Assembly: GCA_050292255.1 (NCBI GenBank) | Contig: JBNKLH010000001.1 | Coordinates: 1-25,300, forward strand | Direction: 5' to 3' | Length of the DNA stretch: 25,300 bases | DNA from: Candidatus Altimarinota bacterium | GTDB lineage: Bacteria; Patescibacteriota; Gracilibacteria; UBA4473 | In this document: in pieces, positions 1 through 25,300 of the stretch | Position numbering within the stretch: position 1 is the first letter of the stretch | Layout of the letters: each line of letters starts with the position of its first letter | The notes under the pieces: generated by a model | What the model saw: only the letters and a program-made list of their open reading frames with translations | What the model was told of the DNA's origin: nothing | Databases searched by the model: none | Program-made: the position numbers and the translations under genes

Positions 1-33
1 GAGAGCACCGGCACCGATTGTTTCTAAAACCAT
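1..33 (-). CDS. 5' end of an unidentified CDS running off the left edge (MVLETIGAGAL...)
   Basis: ATG at 31-33 on the minus strand, open to the window edge. A TTGACA box lies at 79-84 (minus). Only 11 codons are visible. Confidence 0.3.
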   Translation of the reverse strand, partial: MVLETIGAGAL

Positions 34-109
34 AGAATGAAGTTTAGTTTGGTATATTTATAGAAGAAAAGTTTTTTTTGTCAAAACTGATTTTTGTTTG
101 AAGAAAATC

Positions 110-139
110 AAAAAACACCACCTCGTACGGAGATGGTGC
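110..139 (-). terminator. Rho-independent terminator downstream of V-ATPase B
   Basis: Minus strand GCACCATCTC-cgtac-GAGGTGGTGT (10 bp, 2 G-U pairs) followed by a T tract, 26 nt after the stop codon. Confidence 0.8.
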
Positions 140-165
140 TTTTATTTCATTCCAAGTGTTGAAAA

Positions 166-1545
166 CTATTTGTTTTTCAAGTCTGGGTGGTATTTGTCCA
201 AAGTTTTTTGGTTAATACGTTTGAGCTCTGTGATTGGGAATGGTCGGAGCAATTCCCATCCGAGTTCGAGAGACTCGAGGATAGTTCGTTCTTTATCAAA
301 TCCTTGTCCGAGGAATTCTTTTTCGTATTTGTCCGCAAATTCGAGGTAGACTTTATCGATGTCAGAAAGAGAACTTTCTCCCAACACCACTGCCAACTCA
401 CGAACATCTTTCCCACGTGCGTAACACGCAAAGAGTTGATCTTTCAATTTTGAGTGGTCTTCTCGTGTTTTTCCTTCTCCCATTCCGGCACCAGCCAATC
501 GTGAAAGAGATTTCAATACGTCCACTGGAGGAGATACTTTCTTTTGGTGGAGACCTCGGTCAAGCACGAATTGCCCCTCAGTAATATATCCAGTAAGGTC
601 TGGAATTGGGTGAGTAATATCGTCTTCTGGCATTGAAAGAATCGGGATTTGAGTCACAGACCCTTTTGCCGTTCGGATTCGTCCCGCTCGTTCGTAGATC
701 GTAGAAAGGTCGGTATAGAGGTACCCTGGGTATCCTCGTCGTCCTGGAACCTCTTTACGAGCCGCAGACACTTCTCGCAACGCCTCAGCGTAGTTGGTCA
801 TGTCTGTCAAAATCACGAGCACGTGCATGTCTTTTTCGAAAGCCAAGTATTCAGCCAAAGTCAAAGCCATTCGTGGCACCGCAATACGTTCAACCACAGG
901 ATCGGCCGCAGTGTTCAAGAACAAACAAGCGTTTTCAATCGCTCCTGTTCGTTCGAATTCTCGTTGGAAGAACATCGCTTCCTCAAAGGTCACTCCCATC
1001 GCTCCGAAAACCACCGCGAAGTCTGATCCGTCGTTCACTTTCGCTTGACGCGCGATTTGTGTCGCGAGTTCGGCGTGTGGAAGTCCTGATCCAGAGAACA
1101 CTGGCAATTTTTGTCCTCGCACGAGCGTGTTCATCACATCGAGTGAAGAAACTCCTGTTTGGATGAAGTCGGAAGGGAATGTTCGTGAAGCTGGGTTGAT
1201 AGCGGCTCCAGAAATGTCCAACACTTTTTCAGGAAGGATTTCTGCTCCACCATCGATTGGGTTTCCGGCTCCGTTGAAGATTCGTCCGAGCATGTCAGGT
1301 GACACTCCTAGTTGGAGCACTTTCCCGAGGAATTTTGCTTTCAACCCGTCTGTTGAAAGTCCTTGTGTTGATTCGAACATTTGAACCAACGCTCGATCTT
1401 TGTGGGCTTCGAGCACTTTACCCATTTTGGTATCACCGTTGGGAAGGGTTACTTCTACCAACTCTTCGTATTTAGCTCCTTCTACGCCGTCCACAACCAA
1501 AATAGGACCGGCAATCGAGCTGACGGAATCGTACGTTTTTTGCAT
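166..1545 (-). CDS. ntpB: V/A-type ATP synthase subunit B
   Basis: Motifs [46 protein letters not shown] and [18 protein letters not shown]. No Walker A GKT, as expected for the non-catalytic B subunit. Confidence 0.97.
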
Positions 1546-1587
1546 TTTGAAAAATGATTAATACAGAAAAAAACTGAGTTCGCGCGG

Positions 1588-1615
1588 ATTTTAAAAAGAA
1601 TAAGATCGTTGTCAA
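1588..1615 (-). promoter_or_regulatory. sigma70-type promoter for V-ATPase B
   Basis: TTGACA (1615-1610), 16 nt spacer, TAAAAT (1593-1588). Confidence 0.6.
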
Positions 1616-1705
1616 AACATTTGTTTTATTTTTTTACAGAATCCGGTGAATGGAAACGACTTCATGACTAATGAATAATTCATGATAGGTCGCAATGAAA
1701 AAATA

Positions 1706-1734
1706 TTGACAGTATTTCAGTGGAATATCAGAAT
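1706..1734 (+). promoter_or_regulatory. putative sigma70 promoter for ssb
   Basis: TTGACA (1706-1711), 17 nt spacer, CAGAAT (1729-1734). Confidence 0.45.
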
Positions 1735-1779
1735 TGAGACTGCGTTTTAATCTTTTACTATTTTTAACCACACCAAAAG

Positions 1780-2202
1780 ATGAATTTTTTGAATCAAGCG
1801 CAGATTATTGGGAACATTACTCGAGATCCAGACATTCGACAAACAAAGACTGGGCAACCTGTGTGCACATTAGGTGTTGCAACGAACCGACGATGGCGAG
1901 ACTCAGGAGGACAAGTGAAAGAAGAAGCTGAATTTCATAATGTTGTGTGTTGGGGAAAATTGGCAGAACTTGCGGGGCGATTGCTTCAACGAGGGACCAA
2001 GGTGTTCTTCCAAGGACGATTGCAAACTCGAAGTTGGGATGATGAATCAGGAGCAAAACACTTTCGAACAGAGATCGTGGCTCAAGATATGATCGTTCTT
2101 TCAAAAGGAAAAGCCTATGGAGATGATGATGATGTTATGGATGGAGGTGATGAATTTGATAGTGTCTATCCAGAACCATCTCCAGAAGAACTCGATTTCT
2201 AA
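1780..2202 (+). CDS. ssb: single-stranded DNA-binding protein
   Basis: IIGNITRDPDIRQT...VATNRRW...EFHNVVCWGKLAE...GRLQTRSWDD OB-fold pattern with an acidic C-terminal tail ending in F. Confidence 0.96.
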   Translation: MNFLNQAQIIGNITRDPDIRQTKTGQPVCTLGVATNRRWRDSGGQVKEEAEFHNVVCWGKLAELAGRLLQRGTKVFFQGRLQTRSWDDESGAKHFRTEIVAQDMIVLSKGKAYGDDDDVMDGGDEFDSVYPEPSPEELDF

Positions 2203-2275
2203 TTCGAGAAAAATAATCAGATTTTTTAAAAGCCATGAACCAAAAGGGGAGTGGCTTTTTTCTTGATCGTTTTCT

Positions 2276-2442
2276 GTACTTTTTTGCCCGCCAAAAAAGT
2301 ACCAAAAAAGCTCGTTGAGGTATTTTCACTCAGAAACGAAAACTTCTTAAAGTCTAAAATTTACAAATCTCACTTTTAAAAGACGTCTTCCTTTCGTGCA
2401 AATTTTTACGACTTCTGCAAAGATTCGTTTTAGCTTCGTTTC
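2276..2442. repeat. intergenic palindromic (REP/MITE-like) element between ssb and ndk
   Basis: Perfect stem GTACTTTTTT-gcccgcc-AAAAAAGTAC (2276-2302), then a nested imperfect palindrome with GAAACGAA (2333-2340)/TTCGTTTC (2435-2442), AAGTC/GACTT and AAAATTT/AAATTTT arms. Confidence 0.5.
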
Positions 2443-2469
2443 AATAATGCAACTATTTTCTTGTTTTGC

Positions 2470-2497
2470 TTGAACAAAAACAGATTCTCCTTACTCT
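2470..2497 (+). promoter_or_regulatory. putative sigma70 promoter for ndk
   Basis: TTGAAC (2470-2475), 16 nt spacer, TACTCT (2492-2497). Confidence 0.4.
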
Positions 2498-2535
2498 TAT
2501 TATCGAACTTTTATTAACTTTTAAGCTTACAGAAA

Positions 2536-3009
2536 ATGGAACGAACGCTTGTGATTTTGAAACCGGATTGTTTGCAGCGAGGACTGGTGGGGGAGGCGAT
2601 TCAGCGATTTGAGAGACGTGGTCTCAAGATCGTGGCGATGAAATTAGAAAAACTCACCGATGCTATTTTGGAAGAACACTATGCCCATGTGGCTCATTTG
2701 CCATTTTTCCCAGAGATGCGAGCGTATATGCAATCATCACCTGTTTTGGTGATGGTCTTAGAAGGGCCGAATGCGGTAGAATGTGTGCGGCAGACAGCGG
2801 GGATAGAGGCGACAGATTTGGGGTCTTTCCGTGGTGATTATTCAGGGTTTGTGACGAAAGGATGTCTCAAGAAAAATCTCATCCATACATCTGACTCCGT
2901 AGAGAATGCAAAAGTTGAGATTGCTCGATTTCTAAAACCAGAGGACATCATGGAATGGAAATCAGTCCTCTTGCCAGAAATGTTTTCTCCAAAGGAATGG
3001 GAGAAATAA
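2536..3009 (+). CDS. ndk: nucleoside diphosphate kinase
   Basis: MERTLVILKPDCLQRGLVGE N-terminus and catalytic NLIHTSDS motif. Confidence 0.95.
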   Translation: MERTLVILKPDCLQRGLVGEAIQRFERRGLKIVAMKLEKLTDAILEEHYAHVAHLPFFPEMRAYMQSSPVLVMVLEGPNAVECVRQTAGIEATDLGSFRGDYSGFVTKGCLKKNLIHTSDSVENAKVEIARFLKPEDIMEWKSVLLPEMFSPKEWEK

Positions 3010-3040
3010 AAATGTCTTTAATTTTCTAAACTATTTGGTC

Positions 3041-3292
3041 ATGGTAAATGAAGTATTGGGAGGGGATGATCTATTGGATTTCCTTGGTGATTCAAAGAAA
3101 AACAAAGAAAAAGAAGTGACTCCTCAGCAGCTTGCGGATTTGGTGAATCAGATGGAAAACGGGGAAGAAGGGGCCTTTTCTTTAAACATAGGGGGCGTGG
3201 TGAGAAAGGTTATTTGCACAAAGGATGAGAAGGGAGAATTTGATATGAAAGAAGCGCCCGGAAGAGATATGGGTGTTATTGGAAACTCATAA
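3041..3292 (+). CDS. hypothetical 83 aa protein, possibly a distant member of the small-protein array family
   Basis: Open ATG-TAA frame filling the gap after ndk. GGVVRKVICTKDEKGEFDMKE resembles GGDFRGYVKKDAQGRLVIVE of 4996..5235, but the C-terminal FN helix is absent. Confidence 0.6.
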   Translation: MVNEVLGGDDLLDFLGDSKKNKEKEVTPQQLADLVNQMENGEEGAFSLNIGGVVRKVICTKDEKGEFDMKEAPGRDMGVIGNS

Positions 3293-3369
3293 GTTCTTGA
3301 CTTTTTCGTAGAAATTAGTATTTATATCTCGTGAGATTTTTGTCTTTTGAGGAAGAATGAAAATTTCTC

Positions 3370-3456
3370 GTTGATCTTTTACAGCACTTATTTTGATTCT
3401 TGGTATCATTTTTCTCATGGACATGTGGGAAGGAGGATGCCAAGAGATCTTGGTAT
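3370..3456 (+). repeat. 87 bp structured leader, copy 1 (upstream of array unit 1)
   Basis: 81/87 identical to 3866..3952. Contains CTTGGTATC...GATGCCAAG...CTTGGTATC alternative pairing arms and GGAAGGAGG. Confidence 0.9.
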
Positions 3457-3492
3457 CTAAATGAAATTGTTAACTCTTTAAATATAATTTTT

Positions 3493-3735
3493 ATGGTAAT
3501 TAAAACATGGTCTTCCTCAGGGAAATTAGAAGCAACTACGTTGAATGAAATCAAAGAAGATTTACAGAAAAATCCTCAGAATTGGAAATTGGTTCAAGCG
3601 GAATCAGGATCCATTTTATTTAACGGTTATCTCGATGTTAATGGAGAAGGAAAACTTATTGTAGTCCAAGACTTAGATTCGTTGGAGAACGGAGAGGAAT
3701 GGATGAAGGAAGAGTTGGAAAAGTTTAATAAATAA
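3493..3735 (+). CDS. small hypothetical protein, array paralogue 1 (80 aa)
   Basis: ATG 3493 gives the same length as the paralogues. Family motifs TTLNEIKE, WKLVQAESG, FNGYL and EELEKFNK. Confidence 0.85.
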   Translation: MVIKTWSSSGKLEATTLNEIKEDLQKNPQNWKLVQAESGSILFNGYLDVNGEGKLIVVQDLDSLENGEEWMKEELEKFNK

Positions 3736-3757
3736 AGAATAAGTGTTTAAAAGAATA

Positions 3758-3790
3758 GGGTGTCTTCTAAGTAAGGCATCCTTCCTTTTG
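3758..3790 (+). terminator. terminator closing array unit 1
   Basis: GGGTGTCTT-ctaagt-AAGGCATCC followed by TTCCTTTT. 3761-3784 matches 5257-5280 at 23/24 nt. Confidence 0.7.
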
Positions 3791-3865
3791 TTATTTGACT
3801 TTTTTGTGTTTATGTTTATTTGTGTGTTGTGGGATTGCTGTCCATTTTGTGAACAGTTGTTTCCG

Positions 3866-3952
3866 GTTGATCTTTTACAGCACTTATTTTGATTCTTGGT
3901 ATCGTTTTTCTCATGAATATGTGGGAAGGAGGATGCCAAGGATTCTTGGTAT
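3866..3952 (+). repeat. 87 bp structured leader, copy 2 (upstream of array unit 2)
   Basis: Direct repeat of 3370..3456 at an offset of 496 bp, with 6 differences. Confidence 0.9.
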
Positions 3953-3982
3953 GAAATTGAGTATAAACCAAAAAATAATGAT

Positions 3983-4222
3983 ATGAAATTAGAACAAGAA
4001 GGTGGTGGTCCAATACACTTTTCGGAAGTATTGGGACTGGCTCTTGATGGAAACCTGGTGAGCGTGAATGCTGACTTTGGAAATGGGAATAAAATCTCGT
4101 GTTGTCTGAAAGTGGATGCAATAGATTGTTTGATTATTTATGAGAGGCAGAAGGTTGTTTCTCAGGGAAATGCTCAGTATTTATTGCAAAGAGCATTAGA
4201 TAATTTTAATAACGGTTTTTAG
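3983..4222 (+). CDS. small hypothetical protein, array paralogue 2 (79 aa)
   Basis: VSVNADFG and QGNAQYLLQRALDNFNNGF match the family pattern. Confidence 0.82.
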   Translation: MKLEQEGGGPIHFSEVLGLALDGNLVSVNADFGNGNKISCCLKVDAIDCLIIYERQKVVSQGNAQYLLQRALDNFNNGF

Positions 4223-4239
4223 TTAGAAAGGAGGAATGT

Positions 4240-4470
4240 ATGAATTTATCACTAGAAAAGGGATCTCAAACTACATTACAGGCTATAAAAGATCTGTTGG
4301 ATGGAGATTGGCATCAAGTACAGGTAGTTGCTGATTTTCTAAAACCAAAAGTCTCTCTTGTTGCACACTTACAATTTGATGAAAAGAAAAAAATTATTCA
4401 TTCGGTTGTAATGGCAGATGATGGAGCTTCCGCTCTTTTGAAAAAAGAATTAGAAAAATTTAACGGTTAA
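4240..4470 (+). CDS. small hypothetical protein, array paralogue 3 (76 aa)
   Basis: SD AAGGAGG at 4228-4234. Motifs TTLQAIKD, WHQVQVVADF and KELEKFNG. Confidence 0.88.
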   Translation: MNLSLEKGSQTTLQAIKDLLDGDWHQVQVVADFLKPKVSLVAHLQFDEKKKIIHSVVMADDGASALLKKELEKFNG

Positions 4471-4484
4471 AAAAAAGGAGGATT

Positions 4485-4721
4485 ATGAACTTATTTAAAA
4501 ATGAGAAAGAGCAGTTCGTGCCAACTACTTTGCAGGAGGTCAAAGATGCTTCCGGATCATCCAGTTTTTGGGTGCCGGTAAAAGCTGAGTTCGGGGATGA
4601 TGAAGTTTTCGAAGGTTCGCTAAAACAGGACTGGAATAAACTTCAGATTATCGATACTACATCTGATACAGGTGGTGCGAAGCAGAAGCTTCAGCAAGAA
4701 ATTGATAACTTTAATGCTTAA
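4485..4721 (+). CDS. small hypothetical protein, array paralogue 4 (78 aa)
   Basis: SD AAGGAGG at 4475-4481. Motifs TTLQEVKD, WVPVKAEFG, FEGSL and QEIDNFNA. Confidence 0.88.
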   Translation: MNLFKNEKEQFVPTTLQEVKDASGSSSFWVPVKAEFGDDEVFEGSLKQDWNKLQIIDTTSDTGGAKQKLQQEIDNFNA

Positions 4722-4735
4722 GAAGGGAGGTTTGT

Positions 4736-4978
4736 ATGAATCTTGTTGTCTTTACTGAAACGGGTGGACATGAAGAGTCCTCCCTTCAAGAAATTTTTAC
4801 ATCTTTGGAGGGAAAGACTGATTCGATTCAAGTTTTAGCCCAGAATACAAAGGAATCAGGAAATGTTTTCCACGGCTATGTTTCTCGAAATGGAAATAAA
4901 CTTGAAGCCAGTGATTTGGATTCTCTTGGTGAAGGATTTGAATGGTTTGAAAATGAATTAAAAGGTTTTAATCAATAA
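4736..4978 (+). CDS. small hypothetical protein, array paralogue 5 (80 aa)
   Basis: SD GGGAGGT at 4725-4731. Motifs SSLQEIF, FHGYV, DLDSLGEG and NELKGFNQ. Confidence 0.88.
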   Translation: MNLVVFTETGGHEESSLQEIFTSLEGKTDSIQVLAQNTKESGNVFHGYVSRNGNKLEASDLDSLGEGFEWFENELKGFNQ

Positions 4979-4995
4979 TTGAAAAGGAGGTTGGA

Positions 4996-5235
4996 ATGCA
5001 AATAATAGTATGGAAAAACGGACGTCCTCAGGATTCCTCATTAGCGGACATTGCTGATTCTTTATCGAATAAAGATTGGAAAGAGGTAATGGTTAAAGAA
5101 GAAGGTGGGGATTTTCGTGGGTATGTTAAAAAAGATGCTCAAGGGAGATTAGTCATTGTTGAGGGGAACGATATTTCTTCAACAGGAACGGCGAAAGCAA
5201 GTTTCCAAAACAAGTTAAAGGAATTTAACAATTAA
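4996..5235 (+). CDS. small hypothetical protein, array paralogue 6 (79 aa)
   Basis: SD AAGGAGGT at 4984-4991. Motifs SSLADIAD, WKEVMVKEEG, FRGYV and KLKEFNN. Confidence 0.88.
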   Translation: MQIIVWKNGRPQDSSLADIADSLSNKDWKEVMVKEEGGDFRGYVKKDAQGRLVIVEGNDISSTGTAKASFQNKLKEFNN

Positions 5236-5251
5236 GTGCATGTAAAAAGGT

Positions 5252-5287
5252 AAGGATGTCTTCTTAGTAAGGCATCCTTCTTTTTTT
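5252..5287 (+). terminator. terminator closing array unit 2
   Basis: AAGGATGTCTT-cttagt-AAGGCATCCTT followed by CTTTTTTT. Confidence 0.85.
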
Positions 5288-5337
5288 ATACAAAAAACTT
5301 GAAACTGAACACATTTCTGGTACATTCGGAGGTGAAT

Positions 5338-7902
5338 ATGTCCTTTTTGGGCGTTTCCCTAAAAAAAACAAATATGAAAAAATATCCCCTCTTTTTCGGA
5401 GTTTTGTGCCTGTCTATCCTCGGAAGCGCGTCTGCGGCTTCTTTTGCGGATGTAGAAATCACACATGACAATTATCAAGCGATTCAGTTTTTTGCCGATA
5501 ACGGACTGATCGAAGGAAATATGAAAGACGGGAAACAATTCTTTCGTGGGTTTGATAAAGTCACCCGAGCGGAGGCTTTGAAGGTTTTGCTTTTGGCGGC
5601 GCAAGTGTCACCGGCAGAAGTAGAGAGTTCACGATTTTCGGATGTAGATCAAAATGCGTGGTATGCACCATACGTAAATACAGCCGTCGAACGGGGGATT
5701 GTCGACGGATTTGCTGATGGAATGTTTTATCCAGGCGTAGAAGTGAGACGAGCGCAGTTGCTGAAAATGGCTACGCTCGCGTTCGGGGCTGATGAGTCTC
5801 TTTATTTTGCGACAGACTGGGAGGCCGAAATGACAGAAATGGTGGAGGATGAAATGCCTATGCCAGAAGAGGAAGAATCGGTCGACGGATTTGATTGGCA
5901 ACCAGAAGAAGAATTCCAGCCATGGTATGAAGACTATATGAACTTTGCGATCTTTATGCGAGTAGAAGAAGATCCAAAAGCTGATCCAGAAGAAACGCTC
6001 ACTCGTGCCGAAATGGCAGAGATTTTGTATCGAATGTATATCCTTTCTCAGGATAACTTCGAAGAACCATTTGTTTATATGGGGAGTGGGGCCGCGAGTT
6101 ATTATGGAGCGGGGTTTTCAGGAAAGAAGACCGCCAGTGGTGAGATCTACGATCCAGAGGATTTGACGGCTGCTCATCGGACGCTTCCTTTTGGGACAAA
6201 ACTAAAAGTAACCTACGGAGATAAATCAGTCGTTGTGCGTGTGAATGATCGAGGACCGTATCATAATTCTCGTGAGCTCGATTTGTCAGAAAGAGCCTTT
6301 GGGTTATTGGCTCCGATCGAACGGGGGATTATAGAAGTCGATTATGAAGTCTATCATGGAAGTGATGACCAAATGCCCGCTATTCCGGAGTTTGTCAGGG
6401 ATTCTTTGTCCACGGATGCCAAGAATGCACCTGTCCCAGAAGCGGTTTCGGAAAAGGTTATGGAGTATCGAGATCAGGGAGTAATGCCTTCTCAATTACG
6501 GGTGCAACCTTTGTTTAATGGAACGGTTCCGCATATTGCCACAGACTTCTTTGATGGAGTGACGATGCGACGAGAATTTGCTCAGAAGGTACCGGTAGGA
6601 ACAATTTTGAATTTCTCAGGAAGTGTCGAAGAACTCGGACACAAAGAAGTAACCGTTTTCTTTGAACGATTTGCTGATCGAAACTATCCAACCCCTCAAC
6701 AGACTCTTTATACGGGGAAAATTTCAGGGAAAAACTTCGCCTTCCCGTTGCCATTTTTACGAATTGGAAAATACAAAATGGGGGTTGTGATCGATGATCA
6801 AAAGAAATCAAAAGTAGCAGAGATTCAGGTTCAACCGGCAGATTTGATTCAGCATTTTCCTTCAGCAGAAGAAGATCTTTCGCTTTTTGAAGGAGCGGAA
6901 TACGGATTTAAAGTGATCCCAGAAGAAAAGATTTTAGAGTTCGAAACCTTTGGGTTTAGTCCGCGTCATTTACAGAAATTAATTCTTTCTCAGAATGGAA
7001 AATTCCTCACGCTCAACATAGAAAGCCAAGAAAAGGCCGTGCCTTTGGCGTACTCATTCTTTCGGGACAATAAATTCACAGAAGGACCGATGAAAGTCGA
7101 AGTCTATGCGGCGGATTCTCGATTGGGGACATTGGCTTCTCGATCTATGAACTGGCAAAAGTTGGGAGAAGAATCTTTTGAGGTGATTGAAGGATTCCCA
7201 GATGAAGAAAGTGATAAGGTGGCAATCTTTGAATTCCCACGATTTTCTCATACGCTTGAGCCTTTTACACTTGCCGGGAAAACATTGGATTCACGGGTGA
7301 ATTTGGGAGCACATGCTTATCTCCTAACTCCAAGTCAAAAAATCAGAAAACTCCCGATCATTGATCGAAGTGAATACGGAGATTTTGCGATTTGGGTAAA
7401 TCCACAAGACTGGGGAACACACGTATTGGAAATTGTAGCCGATGACGGGACGATCCTCTTTAACCGGGGAATGTACTTTTCCAAAGATATCGTGTTGCCG
7501 GTTTTGGACTGGAATAAATTGGAAGTCCGTGGAAACAATAAAGTCGCTGTGCGAGATTGGATCAACCAATTCCGGACGAAAATGGGAGTGACCTTGCTCG
7601 CGAATGATCCAGAACTTGAAAAAATTGCCCAGACATATGCCACTCAAATGGCAGAAGATGACTTTATTTCTCATACGAGTCCGACCGGTCTCACATTCGA
7701 GCAACGAATCAAATCGGCAGGATTGCAGGGGGCTTATGCTGAAAATCTTAGTTTTTCTGGAAATCTTGAAGATGCCCTGGATGGAATCAAAAACTCAAGT
7801 TCTCATTATCAAAATGTGATTGGAAACCAATGGCGAAAAGTGGGGATTGGGGTAGCTAATAGTGCCAAAGGTGTTTATGTCGTCCAGATATTTGGTCGCT
7901 AG
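5338..7902 (+). CDS. secreted SLH-domain protein with an RlpA-like (DPBB) domain and a C-terminal CAP/SCP domain
   Basis: Signal peptide (MKKYPLFFGVLCLSILGSASA). SLH repeats (FADV...VTRAEALKVLL; FSDVDQNAWYAPYV...GFADGMFYP...). RlpA motif ASYYG...TASGE...TAAHRTLPFGT...NDRGP...LDLS. CAP motif INQFR...FISHTSPTG...AENL...HYQNV...VGIG. Start is 5338 (SD GGAGGTG at 5328-5334) or 5374. Confidence 0.9.
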   Translation: MSFLGVSLKKTNMKKYPLFFGVLCLSILGSASAASFADVEITHDNYQAIQFFADNGLIEGNMKDGKQFFRGFDKVTRAEALKVLLLAAQVSPAEVESSRFSDVDQNAWYAPYVNTAVERGIVDGFADGMFYPGVEVRRAQLLKMATLAFGADESLYFATDWEAEMTEMVEDEMPMPEEEESVDGFDWQPEEEFQPWYEDYMNFAIFMRVEEDPKADPEETLTRAEMAEILYRMYILSQDNFEEPFVYMGSGAASYYGAGFSGKKTASGEIYDPEDLTAAHRTLPFGTKLKVTYGDKSVVVRVNDRGPYHNSRELDLSERAFGLLAPIERGIIEVDYEVYHGSDDQMPAIPEFVRDSLSTDAKNAPVPEAVSEKVMEYRDQGVMPSQLRVQPLFNGTVPHIATDFFDGVTMRREFAQKVPVGTILNFSGSVEELGHKEVTVFFERFADRNYPTPQQTLYTGKISGKNFAFPLPFLRIGKYKMGVVIDDQKKSKVAEIQVQPADLIQHFPSAEEDLSLFEGAEYGFKVIPEEKILEFETFGFSPRHLQKLILSQNGKFLTLNIESQEKAVPLAYSFFRDNKFTEGPMKVEVYAADSRLGTLASRSMNWQKLGEESFEVIEGFPDEESDKVAIFEFPRFSHTLEPFTLAGKTLDSRVNLGAHAYLLTPSQKIRKLPIIDRSEYGDFAIWVNPQDWGTHVLEIVADDGTILFNRGMYFSKDIVLPVLDWNKLEVRGNNKVAVRDWINQFRTKMGVTLLANDPELEKIAQTYATQMAEDDFISHTSPTGLTFEQRIKSAGLQGAYAENLSFSGNLEDALDGIKNSSSHYQNVIGNQWRKVGIGVANSAKGVYVVQIFGR

Positions 7903-7932
7903 ATAAATGAGTGATACACTTTTATAGAATTT

Positions 7933-9243
7933 ATGTTTTCTACGCATATGACATTCAAAAATATTCGAATACCGGCCCTCTTTCTCTTTGGTTTTTCTCT
8001 CTTTGGAGGAATGGTTTTGGCTCAGGCACCCGCTGAAGTACAAAATGTAAAAGTAGTTCAAAATGCGGACAATGAAACATCTGTGGATGTAACGTGGGAA
8101 GAGGCAGATGGATTTGATGACATTGTTATTGGATACAAGTTGTACTATGGGCAAAATTCTGTCCAAGAAATTGGAGTGGAATATGATGAGGTGGTCACAC
8201 TTGAAAATGTGTTGTCTCACACTGTTTCTAATTTAGAACCCGATACGCAGTACTTTTTTGCGGTGACAGCAGTGAATACAGCTGGAGAAGAATCTGAGAC
8301 ATATTCTCAGGAAGTATCGATCACAACGCTCGCACCAAAACCAACATTAAAAGTTATTTCTGCATTACAGACGAATCTTTCTCAGGTACAGGTTGAAATG
8401 TCGAGTGAACCGGTGATTCAGAATATGACGGATGCGTTTATTTTAGAAGAAGTGGATGCCGGAAATGAAATCGGCATTGTTTCCGGAGATATTTTGGGAA
8501 ATATGGTGACGCTTCAAACCGATGGAGAACTTACAAAAGATCTTCGATATCGGATTACCGCGACTTCTGCGGTAAAGGATCAAGAAGGTGTGCCTGTGTC
8601 TTCAGGAATTACAGATACAGTAGAATTTGTGGCGGATTTTATTCCTCCAGAACCAGAGCCAGAGGTGGTTCCCGAACCAGTCATAGAACCGGAGCCTGAA
8701 GTCGTAGTTGAGCCAGAGCCAGTGGTGGAGCCTGAGCCGGAACCGGAAGTTGTTGAGCCAGAGCCTGTCGTGGAAGAGCCGGAGATTCGAGAACCATTCG
8801 GTCCAGACGTTCCACTAGAGACACCAGAACCGGAAATGCAACCAGCCGCTCCAGATATTGCACCGCCTATGGATGTAACGAGCTTGCGATATGATACGGA
8901 TCAATTGGATAAGGGAGTGGTCGTACTCACCTGGAAAAAATCAGCGGATACAGACGGGGATGTTATGGATCAGGTCATGTATGTACGAGAAAATAGAGGA
9001 TTGTGGGATAATGGATTGTCTCTCGGAAAAGATCTCGAATTTATGGAGCTTGGAGTTGAAAAAGGAAAAAATTACGAAGTACGAATTACGACCCTTGATA
9101 CCTCTGGGAATGAATCCGTGGGAACCTTTACATCATTCTCCACTCAATTGTCTCAAAGTGGACCTTCTGTGGGAATGATCATTGCGATTGGAGTATCAAT
9201 GTTTTTCTTTCTGATTATCGTTGGACGACGACGATCTTCGTAG
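7933..9243 (+). CDS. fibronectin type III surface protein with Ig-like domain, Pro/Glu linker and C-terminal membrane anchor
   Basis: Signal peptide, FN3 pattern (VTWE...IGYKLYYG...NLEPDTQYFFAVTAVN) and second FN3-like domain (LTWKKS...YEVRITTLDTSGNES). Ends in LSQSGP + TM helix + RRR. Start may be 7948. Confidence 0.85.
   Translation: MFSTHMTFKNIRIPALFLFGFSLFGGMVLAQAPAEVQNVKVVQNADNETSVDVTWEEADGFDDIVIGYKLYYGQNSVQEIGVEYDEVVTLENVLSHTVSNLEPDTQYFFAVTAVNTAGEESETYSQEVSITTLAPKPTLKVISALQTNLSQVQVEMSSEPVIQNMTDAFILEEVDAGNEIGIVSGDILGNMVTLQTDGELTKDLRYRITATSAVKDQEGVPVSSGITDTVEFVADFIPPEPEPEVVPEPVIEPEPEVVVEPEPVVEPEPEPEVVEPEPVVEEPEIREPFGPDVPLETPEPEMQPAAPDIAPPMDVTSLRYDTDQLDKGVVVLTWKKSADTDGDVMDQVMYVRENRGLWDNGLSLGKDLEFMELGVEKGKNYEVRITTLDTSGNESVGTFTSFSTQLSQSGPSVGMIIAIGVSMFFFLIIVGRRRSS
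8647..8784 (+). repeat. low-complexity coding repeat (EPEPEVV/EPEPVV) forming a linker
   Basis: Imperfect tandem Pro-Glu-Val repeats with varied codons. Confidence 0.85.
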
Positions 9244-10002
9244 ATGAAAAAGGCACCCATTCGTCTCCAAAAATATCTTTCCGAATGCGGAGTCTGTTCA
9301 CGTCGTGTGGCAGAGGATTTGATTCGCCAACAGAAAGTCGTGGTAAATGGCGAAGTTGCTTCTTTGGGAGATAAGGTGACCGGAGAAGAAACGATTTTGG
9401 TAAACGGGCAAAAAGTTCAATCGGCAGCAAAAAAAGAAACAAAAGTCATCGCGTGGTACAAGCCGCGTGGTATTGAAGTGACGTTTCGAAATGAACATGG
9501 CGGACAGACGCTTTTGCATGCGCCAAATTATGCTGAAATGAAAAAATATCTAGATGGACGAATGATTCCATCCGGACGATTGGACAAAGAATCGGAGGGC
9601 CTGCTCTTGCTCACAAATGATGGGGAGCTCGCTAACGAACTCATGCATCCTCGATATGAGCACGAAAAAGAATATGTCGTGACCGTTCACAAATCGATCA
9701 CAGATCAGTTTTTGAAACATATGTCCGATGGATCGATTCAGCTGGATGGGAAAAGTGTGATGCCTTGTATCGTCGATACAAATTACGAACTCCCCAAAAC
9801 GAACATTAAAACGCTTTTGGCTCAGGCGGATAATACCTTTCGTATCGTGCTCAAAGAAGGACGAAACCGACAAATCCGAAAAATGTGTGATGCGTTAGGG
9901 TATCGAGTGATGTCGTTGAAACGAATCCGTATGCAAAATGTGAAGTTAGGAAAGCTCAAAGAAGGGGATTGGAAGAAGGTGGTGCCAGCGGATTTACGAT
10001 AA
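9244..10002 (+). CDS. RsuA-family rRNA pseudouridine synthase (RluB/RluF-like)
   Basis: S4 domain (RLQKYLSECGVCSRR), catalytic GRLDKESEGLLLLTNDG and EGRNRQIRKM. Confidence 0.93.
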   Translation: MKKAPIRLQKYLSECGVCSRRVAEDLIRQQKVVVNGEVASLGDKVTGEETILVNGQKVQSAAKKETKVIAWYKPRGIEVTFRNEHGGQTLLHAPNYAEMKKYLDGRMIPSGRLDKESEGLLLLTNDGELANELMHPRYEHEKEYVVTVHKSITDQFLKHMSDGSIQLDGKSVMPCIVDTNYELPKTNIKTLLAQADNTFRIVLKEGRNRQIRKMCDALGYRVMSLKRIRMQNVKLGKLKEGDWKKVVPADLR

Positions 10003-10003
10003 C

Positions 10004-10031
10004 TTGTCTTGGGGCGTTATTTGCGTATACT
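10004..10031 (+). promoter_or_regulatory. putative sigma70 promoter for yebC
   Basis: TTGTCT (10004-10009), 16 nt spacer, TATACT (10026-10031). Confidence 0.5.
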
Positions 10032-10055
10032 GCGGGCACTTAACCATTATTTTTC

Positions 10056-10793
10056 ATGTCCGGACACAGTAAATGGCATTCGATTAAGCATAAAAAAGGA
10101 GCAAACGACGCGAAGCGTGGGAAGATTTTGACGAAGCATGCAAAAATTTTGGAAGTGATCGGACGAAACGATCCGAATCCGGATACAAATGCGTCTCTCC
10201 GAGTAGCAATCGCGAATGCGAAAGCGGATAACGTGCCGAATGACAATATTGACCGAATTTTGAAAAAACTGGCGGGAGGAGATAAAGATGGAGCAGTGTA
10301 TAGCGAACAAGTCTACGAAGGATTTGGACCGGAAGGGATCCCATTTGTCGTGACGGCGTTGACAGATAATATCAACCGAACGTTTCCATCTATCCGAAGT
10401 GCATTTAACAAAAATGGAGGAAACTTGGGGAGTTCTGGGTCTGTTATGTTTCAATTTGATCATGTGGGAGTGGTTGTGATCGAAAATGGAGGAAAATCAG
10501 AAGAAGAACTCTTTGAAATCGCGATTGAAGCCGGGGGAGATGATTTTGAATACGATGAAGAAGAATCTACGATTATTACTAAATTTACCGATTTGGCAGC
10601 GGTACGAGATGCCCTAGATGGAAAAGTAACGGTAAAGAAATCGGCTCCAGAATACCGGGCCAAAGATCCACAAATGATCTCAGATCAAGCAGTTCTTGAT
10701 AAAGTAGAAAAATTTATCGCGGCAGTCGAAGACGCAGAAGACGTGGACGAAGTCTTTGGTGGATTTGACGTATCCGATGACCTTATGGGCTAA
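10056..10793 (+). CDS. yebC: YebC/PmpR family protein
   Basis: MSGHSKWHSIKHKKGANDAKRGK, YEGFGPEG and GGNLGSSGSV signatures. Confidence 0.96.
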   Translation: MSGHSKWHSIKHKKGANDAKRGKILTKHAKILEVIGRNDPNPDTNASLRVAIANAKADNVPNDNIDRILKKLAGGDKDGAVYSEQVYEGFGPEGIPFVVTALTDNINRTFPSIRSAFNKNGGNLGSSGSVMFQFDHVGVVVIENGGKSEEELFEIAIEAGGDDFEYDEEESTIITKFTDLAAVRDALDGKVTVKKSAPEYRAKDPQMISDQAVLDKVEKFIAAVEDAEDVDEVFGGFDVSDDLMG

Positions 10794-10811
10794 GGCTCGA
10801 ACTTTAAAAAT

Positions 10812-12176
10812 ATGGCACGACCAAAACGACCTCGGAAGGATGGCCCATTAGTGGGTGAAATCTTTGAATTGGAAATCACAGATCTCGCGTTTGGCGGGGC
10901 TGGGATTGCACGGAAGGATAACTTTGTGATCTTTGTGAATGGGGGATTGCCTGAGCAAACCGTAAAGGCAGTCGTCACGAAGCAAAATCGAAACTGGCTG
11001 GATGCCCGAGTGACGGAAGTTTTGAAACCCGCTTCTTGGGAAACTTTTCCCGCGGAATACCAACAAATCCCGGGATGTCCTTGGGGACGAATGCCACTTG
11101 AAATGCAACACGAATACAAGCAAAAACAAGTGTTTGGACTCTTTCAACGATTTGCAAAAATAGATCTCGAAACGGTGTTTGATGAATTTGTTTCCTCACC
11201 GCGGACATGGGACTACCGAAATAAAATGGAGTTCTCCTTTGGGTTTAACGAAAACAAAGAGTTTTGCCTGGGGTCCAAAATGCGAGGACAGTTCGAACTC
11301 GTCGAACAAGCAGAAAAACCTTCTGGGATGTTTGATGCAGAATTTGAAAAACTTATCCCGGAGATCCGAGATATTTGTGCCGATTTGATGCCGGAAGCAT
11401 TGGATCAATTTCATCTTTTGCGAGTACGAAAAAGCCATGCGGAGAATTCATTCTTGGTTGAACTAGAGACAGAAGAACTCGAAACAATTCCGTTTGATGC
11501 GATGAAGTTGGGGAACTTTTTATCAGAAAAACTCGGCGACCAGTTGGCAGGTTTTTTGCTCCGAAATGGACGACGAGGAGGTCGAAAGATCTTGATCGGG
11601 AAAGATCATTTTACGGAAAAACTGGGGGAACTTTCTTTTGATGTTTCTATTGATGCGTTTTTTCAACCGAATGTATTTTCAGCGGAAAAATTGTATAACA
11701 AAGCCCTTGAATATGCTGATTTGAAAGGCGATGAAAAAGTATGGGATTTATTCTGTGGGACGGGAACAATTGCTCAATTTATGGCAAAGCAAAACCCAAA
11801 TGCTTCTGTGGTTGGAGTAGAACTTATCTCTTCTGCAGTGGCCAACGCGCGTGTGAATGCCGAACGAAACGGGATCAAAAATGTAGAGTTTACGTGCGAT
11901 GATGTGCACAAATTTTGTTCGCGATATCAAGATCAATCAATAGATGTGATTATGCTCGATCCACCTCGTGCGGGAGTGGCCAAGAAGTCTTGGAAATACA
12001 TTCTCGGGACCAAGCCAAAGAAACTGGTGTACGTGTCTTGTAATCCAGCGACAATGGCGCGCGATGCGGAGATCTTGGTTGAGTCCGGATACACGCTCAA
12101 ACGATTTTCACTTGTCGATCAGTTTCCACACACTTCTCATGTAGAGGGAGTCGGGGAGTTTGTGTTGTCAGAATAG
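10812..12176 (+). CDS. rlmD: 23S rRNA (uracil-5)-methyltransferase, RlmD/RumA family
   Basis: TRAM domain (DLAFGGAGIAR), YRNKMEF, FFQPN, DLFCGTG, LDPPRAG, YVSCNPATMARD and DQFPHTSHVE motifs. Confidence 0.92.
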   Translation: MARPKRPRKDGPLVGEIFELEITDLAFGGAGIARKDNFVIFVNGGLPEQTVKAVVTKQNRNWLDARVTEVLKPASWETFPAEYQQIPGCPWGRMPLEMQHEYKQKQVFGLFQRFAKIDLETVFDEFVSSPRTWDYRNKMEFSFGFNENKEFCLGSKMRGQFELVEQAEKPSGMFDAEFEKLIPEIRDICADLMPEALDQFHLLRVRKSHAENSFLVELETEELETIPFDAMKLGNFLSEKLGDQLAGFLLRNGRRGGRKILIGKDHFTEKLGELSFDVSIDAFFQPNVFSAEKLYNKALEYADLKGDEKVWDLFCGTGTIAQFMAKQNPNASVVGVELISSAVANARVNAERNGIKNVEFTCDDVHKFCSRYQDQSIDVIMLDPPRAGVAKKSWKYILGTKPKKLVYVSCNPATMARDAEILVESGYTLKRFSLVDQFPHTSHVEGVGEFVLSE

Positions 12177-12183
12177 TCAGAAG

Positions 12184-15048
12184 TTATACTCGTTTTTGGT
12201 GTGACTGGGATTGGTATTGTTGATCGTTTTTTTGATGCTTTTCCCTTAAAAACGCGTGATATTGATTGATCCGATTTTGGAAGTTCTTTGGATTAATGAC
12301 ATTCCATTCCAGTTTTCCTGTTTTATTTCCTATATTTTTAATACGCGGTGAAACTCTTTCTCCGATATTGAGAAGATTTTGTCCTTCGATTTCTTGGAAT
12401 GTTTTTTCGAGACGTTCCCGTTGTTGCGTTTCGTTTTCATCGATATTAAATAACTCCGTTATACTTTTGATGAAATCATTTAAAATCAAGAAATTATCCT
12501 GATCTTTGAGCAGTACGGGTTGATCATATGGAACGATAAATCGCGGTCGTTGCTCTTTGTTCTTGAAGTAATTTTGATCCGTCATGTACGGATATTCCTT
12601 TTTAATTTCCTTGGTTGATTTTAGGATCATATCTTCCCGAAACTTATCTTCCTCTCCCACACGAACTTCAATCCGATATCCGGCTTCCTGATAGGCATAA
12701 AAGATGACTTCGTAGGCATGTTTAATATCCGATTGAAAGAGGGCTTTTATCTCTTCCATGTTCTTCTTGTATTTCTGTAGCAAGGCGATTTTCACCTCCT
12801 CAGGAAGTTGATTAAACGGGAGTCGATCGTTCAAAAACAGAATTTCTCCATTTTTTTCTGCACAGAGGAGAAGTTGCATATCTTTTTCGTTTCTTTCCGC
12901 GAGTCGTTGATTGGTATATTTAATAACAATCGGAAGTCTGTTTTGAAAAGGTGAATAGGCTGTTTCTCCAACGGAATGAAAGGTTCCTTCTTTCAAATAT
13001 CGGTTGATATCTCCGTGTTCATCTACGTAGAGATCTGTATTGGGATTCATGTCATTTTCCATTCTGTATGCCTTGGCATTGGCTACAAAAGTGGTGGCAG
13101 GGATTTCTGAAAAAGTAGGGAGAGGGACTTTCTTTTTTGAATCATTGAAATCTTGAATTTGCTTTGGATATGCTGTATTGAGAGCCTCTTGATTGTCTAC
13201 CACAAATCGGCTCATTATGGACAATGCTGATTTGGGTAGTTTCTTGCCTGCGTATTTTTGTTTCATTTCCTGGCGAACTTCTTCATTGAGCACTTCGGAT
13301 TTCATCTCATTATTCCAACCGTCTTGAAGAATTTTATAATAGGCTTTCATGTATCCAATGAGTGCCCGGGCATATATTTTCCGTCGATAAGGAGCTTTAC
13401 TATGCCATGCAGCGACCTCATAAGACATGCTTTTGAAATCTCCATTTTTTGGAAGTCCTTCATCACCCAACTTATTGAGCTGGAGCATGTAGGCAAATGT
13501 GAGAATTTCGGCGTGGTTTGATTTAAATACCACTTTTTTATTTTCTTTATCGATAGAGAAAAACTGACTCCAAAATGTTGGATTATAGAGTTTGAGATAT
13601 TCAGCCGTGTGATAATTGAGCTGAAACATTCCAAAGTCTTTTGTCCGTCCTTCAAGTGATTCTACGTGATCTTCTTTCGGAATTCCTGAATTGAGCAGAG
13701 ATTCTACAGATCCCACAGAAAGCATGGTTATGAAAAGTGATTTGGCATCGTATTTTCCTTCAAAAACATCCTCCATTTCCACGCAAACAATTGCCATGTC
13801 ATAGAGGACACCGATGTTGTCGATGGTCTTGAGACTCGATTTTCGAGAATAGTGTTTGGTATAATCATTTCCAAGGGAATCTTGGAACGTCCGAGAATAA
13901 TGCGTTGTTTCTGTGTATTTCAGAAGATGTTCAGGAGTTCTCCGACAGTTTCTATCAGATAGATCTTTGTATTGGACAATTTCAGCTCCTTTGCGAACGA
14001 GGTTTTGGACTTTGAGTCGTTTTTCTAATGGAAGACGGGAAATGTATTCTTCAAATTGGAGTTGTTTTGTGGTTTCTGATTTGAGGGAATCAGTGGTCAT
14101 TCCTTTTCCCCGAAAAATCTTGAGCATTTTTTGGACCTCTTCTTCTGTGATAGAAGTTTTTGGATAAACATCCTTTTCTGGATCGATATGCCGGGGGAAA
14201 TAGTATTTATCTTTTCTATTGCTGTAGGGGACTGTGCTTTGAAAGTCTGCTTTGTGTGGCTTTACAAAAGAGAGATCATCAAAGAGCGGTTTATAGTTTT
14301 TAATTTCTTCGGTAAGTTCTATAAATCGTTTTGATTTTGTTCCTTCGAAACATTGAGAATAGGAAAAATCCTCTGGTGCATCCAATTGAAAAAGATTTTC
14401 CATTGTCCAAGCGGCAAATGCTTGTTTTGTTTTTCGACTGAGATGTACTTTGTCACCAAGGTATTCAAGCGGAATACCAATCTCATTTGTTTTGATATGT
14501 TTATCAATGAGGAGTTTTTCTTCGGCCAAAACTCGATTGGTTTCATTCACTTTATTTCGTCCCTTATGGATTTTTTCTCTTCCGGTGAGTTGGATATCAA
14601 AAACGATGAGGTTAATGCTTGGATTTATCTCTTTTATCCGTCGGTAGATTTTTTCTAATCCGCCTTGGTCAGTAGCGTGTTGGGGACTATTTCCTCCCGC
14701 CCAAAAGATAAGATCCTCTGCGCTTTTTATTGCTTCAATTGTATTTTCATTTTTGTACAAAGATTCAAGAATTACATCAGTTCTTCGTCCACTTTTTGCA
14801 TCTCTGTAAACGAGAAAATTATCGGCTTCTGCGGCTAAAATATTTCCCATACTGATAGGGCCGGCCATATTTGAATCCCCAAGAATAACGATTGAATGTA
14901 TTCGATTGTTTTGTTCGGGTTGTCCGAGCTGTGCCAATATGGAATACACAGATTCCTGGGTAGGAGTAGTGATTTGATTTTCTATCATTTCAACCGCTGT
15001 TGGGGAGAATATGGTAGCGGTTACAAGAATTTCTTTGGGTCCAATCAT
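12184..15048 (-). CDS. large multidomain protein (~954 aa): N-terminal SGNH/GDSL hydrolase plus central lysozyme-like/SLT domain
   Basis: SGNH blocks ILGDS, SGRRT, AGGN and DKVH. SLT-like motifs SVESLLN and DFGMFQLN. ATG 15048 is preferred over the ORF-track start (15297), which overlaps the divergent gene. Confidence 0.75.
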   Translation of the reverse strand: MIGPKEILVTATIFSPTAVEMIENQITTPTQESVYSILAQLGQPEQNNRIHSIVILGDSNMAGPISMGNILAAEADNFLVYRDAKSGRRTDVILESLYKNENTIEAIKSAEDLIFWAGGNSPQHATDQGGLEKIYRRIKEINPSINLIVFDIQLTGREKIHKGRNKVNETNRVLAEEKLLIDKHIKTNEIGIPLEYLGDKVHLSRKTKQAFAAWTMENLFQLDAPEDFSYSQCFEGTKSKRFIELTEEIKNYKPLFDDLSFVKPHKADFQSTVPYSNRKDKYYFPRHIDPEKDVYPKTSITEEEVQKMLKIFRGKGMTTDSLKSETTKQLQFEEYISRLPLEKRLKVQNLVRKGAEIVQYKDLSDRNCRRTPEHLLKYTETTHYSRTFQDSLGNDYTKHYSRKSSLKTIDNIGVLYDMAIVCVEMEDVFEGKYDAKSLFITMLSVGSVESLLNSGIPKEDHVESLEGRTKDFGMFQLNYHTAEYLKLYNPTFWSQFFSIDKENKKVVFKSNHAEILTFAYMLQLNKLGDEGLPKNGDFKSMSYEVAAWHSKAPYRRKIYARALIGYMKAYYKILQDGWNNEMKSEVLNEEVRQEMKQKYAGKKLPKSALSIMSRFVVDNQEALNTAYPKQIQDFNDSKKKVPLPTFSEIPATTFVANAKAYRMENDMNPNTDLYVDEHGDINRYLKEGTFHSVGETAYSPFQNRLPIVIKYTNQRLAERNEKDMQLLLCAEKNGEILFLNDRLPFNQLPEEVKIALLQKYKKNMEEIKALFQSDIKHAYEVIFYAYQEAGYRIEVRVGEEDKFREDMILKSTKEIKKEYPYMTDQNYFKNKEQRPRFIVPYDQPVLLKDQDNFLILNDFIKSITELFNIDENETQQRERLEKTFQEIEGQNLLNIGERVSPRIKNIGNKTGKLEWNVINPKNFQNRINQYHAFLREKHQKNDQQYQSQSHQKRV

Positions 15049-15181
15049 AGTGGGGAAATAGGGCCGATAAAAAGATGCTACGTATTTAGCTTTTTTTTGA
15101 CATAAGTCAATTTTGTATTTAGATATACGACCTGAAATAAAATTCGTTTCAAAATAAACATTCAGTACAATGGTTTGGCAT

Positions 15182-16069
15182 ATGAAAAAAACTCTTCTCA
15201 TTGGAAACTTTGGAGCCCGCAATATTGGAGATGAATTGATCCTGTATTTTGCGAGGAAGAAATATCCAGGGGCTATCGTGATGACGGCAGATCCCAAATT
15301 TAGCCAAGAGTTTTGTGAAGAAGTATTTGAAACGATTTCGCCATTTCCATCAGGGATACGGAGTCTTATTCGTTTTCTTTTTGAGAAAAAACAAAAGCGA
15401 GTGGATATTGATCAAGTGGTGTTTGTGGGTGGGGGACTCTTTGCGATTAAACCGCAGGCGGATTTTGTTTGGTGGTGTCAGTTTTGGTGGGCAAAGAAGT
15501 TTTTTCCAAAGGCAAAGTTTACTTTTGAATACCAAGGGGTGGATTCAAAGGTCTATTTTCTTCACAAGTTTTTTACGAAACGTGTCTTTTCTCGAGTGGA
15601 AGAGATTTCTGTTCGGGATAAATCATCGGCCCGTTTTTTGAAATCTTTGGGTATCAAAAAGGTTGAAGTTCGTGAAGATCGAGTTTGGGAATCTTTGCAA
15701 GCGGTGGATTTTGATCGACCAATGGATGCAAAATATGCGCTTTTTAATGCCAAGAAATCTCTGCCAAACTCCCGTTGGAAGAAGATTTTAGAGCCACTTC
15801 CTTCACATCTTGAACAGGTCTTTGTCTGTTTTGATCCGGAGGACGCGATGTTTGTGCCAAAGGGATTTTCCGGAGATATCTTTTTTCCTCATACAGCACA
15901 GGAGGTTTTTCACTTATTTACAAATGCTTCTTTGGCAATGGGGCAAAGGTTGCATTTTCTGATTTTAGCGGGGTATTTCGTAGGATCACAGCAAACATTT
16001 GTTCTTGGGAAACCCTATGCAGAAAAGGTCGGGAATTTTTGCAAGAAGCAGGGGATTAATGTGGCTTAG
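15182..16069 (+). CDS. polysaccharide pyruvyl transferase family protein (CsaB-like)
   Basis: IGNFGARNIGDELIL, VGGGLF, ISVRDKSS and GQRLHFLILA motifs typical of the PS_pyruv_trans family. Confidence 0.85.
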   Translation: MKKTLLIGNFGARNIGDELILYFARKKYPGAIVMTADPKFSQEFCEEVFETISPFPSGIRSLIRFLFEKKQKRVDIDQVVFVGGGLFAIKPQADFVWWCQFWWAKKFFPKAKFTFEYQGVDSKVYFLHKFFTKRVFSRVEEISVRDKSSARFLKSLGIKKVEVREDRVWESLQAVDFDRPMDAKYALFNAKKSLPNSRWKKILEPLPSHLEQVFVCFDPEDAMFVPKGFSGDIFFPHTAQEVFHLFTNASLAMGQRLHFLILAGYFVGSQQTFVLGKPYAEKVGNFCKKQGINVA

Positions 16070-16727
16070 ATATTAAATATCCCATCCCGTGAATAGTTTT
16101 TATGTATTTTGCGTTTTCTCCGAGTTTTTTCCGGAGAGAACGAATATGTACATCGATCGTGTTGGAGCGATTGGGAGTGGTTTTTTCTGACCAAATACTT
16201 TGGGCTAATTCTGCTCGAGGGACGACAACGTTTTGATTTCGAATGAGGTAGAGAAGGATTTGAAATTCTTTTTTTGTGAGAGCAATTTCATCATTGTGAG
16301 ATAAAACCATCATGTTCCCCAGATTTACTCGAATATCTCCACATTTAAAGACATTGTTTCTATGTTCATTTTTTCGTCGGAGAAGTCCTTTGACTCGTGC
16401 CAAAAATTCTTCAAAGGAAAAATCTTTTACCATAAAATCATCGGCTCCCATATTGATTGCTCGGATACGAGATTCAACGACTTTGTCTGATGACATAGCG
16501 AGGATGGGTGTTTCATTTCCGATCGTCCTGAGAGCAGAAATAATAAAAAATCCATCTTTCTTTGGAAGCATCATATCGAGCACAATAAGATCATATTTAT
16601 TATTTTTTGCTTTTTCGAACGCGACGTCTCCATCTTCCGCAAAATCTATATCAAATTTTTCTTTTCTGAGAGCAAGAGAAACAAGAGTTAACAGATCTGG
16701 ATTGTCTTCTACAACGAGTGCTTTCAT
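16056..16727 (-). CDS. OmpR/PhoB-family DNA-binding response regulator (no adjacent kinase)
   Basis: Receiver motifs VEDN, LDMMLP and GADDFMVK. Winged helix LTKKEFQIL...DVHIRSLRKKL...TIHGMGY. Confidence 0.93.
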   Translation of the reverse strand: MKALVVEDNPDLLTLVSLALRKEKFDIDFAEDGDVAFEKAKNNKYDLIVLDMMLPKKDGFFIISALRTIGNETPILAMSSDKVVESRIRAINMGADDFMVKDFSFEEFLARVKGLLRRKNEHRNNVFKCGDIRVNLGNMMVLSHNDEIALTKKEFQILLYLIRNQNVVVPRAELAQSIWSEKTTPNRSNTIDVHIRSLRKKLGENAKYIKTIHGMGYLISKPH

Positions 16728-16833
16728 ATCAAAAAAAATGAGAAAATGAATATTTCCTCATTCTTTTTACAATAATTTGACAATATGTGTCAAAAGTTGT
16801 TCTAAGAAAACTTCATGAAAACTTAATAATTTT

Positions 16834-17211
16834 TTATCCGTACAAAACAATTCCCGTAAGTGTTGCGGCATGTACGATAACCCATCCGAGGTTTACAAGG
16901 ATAATAGGTTTCTCTTTATGAACAATTCCGTACATAAGCCAAAAAGCACTCACAACAATATAGGTGGACCAAGAGATAGCAGAAAGTCCTTTGGCTGATC
17001 CGTCTGTAAAAATTTTATAGATTTGAGGGATCGTCATGATAGGACTCATAACTCCAATGAGTACGATACTCTTATCTAAAAGTCTTCGAAGTGCTTGGTG
17101 TTCATGTCGATGAAAAATTCGAGATAAAACATTTTTGATAAATCTCCAGACTTTCCACTCATGCATTCGCACTGTGTAGTGATGATGACCGATTCCATGC
17201 ATTGTAGGCAT
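16834..17211 (-). CDS. SemiSWEET/PQ-loop family small transporter with His-rich N-terminal extension
   Basis: IPQIYKIF (PQ motif), GLSAISW and FWLMYG; three hydrophobic helices. Start is uncertain. Confidence 0.8.
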   Translation of the reverse strand: MPTMHGIGHHHYTVRMHEWKVWRFIKNVLSRIFHRHEHQALRRLLDKSIVLIGVMSPIMTIPQIYKIFTDGSAKGLSAISWSTYIVVSAFWLMYGIVHKEKPIILVNLGWVIVHAATLTGIVLYG

Positions 17212-17249
17212 TTTCTAAAGGTTAATAGTATGAATAAGTTTGATATTGA

Positions 17250-18260
17250 TTAATCTTGAATAATTTTCCATTTCACTTCTTTTTTGAGGTGTCCTTTTGG
17301 AATGGTGAATCCAGAAGCTTTGACGTGTCCACCTCCTCCGTATCGTTCGGCTAAAGCTTTTACATCAATATTTGGATCACGGGTTCGAAGAGAAGCTTTT
17401 ACATTCCCTTTCTCGTCTTCAGAGAGGACGACGGAATATTTCGCCTCTGGCATAGAAGACACAAGATCAATCACTCCTTGGAGATCTGATCGTGTCGCGC
17501 CGAGTGATTCATAATCTGATTTATGCACTCCGATAATAGCGGCTCCATCGTCAGTGAGATGCAAGTCTTTGAGTACTTTTCCCCAGAGTTTAAATTTCTT
17601 GAATTCGTTATTGTAGAAAACGTTTTTTGCGATTTTGGAAATATTTCCTCCCAGTTTTACCAATTCTGACGCCATGGCATATGTTTTTGGGGTTGTGTTC
17701 TGGTGTTGGAAACTTCCCGTATCAGTATAAATCCCAAGGAGAAGACAGGTAGCAATATCCGGAGTGATTTTAATCTCTAGTTCTTTCAAAAGTTCGGCTA
17801 CAATCTCACAACTAGAACTTGCTTTCGTATTTACAAAGTTTACATCTCCAAAGAGATCGTTTGTTGGGTGGTGATCGATATTGATCTTGAACATTTCGTC
17901 AGACAGGATTTCTGGATGTGCATCGTGAAATCGTGTCATTTTTTTGTCTCCACAATCTACAAATACCACTCCTTGAAACTTCTCGGGATCAAAATCTTTT
18001 TTGTATTCTTTTGTGTCTTTGATGAATTGAAATGCTTCAGGAATATTATCCAAACAGGCAAGAGACACCGGGAATTCGAGATTTTTTAGTCCTCGGTACA
18101 ATGCGGTAGATGCCCCAGTGGTATCTCCGTCTGGACCTGCGTGAGAGATAATAAGAATACGCGGTTTGTCAGAAAGAAATTCCTTTAATGTCTGTAAACT
18201 CTCTTTCGTGTCTTCTTTGGCAAAGAATGGTTTGTTTTGCGTAGAACGAGATTGTTTCAT
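17250..18260 (-). CDS. nrnA: DHH-family phosphoesterase, NrnA-like nanoRNase/pAp phosphatase
   Basis: SHAGPDGD, VDCG, IDHHP, TDTGSF and DHHA1 GGGHVKASG motifs. Confidence 0.9.
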   Translation of the reverse strand: MKQSRSTQNKPFFAKEDTKESLQTLKEFLSDKPRILIISHAGPDGDTTGASTALYRGLKNLEFPVSLACLDNIPEAFQFIKDTKEYKKDFDPEKFQGVVFVDCGDKKMTRFHDAHPEILSDEMFKINIDHHPTNDLFGDVNFVNTKASSSCEIVAELLKELEIKITPDIATCLLLGIYTDTGSFQHQNTTPKTYAMASELVKLGGNISKIAKNVFYNNEFKKFKLWGKVLKDLHLTDDGAAIIGVHKSDYESLGATRSDLQGVIDLVSSMPEAKYSVVLSEDEKGNVKASLRTRDPNIDVKALAERYGGGGHVKASGFTIPKGHLKKEVKWKIIQD

Positions 18261-18570
18261 GTGTTTGACAAAAATGTGAAATTGTATTTTATATTATTTT
18301 ATTTGTTTTGTAAACCCTTTTTGTGTTGAATTTTAAAGATAAGGAGAGCGTATTTTAGCATATACAAAAAAGTGAGCATAAAAATACTTATTATGGATAA
18401 CTCTGCATTGCGGGGCTACTCGAGGCAGTTGTATCCTCGTCATTTCATTTATATTTAGTGATTTTCCTGATTCAGAATGTTACAAATGTTACACGATGGA
18501 GTTAGTATTCAAGAGCCAAATTTTGATTGATAGAAAAATTGAAAGTGTTTTTGTAGTTTTTTCGGATAAC

Positions 18571-18618
18571 AAAAAAACTCCTCAAGTTCACAACGTACAA
18601 CTGTTATGACTTGAGGAG
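18571..18618 (-). terminator. Rho-independent terminator after 18626..19012
   Basis: CTCCTCAAGT...ACTTGAGGAG 10 bp stem, extendable inward, followed by T7 on the minus strand. Confidence 0.8.
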
Positions 18619-18625
18619 AAAACCC

Positions 18626-19012
18626 TTATTGACGGTTAAGTGTTTTTAATGCGGCTTTTAACTCTTTCCTCAGAACCTTTTTTGGATTCTTTCTTACCAC
18701 CCACCCCGGATAACTCGCTATATTCCAGTTATCATCACGGATTTCAAATAATCCATATCCGATCTTGGGAAATCCAATTTCCCAAGAGTTAATGTTTTTA
18801 TTGACGCTTCCTTTATAAAACTTGAGCGTCTCTGTCTTGTAAAAAACAGAGTATGGAGACAACAAAAGGTTATACTCCACAGTATCTTCCTTTGCTATTT
18901 CTACCAATACGAGCTCTTCGAGCTCACACACGAGAGACTTTATACTTTGCGCTTCTACAGCAGAAACTGAAAAAAAGAAAACCATCCCTAAAACTAAAAA
19001 ATATTTCTTCAT
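18626..19012 (-). CDS. hypothetical secreted protein (128 aa)
   Basis: Signal peptide MKKYFLVLGMVFFFSVSAVEA and its own terminator; no recognisable domain. Confidence 0.7.
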   Translation of the reverse strand: MKKYFLVLGMVFFFSVSAVEAQSIKSLVCELEELVLVEIAKEDTVEYNLLLSPYSVFYKTETLKFYKGSVNKNINSWEIGFPKIGYGLFEIRDDNWNIASYPGWVVRKNPKKVLRKELKAALKTLNRQ

Positions 19013-19424
19013 AATCGAGAATTTAATTGATTAATAAATAAAAAATGCTCGCAATTCTTCTGATAATTCAAAAAAATTACCAGCATTTTCCAATACTAAC
19101 CTTTCACTCAACCGTTATCTCAAAGAGCTATGTAGGAAACTTTCGAATCCCAAAGGATTAAAAATTTCACAATAAAAAAATAATACTTCTTCTTATTTTT
19201 GTCAATGATCTGTGAATTGTATTGCGATCATATTGCTGAAAGATGAATTGGAAAAGATTCAAGTAAGTTCTCATTAGTGCTCCTTCTCCATCTAGCCAAA
19301 ACAGACAAAATATCCCTTTGTAAGTAGGACTCTTTCATCGGATCCAGAAAGTGATTTGGGAATACTCAAAAAACACAAAAGCAACCGAAGTAGTTCGGTC
19401 ACAATTATGTATTAGTGCTCAAAA

Positions 19425-19567
19425 TGGCATCGCCAAGGGGAATACTCATTTCTTACATCTTTTGTTTTACCGTGGCCTGCGGCATCGAACCCTTTTGGGT
19501 TCAATTCCCACGGACTTACGTCCATACAAAAACCACCATAAACCTCAAGGGCTTATGGTGACTTTTG
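19425..19567 (-). mobile_element. 143 bp mini-insert downstream of tRNA-Glu, ending in a 19 bp copy of the tRNA 3' end
   Basis: TGGCATCGCCAAGGGGAAT occurs at both 19425-19443 and 19568-19586. The core shares sequence with the tRNA-Ser insert. Mobility is inferred. Confidence 0.65.
19528..19560 (-). terminator. terminator directly after tRNA-Glu
   Basis: Minus strand CACCATAAGCC-cttga-GGTTTATGGTG followed by GTTTTT. Confidence 0.8.
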
Positions 19568-19642
19568 TGGCATCGCCAAGGGGAATCGAACCCCTGTTAC
19601 CAGGATGAAAACCTGGCGTCCTAACCACTAGACGATGGCGAC
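19568..19642 (-). tRNA. trnE: tRNA-Glu (anticodon TTC)
   Basis: Cloverleaf with acceptor GTCGCCA/TGGCGAT, anticodon arm CCAGG-TT TTC AT-CCTGG, T arm GGTTCGATT and encoded CCA. Confidence 0.97.
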
Positions 19643-19775
19643 TCTGCGTCGTCGGTGACGGCGCATGTTCCATTTCTTTCTTCGTTTTACTACGAAAGAA
19701 ACTTCACTTGCTTTGTAACCTCCGACTTTTCCCCAAAAAATCTTCACTTCGTTCCGTTTTTTCGGGGGCCCCTTT
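19643..19775 (-). repeat. tRNA-upstream hairpin element, copy A (5' of tRNA-Glu)
   Basis: 19730-19775 (minus) matches 21386-21431 (plus) at 41/46 nt. CACCGACGACG lies 4 nt before the tRNA in both copies. Confidence 0.85.
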
Positions 19776-19822
19776 GCTTTTGCAAGTAAAAGAGATAGTC
19801 TATATACCTAAAGAGCCAGCGA

Positions 19823-19850
19823 ATTCTATCGAAAATTTTATATGTGTCAA
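19823..19850 (-). promoter_or_regulatory. sigma70 promoter driving the element plus tRNA-Glu
   Basis: TTGACA (19850-19845), 16 nt spacer, TAGAAT (19828-19823). Confidence 0.6.
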
Positions 19851-19861
19851 AATTTTTTTGA

Positions 19862-19890
19862 TTGATCATTCGGCTTTGTTACGGGATAAT
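19862..19890 (+). promoter_or_regulatory. promoter for the flippase, probably giving a leaderless mRNA
   Basis: TTGATC (19862-19867), 17 nt spacer, GATAAT (19885-19890); the ATG is at 19898. Confidence 0.45.
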
Positions 19891-19897
19891 ACAAGAG

Positions 19898-21376
19898 ATG
19901 TCTCACGGAAAAATACTTTTAAATGCGTCAGCGCAGTTCATTGGGAAAATCCTCACAGTGATAGCGAGCTTTATTATTGTGAAGTTGGTGACCTCTGTGG
20001 GAGCTGACTTCTATGGGAAATATGTGACAGCGTACGAATTTTTGGCATTTTTTGGGGTGTTGGCGGATGCCGGACTTTTTGCCATTGCCGTCCGGGATAT
20101 GAGTAAGAAGGCACGAGAAAATGAATTTGTACTTGGAAATATCCTTTCGTTACGGTTGATTTTAGTCATAACGGTCGTCTTGTTAGCGGGAGTTATTGCT
20201 CAGGTCGTGCCGAATTATTCTCCGGAAGTTCGAGCGGGGATCTGGATTACGGCGATTTCTATGGGATTGACGATCATTGCGGGAACGCTTTCCAGTGTCT
20301 TGCAGGCACGGATGAAGATCCAAAAATTTTCTGCGGCTCTCGTGGTAGGAAAAATTCTTTTAGCGGGATTGATCTACTACATTATTACAAATGCAGAATT
20401 ATTTGGTGGAGCCGGAAATAGATTGCTCTTCCCACTTTTGTGGGCCGGGGTGGCTTCGAATGTTTTATTTTGTGGACTCGTTATCTTTTTCGTTCGTCGA
20501 GAAATCAGGATTCGATTGCAGTGGCATTGGGAATATATAAGAAACACTCTTCGGGTGTCGCTTCCGTATGGTTTGGCGTTGATTCTGCAAACACTCTATT
20601 TGCGATTGGATATTTTGTTGATTTCCTTTTTGCTCGGAGAAATTGCGGTTGGGGTTTATGGGGTTGCCGCGCGGATATTAGAAAGCACATTGGTTCTCGG
20701 TGTTTTCTTTGGACAAGCGGTGTTACCAAAGATTTCTTCCGAAGAATCTGATCACGAAAAAGTTACTCAAACACTTTCCTGGGGAGCCGAAAAATTGGTC
20801 TTGGTATCTTTACCACTGATTATTGGAGTGACGGCATTTGCACCGGATATTGTGAAGATCTTGAGTTCGGGAGAATTCCTCTCCACGGCGACGGAATGGA
20901 AATCAGACATGATGATGCGGATATTGATTCCGACGGTCTTTTTTGCCTTTCTCAATCAGCTATTTACTTTCACCTTGGTCGCAAAGAACCGACAGAATTT
21001 CCTGCTTATCGTGAATGGAACGGCACTTGGGTTGAACGCGATTTTGAACCTCTATTTTCTCCCTCGATATGGGATTACCGCTGCGGCGTTGACGACGGTA
21101 TTTTGTGAAATTGTGGCATTTATTCTTTTGGCTCGAGAAGTATGGAAACATTTTCATCTTCATTTTTCATCCAGAAATCTTTTGATCTTGCTGATAGCAA
21201 ACGGATTGATGTTGATTGAAATTTATTTGACCCCCCTAGGTGAAAATTTTATACTCGCCGCCGCTGTTTGCGGTCTGACGTATGTTGGTATAGTGGGGAT
21301 CTTCTGGAGAAGATTTTTCGCTACCAAAACCTTTCCTCAGATGGAAGGACAAACCATGATTGAAGACCTAGAATAG
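19898..21376 (+). CDS. Wzx/MOP-family oligosaccharide flippase (polysaccharide biosynthesis protein)
   Basis: About 12-14 TM segments. Motifs YGKYVTAYEFLAFFGVLADAGL, LYLRLDILLISF..G..AVGVYG and LNLYFLPRYGITAAA. Confidence 0.9.
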   Translation: MSHGKILLNASAQFIGKILTVIASFIIVKLVTSVGADFYGKYVTAYEFLAFFGVLADAGLFAIAVRDMSKKARENEFVLGNILSLRLILVITVVLLAGVIAQVVPNYSPEVRAGIWITAISMGLTIIAGTLSSVLQARMKIQKFSAALVVGKILLAGLIYYIITNAELFGGAGNRLLFPLLWAGVASNVLFCGLVIFFVRREIRIRLQWHWEYIRNTLRVSLPYGLALILQTLYLRLDILLISFLLGEIAVGVYGVAARILESTLVLGVFFGQAVLPKISSEESDHEKVTQTLSWGAEKLVLVSLPLIIGVTAFAPDIVKILSSGEFLSTATEWKSDMMMRILIPTVFFAFLNQLFTFTLVAKNRQNFLLIVNGTALGLNAILNLYFLPRYGITAAALTTVFCEIVAFILLAREVWKHFHLHFSSRNLLILLIANGLMLIEIYLTPLGENFILAAAVCGLTYVGIVGIFWRRFFATKTFPQMEGQTMIEDLE

Positions 21377-21385
21377 CACCCTAAA

Positions 21386-21507
21386 AAAGGGGCCCCCGGA
21401 AAATCGGAATGAAATGAAGATTTTGTGGGGAGAGGAGGAGGTTGCGAAGTGCTGGGAGCTTTCTGTGAAGCAGAAAACGGAAGACACGCAGCCACCGACG
21501 ACGAGAC
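21386..21507 (+). repeat. tRNA-upstream hairpin element, copy B (5' of tRNA-Ser)
   Basis: Homologous to 19643..19775 on the opposite strand; begins 10 nt after the flippase stop. Confidence 0.85.
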
Positions 21508-21597
21508 GGAGAGTTGCCAGAGCGGTCGAATGGGGCACCCTGCTAAGGTGTTGTATCCTCACGGGTACCGAGGGTTCGAATCCCTCACTCTCCGCCA
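21508..21597 (+). tRNA. trnS: tRNA-Ser (anticodon GCT)
   Basis: Acceptor GGAGAG/CTCTCC, anticodon arm GCACC-CT GCT AA-GGTGT, long variable arm, T arm GGGTTCGAATCCC and encoded CCA. Confidence 0.97.
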
Positions 21598-21770
21598 GCC
21601 TGCGCCAAGGCTTCGGCTGGCAGGCCAGGAGATAAACACGATGTTCTCAAAGAGAATATGGTGTTTTTCTCGTAGAGAAGGGGATTTGGACCCTTGGGTT
21701 CGCGTCGTAGCGGAGCGGAGACCACGTAAAACAAAAGACAGAAGTGAGAAGTAATCCCTCACTCTCCGCC
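21598..21770 (+). mobile_element. 174 bp mini-insert downstream of tRNA-Ser, ending in an 18 bp copy of the tRNA 3' end
   Basis: AATCCCTCACTCTCCGCC occurs at both 21579-21596 and 21753-21770. Core CCACGTAAAACAAAAGA is shared with the tRNA-Glu insert. Mobility is inferred. Confidence 0.65.
21634..21668 (+). terminator. terminator after tRNA-Ser
   Basis: AAACAC-G-ATGTTCTC-aaa-GAGAATAT-G-GTGTTT followed by TT. Confidence 0.7.
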
Positions 21771-21803
21771 TCACTTTTTATTTTTGAAACTTTCTCCATT
21801 CAC

Positions 21804-21831
21804 TTGCCGTTTTGAGAGTTGATATTACAAT
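21804..21831 (+). promoter_or_regulatory. putative sigma70 promoter for the DUF4349-like gene
   Basis: TTGCCG (21804-21809), 16 nt spacer, TACAAT (21826-21831). Confidence 0.5.
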
Positions 21832-21857
21832 CACTCTACCTCCTAACAAAAACAAAA

Positions 21858-22868
21858 ATGGATATTTCAAAGTTGAACCAGATTAAAACCTCACAGCTTC
21901 TGAAGGCAGCGGGACTTTTAATTTTAGCCGTTGTCGTATTGGTCGTCCTCTTCCGACTTGTGGTCTCAACCGTAAATATGAATGGCCGATATGGATCTAT
22001 GACTCAGAGTGTTTCCTACAAAGGAATGGCTCCGGCTATGGATTATGATATGGCAGAAGAATCTGCCTACGGACTTTCTACTCGGAATATCATGCCGGTT
22101 CCAGATGAGCCGACTATGGGAGATGATGCAGAAGATTTTGAGATCACAGAATACAATGCGTCTATCGAAACACGACATCTCAAAGATGCGTGTGTAAAGG
22201 TGGCTGGCTTGAAGGCAAAAGACTATGTGATTTTTGAGAATTCAAATTCATATGATCGAGGATGTAATTATTACTTCAAAGTAAAACGAGAAAATGTGGA
22301 TGAAATTTTAGCGTTTATCAAGCAAATGGATCCACGAGACTTCTCAGAAAACACACGAACGATTAAAGCCTTGGTGGATGATTACACAAGTGAAGCGGAT
22401 ATTCTTCAAAAGAAATTGGACTCTCTCGATGCAACACTTGAAAAAGCGATCACGGCGTATGATGAGGTAACAGAACTCGCAACTCGAGTGGAAAATGCAG
22501 AAAGTTTGGCAAAGATTATTGATAGCAAGGTAAATGTGATCGAACGACTGACGCAAGAACGGATTAACATTAATGCACAACTCGAACGAATCAGTCGATC
22601 AAAAGCACAGCAACTCGATCGACTTGAATATACTTATTTCCGGGTGAATATCACGGAAAACAAATTTGTGGATGGGGAAGCATTGAAAGATTCTTGGAAA
22701 TACGCGGTCAAAAATTTCGTACGGGATATGAATCAAATTGGTCAAGATCTCACGATTAATTTGGTGAAACTCTTTGCACAGATTTTCTTGTACGGATTGT
22801 ATGTATTGATCGTTGTGTTTGTGGCGAAATACGGATGGCGATTGGCGAAATACATTTGGAAGAAATAG
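21858..22868 (+). CDS. DUF4349-like membrane protein with coiled coil
   Basis: N-terminal TM, long coiled-coil segment ending LERISRSKAQQLDRLEYTYFRVNITE, and C-terminal TM. Family call made by eye. Confidence 0.7.
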   Translation: MDISKLNQIKTSQLLKAAGLLILAVVVLVVLFRLVVSTVNMNGRYGSMTQSVSYKGMAPAMDYDMAEESAYGLSTRNIMPVPDEPTMGDDAEDFEITEYNASIETRHLKDACVKVAGLKAKDYVIFENSNSYDRGCNYYFKVKRENVDEILAFIKQMDPRDFSENTRTIKALVDDYTSEADILQKKLDSLDATLEKAITAYDEVTELATRVENAESLAKIIDSKVNVIERLTQERININAQLERISRSKAQQLDRLEYTYFRVNITENKFVDGEALKDSWKYAVKNFVRDMNQIGQDLTINLVKLFAQIFLYGLYVLIVVFVAKYGWRLAKYIWKK

Positions 22869-22891
22869 TTTGTTTTTTTGACTCATGTTTT

Positions 22892-22920
22892 AAAAAGCTC
22901 CGCATTGCGGGGCTTTTTTT
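22892..22920 (+). terminator. Rho-independent (potentially bidirectional) terminator
   Basis: AAAAAGCTCCGC-att-GCGGGGCTTTTTTT. Confidence 0.85.
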
Positions 22921-22981
22921 GAAATCTCTTGACACATTTTTTTATATCTTTCATAAGAAGTATGTTTATTACCCCCATCTC

Positions 22982-23986
22982 ATGAGTGAACATCCTCGGA
23001 TTACGTATGGTATTGAAAATGCGGCAAAAGCGGCAGATATTATTAAAAAAGAAGTGAAAAAACGTGGATGGAAACTAAATATAGATGATGGGGTGATTTT
23101 GGGTTCTGGATTGGGAGGTTTTGCGAAAAACCATATGAATTATGAAACGGGCTCAGGAATCGAGCCCATTGCCATTTCTTTTGATGAGATTTTCAAAAAA
23201 TTGGGATTACCGGCAAGTGGTAAAAAAGGGGTCCCAGGACATGCGAAACAAATTTTGGTTGGACCCTTGAACGATGGAGATCCAAATCGATTGGTCTTTG
23301 GACAAGCTGGACGAGAACATCCTTACGAGGGAATTGAGTTGGCACGGGCTGTTTTTTGGATCCGAGTGATGCAGGTTTTGGGAGTTCAGAAACTTATCGG
23401 ATCAAATGCGGCTGGTATTTTGAGCGACAAAACATTAGATATCCCTTCTATTATGTTGCTTCGCAGCGATCAAGATATTACACAGACTTCTCCGGGAGAA
23501 GGGCCGAATAATTCTGATGAAGGGCCGAGGTTCCCACACATGGGAAATGTGCATACGGAAGACTTTCGAAAGGAAATCAAACAAACCGCTTCAGAAATAA
23601 ATGTAGACATAAAAGAAGGGACGTATTTTCGGGTGAAAGGTCCTATTTATGAACGCCCAGAGGATCTTTATCGACTTCGTGCAGATTTAGATAATATCTG
23701 GAAATATGGAAAGGAACAAAAAGGAGAAAATCGATTTAGTGGGGAACCGGTTGGAGTCGTGGGGATGTCTTCTACCTATGAGTTGGAGACCGCACAACAT
23801 GCGAGTCAGTCTTCTCTCTATCCGGCTTTTGCAAAGAAAGCCTACTTAAGTGCCATTACAAACTATGCTGCCGCGATGGGGCCGGAAGGATTTGCCGGAA
23901 ACTTAAGTCATGATGAGGTAAAGGGAAATGCTGCCAAAGTAGAGAAGGATTTTGGACGTCTGGTGGCAGAGATGCTGAAAAAATAG
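22982..23986 (+). CDS. punA: purine nucleoside phosphorylase, trimeric PNP-I family
   Basis: GVILGSGLGG, VPGH, GREHPYEG, GPIYERPED, VGMSS, SAITNYAA and SHDEV motifs. Confidence 0.87.
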   Translation: MSEHPRITYGIENAAKAADIIKKEVKKRGWKLNIDDGVILGSGLGGFAKNHMNYETGSGIEPIAISFDEIFKKLGLPASGKKGVPGHAKQILVGPLNDGDPNRLVFGQAGREHPYEGIELARAVFWIRVMQVLGVQKLIGSNAAGILSDKTLDIPSIMLLRSDQDITQTSPGEGPNNSDEGPRFPHMGNVHTEDFRKEIKQTASEINVDIKEGTYFRVKGPIYERPEDLYRLRADLDNIWKYGKEQKGENRFSGEPVGVVGMSSTYELETAQHASQSSLYPAFAKKAYLSAITNYAAAMGPEGFAGNLSHDEVKGNAAKVEKDFGRLVAEMLKK

Positions 23987-24034
23987 AACCGGAAAAACAT
24001 TCCCCTCAAATCAAAATCCATTACAATACGATCG

Positions 24035-25300
24035 ATGGAACTAGAAACAATCATCGGTCTCGAGATTCACGTACAGCTCAATACCAAATCAAAACTCTGG
24101 TGTGATTGTGATAATGATGCCTTCGGCGCGGAGCCAAATACGCGAGTGTGTCCGGTATGTATGGGATTCCCCGGGATGTTGCCGGTGCTCAATGAATCAG
24201 CTCTCGAAAAAGTATCTCGCGGAGCCGCGGCATTGGGATGTAAGATTCAAGAATTTTCAAAGTTTGATCGAAAAAATTATTTCTATCCAGATCTCCCGAC
24301 GGGATATCAGATTTCACAGTTTGATCGACCGATTTCTTTGTATGGAAGTGTAGAGATCTTTGTTCCGGAAGTAGACGAACACGGGAATAATTCTGGTGGA
24401 TACAAAAAAACGATCGGGGTGACACGCGTTCATCTCGAAAATGATGCAGGGAAACTAACGCATGTAGCAGATGGATCTTTGGTGGATTTTAACCGGGCAG
24501 GGAGTCCATTGGCAGAGATTGTGAGTGAACCAGAGCTGCGTTCTCCTGCAGAAGCCGAAGCCTATGCGCGGGAGATTCAGAAGATTGTACGATTTGTCGA
24601 TGCGTCGGATGCCGATATGGAGAAGGGGATGATGCGATTTGATGCGTCTGTGTCTCTTCGACCGAAAGGAGATGACAAGCTCTATGCACGAGCCGAGATC
24701 AAAAATTTAAATTCATTTGCGGCGTTGACCAAAGCGATTGCGTATGAAGTGGAACGACAAAAAAAATTGTGGGAAGCGGGGACTCCGCAGGACAAAGAAT
24801 GTACTGTCGGATGGCGAGAAGAAAAGGGGATTACGGAGCTAATGCGAATGAAGGAATCCTCAGATGATTATCGATATTTCCCAGAGCCGGATTTGCCGCC
24901 GATCACTTTCACAGAAAAAGAAATTGAAGACATTGAAAAAACAATTCCAGAACTTCCACTGGCAAAATTTTTCCGATATCGAGAGGATTTTAAATTGTCT
25001 GAGGACGATGCACGAACATTGTCTGACGATCCTAAGTTGGCCGAGTTTTTCGAAAAGGCGGTTGATTCTAAGGATGAGCCAAAGAAAATTGCGAATCTTC
25101 TTTTATCCGTTGTGTTGGCAGATCCAGATTGGATGAATTCTCAATTAAAAGCTTCAGAATTGGCGGAAGCCGCCTATCTTTGGGGAGAAAATCGGTTGTC
25201 TGCGTCAGGAGCCAAGCAAGTCATTGAAGCAGCAATGAAATCAGAAAAGTCTGCAGAAGCTCTCATGAAAGACCTCGGTCTCGAGCAGGTTTCAGATACC
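24035..25300 (+). CDS. gatB: Asp/Glu-tRNA amidotransferase subunit B (3' partial; missing from the ORF track because it has no stop in the window)
   Basis: MELETIIGLEIHVQLNTKSKL, CPVCMGFPGMLPVLN, FDRKNYFYPDLPTGYQISQ, HLENDAGK, RMKESSDDYRYFPEPDL; open to the window end. Confidence 0.97.
   Translation, partial: MELETIIGLEIHVQLNTKSKLWCDCDNDAFGAEPNTRVCPVCMGFPGMLPVLNESALEKVSRGAAALGCKIQEFSKFDRKNYFYPDLPTGYQISQFDRPISLYGSVEIFVPEVDEHGNNSGGYKKTIGVTRVHLENDAGKLTHVADGSLVDFNRAGSPLAEIVSEPELRSPAEAEAYAREIQKIVRFVDASDADMEKGMMRFDASVSLRPKGDDKLYARAEIKNLNSFAALTKAIAYEVERQKKLWEAGTPQDKECTVGWREEKGITELMRMKESSDDYRYFPEPDLPPITFTEKEIEDIEKTIPELPLAKFFRYREDFKLSEDDARTLSDDPKLAEFFEKAVDSKDEPKKIANLLLSVVLADPDWMNSQLKASELAEAAYLWGENRLSASGAKQVIEAAMKSEKSAEALMKDLGLEQVSDT

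Follow-up and report, generated by a model that had tools for sequence, protein, structure and literature searches.

A family of two-hairpin leader RNAs with a boxA-like motif upstream of small-protein genes in a Candidatus Altimarinota bacterium

Introduction

Two neighbouring transcription units of a Candidatus Altimarinota bacterium (GenBank assembly GCA_050292255.1, contig JBNKLH010000001.1, positions 1-25,300; this stretch of 25,300 nt is referred to as the window) are each headed by a copy of the same 87-bp repeat and encode small proteins. This raises the question of what the repeat represents and what it contributes to the genes located behind it. In an initial annotation, it was interpreted as an unnamed cis-regulatory RNA switch, in which two mutually exclusive hairpins compete for an arm bearing a Shine-Dalgarno-like (SD-like) motif. 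The analysis presented here favours another interpretation, namely that the repeat is part of a longer leader resembling those of rRNA operons.

Nus factors and boxA, at which NusB/S10 is loaded in rRNA leaders, belong to the textbook account of rRNA synthesis, and boxA elements also stand before CRISPR arrays. To our knowledge, only a handful of mRNA targets of Nus factors and boxA have been proven. Known boxA elements in mRNA leaders comprise those of suhB, rpsJ and a ParE-like toxin gene (Baniulyte et al. 2017, PMC5725501). They number 0-7 per genome, are located <50 nt from the start codon and act by translation repression and Rho (PMC5725501).

Results and Discussion

Organization of the Two Units and Their Leaders

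Comparison of positions 3370-3456 and 3866-3952 showed 81 identical nucleotides out of 87, with all six differences located at 3408, 3420, 3422 and 3445-3447, as described in the initial annotation. The ungapped repeat is longer than noted there, spanning 3364-3464 and 3860-3960 (90/101 identical), and in an alignment the similarity of the two intergenic regions begins at TTGACT (3297 and 3795, respectively). Each copy indeed heads one unit, with the promoter-like TTGACT before it and an intrinsic terminator closing the unit, all on the forward strand. Within unit 1, TTGACT (3297-3302), a 16-nt spacer and TATTTA (3319-3324) were read from the sequence; the sole gene of this unit, a small gene for 80 aa without SD sequence (3493-3735), is followed by the terminator at 3757-3782. 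Unit 2 comprises TTGACT (3795-3800), again a 16-nt spacer, TATTTG (3817-3822), five small paralogous genes (3983-4222, 4240-4470, 4485-4721, 4736-4978 and 4996-5235) and the terminator at 5252-5279.

The first structural element of the leader is hairpin P1 (3331-3369 in copy 1), which was obtained as the minimum free energy (MFE) fold, by RNAalifold analysis of six copies and from covariation among 26 sequences, and which occupies the predicted 5' end of the transcript in a boxB-like position. For copy 2 (3829-3866) the fold is kept though the sequence diverged, ungapped identity within the P1 region being only 17/40. P1 is followed by a boxA-like single-stranded motif, GATCTTTTACA (3373-3383 and 3869-3879), representing the most conserved unpaired block of the family described below, and by the long hairpin P2 (3395-3448 and 3891-3944), whose U-rich 5' arm pairs in copy 1 with a purine-rich 3' arm bearing GGGAAGGAGG-ATG. 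Folded alone, P2 reaches -25 kcal/mol in copy 1 (pair probability 0.998) and -29.2 kcal/mol in copy 2. Within a frame of 101 nt of the plus strand, both copies adopt the long hairpin as their MFE structure (-29.7 and -31.9 kcal/mol; z -3.0 and -3.9), whereas the minus strand folds no better than shuffled sequences (-12.4 and -9.2 kcal/mol; z -0.4 and +0.3). Since no long hairpin forms on the minus strand, the previous argument that G-U pairs make the element strand-specific holds.

The competing short hairpin P3, GAUGCCAAG/CUUGGUAUC, likewise exists, at 3436-3457 in copy 1 and 3932-3953 in copy 2 (-11.3 and -9.6 kcal/mol folded alone), and uses GATGCCAAG in common with P2, this arm being able to pair here with the downstream CTTGGTATC. 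Both proposed upstream ORFs (uORFs) were confirmed by reading the sequence. MPRDLGI* of copy 1 (3437-3460) is directly followed by a second mini-ORF (3461-3481) and then by the gene start at 3493, and the TGA of MPRILGMKLSINQKIMI* in copy 2 (3933-3986) overlaps the ATG at 3983.

The 87-bp repeat makes up the 3' two-thirds of a leader of approximately 140 nt and contains the boxA-like motif, P2 and the start of P3. The start of the element, about 40 nt further upstream at 3331 and 3829, had been overlooked previously, together with the 5' hairpin, the boxA-like motif, a third copy in the window and the membership in a family of approximately 30 copies.

A Family of Structured Leaders

The assembly of this bacterium (1.17 Mb, 247 contigs, 94.7% complete) contains four further, diverged copies in tandem on contig C106, each located before an ORF of 60-90 aa. 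The six close copies, two in the window and four on C106, have the order TTGAC(T/G), 16 nt, TATTTN, 6-7 nt, GTG, P1, GATCTTT(T/G)A and P2 in common, with P1 being a variable hairpin. RNAalifold, applied to a plain, unfitted MAFFT alignment of these copies, predicted both P1 and P2, and in 12 pairs both partners had changed. A first covariance model derived from the six close copies recognized additional members both in the genome and in related genera, and a second model (R2) was built from 26 sequences. By means of R2, 23 copies were recognized in the 1.17-Mb genome at E < 0.01. Those in the window span 3331-3467, 3829-3964 and, on the reverse strand, 19020-19170; the latter, a diverged copy (49.6 bits, E 1.6e-9, filters off), is followed by the gene for a 128-aa signal-peptide protein (18626-19012, reverse strand). 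Furthermore, a promoter-anchored pattern (TTGAC, TA, GTG and, 30-70 nt on, GNTCTTT) gave 40 matches versus 6 in the reversed genome, and in most family copies TTGAC(T/A)-N16/17-TAnnnn is located 6-8 nt before GTG. The genome-wide search for further copies, which had been recommended along with the initial annotation, hence uncovered a family of approximately 30 members.

Further copies were found in four other genera of the same taxonomic family (g2, g5, g6 and g16). Outside this taxonomic family, only weak matches (E > 1e-4) in 2/135 genomes were obtained from a sample of 150 genomes of the class. A BLAST-type DNA search of 60 relatives yielded chance-level matches only, so that covariance models were required. 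In a metagenome pattern scan for the SD-like variant of P2, 37 stretches were retrieved, none of which was recognized by R2, and this variant was found in the present genome only. Among named organisms, Candidatus Gracilibacteria / Peribacteria MAGs are the closest relatives.

Within the 26-sequence alignment, which was fitted to the model and is accordingly biased in favour of structure, 92.0% of the P1 and P2 cells are paired, compared with 65.8% for shuffled sequences and 46-61% when partners were slid. Changes on both sides were observed for 32/35 pairs (P1 14/14, P2 18/21), and P2 cells are paired to 95-97% across the family. Substitutions spread through the stems, which the initial annotation had named as an argument against its proposal, were thus found to be compensated, since the diverged copies hold their stems by compensatory changes.

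Scanning of positions 2500-5600 against Rfam at E values up to 10 returned no relevant match and no riboswitch family. Likewise, no ligand-pocket-like junction was found, P2 being a simple hairpin interrupted by one or two internal mismatches. From the original proposal, a strand-specific, cis-located and structured RNA that is unnamed in view of the Rfam result was retained, whereas a switch operating via SD sequestration was abandoned for the reasons given below. Very probably, the element represents a conserved structured leader RNA. Whatever its mechanism, the leader constitutes a well-supported new structured RNA family, is a candidate for RNA catalogues and can be used for annotating transcription units in these uncultured genomes.

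The boxA-Like Motif and Its Counterparts in rRNA Leaders

The sole near-invariant unpaired block of the family, G(A/U/C)UCUUU(G/U/C)A, is located right after P1. Based on individual folds and the consensus structure, and with the transcript start placed by promoter geometry, the motif is predicted to be unpaired, promoter-proximal and positioned directly after a hairpin. For comparison, the E. coli rrn boxA reads UGCUCUUUAACA, and in B. subtilis rrn leaders a small 5'-terminal hairpin is immediately followed by boxA AUGAUCUUUGAAA, which is bound by B. subtilis NusB (PMC13753749). The parts of rrn leaders are arranged in the order boxB-like hairpin, boxA and boxC (PMC6614801), and GYTCTTTAANA was used as the search consensus for gamma-proteobacterial boxA (PMC5725501). 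The window copies read GAUCUUUUACA and match 8/10 specified boxA positions, deviating from the gamma-proteobacterial consensus by A at position 2 (Y) and U at position 8 (A). Other family copies read GAUCUUUGA(C/A)A or GUUCUUUGACA, and several carry exactly GAUCUUUGA, the B. subtilis rrn boxA consensus.

Within the rrn leader of the same genome, a similar promoter precedes two hairpins, one at the 5' end and a small one, which are followed by the unpaired GGCUCUUUUUCA and another hairpin, and in four relatives G(C/U)UCUUUUUCAUUUCG was found at the same place of the rrn leader. The core GYUCUUU is common to rrn and mRNA leaders, whereas positions 8-11 differ, the 3' half reading UUUCA in rrn versus KACA. 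In view of the same order of parts, the mRNA leaders copy the layout of the genome's own rrn leader, despite the different 3' half of the motif. Since 5' hairpin, boxA and hairpin are arranged as in rRNA operons, the motif is read as boxA; on the basis of sequence resemblance, NusB/S10 binding is predicted with moderate confidence. NusB is encoded in the genome (C39:7476-7847, reverse strand; 89.9 bits), as are one NusG, RNase III and RNase Y. The RNA-binding domain of Rho (Rho_RNA_bind) was not found in the 94.7%-complete genome, so the classic anti-Rho role of boxA does not apply.

Like the rrn antitermination signal (NusA/B/E/G, SuhB, S4), the family combines a promoter-proximal hairpin with an adjacent unpaired GNUCUUU(N)A and further structure. 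However, it precedes approximately 30 small protein-coding genes instead of rRNA and possesses a local long hairpin in place of the leader-spacer helix; moreover, Rho was not found and a boxC equivalent was not demonstrated. With the mRNA-leader boxA elements it shares the location in the 5' UTR of protein-coding genes, implying Nus control beyond rRNA, but here about 30 copies per 1.17 Mb occur 90-120 nt upstream, within a conserved two-hairpin fold and apparently in a Rho-less setting. While boxA in mRNA is known, a two-hairpin boxA leader in about 30 copies at small envelope-protein genes of an SD-poor lineage in which Rho was not found is new.

Proposed Function of the Leader

On balance, the leader is better described as a constitutive, rRNA-leader-like (Nus-type) module than as an SD switch. 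Proceeding from the family, its copy number, structure and motif match, we infer a transcription start, Nus binding and an effect on expression as follows. A sigma-70-type promoter would fire and the transcript would start at GUG (putative +1), whereupon P1 would fold at once and cap the 5' end. The exposed single-stranded motif G-N-UCUUU-(G/U)-AC could then recruit NusB-S10 and other Nus factors to RNA polymerase. P2, long and very stable, would form constitutively, with an A/U-rich stretch and the start codon of the small gene following 20-50 nt later. Nus loading may result in fast, pause- and termination-resistant transcription of the untranslated leader and the short gene, and expression may be coupled to the ribosome-synthesis status. 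P1 and P2 would act as constitutive elements that protect the 5' end, provide spacing and insulate the SD-less start, possibly including an RNase III site, rather than as a two-state sensor.

More tentatively, it is conceivable that an SD-less Gracilibacteria clade adapted the rRNA antitermination leader for general use in expressing about 3% of its genes, chiefly those of small secreted, lipo- and membrane proteins. These would form an envelope/effector regulon transcribed by Nus-modified polymerase and tied to free S10/NusB and thereby to the state of ribosome synthesis, supplemented by processing-dependent refolding from P2 to P3 in the six-copy variant. If true, boxA would serve as a general regulon signal at approximately 30 small-protein genes, apparently without Rho or SD-led translation, and would help to understand the expression of lineage-specific surface and secreted proteins, the presumed mediators of host dependence, in candidate-phyla-radiation bacteria.

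The same leader could also operate without Nus factors, as a generic cassette for stability, processing or insulation. P1 would then counteract 5'-end-dependent decay, P2 would shield the unstructured A/U-rich start or serve as an RNase III site, and the motif would be a cleavage site or the site of another protein, while P3 would become a new protective 5' hairpin after loss of the P2 5' arm. This possibility is rated clearly below the Nus-type module. In its favour, the structure is well supported while the boxA identity is based on sequence resemblance, the genome encodes RNase III and RNase Y, no Rho was found, and P3 becomes the MFE structure once, and only once, the P2 5' arm is removed. 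It leaves unexplained, however, why the sole invariant unpaired block carries a boxA core and why the order of parts is shared with the genome's own and the B. subtilis rrn leaders.

Alternative Hairpin P3, uORFs and the SD-Like Arm

At equilibrium in the full leaders, pair probabilities amount to 0.998 for P2 and to 3e-4 (copy 1) and 2e-6 (copy 2) for P3, and P2 is 14-20 kcal/mol more stable than P3. Since indels made column-wise pair counting of P3 impossible, it was evaluated for each sequence separately by comparing folds of the P2 3' arm joined to its natural tail with folds of the arm joined to shuffled tails. P3 is significant in 5/6 close copies (p 0.000-0.040; z -6.3 versus shuffled tails for copy 1), among which compensatory changes were observed (CCAAG/CUUGG versus CCAGAA/UUCUGG). 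It is also significant in 2/3 tandem copies of genome G004 and one copy of G030, marginal in C28 and absent from about 15/26 family members. This patchy occurrence characterizes P3 as a recurrent optional feature outside the family core; being above chance in some lineages, it may still permit conditional P2/P3 refolding in the P3-bearing subfamily.

Between the window and the C106 copies, P2 is conserved in sequence, and the in-arm AUG as well as the compensated P3 are kept in all six close copies. There are hints that these SD-like copies have an extra, subfamily-specific function beyond the Nus-type explanation.

Across the family, about half of the members possess the in-arm AUG, which is paired in both P2 and P3. 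Where present, the uORF comprises as few as 7 codons or extends until it is fused in frame to the main ORF, and many members lack it. For two C106 copies, the reading frame opened by the in-arm AUG merges with that of the main ORF; in copy 2 it extends across the gene start (ATGA), and in the other close copies it ends 11-33 nt before the start. A non-standard genetic code (code 25) was considered and rejected; TGA ends 70/611 long ORFs, and reading with table 11 leaves the long ORFs intact, in accordance with the standard code. Furthermore, neither P2 nor P3 qualifies as an intrinsic terminator, as a U-tract is present only after P3 of one C106 copy. A leader-peptide attenuator was dismissed because the uORF is unconserved, P3 is missing in about 15/26 members and lacks a U-tract in 5/6 close copies. 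The six copies resemble erm/cat translational and trp-type transcriptional attenuators in having a short uORF and two competing hairpins, but differ from them in the unconserved uORF, in the missing terminator U-tract after P3 in 5/6 and in the gene's own start, which is not sequestered.

The 5' arm of P2 keeps GUUUU across the family, while the 3' arm varies (e.g., CAGGAU, CAGAAC, AAAGAG) with U-G or U-A pairing. As this arm varies and covaries with the conserved GUUUU, the GGAGG-like wording GGAAGGAGG is confined to the six close copies. In addition, GGAGG occurs at -20 to -3 of only 0.75% of 801 long ORFs, and the 16S tails of four related genera read CCGCC or UCGCC instead of CCUCC, the 16S 3' end of the genome itself being absent from the assembly. 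Start codons in the window are located 45-55 nt downstream of the long hairpin, and genes behind leaders begin 20-50 nt 3' of P2 in A/U-rich, SD-less sequence; internal array genes are preceded by AGGAGG at a suitable distance. Considering the variable arm, the rarity of GGAGG, the 16S tails of the relatives and the distant starts, SD sequestration is a poor description of P2.

Hairpins of the fourU and ROSE type are similar insofar as a U run pairs with AGGA (U-G/U-A) in a 5' UTR hairpin. P2, however, is far too stable (-25 and -29 kcal/mol; probability 0.998) for an RNA thermometer, its purines are not the ribosome-binding site of a gene starting 45-55 nt downstream, and the genome is nearly SD-less, GGAGG being rare. 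Another known case of an SD-like sequence, GAAGGAGG, located in a 5' UTR far from the start codon served is the STAB-SD of Bacillus thuringiensis cry3A, which is located close to the 5' end in single-stranded form and depends on a canonical anti-SD. The motif discussed here shares the remote position with STAB-SD, but is buried in P2 and unconserved.

A switch confined to the six-copy subfamily, in which a protein, ribosomes or temperature would shift the leader between P2 and P3, exposing or hiding GGAAGGAGG-AUG, and uORF translation would be relayed to the SD-less first gene, is unlikely. In line with it are the significance of P3 in the close copies with its compensatory changes and its recurrence in G004, G030 and, marginally, C28. 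The same applies to the reading frames from the in-arm AUG that overlap, fuse with or stop shortly before the main gene, and to AGGAGG at proper spacing before internal array genes. On the other hand, the far more stable P2 is transcribed first, the probability of P3 is 3e-4 or less, the AUG is paired in both states and the SD-to-AUG spacing is 0-2 nt. Likewise, GGAGG is rare before long ORFs, the relatives' anti-SD is CCGCC or UCGCC, the uORF and P3 are missing from most members, P3 lacks a U-tract in 5/6 close copies, and neither an Rfam match nor a ligand-pocket-like junction was obtained. The SD-sequestration switch of the initial annotation was not upheld, given the unconserved SD-like arm, the nearly SD-less genome, the almost unpopulated P3 and the unconserved uORF.

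Action at the DNA level, with GATCTTT(T/G)ACA as an operator or the -35 box of a second promoter and the inverted repeats as protein-binding palindromes, is very improbable. TTGACA or TTTACA is present inside the motif in about two-thirds of the copies, and TAnnnn 16-17 nt downstream was read by eye in a few, but the best-conserved letters (G, TCTTT) are located outside the -35 hexamer and no consistently spaced -10 box follows, for which reasons a second promoter was rejected. G-U-rich stems, folding on one strand and the freedom of the sequence to vary with pairing kept also contradict a DNA-level element. Equally improbable is that promoter-leader modules are spread by a mobile or recombining element, either a MITE/REP-like repeat or a cassette recombination site: the element is multi-copy, but neither terminal inverted repeats nor target duplications were seen, and all copies, most of them highly diverged in sequence, are co-oriented between promoter and ORF at a fixed distance. 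The high identity of the window leaders (90/101) beside far more diverged proteins and the sharp similarity boundary at 3364/3860, which might be taken in favour of such a repeat, suggest gene conversion.

Genes Located behind the Leaders

The downstream genes are small (approximately 50-460 aa) and mostly encode proteins with signal peptides, lipoprotein boxes or membrane helices; the arrays of the window and C106 instead encode small non-secreted proteins. No significant Pfam family and no usable Atlas match were obtained for the small array proteins, and among ten other downstream proteins the only Pfam assignment was one OMP_b-brl (outer-membrane beta-barrel). An AlphaFold2 model of one array protein of unit 2 (pLDDT 91.4) shows a beta-alpha-beta3-alpha fold. 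Searches with this model against PDB/AFDB returned nothing convincing (best E 0.35-0.42, TM about 0.5), including no recognized RNA-binding fold that would support autoregulation. The six paralogues of the window show a mean column identity of 44% and are 18-33% identical to the first. In G004, leaders head a tandem array of genes for secreted proteins of 130-150 aa, each with its own promoter and terminator.

Leader architecture and unit terminators

An additional copy of the leader was located on the minus strand of contig C139 of the same genome (contig positions about 1–215). The promoter, the P1 hairpin and GATCTTTTACAGCAC (15 nt identical to the window copies) are present in this copy, whereas its downstream hairpin differs from that of the window copies and is devoid of the SD-like arm. 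Since the 5' module is shared and the downstream hairpin is not, the 5' module and the long hairpin P2 look exchangeable.

The terminators of units 1 and 2 (window 3749–3789 and 5245–5285) show 85% identity to each other. Their 3' arm and tail (GGCATCCTTCC) resemble the P2 5' arm; allowing for a 3-nt bulge, they are also complementary to GGAAGGA..GGATGCC in the 3' arm of P2. Long-range 5'-3' pairing within the mRNA is conceivable.

Anti-SD sequence and SD usage

In four genera of the family, GGAAUACCGCC or GGAUCAUCGCC occupies the position expected for CCUCC (anti-SD) at the 16S 3' tail. These tails were read from the related genomes G016, G013, G004 and G015 (loci L079–L082). The organism's own 16S gene (contig C110) is truncated at a contig edge. 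Within its genome, GGAGG was found upstream of just 0.75% of 801 long ORFs. Strong AGGAGG/GGGAGG motifs are located 3–5 nt 5' of the ATG at internal array genes of this otherwise SD-less genome, namely in the window (4225–4239, 4470–4484, 4722–4735) and on contig C106 (locus L004, 2028–2046 and 2508–2520). These motifs fit poorly to a CCGCC anti-SD.

Proteins encoded behind the leaders and further genes

The array paralogues of approximately 80 aa (window 3983–5235) share 18–33% identity with the first, and all of them end in F-N. A confident AlphaFold2 model (pLDDT 91.4; beta-alpha-beta3-alpha) was obtained for an array paralogue, for which no convincing match was found in PDB or AFDB clusters. 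Behind one leader, a 208-aa signal-peptide protein is encoded (G000:C28:3317–3940, minus strand; locus L103) that matches Pfam OMP_b-brl above the curated cut-off (E 2e-8). This match is unexpected for a candidate-phyla-radiation (CPR) bacterium presumed to be without an outer membrane.

Elsewhere in the genome, the region G000:C39:6702–7847 (minus strand) carries nusB (7476–7847) together with the gene for RNase III, whose domain spans 6702–7082. Both lie on the same strand with approximately 400 nt between them, linking two rRNA-maturation factors. Furthermore, the window encodes a V/A-type ATPase subunit (ATP-synt_VA_C; 166–1545, minus strand), whose nearest non-CPR relatives belong to Firmicutes and Fusobacterium (about 63–66% identity).

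Follow-up and report, generated by a model that had tools for sequence, protein, structure and literature searches.

A gene-less insert behind tRNA-Glu(UUC) of a Gracilibacteria-type bacterium has the design of a reduced tRNA-linked repeat

The tRNA-Glu(UUC) gene in a 25,300-nucleotide stretch of a Candidatus Altimarinota genome (contig JBNKLH010000001.1, positions 1 to 25,300; hereafter, the window) is directly followed by a 143-nt unit, 19425-19567, that ends in a perfect copy of the tRNA's own 3' end. Judged by the design of its sequence, this insert is a reduced tRNA-linked repeat (TLR) of the RtT type. The reading that we favor, at somewhat better than even confidence, is that the 143 nt are one TLR unit, a non-coding module that would be processed together with the tRNA if it acts at all. 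Three observations on this class of units are new: a clean empty/filled pair at tRNA-Glu in two sister-genus genomes, with units bounded by the repeat; a copy that takes in the gene's flanking bases at loci without an encoded CCA; and payload hairpins that covary and favor the tRNA-sense strand.

The features of the locus are the following, in tRNA sense.

19568-19642, minus strand: tRNA-Glu(UUC) gene with CCA encoded, in which nt 58-76 (19568-19586) are the proximal repeat R1 (ARAGORN; Rfam tRNA, 64.7 bits; direct repeat)
19524-19567, minus strand: spacer X with a terminator-like hairpin and T run (19527-19560), the first part of the 143-nt unit (sequence; inverted repeat)
19512-19523, minus strand: small hairpin GGAC-GTAA-GTCC immediately preceding the arm (sequence; RNA fold)
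19497-19509, minus strand: arm GGGAATTGAACCC (sequence)
19493-19496, minus strand: loop AAAA of hairpin P2 (sequence)
19485-19492, minus strand: copy of the T-arm 5' half, GGGTTCGA, tRNA nt about 51-58, the 3' strand of P2 (sequence)
19444-19484, minus strand: payload E, 41 nt, with a GCC-GCA-GGC hairpin, an A-rich stretch containing the core CCACGGTAAAACAAAAGA, and a final 14 nt that end in GAGT (sequence)
19425-19443, minus strand: distal repeat R2, identical to tRNA nt 58-76 and ending at CCA (direct repeat; Logan contig)
19368-19400, minus strand: second terminator-like hairpin and T run, after the unit (sequence)

The sole exact direct repeat found is 19 nt long (TGGCATCGCCAAGGGGAAT on the plus strand, at 19425-19443 and 19568-19586), and its recurrence inside 150 nt far exceeds chance. 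In tRNA sense it reads ATTCCCCTTGGCGATGCCA and corresponds to tRNA nt 58-76, identical at 19/19 positions and stopping exactly at CCA. The two copies are 124 nt apart (spacing 143), and the unit starts right after the CCA of the gene. The 19-mer is present three times in the genome, the third copy being the identical 3' end of the paralogous tRNA-Glu(CUC). The perfect 19/19 repeat argues for a recent origin of the unit or for its homogenisation by the tRNA.

A preliminary description of this DNA had reported a mini-insert at tRNA-Glu with a duplication of the 3' end from nt 58, and every detail that it listed was confirmed in the sequence. The hairpin GAACCC-AAAA-GGGTTC is present between the two repeat copies, and GGGAATTGAACCC reads as the T arm's reverse complement apart from a single C-to-T change, which makes a G-T pair. 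These are followed by GCC-GCA-GGC at 19475-19483, the core at 19458-19475, and 14 nt ending AGT at 19444-19457. Because the copy of GGGTTCGA directly precedes the 41-nt middle part, what stands at the far end is a copy of the T arm interrupted after nt 58, and not merely a copy of the 3' end.

The T-arm hairpin begins 58 nt past the end of tRNA-Glu on the same strand. The 5' half of the arm, GGGAAT, is complementary to ATTCCC of the distal repeat (P1, 6 bp), and its 3' half forms P2 with the T-arm copy. Both the MFE and the centroid fold of the Glu unit contain P2 as a 9-bp hairpin, and P1 is absent from the MFE fold. Rfam searches of the Glu unit in gathering and E-value modes returned the tRNA only, with weak snoRNA, CRISPR-repeat and RybB matches that are chance. 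The RtT model (RF00391; gathering score 45 bits), which derives from enterobacterial copies only, gave no match to it at E values up to 10. A hammerhead or another known ribozyme core at the junction was considered as well and rejected, as the linker lengths read from the sequence do not fit and Rfam is silent.

The locus was also recovered by another assembler. A Logan contig of run X1 covers 19265-19591 with zero differences, and spans the distal copy, the whole insert and 24 nt of the tRNA. Run X1 is probably the sample behind the genome assembly, so this contig counts as a second assembler and not as a second sample. Since it matches without differences across the distal copy and the insert, the duplication is not an artefact of one assembler, the possibility on which the preliminary description could have failed. 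The locus was found, as contigs, in one DNA run only; the runs with a share of 0.07 and the RNA runs cover only the conserved tRNA part.

The 3' flanks of the tRNA genes were scanned for further copies. Seven of the 32 tRNA genes found in the 1.17-Mb assembly are followed by the same layout (Glu-UUC, Ser-GCU, Glu-CUC, Leu-GAG, Val-UAC, Gln-CUG and Thr-UGU), so that the idea of gene-less mini-inserts that form a family associated with tRNA 3' ends is borne out by at least seven members in this genome. Each unit consists, in this order, of a spacer with a terminator hairpin, a T-arm hairpin (..GAACC-loop-GGTTCRA), a payload, and nt 58/59-76 of that tRNA. The strands of the T-arm hairpin are the reverse complement and the direct copy of the 5' half of the T arm of the unit's own tRNA. 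The payloads are of two types, with type A at Glu-UUC and Ser, sharing the core, and type B at Glu-CUC, Leu, Val, Gln and Thr. The type B payload is about 90 nt long and has a conserved CATTTGCA/TGCAAATG helix and CCTCGAGTAG; its copies share ATCATTTGCACCG ... GAGGATGCAAATGCCTCGAGTAG and variable hairpins with compensatory changes. Both types are represented elsewhere in the window.

21673-21771, plus strand: sibling unit behind tRNA-Ser(GCU) (gene 21508-21597), with a type A payload and with arm and repeat fitted to tRNA-Ser (Rfam RtT, 25.8 bits)
18370-18487, minus strand: decayed type B (family B) copy with no adjoining tRNA (motif match; model 16.2 bits, E 0.008)

Across the genome, the RtT model matched only the Ser unit (25.8 bits, E 0.004) and the Val unit (E 0.009), both at full length and below the gathering score. 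The arms in this genome show hardly any preference for their own tRNA over the other tRNAs, a difference too weak to count.

The core named in the preliminary description is not a conserved recognition site. Outside the window it was found once more only, as a third type A core copy beside another tRNA end in the same metagenome (a loose end at 19459). The 43 genomes of the family, this one and 42 others, gave 8 matches with two or fewer mismatches versus about 12 in the reversed control, with none at a tRNA, and these matches are thus chance. The type A payload was seen only in this lineage and appears confined to it. The mini-element was to be given up if the core were absent from other loci and no relative had an empty site; the first is what was found, and the second is not, as relatives show clean empty and filled states of tRNA-Glu(UUC).

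These states are best seen in genus g20. Genome G019 has the tRNA-Glu(UUC) gene through CCA and then directly CATAGTGCACTAAGAGTGCA (the empty site), and its congener G050 has 374 nt, made up of two units, between CCA and the homologous ACTTGTGCACTAAGAGTGCA, with matching flanking genes on both sides. Each G050 unit has its own terminator-like hairpin, T-arm hairpin and payload, with the repeat at its end. As the units of this pair are bounded by the 18-19-nt repeat, their gain or loss happens exactly there. An empty site would also be re-created by recombination between the repeats, so the pair does not tell gain from loss.

Because every unit in G050 brings its own terminator, the native-looking first terminator at 19527-19560 is probably part of the Glu unit. 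A hairpin homologous to it follows tRNA-Glu in another genome (G004), and follows the repeat at a tRNA-Glu(CUC) locus (C18). Deleting the 143 nt would leave tRNA-Glu followed by the second terminator. Behind tRNA-Glu in other genera there are other payloads or none. A close-strain empty site for this very locus was not among the flippase neighbors: the nearest is 83% identical and lies on a 1.8-kb contig that ends 52 nt past tRNA-Ser and lacks tRNA-Glu, and the others are at most 65% identical, with changed gene order.

Based on a covariance model, type B, the commoner of the two payload types, is present in 24 of the 43 genomes of the family, at 0-14 copies per ~1-Mb genome. Genera are not uniform in copy number: one of them has genomes with 14, 5 and 0. 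Among the type B matches fetched, 24/28 are located 5-125 nt behind a tRNA on the same strand, and these tRNAs have at least ten amino-acid specificities. The repeats of type B units range from 17/17 identical to truncated.

Species genomes were scanned more widely with a pattern derived from the Val, Gln and E. coli units (GGATGAGAACC, 2-8 nt, GGTTCGA, 55-85 nt, ATCC). At least 120 stretches matched, versus an estimated ~15 chance matches. Among the matches listed (hereafter, the wide set), 80 loci were fetched, and 91 of their 103 hairpins have a same-strand tRNA 16-95 nt (in a few cases further) upstream. The hosts listed belong to more than ten bacterial phyla and include one DPANN archaeon; Proteobacteria, Verrucomicrobiota, Gemmatimonadota, Bacteroidota, Chlorobiota, Lentisphaerota, Kiritimatiellota, Marinimicrobia, Poribacteria and Patescibacteria including Gracilibacteria are represented. 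Three hits of the wide set lie in GC-rich coding sequence and are chance-like, and three others adjoin degraded tRNA ends. The internal design of the E. coli tyrT units is shown by 69 parsed units of the wide set.

The wide set also bears on the source of the repeat. The duplication has a fixed left edge, at nt 58/59, and a right edge that lies 18 to ~86 nt on, depending on the locus. At nine loci among the matches listed the tRNA gene does not encode CCA, and the copy is without CCA in all nine. The gene's own three flank bases are repeated exactly in five of these, and in two of the nine (L037 and L070) the copy matches the gene flank for at least 13 further bases. For about 14 terminal units among the matches listed, the identity continues through the whole spacer. 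Since the CCA-less copies carry the gene flank, the repeat derives from DNA or from the primary transcript and not from mature tRNA, which removes the retroviral-primer analogy that the length of 18-19 nt had suggested.

The payloads of the wide set, among the matches listed, are strongly structured (mean z -2.9), with 37% G and 11% T in the sense strand and with GNRA-type and GGA loops. The sense fold of the payload beats the antisense fold in 53 of 66 cases (p 4e-8; same set). An RNAalifold analysis of 26 units and one E. coli copy recovered P1, P2 and the payload hairpins with compensatory pairs. Payload covariation and the preference for the tRNA-sense strand together point to RNA. RNA-type covariation was studied and seen in the class (family-B copies and the wide set) rather than in the Glu copy itself.

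Across positions 63-72, pairing between an arm and its own repeat reaches 54%, versus 31% for mismatched partners (wide set, among the matches listed). In the same set P1 had no excess of G-U over A-C, so this helix is not proven to act as RNA. A mimic of the acceptor/T minihelix reaching nt 72 was rejected, as the arm pairing is at background by nt 69-72 and only a helix of 8-11 bp is general.

Under the favored reading of a TLR unit processed with its tRNA, the repeat would have been copied from the gene or the primary transcript, with no integrase involved, and the coming and going of the unit would take place in DNA, at the repeat. Once transcription runs past the first terminator, the unit would be read in the tRNA transcript and may fold as a three-way junction. 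Because the unit ends in the tRNA's own 3' end, it would be trimmed like the tRNA, and the tRNA-trimming enzymes may thereby cut it out; the payload, specific to a lineage, would be its variable, possibly protein-binding part. We infer transcription and processing at this locus by analogy, from the annotation of RttR in E. coli and from PMC8144298. For the Glu copy, the lacking RtT match, the short P1 that its MFE fold omits and the weak arm specificity count against this reading, as does the missing G-U excess in the wide set. The wide copy-number swings between sister genomes speak against it too, as they fit a selfish repeat better than a needed RNA. How arm, hairpin and repeat are refitted to a new tRNA has no account in it.

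Those swings lead to the strongest rival, which we regard as unlikely: a non-autonomous mobile element that inserts at the T loop or 3' end, duplicates its target from nt 58/59 and is moved in trans, with arm and hairpin serving as a guide. Such an element would account for the empty/filled pair bounded by the repeat, for 0-14 copies per genome varying within genera, and for one payload type that follows tRNAs of ten or more amino-acid specificities, with a separate repeat for each tRNA. The fixed left edge and variable right edge of the duplication also fit, as do repeats that range from perfect to decayed like ageing insertions. However, recombination loss between the 19-nt repeats explains the empty sites equally well, and there is no candidate enzyme. 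The assembly (1.17 Mb, 94.7% complete) shows a single PF00589 match, an XerC/XerD-type tyrosine recombinase, and one group II intron reverse transcriptase; at that completeness, the absence of an integrase is not proven. Guide-RNA and transposon ideas (TnpB, IS605, IS110 bridge RNA) were rejected, as the assembly has no IS110 match and, for a TnpB-type zinc ribbon, only a sub-threshold match of 18.6 bits. The units lack the terminal inverted repeats and the fixed-length target duplication of MITEs, and their inverted parts are copies of the target and not shared ends. No circular or excised form turned up among the contigs, in which rare forms would not be visible. Orthologous copies retained at tRNA-Lys (Serratia, Yersinia and Pantoea) and at tRNA-Tyr (several Gracilibacteria genera), together with compensatory changes, point instead to purifying selection on an RNA.

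A bolder version of mobility, which we hold to be rather improbable, is that TLR units are a very widespread and hitherto overlooked class of self-fitting mobile modules, of which the Glu unit would be a minimal copy. [quoted passage not shown] The machinery could be universal housekeeping functions (replication, Xer, and tRNA processing with reverse transcriptase) or a further enzyme.

If replication switched templates at the palindromic T arm (forward, inverted, forward), units without function would arise, kept as harmless and homogenised by the tRNA. Leaving the payload aside, the unit does consist of an inverted and then a direct T-arm copy, as two strand switches would produce, and the genomic flank in the repeat and the decay series of repeats are also in favor of this origin. 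Still, it leaves unaccounted for the payload at a fixed position, with its strand bias and compensatory pairs, and the junction words GGATGAGAACC, GGTTCGA and GAGT before the repeat are conserved from E. coli to Gracilibacteria. Units without a payload numbered none among the ~100 loci in the matches listed, with a search pattern that demanded a gap of 55-85 nt. We consider this origin quite improbable.

tRNA-targeting tyrosine integrases leave behind a duplicated tRNA stretch that starts in the T loop and reaches the tRNA end. The preliminary description had pointed to integrase crossover in the T loop or a collapsed island, and the T-loop-to-end repeat itself is confirmed here. An attL/attR scar of an element that lost all its genes is nevertheless very unlikely and was abandoned. 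The payload of 41 nt lies between GGGTTCGA and ATTCCCC and splits the T-arm copy, so there is neither a contiguous half-site nor the contiguous hybrid core of an att scar. At least seven such sites are found in an assembly with only an Xer-type recombinase, the payloads are shared and folded, and those of the class show RNA-type covariation. The same design is present in more than ten phyla (among the matches listed) and at E. coli tyrT, and members follow E. coli 5S rRNA genes as well (PMC8144298).

Least credible of all is a retro-copy of the mature tRNA 3' end, 18-19 nt blocked at nt 58 as in retroviral primer-binding sites, since the start at nt 58/59, the end exactly at CCA here and the presence of the group II intron reverse transcriptase are outweighed by the nine CCA-less loci among the matches listed, where the gene flank stands instead of CCA, and by the identity that often continues into the trailer.

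TLRs were first described in 1978 (Egan and Landy; Rudd 1999, as cited in PMC8144298) and have been without an explanation since then, and the class now reaches ~1-Mb genomes. The literature searched describes them only for E. coli and relatives (PMC8144298; passing mention in a 2024 preprint). E. coli K-12 has 22 TLRs, each of which closes with 18-19 nt of the tRNA or rRNA that precedes it, and no function has been assigned to them beyond in vitro binding of Hfq/CsrA by the three rrn copies (PMC8144298). The authors of that study propose the copied 3' end of the upstream stable RNA as a processing signal (PMC8144298). Neither CsrA nor Hfq was found in the present assembly, and because the class occurs in genomes in which these genes are not found, what has been proposed as the function of the E. 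coli rrn copies cannot hold for the class as a whole. A processed RNA module and a mobile unit are now testable alternatives. For annotation, duplicated tRNA ends of the TLR kind should not be taken as integration scars or island borders.

Compared with known systems, the Glu unit resembles tRNA-targeting integrative elements (P4-type elements and the like, with their gene-less derivatives, the CIMEs) in that a direct repeat covers the tRNA from the T loop to its 3' end; unlike them, it has no integrase, is 143 nt long, has a payload that splits the T-arm copy, and follows a design that is conserved across phyla as a folded RNA-like module. The type B units found in 24 of the 43 family genomes share its frame and differ in the payload (~90 nt versus the short type A).

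RrA, RrB and RrF are sRNAs that are TLR members between the dual terminators of E. coli rrn operons, behind 5S rRNA (PMC8144298). Like them, the Glu unit would be a TLR member read past a first terminator, with readthrough at the present locus assumed by analogy, and its last nucleotides repeat the 3' end of the stable RNA before it. In vitro they bind both Hfq and CsrA, and their partner is 5S rRNA, whereas the Glu unit follows a tRNA, in a host in which neither gene was found. The Glu unit also has a terminator-like hairpin on either side, the arrangement described for E. coli rrnB (PMC8144298).

The closest likeness in design is to the E. coli TLR at tyrT (RttR/rtT, RF00391; 178-bp repeats). 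In tyrT-tyrV, the order GGGGAAGGATGAGAAGC..AAGGTTCGA, ~68 nt, GAGT and AATCCTTCCCCCACCACCA is found four times, and the annotated RttR RNA starts 8 nt past tyrV and ends exactly on the CCA of the repeat. The Glu unit differs in its payload of 41 nt versus ~68 nt (one hairpin and an A-rich stretch) and in a P1 of 6 versus 10 bp. It is also a single unit and not an array, lacks a match to RF00391, and belongs to a Gracilibacteria-type host with code 25; it is a reduced and weak member, probably decaying or minimal. Both units are located downstream of a tRNA on the same strand and end in 18-19 nt of the tRNA 3' end, and they share an arm against the copied T-stem strand, the GAACC/GGTTCGA hairpin, a hairpin payload, GAGT and the repeat.

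The DNA just upstream of tRNA-Glu(UUC) (19568-19642, minus strand) may be variable. One contig of run X1, a DNA run whose Logan contigs cover this locus, joins 19651 to 19758 and lacks the 106 nt in between, at a depth of 4.8 and with 24 nt on the shorter side of the junction. Because this contig skips the 106 nt, the folded repeat in front of tRNA-Glu is suggested to vary by presence and absence. The acceptor stem of the tRNA itself opens with a G1-U72 wobble pair (GTCGCCA / TGGCGAT), and CCA is encoded in all 32 of the 32 tRNA genes found in the own-genome assembly.

Further elements in the own genome adjoin tRNA genes or the TLR units behind them (terminator-like hairpin, T-arm hairpin, payload and tRNA 3'-end repeat), and one encodes a reverse transcriptase:

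Window 21598-21630: GC-rich hairpin GCCTGCGCCAAGGCTTCGGCTGGCAGGC, directly after the CCA of tRNA-Ser
Contig C41, about 1725-1759: close copy of that hairpin, right after the CCA that closes the repeat of the Leu unit
Contig C18, 1334-1400: terminator after the repeat of the Glu-CUC unit
Contig C99, 42-100 nt behind the tRNA-Pro(UGG) gene (4023-4099, minus strand): partial second tRNA-Pro copy
Contig C127, 743-2218: reverse transcriptase/maturase of a group II intron (392 bits to TIGR04416)

The GCCTGCGCCAAGGCTTCGGCTGGCAGGC hairpin and its close copy possibly represent another small module, one that joins onto ..CCA ends. The C18 terminator shares 86% identity with the one directly behind the window tRNA-Glu(UUC), and the bases past it bear a faint likeness to the start of the window's Glu unit; this may be an older unit that was shifted outwards by a newer one with the type-B payload. 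The partial tRNA-Pro copy, which retains the D and anticodon arms and has a replaced T arm and a degraded 5' acceptor strand, is a tRNA pseudogene of another kind than the TLR units. The C127 gene is the sole reverse transcriptase found in the 1.17-Mb own genome.

A scan of species genomes for the T-arm-hairpin pattern (at least 120 matching stretches) also placed the pattern 45 nt behind a tRNA-Ser in the DPANN archaeon GW2011_AR19, where a following copy of the tRNA end was looked for and not found at the search settings used. The first payload hairpin, CAAAATCGCC(G/A)GGAGCGATTTTG, is near-identical behind tRNA-Gln and tRNA-Tyr in different gammaproteobacterial genera (loci L034, L063, L087 and others), and many payload loops in this set carry GGA, a CsrA-type motif.

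Follow-up and report, generated by a model that had tools for sequence, protein, structure and literature searches.

A folded, gene-less repeat in front of two tRNA genes of a Peribacteria genome, read as a probable mobile element

Two tRNA genes in a 25,300-nt stretch of DNA from Candidatus Altimarinota bacterium (contig JBNKLH010000001.1; this whole stretch is called the window below) are each preceded by a similar block. What is this block doing there? A sequence-only reading had proposed either a conserved pre-tRNA leader or the left end of a cassette that folds as single-stranded DNA and brackets the tRNA. Our analysis leads to a different answer, which we hold with modest confidence: each block would be a resident copy of a mobile element that is gene-less and non-autonomous, sits passively at the tRNA and keeps its fold for propagation.

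Two copies in the window and their common fold

Every sequence element described in that reading was found in the window. The 46-mers at 19730-19775 (minus) and 21386-21431 (plus) are identical at 41 of 46 positions, both are followed by the block GGAGGTT[A/G]C[A/G]AAG, and the end CACCGACGACG lies exactly 4 nt before tRNA-Glu(UUC) and tRNA-Ser(GCU). The size estimate of about 130 bp agrees with the true extent of the two copies, about 125-135 nt. A covariance model (R1), trained on 13 copies from this genome, gives them 95 and 118 bits, and their likeness is therefore far beyond chance. The proposed stem of CCCC..AAAA against TTTT..GGGG is the minimum free energy (MFE) fold of both copies (z of -3.8 and -3.3). 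The minihairpin with its compensatory C-G to T-A exchange holds in part: ACGAAGT lies within the MFE fold of the Glu copy, whereas the MFE fold of the Ser copy leaves an open loop at this place, although ATGAAAT could form an equivalent hairpin. The features are collected in Table 1. A small ORF behind the Shine-Dalgarno-like GGAGG run was rejected, as neither its start nor its frame is conserved among the copies.

Table 1. Element copies, tRNA genes and promoter-like sites in the window
Feature	Positions	Strand	Observations
Element copy A	19646..19780	minus	Directly 5' of tRNA-Glu(UUC); R1 95.3 bits, E 2.6e-19; alignment with copy B
Copy A domain 1	19731..19767	minus	CCCC-A/U stem, GGA/GAA internal loop, C(GAA)G minihairpin; MFE fold
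Copy A domain 2	19648..19726	minus	Long rod, internal loops rich in G/A; closing strands are the purine strand and the CGACGACG tail; MFE fold; helices 3-6 covary
tRNA-Glu(UUC)	19568..19642	minus	ARAGORN; Rfam tRNA 64.7 bits
Element copy B	21381..21504	plus	Between flippase-like ORF stop (21376) and tRNA-Ser(GCU); R1 118.2 bits, E 1.1e-24
Copy B domain 1 hairpin	21394..21430	plus	MFE fold
Copy B domain 2 rod	21434..21499	plus	MFE fold
tRNA-Ser(GCU)	21508..21597	plus	ARAGORN; Rfam tRNA 54.2 bits
Promoter-like site TTGACA-16-TAGAAT, then boxA-like GCTCTTT	19823..19850	minus	11/12 match; ~45 nt upstream of copy A
Promoter-like site AGGACA-17-TAGAAT	21346..21374	plus	9/12 match; inside flippase-like ORF end, just upstream of copy B

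Over the whole family the element measures about 115-135 nt and contains no gene. From 5' to 3' it consists of a GGGGYCCCC start, the hairpin P1, the purine strand GGGGAGAGGAGGAG, the rod P2 and the GACGACGA end, with CGACGACGA as its 3' tail. The rod is built of short helices set apart by G-N-A/G-N-A loops, and such loops also flank the purine core, in which (GAG)3 stands opposite (CGA)3 and which we call invariant. Over three phyla the core (GGGGAGAGGAGGAG ... GACGACGA) keeps more than 90% conservation, and the junction purines are nearly invariant. Among 99 family members 86.7% of the cells are paired; the value falls to 62% in shuffles and to 33-50% when partners are slid. Double changes occur at 34 of the 35 pairs, and helix 1 is 94% paired with double changes in 8 of its 9 pairs. 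The fold belongs to one strand only (254 G.U vs. 97 A.C). Its loops, which comprise 38 GNA triloops, only 10 GNRA tetraloops and not one UNCG loop, are DNA-like and not RNA-like. Searches of Rfam 15 with the window, related CPR loci and the Clostridial and phage copies returned no match to the element, either at the gathering score or at E<=10.

The copies of this genome share 60-80% mutual identity and all of them keep the fold, while the flipped copy at tRNA-Gly(GCC) has its pairing preserved in two genera, which suggests selection in place.

Copies in Peribacteria, in gut bacteria and in phages

By the covariance model, the 1.17-Mb Peribacteria genome carries 15-16 copies, and 13 of 16 abut a tRNA end; this is the genome-wide count that the earlier reading had named as a check. 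One further match (C48, E 0.8) was discounted as noise. Matches were obtained in 21 of 41 related genomes, with up to 30 copies in relatives. The element is borne by 9 of the 33 tRNAs of this genome, and the set of bearers differs among genera. In Peribacteria the 3' end of the element is 0-6 nt away from the 5' end of tRNAs, and in one case of a tmRNA, whereas copies in flipped orientation sit against tRNA 3' ends, where they provide a hairpin and U6 beginning 3-5 nt past the CCA. Of the 48 matches in G022, G024 and G016, 26 lie at the 5' end of a tRNA or tmRNA, 5 are inverted copies against a tRNA 3' end and 12 are units of tandem arrays; the internal units of such arrays are devoid of the CGACGA tail. 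Where a copy has no whole tRNA as neighbour, its 3' end adjoins a repeat of the last 12-60 nt of the left-hand gene, which may be 5S rRNA, RNase P RNA, tRNA-Thr, tRNA-Phe or a trmD-like ORF. The idea of a cassette that brackets the tRNA finds no support: the inserts downstream of the tRNAs belong to another, independent family, are missing at 5 of the 9 element-bearing tRNAs, and are present at tRNA-Leu(GAG) and tRNA-Val(UAC), which have no element upstream.

Full-length copies in Oscillospiraceae, Paludibacteraceae and IMG/VR phage contigs are also recognised by this model (E 1e-14 to 1e-4), and a pattern scan likewise supports the identity of the element across phyla. Gut Clostridia, Bacteroidales and their phages carry it. 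An Oscillibacter MAG has 21 copies and an isolate of Pseudoflavonifractor phocaeensis 10; among INPHARED phages just two unannotated fragments were found. Copies in these other phyla sit between protein genes with no tRNA nearby. Calling the strand by the longest ORF gave no information in GC-rich loci, and a start/stop test was used instead: 82 of 153 Clostridial and phage copies have the start of an ORF of 100 aa or more no further than 35 nt from their 3' end, compared to 37 of 153 in the reverse-strand control. Phage copies lie 0-20 nt ahead of start codons. The genes downstream of the element bear no relation to each other.

The earlier reading is partly supported. By its position in the window, with promoter-like sites upstream and its 3' end 3-4 nt from tRNA +1, the element would be a pre-tRNA leader. 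It is not, however, a leader specific to tRNAs: it is a multi-copy, apparently mobile element that stands beside protein genes without tRNAs in other phyla. The scatter without tRNA preference or fixed spacing that would mark a generic REP-type repeat is seen elsewhere, whereas in Peribacteria the preference for tRNAs is strong and the spacing fixed.

Filled and empty sites and the favoured explanation

Junctions filled in phage L175 are empty in L250, L262, L259 and L197, and each of the three L175 junctions has an empty allele in contigs from mouse-gut runs. In Peribacteria, the spot of copy B at tRNA-Ser(GCU) is empty at the orthologous sites of four related genera (G001, G018, G008 and G013). 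One MAG contains five near-identical copies, each in different flanks, and an ELP3 gene holds one copy in frame, which amounts to 54 residues at a place where 5L7J has 4. At filled phage sites the element contributes a C-terminal tail as well as part of a GTG start codon. These comparisons of sequences indicate that the element is mobile DNA. Its ends, as defined by the five near-identical copies and by filled and empty sites, show no terminal inverted repeats, and filled versus empty junctions, in phages and at the Peribacteria tRNA-Ser(GCU), show no target-site duplication. Neither end has a conserved target motif; 160 left flanks display a weak A/T bias of at most 0.45 bits per position. 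A head-to-tail or circle junction (GACGACGA followed by GGGGYCCCC) does not occur among the loci examined. An intron was also considered, but the contigs that seem to skip the element differ by 2-7 replaced letters and therefore represent empty-site strains and not spliced RNA.

How could such an element be tolerated at tRNA genes? Because the window copies lie downstream of promoter-like sites, they most likely act as a passive 5' leader. Transcription starting at the upstream promoter would include each copy in the pre-tRNA, and RNase P, the RNA gene of which is present in the genome, would then remove it; with the leader removed in this way, an insertion would cost the cell little. Flipped copies may have been co-opted as intrinsic terminators of tRNAs. 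The fold would be maintained since the element needs it to propagate, rather than to serve the tRNA, and propagation would most likely proceed as folded single-stranded DNA with an enzyme acting in trans. Movement as a folded single strand is our best guess; folding of single-stranded DNA is plausible in view of the DNA-like loops, the one-strand fold and the lack of inverted ends and target duplication. Several observations are counted against the mobile-element explanation, among them the failure to find a mobilising enzyme, the lack of a conserved target motif at either end, and the signs of selection in place. The conserved core over three phyla would suit a functional RNA no less than the end of a transposon, and tolerance alone fails to explain the exact abutment to tRNA +1 behind leaders of 25-50 nt.

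Alternatives and relation to known systems

Could the element instead serve its host? It might be a cis-acting RNA module, placed as a structured leader or between cistrons, that controls how the downstream RNA is processed, stabilised or protected from termination and was spread by mobility but kept for function, comparable perhaps to the phage T7 RNase III intercistronic sites or to put/boxA-type leaders. This would agree with the orientation in sense with the neighbours in the ORF-start test, with the promoter-like sites in the window, with the strong conservation of the core between phyla, with the retention of the fold in diverged and orthologous copies, and with the predicted terminator role of flipped copies. 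We nevertheless judge such a module rather unlikely, as the same junction is filled or empty in close relatives without visible compensation, a minority of tRNAs bear the element and the bearers change between genera, the downstream genes have nothing in common, one copy is translated within ELP3, and the loops are not RNA-like.

To the idea that the purine core is an active centre, which would make the element a small catalytic nucleic acid (either a self-cleaving ribozyme or a self-processing folded strand with a part in its own insertion at the foot of tRNA-like structures), we give little credence. A related proposal, in which the element is cut at its own 3' end, as a new kind of self-cleaving ribozyme or as the site of a dedicated nuclease, and so gives the tRNA or the following cistron its 5' end, appears very improbable. 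Small ribozymes are commonly found in phages, where the element is intergenic and closely precedes start codons; moreover, its 3' end keeps a set position at tRNA +1 (0-4 nt) and the tmRNA 5' end, its junction purines hardly vary, and it has no Rfam entry. However, there is no likeness to any ribozyme model, the tail is lost from internal tandem units, and flipped, in-ORF and fragment-adjacent copies are incompatible with such a role. Since RNase P RNA is present, no replacement for RNase P is needed.

No mobilising enzyme was found. A reverse transcriptase was rejected as resident driver, since RVT_1 does not follow the element within the family (4 of 18 genomes that bear it, 3 of 7 that lack it). 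The lack of inverted ends and target duplication and the one-strand fold would also suit a REP/REPIN-type repeat moved by the RAYT-like Y1 transposase of the genome. This gene (C203) is single-copy, has orthologues of 40-57% identity in element-bearing relatives, and within the family a Y1/RAYT-like gene accompanies the element in 14 of 18 genomes compared to 1 of 7 without it. The association with RAYT/IS200-like genes that the earlier reading had named as a check is thus real within the family; because the genomes are related, the co-occurrence is not independent evidence. RAYT-like genes are, however, flanked and interrupted by short palindromes of their own, AGTTCGAACT (51 copies in this genome) or GAACCCGGGTTC, and not by the element. 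Furthermore, four element-bearing genomes of the family have no Y1 match, about 190 Clostridial and phage copies have no Y1 homologue in their surroundings (+/-4 kb), no full-length relative with tnpA (Y1) between element ends was found, and none of the CPR Y1 genes that were examined has the element at its flanks. RAYT was accordingly rejected as driver, and we rate this possibility lower still. Least probable of all are att-site arms, that is, scars of integrase-mediated integration at tRNA genes in the same feature class as the tRNA-linked repeats of E. coli: the gene-end fragments of 12-60 nt after the element are the layout that integration leaves, but most copies precede a single intact tRNA without a duplicate, phage insertions are clean with no duplicated gene end, no integrase is adjacent, and a conserved fold with covariation would not be expected.

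In the literature, our searches on the core sequence, on repeats that flank Patescibacteria tRNAs, on tRNA-linked repeats (TLRs) and on Rickettsia palindromic elements (RPEs) yielded no description of the element. If the mobile-element explanation is true, it represents a class of small mobile elements that is widespread, carries no genes, has a conserved fold as its defining feature and is undescribed in Rfam 15 and the literature searched. As the family is common to ultra-small Patescibacteria, abundant gut Clostridia and Bacteroidales, and their phages, exchange across very distant hosts and a mobilising activity that is possibly universal would follow. As many as half of the tRNA genes in Peribacteria would be remodelled by the element, through upstream leaders and downstream terminators, which bears on how tRNA operons, promoters and small RNAs are annotated there. 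Because insertion is clean and duplication-free, between or inside genes, the element marks recent divergence of phages and strains. P. phocaeensis, with its 10 copies, is a cultured carrier in which RNA versus DNA, selfish versus useful, and the enzyme are directly testable.

RPEs are structured gene-less repeats of 100-150 bp that occur between genes as well as in frame within protein genes and proliferate in a lineage-specific manner (PMC1779305). The element behaves similarly, being intergenic, in frame in ELP3 and able to lengthen ORF ends in phages, but RPEs are limited to one genus, whereas the element spans Patescibacteria, Clostridia, Bacteroidales and phages, has a two-domain fold in place of a single palindrome, and is aimed at tRNA ends in Peribacteria. 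The resemblance is one of behaviour and not of family, because there is no sequence relationship. With the hairpin elements derived from IS200/IS605 (PATEs) and with REP/REPIN-RAYT systems it shares the lack of inverted termini and target duplication, asymmetric hairpin ends, a single active strand and a (putative) dependence on an enzyme acting in trans; on the other hand, it has neither the conserved 4-5-nt target beside the left end nor a cognate Y1 gene with element ends known from PATEs, and is much larger and more conserved than REPs. Classical MITEs (Correia/NEMIS, ERIC, RUP, BOX) are likewise short, non-coding, multi-copy, folded and often co-transcribed, but they have terminal inverted repeats and short target duplications, neither of which the element possesses. 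Like an integron attC site, which is a recombination site by virtue of its single-strand fold, it lies directly between consecutive co-oriented genes. However, attC moves with a gene cassette and is poorly conserved in sequence, whereas the element moves alone with a highly conserved core, and the R''/R' boxes of attC (RYYYAAC / GTTRRRY) were not seen in it on direct reading.

The TLRs of E. coli (RtT RNA) are units linked to tRNA and rRNA operons, each terminating in a repeat of the 3' end of the gene beside it, in the case of tRNAs its last 18-19 nt (PMC8144298). The fragments of adjoining gene ends after some element copies recall these units. TLRs, however, lie downstream and always with the 18-19-nt tRNA end, whereas the window copies lie upstream of intact tRNAs without any fragment, and the fragments at other copies are 12-60 nt long and also occur beside the ends of protein genes. 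The independent insert downstream of tRNA-Ser in the window gives a weak, sub-threshold match to RtT (25.8 bits, with a gathering score of 45).

Copies of the element in Peribacteria

The ~130 nt upstream of tRNA-Glu(UUC) and tRNA-Ser(GCU) can be aligned over their entire length. As the sequence-only reading had claimed, the first shared block is identical at 41 of 46 positions, the GGAGGTTRCRAAG block is present in both copies, and CACCGACGACG ends 4 nt before the tRNA in each. Both copies fold into a 5' hairpin (P1) followed by a long interrupted rod, with z of -3.8 and -3.3. The shared upstream element is a real and highly non-random observation.

Coordinates of the element copies and associated features (contigs C8, C110 and C203 belong to the genome of the window)
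Feature	Sequence	Position	Strand	Remark
Element copy A	window	19646-19780	minus	
Element copy B	window	21381-21504	plus	
tRNA-Glu(UUC)	window	19568-19642	minus	ARAGORN
tRNA-Ser(GCU)	window	21508-21597	plus	ARAGORN
Promoter-like TTGACA-16-TAGAAT	window	19850-19823	minus	upstream of copy at tRNA-Glu(UUC)
Promoter-like AGGACA-17-TAGAAT	window	21346-21374	plus	upstream of copy at tRNA-Ser(GCU)
TAnAATC, 4-6 nt, GCTCTTT, example	window	19816-19805	minus	
Region downstream of tRNA-Glu(UUC)	window	19426-19567	minus	terminator, insert, duplicate
Region downstream of tRNA-Ser(GCU)	window	21598-21770		terminator, insert, duplicate
AGTTCGAACT 10-mer	window	11290		
Element in ELP3-like ORF	C8	6699-6808		in frame
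ELP3-like ORF	C8	5601-7265		
RNase P RNA/element block	C110	1575-1760	minus	
RAYT-like gene	C203	229-825	minus	
Flipped element near metK	L018 (related genome G001, contig C12)	~1380-1811		

In the genome of the window (1.17 Mb, 247 contigs including the window's C1, 94.7% complete), a covariance model trained on 13 copies matches 16 places; a weak match on C48 was counted as noise. The element lies directly 5' (0-4 nt from +1) of 9 of the 33 tRNA/tmRNA genes (Glu-UUC, Ser-GCU, Glu-CUC, Asn, Phe, Arg-UCU, Arg-GCG, Ala-GGC and Gln-CUG), and a flipped copy directly follows the CCA end of four tRNAs (Lys-UUU, Arg-GCG, Gly-GCC and Val-GAC, the last truncated by a contig end). Because 13 of the 16 copies thus sit at tRNA ends, of which there are ~66 among ~1,200 gene junctions, their placement is far from random. 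The match on C105 is a fragment with P1 only, and two others lie away from tRNAs. One is in frame within an ORF for an ELP3-like tRNA-modification enzyme, in the linker that joins the radical-SAM domain to the acetyltransferase domain (54 residues vs 4 at this site in Dehalococcoides Elp3, 5L7J). The other lies behind the RNase P RNA gene, just upstream of the 16S rRNA promoter; a terminator separates it from that gene, and on its far side come a second copy of the last 22 nt of the RNase P RNA and another terminator.

Of 41 related genomes the model matches 21, with at most 30 copies in any one of them, and within the same family it matches 17 of 24 other genera. The 3' end of the element adjoins a tRNA in 24 of 30 fetched related loci, the identity of the tRNA varies between genera, and two or three tandem units may precede a single tRNA. 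In a full census of three related genomes, the 48 matches comprised 26 at tRNA 5' ends (one of these being a tmRNA 5' end and another belonging to a tRNA overlooked by the tRNA scan), 5 flipped copies at tRNA 3' ends, 12 tandem units, and 5 that were either unresolved or beside a duplicate of the final 12-60 nt of the left-hand gene. The gene ends copied in this way are those of 5S rRNA, tRNA-Thr, tRNA-Phe (twice, in tandem) and a trmD-like ORF (twice, in tandem).

Two related loci (L046 and L017, on contigs C8 and C3 of G024) carry three to four tandem units in front of one tRNA; the internal units have GCATTTGCC ends and lack the CGACGACG tail, which is found on the last unit only. At L018 a SAM riboswitch and metK are separated by a flipped element, and the start of metK is present a second time, as a diverged 43-nt copy beside the riboswitch.

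Distribution in other phyla and phages, and direct evidence of mobility

The core pattern (TGGGGAGAGGAGG, a 50-80-nt gap and GACGACG) occurs in at least 120 genome contigs and in 98 IMG/VR viral contigs. The genome matches listed are mostly from gut Oscillospiraceae, Ruminococcus and other Clostridia, with some Paludibacteraceae, one 'Candidatus Peribacteria' record and one Patescibacteria MAG. These matches are not due to chance, since the CPR-trained model aligns those from other phyla and phages end to end with E of 1e-14 to 1e-4. Whole genomes hold 21 copies (Oscillibacter MAG), 10 (Pseudoflavonifractor phocaeensis isolate), 7 (rabbit Oscillospiraceae MAG) and 2 (Paludibacteraceae MAG).

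Is the element, then, a pre-tRNA leader, one of the two alternatives that the sequence-only reading had proposed? The promoter-like sites upstream of both window copies place the elements within predicted leaders, and as to position the proposal stands. Its tRNA specificity does not: none of the ~220 non-Patescibacteria copies abuts a tRNA, although 19 tRNAs are present in those loci, and among the core-pattern loci abutment was seen only in three from Patescibacteria. The non-Patescibacteria copies lie between functionally unrelated protein genes (capsid, adaptors, protease, tail proteins, nuclease, recombinase). Clostridial and phage copies are mostly co-oriented with their flanking genes; an ORF starts within 35 nt past the element 3' end in 82 of 153 cases vs 37 in the reverse control, and one ends at the 5' end in 68 vs 19. 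In three Oscillospiraceae loci (L058, L070 and L096) the element is nested in another repeated unit, ordered as a hairpin CTCCCTTG..AAAGGGAG, CTGTC, element and GACTGAGGGA; a paralogous unit in L058 has just AGCGAAGCGA at the expected position.

Mobility is shown directly by filled and empty junctions. Among related phages, the capsid-p103, p103-p126 and p126-p147 junctions each carry the element in some genomes and lack it in others; the nucleotide alignments show sharp element ends, with neither a duplication nor inverted ends. At one junction the element lies precisely between a TAA stop and the following ATG, and at another the insertion fell on an overlap of two genes, giving the upstream gene ~20 C-terminal codons and the downstream gene part of its GTG start. 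Contigs from mouse-gut runs have the empty form of all three junctions; because each differs by 2-7 replaced letters, these are strain variants and an origin from spliced RNA was rejected. Five near-identical copies in one MAG have differing flanks and identical element ends, and no target motif was seen in flank logos. In several Peribacteria genera tRNA-Ser(GCU) follows the same flippase-like gene. At the empty sites (G001, G018, G008 and G013) the stop codon is 0-35 nt from the tRNA +1, while in the window the element lies between this stop and the tRNA, with the original 'ac' before +1 retained to its right.

Fold, strand and candidate drivers

Across 99 aligned members, 86.7% of cells are paired vs 62% in shuffles and 33-50% with slid partners; double changes occur at 34 of 35 pairs, with a covariation score of 0.62 vs 0.19. 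The consensus reads GGGGYCCCC (its CCCC opening P1), U-GGGG-AGAGGAGGAG, rod and GACGACGA. The rod is a series of short helices with symmetric G-N-A/G-N-A loops between them. The purine strand, (GAG)3, could lie opposite (CGA)3 in repeated tandem G.A/A.G pairs with G-C pairs between them. G.U pairs outnumber A.C mismatches by 254 to 97 overall and by 124 to 22 outside CPR; the single folding strand has the same sense as the adjacent genes. For an RNA family the hairpin loops are atypical: triloops make up 79 of the 216, 38 of them GNA (17 being C(GAA)G), and among 75 tetraloops 10 are GNRA and none UNCG. C-GNA-G minihairpins are a hallmark of very stable DNA hairpins. The loop usage leans towards folding as single-stranded DNA, which leaves the earlier suggestion of a single-strand-folding element plausible.

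A reverse transcriptase was rejected as driver, since the presence of RVT_1 does not track the element. The RVT_1 frames contain 5-10 in-frame TGA codons in one related genome (G034) and 2 in another (G023), which suggests that some genomes of the class use TGA as a sense codon. Y1_Tnp does track the element within the family (14/18 vs 1/7). The gene encodes a single-copy RAYT-like protein with orthologues 40-57% identical, and in the genome of the window it is flanked, and interrupted in frame, by doublets of the AGTTCGAACT palindrome, a 10-mer with 51 often paired copies there; in other genera GAACCCGGGTTC palindromes take its place. This looks like a REP/REPIN-RAYT system in Peribacteria. 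As the gene's own short palindromes mark a separate system, and as the genomes are related to one another, little weight attaches to the association, and the RAYT-like gene was rejected as driver. No Y1 gene was found near Clostridial or phage copies.

The best account is a mobile element that is non-autonomous, keeps a conserved single-strand fold, and is tolerated at tRNA ends in Peribacteria and in part exploited there; the results cover its distribution in Clostridia, Bacteroidales and phages, its filled and empty sites and the terminator reading of the flipped copies. Since the core is so strongly kept across phyla and the junctions with tRNA +1 are exact, there is real scope for a function as RNA, catalysis among the options.

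Downstream inserts, leaders and terminators

Both window tRNAs are followed by a terminator, a structured insert of ~85-130 nt and an 18-19-nt duplicate of their own 3' end. The same design is found after Glu-CUC, Leu-GAG, Val-UAC and Gln-CUG elsewhere in the genome. The inserts share a core (CATTTGCACCG ... GAGGATGNCAAATGCCTCGAGTAG), and that of tRNA-Ser matches RtT weakly, at 25.8 bits and below the threshold. Because they belong to another family than the upstream element and occur independently, a cassette bracketing the tRNA is not supported.

Forward copies contain no hairpin-plus-U-run and should therefore pass transcription on to the tRNA; the genome has a gene for RNase P RNA. The other, element-free tRNAs are preceded by normal TTGACA/TAnAAT promoters, and their leaders of 20-35 nt contain a boxA-like GCTCTTT. 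Upstream of most tRNAs of this genome TAnAATC is followed after 4-6 nt by GCTCTTT, which resembles a boxA anti-termination motif within a very short leader.

The flipped copies make up a subfamily of their own. In the sense of the tRNA they present a 9-10-bp hairpin and then U6, starting 3-5 nt past CCA, in all six examined (three in this genome, three in other genera). As this is the layout of a canonical intrinsic terminator, the flipped copies have apparently been put to use, and they appear to be co-opted as tRNA terminators. At tRNA-Gly(GCC) the flipped copy is found in two genera with compensatory changes, which argues for selection in place.

Follow-up and report, generated by a model that had tools for sequence, protein, structure and literature searches.

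A tRNA-linked repeat of the RtT type behind tRNA-Ser(GCU) in Gracilibacteria

The insert located downstream of the tRNA-Ser(GCU) gene in the genome studied here belongs to the tRNA-linked repeats (TLRs), of which it represents the RtT type in Gracilibacteria. We lean, with some reserve, to the view that this is a TLR-type unit made of two layers, a frame derived from the host tRNA gene and an exchangeable core directed to the T loop, and that its sense strand is the active one. The preliminary description of the locus knew no name for this design and had itself counted a match to an already described repeat family against its interpretation; the architecture proved to be that of the E. coli TLRs and of RtT (PMC8144298; RF00391).

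TLRs were described in 1978 (Egan and Landy 1978, Rudd 1999, cited in PMC8144298); the earliest ones to be noticed follow the tyrosine tRNA genes of E. coli. [quoted passage not shown] The E. coli TLRs linked to tRNA genes are without known function, an early claim that connected RtT to the stringent response having been retracted, while those placed between two rrn terminators are expressed via read-through; in the rrnB T1-RrB-T2 arrangement the RNA has been detected and binds Hfq and CsrA (PMC8144298).

Anatomy and identity of the tRNA-Ser unit

The window, i.e., the whole stretch of 25,300 nt that was analysed, is contig C1 of an assembly of 1.17 Mb (247 contigs, 42% G+C, 94.7% complete). 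It holds two units, one behind tRNA-Ser(GCU) and a sister behind tRNA-Glu(UUC), as well as a decayed orphan core (Table 1). The cores fall into types, of which type A is the core of both window units and type B is the commonest; the covariance model R1 was built from 20 Gracilibacteria type-B units (alignment A2).

Table 1. Features of the two units and of the orphan core in the window
Feature	Positions	Strand	Basis
tRNA-Ser(GCU), intact, CCA encoded	21508-21597	+	ARAGORN; Rfam tRNA 54.2 bits
Hairpin GCCTGC...GCAGGC with cUUCGg tetraloop, directly 3' of CCA	21598-21625	+	sequence; fold
Terminator-like hairpin and T run (T1), between tRNA-Ser and unit	21627-21673	+	fold
5' mini-hairpin CTC-GTA-GAG, then anti arm (complement of own T arm)	21671-21693	+	pairing with 21568-21585
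Sense T-arm 5' half GGGTTCG (tRNA positions 51-57)	21696-21702	+	sequence
Type-A core, 50-nt insert: GCGGAGC mini-hairpin region, 17-mer and tail	21703-21752	+	
17-mer of Ser core, CCACGTAAAACAAAAGA	21722-21738	+	
Purine-rich 14-nt tail of Ser core, ending AGT	21739-21752	+	
Ser terminal repeat, exact copy of tRNA T-loop A58 to C75	21753-21770	+	repeat search
tRNA-Glu(UUC)	19568-19642	-	ARAGORN, Rfam
Terminator hairpin of tRNA-Glu(UUC)	19526-19567	-	
Sister unit behind tRNA-Glu(UUC), 2 kb from Ser unit	19425-19519	-	sequence, repeat search, model R1
Glu unit anti arm, followed by loop	19509-19497	-	
Glu unit sense T-arm part GGGTTCGAT	19492-19484	-	
Glu unit core	19483-19444	-	
Glu core word CCACGGTAAAACAAAAGA	19475-19458	-	
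Glu unit terminal repeat	19443-19425	-	
Second terminator 3' of Glu unit	19402-19381		
Decayed orphan type-B core, no adjoining tRNA	18395-18490	-	nhmmer E 2.8e-5; sequence; R1 11.1 bits

The insert behind tRNA-Ser is real in all the parts that had been noticed at the outset, namely the hairpin, the terminator, the anti arm, GGGTTCG, the 50-nt insert and the 18 nt that repeat the tRNA 3' end without a mismatch. The unit starts 74 nt past the tRNA on the same strand, and repeat search returned the direct repeat 21579-21596 / 21753-21770 at 100% identity, with a spacing of 155 nt between the copies. The two hairpins that precede the unit (21598-21675) have a folding z of -6.4 against shuffles, and the unit alone (21671-21790) is no more stable than its shuffles (z -0.22). 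Hairpins of the GCCTGC...GCAGGC type were also seen behind other tRNA ends, and a terminator-like hairpin with a T run stands at the matching place in every unit, both in the window genome and in its relatives. The genes neighbouring the units code for a flippase, an NrnA-like protein and a PNP-like protein.

The pairing over 18 contiguous nt that had been proposed between the anti arm (21680-21697) and the T arm of tRNA-Ser (21568-21585) is exact, with 14 Watson-Crick and 4 G-T pairs, and the longest run in 2000 shuffles of the downstream stretch was 14. The central TCGA of the arm is spoiled (ATTTGGA). Its GGACCC forms a hairpin with the GGGTTCG of the unit, with TT in between, and the GAACC/GGTTC helix is paired in 90 of the 100 cells of alignment A2. 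The purine-rich tail of the Ser core is similar to GAAGYGACGAGT, which is found in type B and in E. coli RtT.

The sister unit starts 59 nt past tRNA-Glu, again on the same strand, and carries an exact 19-nt repeat (19568-19586 / 19425-19443; repeat search); it reaches 23.1 bits with R1 (E 1e-4) and a folding z of -4.2. The asserted likeness of the Ser and Glu inserts was borne out by their common build, by the core word of 17 or 18 nt and by the exactly 14 nt ending AGT that precede the terminal repeat in both. The asserted identity of the breakpoints stood only in part: in all cases TTCG(A) of the T loop precedes the insert, but the exact point is TTCG^AAT at Ser, whereas at Glu TTCGAT stands before and ATT after the insert (an overlap of 1-2 nt), and in most relatives the point is TTCGA^AT.

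The assembly is a fragmented one, and its 247 contigs might raise the suspicion of a chance similarity or an assembly artefact. We regard this explanation as negligible in view of the exact repeats of 18 and 19 nt, of the shuffles, none of which exceeded a run of 14 nt, and of the recurrence of the same design in E. coli K-12 and in dozens of assemblies of independent origin, some of them closed genomes.

The traits by which TLRs are recognised are all present. The Ser and Glu units lie downstream of a stable RNA gene on the same strand, and so do all 26 standard units examined, every one of which is co-oriented with its tRNA; the 3'-terminal identity extends over 18 of 18 bp at Ser and 19 of 19 at Glu; and there are several loci (7), each matched to its own tRNA, with tandem units in relatives, E. 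coli TLRs numbering one to five per locus. The RtT RNA model RF00391 aligns in full length with the Ser unit (21663-21771 (+), model positions 1-130; 25.8 bits) and with a second sequence on contig C80 (24.5 bits), both below the gathering cut-off of 45 bits. In the reciprocal search, the sole match of R1 on the whole 4.64-Mb E. coli K-12 chromosome was the TLR of the tyrT-tyrV spacer (28.8 bits, E 3e-4); the Ser unit obtains 13.1 bits with the same model and the RtT repeats proper just 10-12 bits.

In the tyrT-tyrV-rttR region of E. coli K-12 the plan reads GGGGAAGGATGAGAAGCTTCG, ACCA, AGGTTCGA, GNA-loop hairpins and ...GCTGAGT^AATCCTTCCCCCACCACCA. The frame is what the Gracilibacteria units and the E. 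coli TLR have in common: the anti arm GGAxGAGAACC, the loop, GGTTCGA, the tail GAAGYGACGAGT and A(A)TCC, while the cores differ. The likeness extends to the position directly 3' of a tRNA on the same strand, to the last 18-19 nt being the tRNA 3' end from the T loop onwards, and to the order of the parts, i.e., the T-arm complement with ATGAGAAC, a short loop, GGTTCGA, GNA-loop hairpins, a purine-rich stretch ending ...GAGT, and A(A)TCC. It also includes the presence of several loci per genome, the match to the own tRNA, the tandem arrays and the reciprocal, sub-threshold model matches. The differences are that our units come from another phylum (Gracilibacteria, candidate phyla radiation) and that their cores are unrelated in sequence to the RtT core; that a terminator separates tRNA and unit, in contrast to the TLR at tyrT, where there is none; and that the unit measures about 100 nt compared to 178 nt for the tyrT-distal repeats.

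Among the E. coli TLRs, RrA, RrB and RrF, which end the operons rrnA, rrnB and rrnD (PMC8144298), resemble the window unit in being placed between two terminators and in ending with 18 nt copied from the 3' terminus of the stable RNA gene that precedes them. This comparison concerns sequence layout; RrA, RrB and RrF differ in following 5S rRNA, in their GGA motifs and in binding Hfq and CsrA (PMC8144298), and a T-arm frame is not expected in them. The 3'ETS RNAs of tRNA operons (3'ETS-leuZ; PMC8144298) are likewise non-coding and derive from the trailer of a tRNA transcript, but they lie upstream of the terminator and have neither a copy of the tRNA 3' end nor a T-arm palindrome.

Integrative elements with attB in a T loop share with the units the duplication of the tRNA 3' end from the T loop, the intactness of the tRNA and the placement of newer insertions adjoining the tRNA. 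One could therefore see in the units the scars of an integrase-mediated genomic island or prophage, i.e., attL and attR sites between which the element was mostly deleted, the more so as their serial addition beside the tRNA resembles the traffic at tRNA and tmRNA genes. Such elements would have an integrase and cargo between the repeats and a continuous T arm in attR. Here there are 155 nt between the repeats, the neighbours are housekeeping genes, the core interrupts the T-arm copy that precedes the repeat, and the T arm is present once more in inverted form; no integrase or cargo was found near the units, and the only tyrosine recombinase of the genome is of Xer type. Moreover, the units are 90-160 nt in length (about 150 nt in total at the present locus), conserved, structured and common to Gracilibacteria and E. 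coli. Taken together, this makes the scar a very improbable origin.

Spread of the family and match to the host tRNA

The supposition that the inserts form a family of elements was confirmed, many units being present in relatives besides those of the window genome; the same core is found behind unrelated tRNAs. In the assembly 7 of the 33 tRNA genes have a unit (Glu-UUC, Ser-GCU, Glu-CUC, Leu-GAG, Val-UAC, Gln-CUG and Thr-UGU), two of them with type-A and five with type-B cores. The type-B core, recognised by the word GGTTCRA-NN-ATTTGYACCG..., is present in 16 of the 43 genomes of the taxonomic family, and the reversed-pattern control gave 0 matches. Nearly all type-B copies lie 60-95 nt behind a tRNA or are second in a tandem; their hosts comprise 11 tRNA species (Ser, Lys, Gln, Met, Tyr, Glu, Arg, Leu, Asp, Thr and Val) and one tmRNA, and each copy ends with the T-stem and the acceptor 3' strand of its own host gene. 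Tandem units occur in relatives at the loci L024, L034, L041, L042 and L064. The exact type-A pattern was found in the window genome only among the 401 genomes of the class, a result that is misleading because looser searches turned up diverged type-A units behind tRNA-Ser(gct) in two relatives (G010 and G016).

The correlation between the internal segment and the adjacent tRNA, on which the preliminary description had made its reading depend, exists. Over 26 units, the anti arm pairs with tRNA positions 59-65 of its own host at 4.83 of 7 positions and with other tRNAs at 4.08 of 7, and the observed sum was reached in none of 10000 permutations; the terminal repeat is identical to tRNA positions 61-72 at 12 of 12 positions in 15 of the 26 units. 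Even unusual T loops are mirrored by the anti arm, such as GC at positions 59-60 of Lys and Asp and GT in Leu, and the arm is a true complement, since in Gln its sequence is GAGGG, complementary to positions 61-65, instead of the GGGGG that stands at 49-53. In no unit is the central TCGA of the anti arm intact (its sequence being, e.g., ATGAGAA or ATTTGAA), and in the young Glu unit this is the sole departure of the arm from a perfect complement.

The match does not call for elements that are 'retargetable' in the sense of a re-programmed guide. The terminal repeat is better conserved than the anti arm, whose mismatches show no excess of G-T (11, versus 16 A-C), and the arm differs between orthologous Met units with cores that are about 90% alike. 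Since the anti arm decays and is not kept between orthologues, it looks like a relic of DNA copying and not like a maintained helix; the same mismatch counts led us to reject an RNA-type bias in the arm. As judged from these sequences, the tRNA-matched parts look like local DNA copies of the neighbouring tRNA gene, with no re-programmed guide. We also dropped the idea of a minihelix, in which the arm would pair with the acceptor 3' strand as well: Watson-Crick pairs were found in 156 of 312 cells over 12 nt, and the apparent anti-acceptor sequence of the Ser unit is the small hairpin CTC-GTA-GAG, which occurs at the same place in almost every unit.

Exchange of cores and the search for an enzyme

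One and the same core type is found in the frames of different tRNAs, and one and the same tRNA locus may hold different cores. Among the tRNA-Ser(GCU) loci of 17 relatives, five carry a unit, with at least four core types, and 12 are empty, including that of G002, whose tRNA-Ser(GCU) is 98% identical; the locus of G010 holds a mini unit together with the diverged type A. Of 15 tRNA-Glu(UUC) loci, complete units are present in G017 only. At the tRNA-Glu(UUC) locus of G004, the orthologous terminator and anti arm are kept, the core is another one and the terminal repeat is lost. An orthologous frame with another core implies that the Glu frame is older than its type-A core, which probably came from the Ser unit 2 kb away.

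Mixed tandem arrays behind tRNA-Met point in the same direction. Those of G017 and G052 share the distal unit and differ in the proximal one; the terminal repeat of the proximal unit is followed by a CCA|terminator junction exactly as it is found behind the tRNA itself in G052. The preservation of this junction indicates that the added piece carries its own terminator.

In one genus of the relatives (g2), a type-B core was found after the TTCGA of an antisense T loop. The genome G042 contains at least four tandem copies of a promoter with tRNA-Gln(CUG), each of them split at T54^T55 by a reverse-oriented core of 72 nt, which sits between TTCGA and A of the antisense T loop with no target duplication. 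The joined flanks are recognised as tRNA-Gln(CUG) by ARAGORN, and no intact copy of this isoacceptor was found in G042. Within the genus, G043 represents the empty site, and G001 and G044 have partial copies. Because TTCGAA is palindromic, the core follows TTCGA on its own strand in both orientations. The reverse-oriented insertion concerns one locus in one genus and may reflect a single event. From the comparison of these loci, the core appears to be an exchangeable part that lodges in a spare T loop after TTCG(A).

The miniature elements of the IS200/IS605 group and the REP/RAYT systems offer a parallel, as they too insert 3' of a fixed short sequence (here TTCGA) without target duplication and are rich in hairpins, which are strand-specific; in our set the core follows TTCG(A) in all units, and G042 has no target duplication. 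On the other hand, the units have ends unlike the known left and right ends, their target lies inside a hairpin loop and no association with Y1 enzymes was seen; we speak of a resemblance to IS200/IS605 or REP/RAYT elements. Y1_Tnp is present in 31 of the 43 family genomes, in 13 of the 16 with the type-B core and in 18 of the 27 without it, and G013 and G017 have units and no Y1 gene; no clear association between the Y1 transposase and the units was seen in the 43 genomes.

The search for co-occurring recombinases or HUH transposases that the preliminary description had recommended thus gave no HUH transposase link, and no recombinase dedicated to the units was found in the window genome. This genome (G000) has one Xer-like tyrosine recombinase, which is its sole enzyme of that class, one group II intron maturase/reverse transcriptase and one weak RAYT-like Y1 gene adjoining recF. 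The palindromic T-arm frame, the strand-specific hairpins and the Xer-like enzyme as the sole tyrosine recombinase recall recombination sites that work as a folded single strand, such as the integron attC sites and the CTX-phage attP sites used by XerCD, by way of resemblance only.

The distribution of the cores, about 40 cases in spare T arms and G042 alone with cores in real tRNA genes, might also be understood if the spare T arm were a decoy or guard, kept to draw T-loop-directed insertions or integrases off the functional tRNA gene; that the TTCGAA of the anti arm is always spoiled, as if to leave one target, would suit this idea. But survivorship alone explains why insertions into essential tRNA genes are not seen, 26 of the 33 tRNAs of the window genome have no such guard and an empty decoy was not found, and we consider this function improbable. 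Empty frames, i.e., T-arm palindromes without a core, were looked for in the window genome and none was detected, the 63 T-arm-like words outside tRNAs looking like chance. A loose hairpin scan for frames was uninformative.

The sense strand and the proposed mechanism

The core has a secondary structure. Helix P1 (columns 59-105 of A2) occurs with four Watson-Crick types (GC9, CG5, AT3, TA1), columns 65-98 with TA9/CG10 and columns 68-94 with CG14/TA4, and no variation is seen in the tandem G.A pairs or in a bulged A. The 3' hairpin of the units is free to vary in sequence and is always kept; orthologous Met units differ in it by a double change from C-G to T-A. On the tRNA-sense strand there are 22 GNA triloops and on the other strand 2, compared to a mean of 4.2 and a maximum of 9 in shuffles. 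RNAalifold, run on four sequences, gave no usable structure. The compensatory changes together with the strand bias of the GNA loops indicate that the single-stranded sense strand matters; the active single-stranded form could be RNA or single-stranded DNA, as the sequence data fit either.

These features also suit the main rival of the two-layer reading. According to it, the unit is purely an RNA gene, the DNA of which spreads by ordinary duplication, unequal crossing-over and gene conversion, with no T-loop-directed insertion. The compensatory changes of the core with its invariant G.A pairs and bulged A, the sense-strand specificity of the GNA loops, the co-orientation of all 26 standard units with their tRNA and the better preservation of the terminal repeat relative to the anti arm speak for such a gene, as do the second terminator behind the Glu unit and the likeness to the two-terminator layout of E. 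coli rrnB T1-RrB-T2 (PMC8144298). The argument that a segment lying beyond a terminator points to a role at the DNA level, made in the preliminary description, carries little weight: in E. coli, read-through leads to the expression of TLRs that stand between two rrn terminators (PMC8144298). What a pure RNA gene does not account for is the reverse-oriented core inside the real tRNA-Gln genes of G042, the different cores held by orthologous frames, the terminator that comes with each new unit and the fact that the host-specific anti arm is not kept between orthologous units, so that the arm looks like a vestige of something that happened to the DNA; in E. coli, in addition, the TLRs of tRNA operons are without known function (PMC8144298). 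On balance, we hold this alternative to be rather doubtful.

Of the two-layer reading, the architecture, the spread through the family, the host tracking, the exchange of cores, the one reverse-oriented insertion into real tRNA genes, the compensatory changes of the core and the strand-specific GNA loops are documented above, and the insertion chemistry, the enzyme, transcription and any function are inferred. The first layer would be a frame copied from the adjacent tRNA, comprising its own terminator, a GNA-loop hairpin, the reverse complement of the T arm with a spoiled TCGA and a short loop, and continuing with the sense T-arm 5' half, the insert and then the remaining tRNA sequence, which begins in the T loop and runs to the 3' end. 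The second layer would be a family-specific core in the T loop of the frame after TTCG(A), a cassette that may pass from one frame to another and, now and then, enter real tRNA genes, through a process that acts on DNA and has the T-loop palindrome TTCGAA as its target. Additional units would be inserted next to the tRNA, each bringing its own terminator. By analogy with the E. coli TLR RNAs, the active form would most likely be a read-through transcript with a tRNA-like 3' end.

This mechanism leaves the origin of the inverted T-arm copy unexplained, and since the search for empty frames gave none, the two layers may originate jointly, by a route that the model does not cover. The terminator between tRNA and unit, the folding of the Ser unit (z -0.22) and the RF00391 scores below the cut-off can be held against it. 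Of the formation models that we considered, namely att-type integration, 18-nt target duplication, fold-back priming, tRNA-primed reverse transcription and casposon-like insertion, none yields the frame, the core and the own terminator together.

A possible extension of the two-layer reading, which we offer tentatively, is that TLRs house a widespread family of very small, non-autonomous elements which, on either strand, seek out the T-loop palindrome TTCGA^A in tRNA genes. The frame and the terminator would be left by insertion or repair in such a manner that the tRNA is kept intact, the cores would be swapped, and one process would have produced both the E. coli and the candidate-phyla units, possibly by way of a single strand in folded form and of an Xer-type or HUH enzyme of the host. 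If true, this would be mobile DNA of a new kind, directed to tRNA genes.

Few of the unexplained repeats of E. coli have been known for as long as the TLRs, and the published accounts that we found concern enterobacteria only. To these accounts our analysis adds the occurrence of the frame in Gracilibacteria with reciprocal E. coli model matches, the exchangeability of the middle of the unit and the ability of the core to land in the T loop of a real tRNA in either orientation. The combined result leads to a testable hypothesis, which concerns a tRNA-directed insertion process as well as small RNAs with ends like those of tRNAs. In practical terms, the units have the look of att scars and of partial tRNAs, and programs that search for islands or tRNAs, as well as assemblers, can be misled by them. 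In the literature on rttR, RF00391, the tyrT repeats and T-loop mobile elements nothing was found beyond PMC8144298 and a mobilome preprint, which reports raised coverage at tyrT-rttR (bioRxiv 10.1101/2024.07.17.603846).

Units outside the usual tRNA pairing

The type-B tRNA-linked repeat (TLR) unit of locus L037, carrying the commonest core of the family, terminates in the 3′ end of an apparent tmRNA gene (...TTCCGGCCACCTCCACCA); units of the TLR type therefore extend beyond tRNAs. The unit behind tRNA-Gln(UUG) in the relative G019 has a terminal repeat of the Gln(CUG) type (ATCCTACC...) and an anti arm, the complement of the T arm, that matches Gln(UUG). This unit looks like a recombinant of units belonging to the two isoacceptors.

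The Gracilibacteria units resemble the TLR unit of the E. coli tyrT-tyrV spacer more closely than they do the annotated rttR repeats of that locus. The RefSeq annotation carries no feature on this spacer unit.

In the relative G042, at least four tandem copies of a promoter and tRNA-Gln(CUG) are arranged with a period of 182 nt, and in each copy a 72-nt core in reverse orientation interrupts the T loop. An intact tRNA-Gln(CUG) was not found in this genome, which is 97% complete; either the organism can do without this isoacceptor, or the assembly misses an intact gene for it.

Locations of the units, leaders and small repeats (positions without a contig or locus are those of the window)
Feature	Location	Strand	Remark
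Type-B unit behind putative tmRNA gene	L037 = G004:C21:48627-51645
Isoacceptor-mixed unit	L025 (G019) and L024 (G050)
Split tRNA-Gln(CUG) array	L073 = G042:C26:1-2001
TLR unit, tyrT-tyrV spacer	L005 1364-1487 = E. coli K-12 NC_000913.3 1287363-1287486	-
Decayed orphan type-B core	18395-18490	-	includes ...GACGAGGATACAACTGCCTCGAGTAG...
Shared tRNA leader	19643-19775	-
Shared tRNA leader	21379-21507	+
Shared tRNA leader	contigs C18, C61, C84, C110
cUUCGg-tetraloop hairpin	21598-21625
cUUCGg-tetraloop hairpin	contig C41		after Leu(GAG) unit
cUUCGg-tetraloop hairpin	L031 (G057)		after tRNA-Arg(UCU)
Three-copy repeat of the window's genome	C5:4254-4280, C13:6028-6054, C152:2-28

Leaders and other small repeats

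Several tRNA genes have in common an upstream leader of about 125 nt, the 3′ end of which (CACCGACGACG) lies 4 nt upstream of the mature 5′ end. About 180 nt upstream of tRNA-Glu there is a promoter-like TTGACA-16-TAGAAT.

Directly 3′ of the CCA of tRNA ends or terminal repeats, several genomes carry a hairpin with a cUUCGg tetraloop (GCCTRCGC...AGCTTCGGCT...GCAGGC), which is a second small repeat family linked to tRNA 3′ ends. The orphan type-B core of the window has no adjoining tRNA and lies downstream of a 128-aa ORF for which no Pfam family was found. The three-copy repeat, GAACCGGGGCCGCC-TTTTT-GGGTTCG followed by TTTTTGGCGGCGCAAAAAGGAAC, has no relation to tRNAs.

Genetic code

The nearest named relatives of the window are the Gracilibacteria, in which UGA is known to code for glycine (NCBI table 25). 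In a table 11 listing, ORFs of the window may for this reason be broken into pieces. Under table 25, the frame of the weakly RAYT-like Y1 gene on contig C203 is joined to recF.
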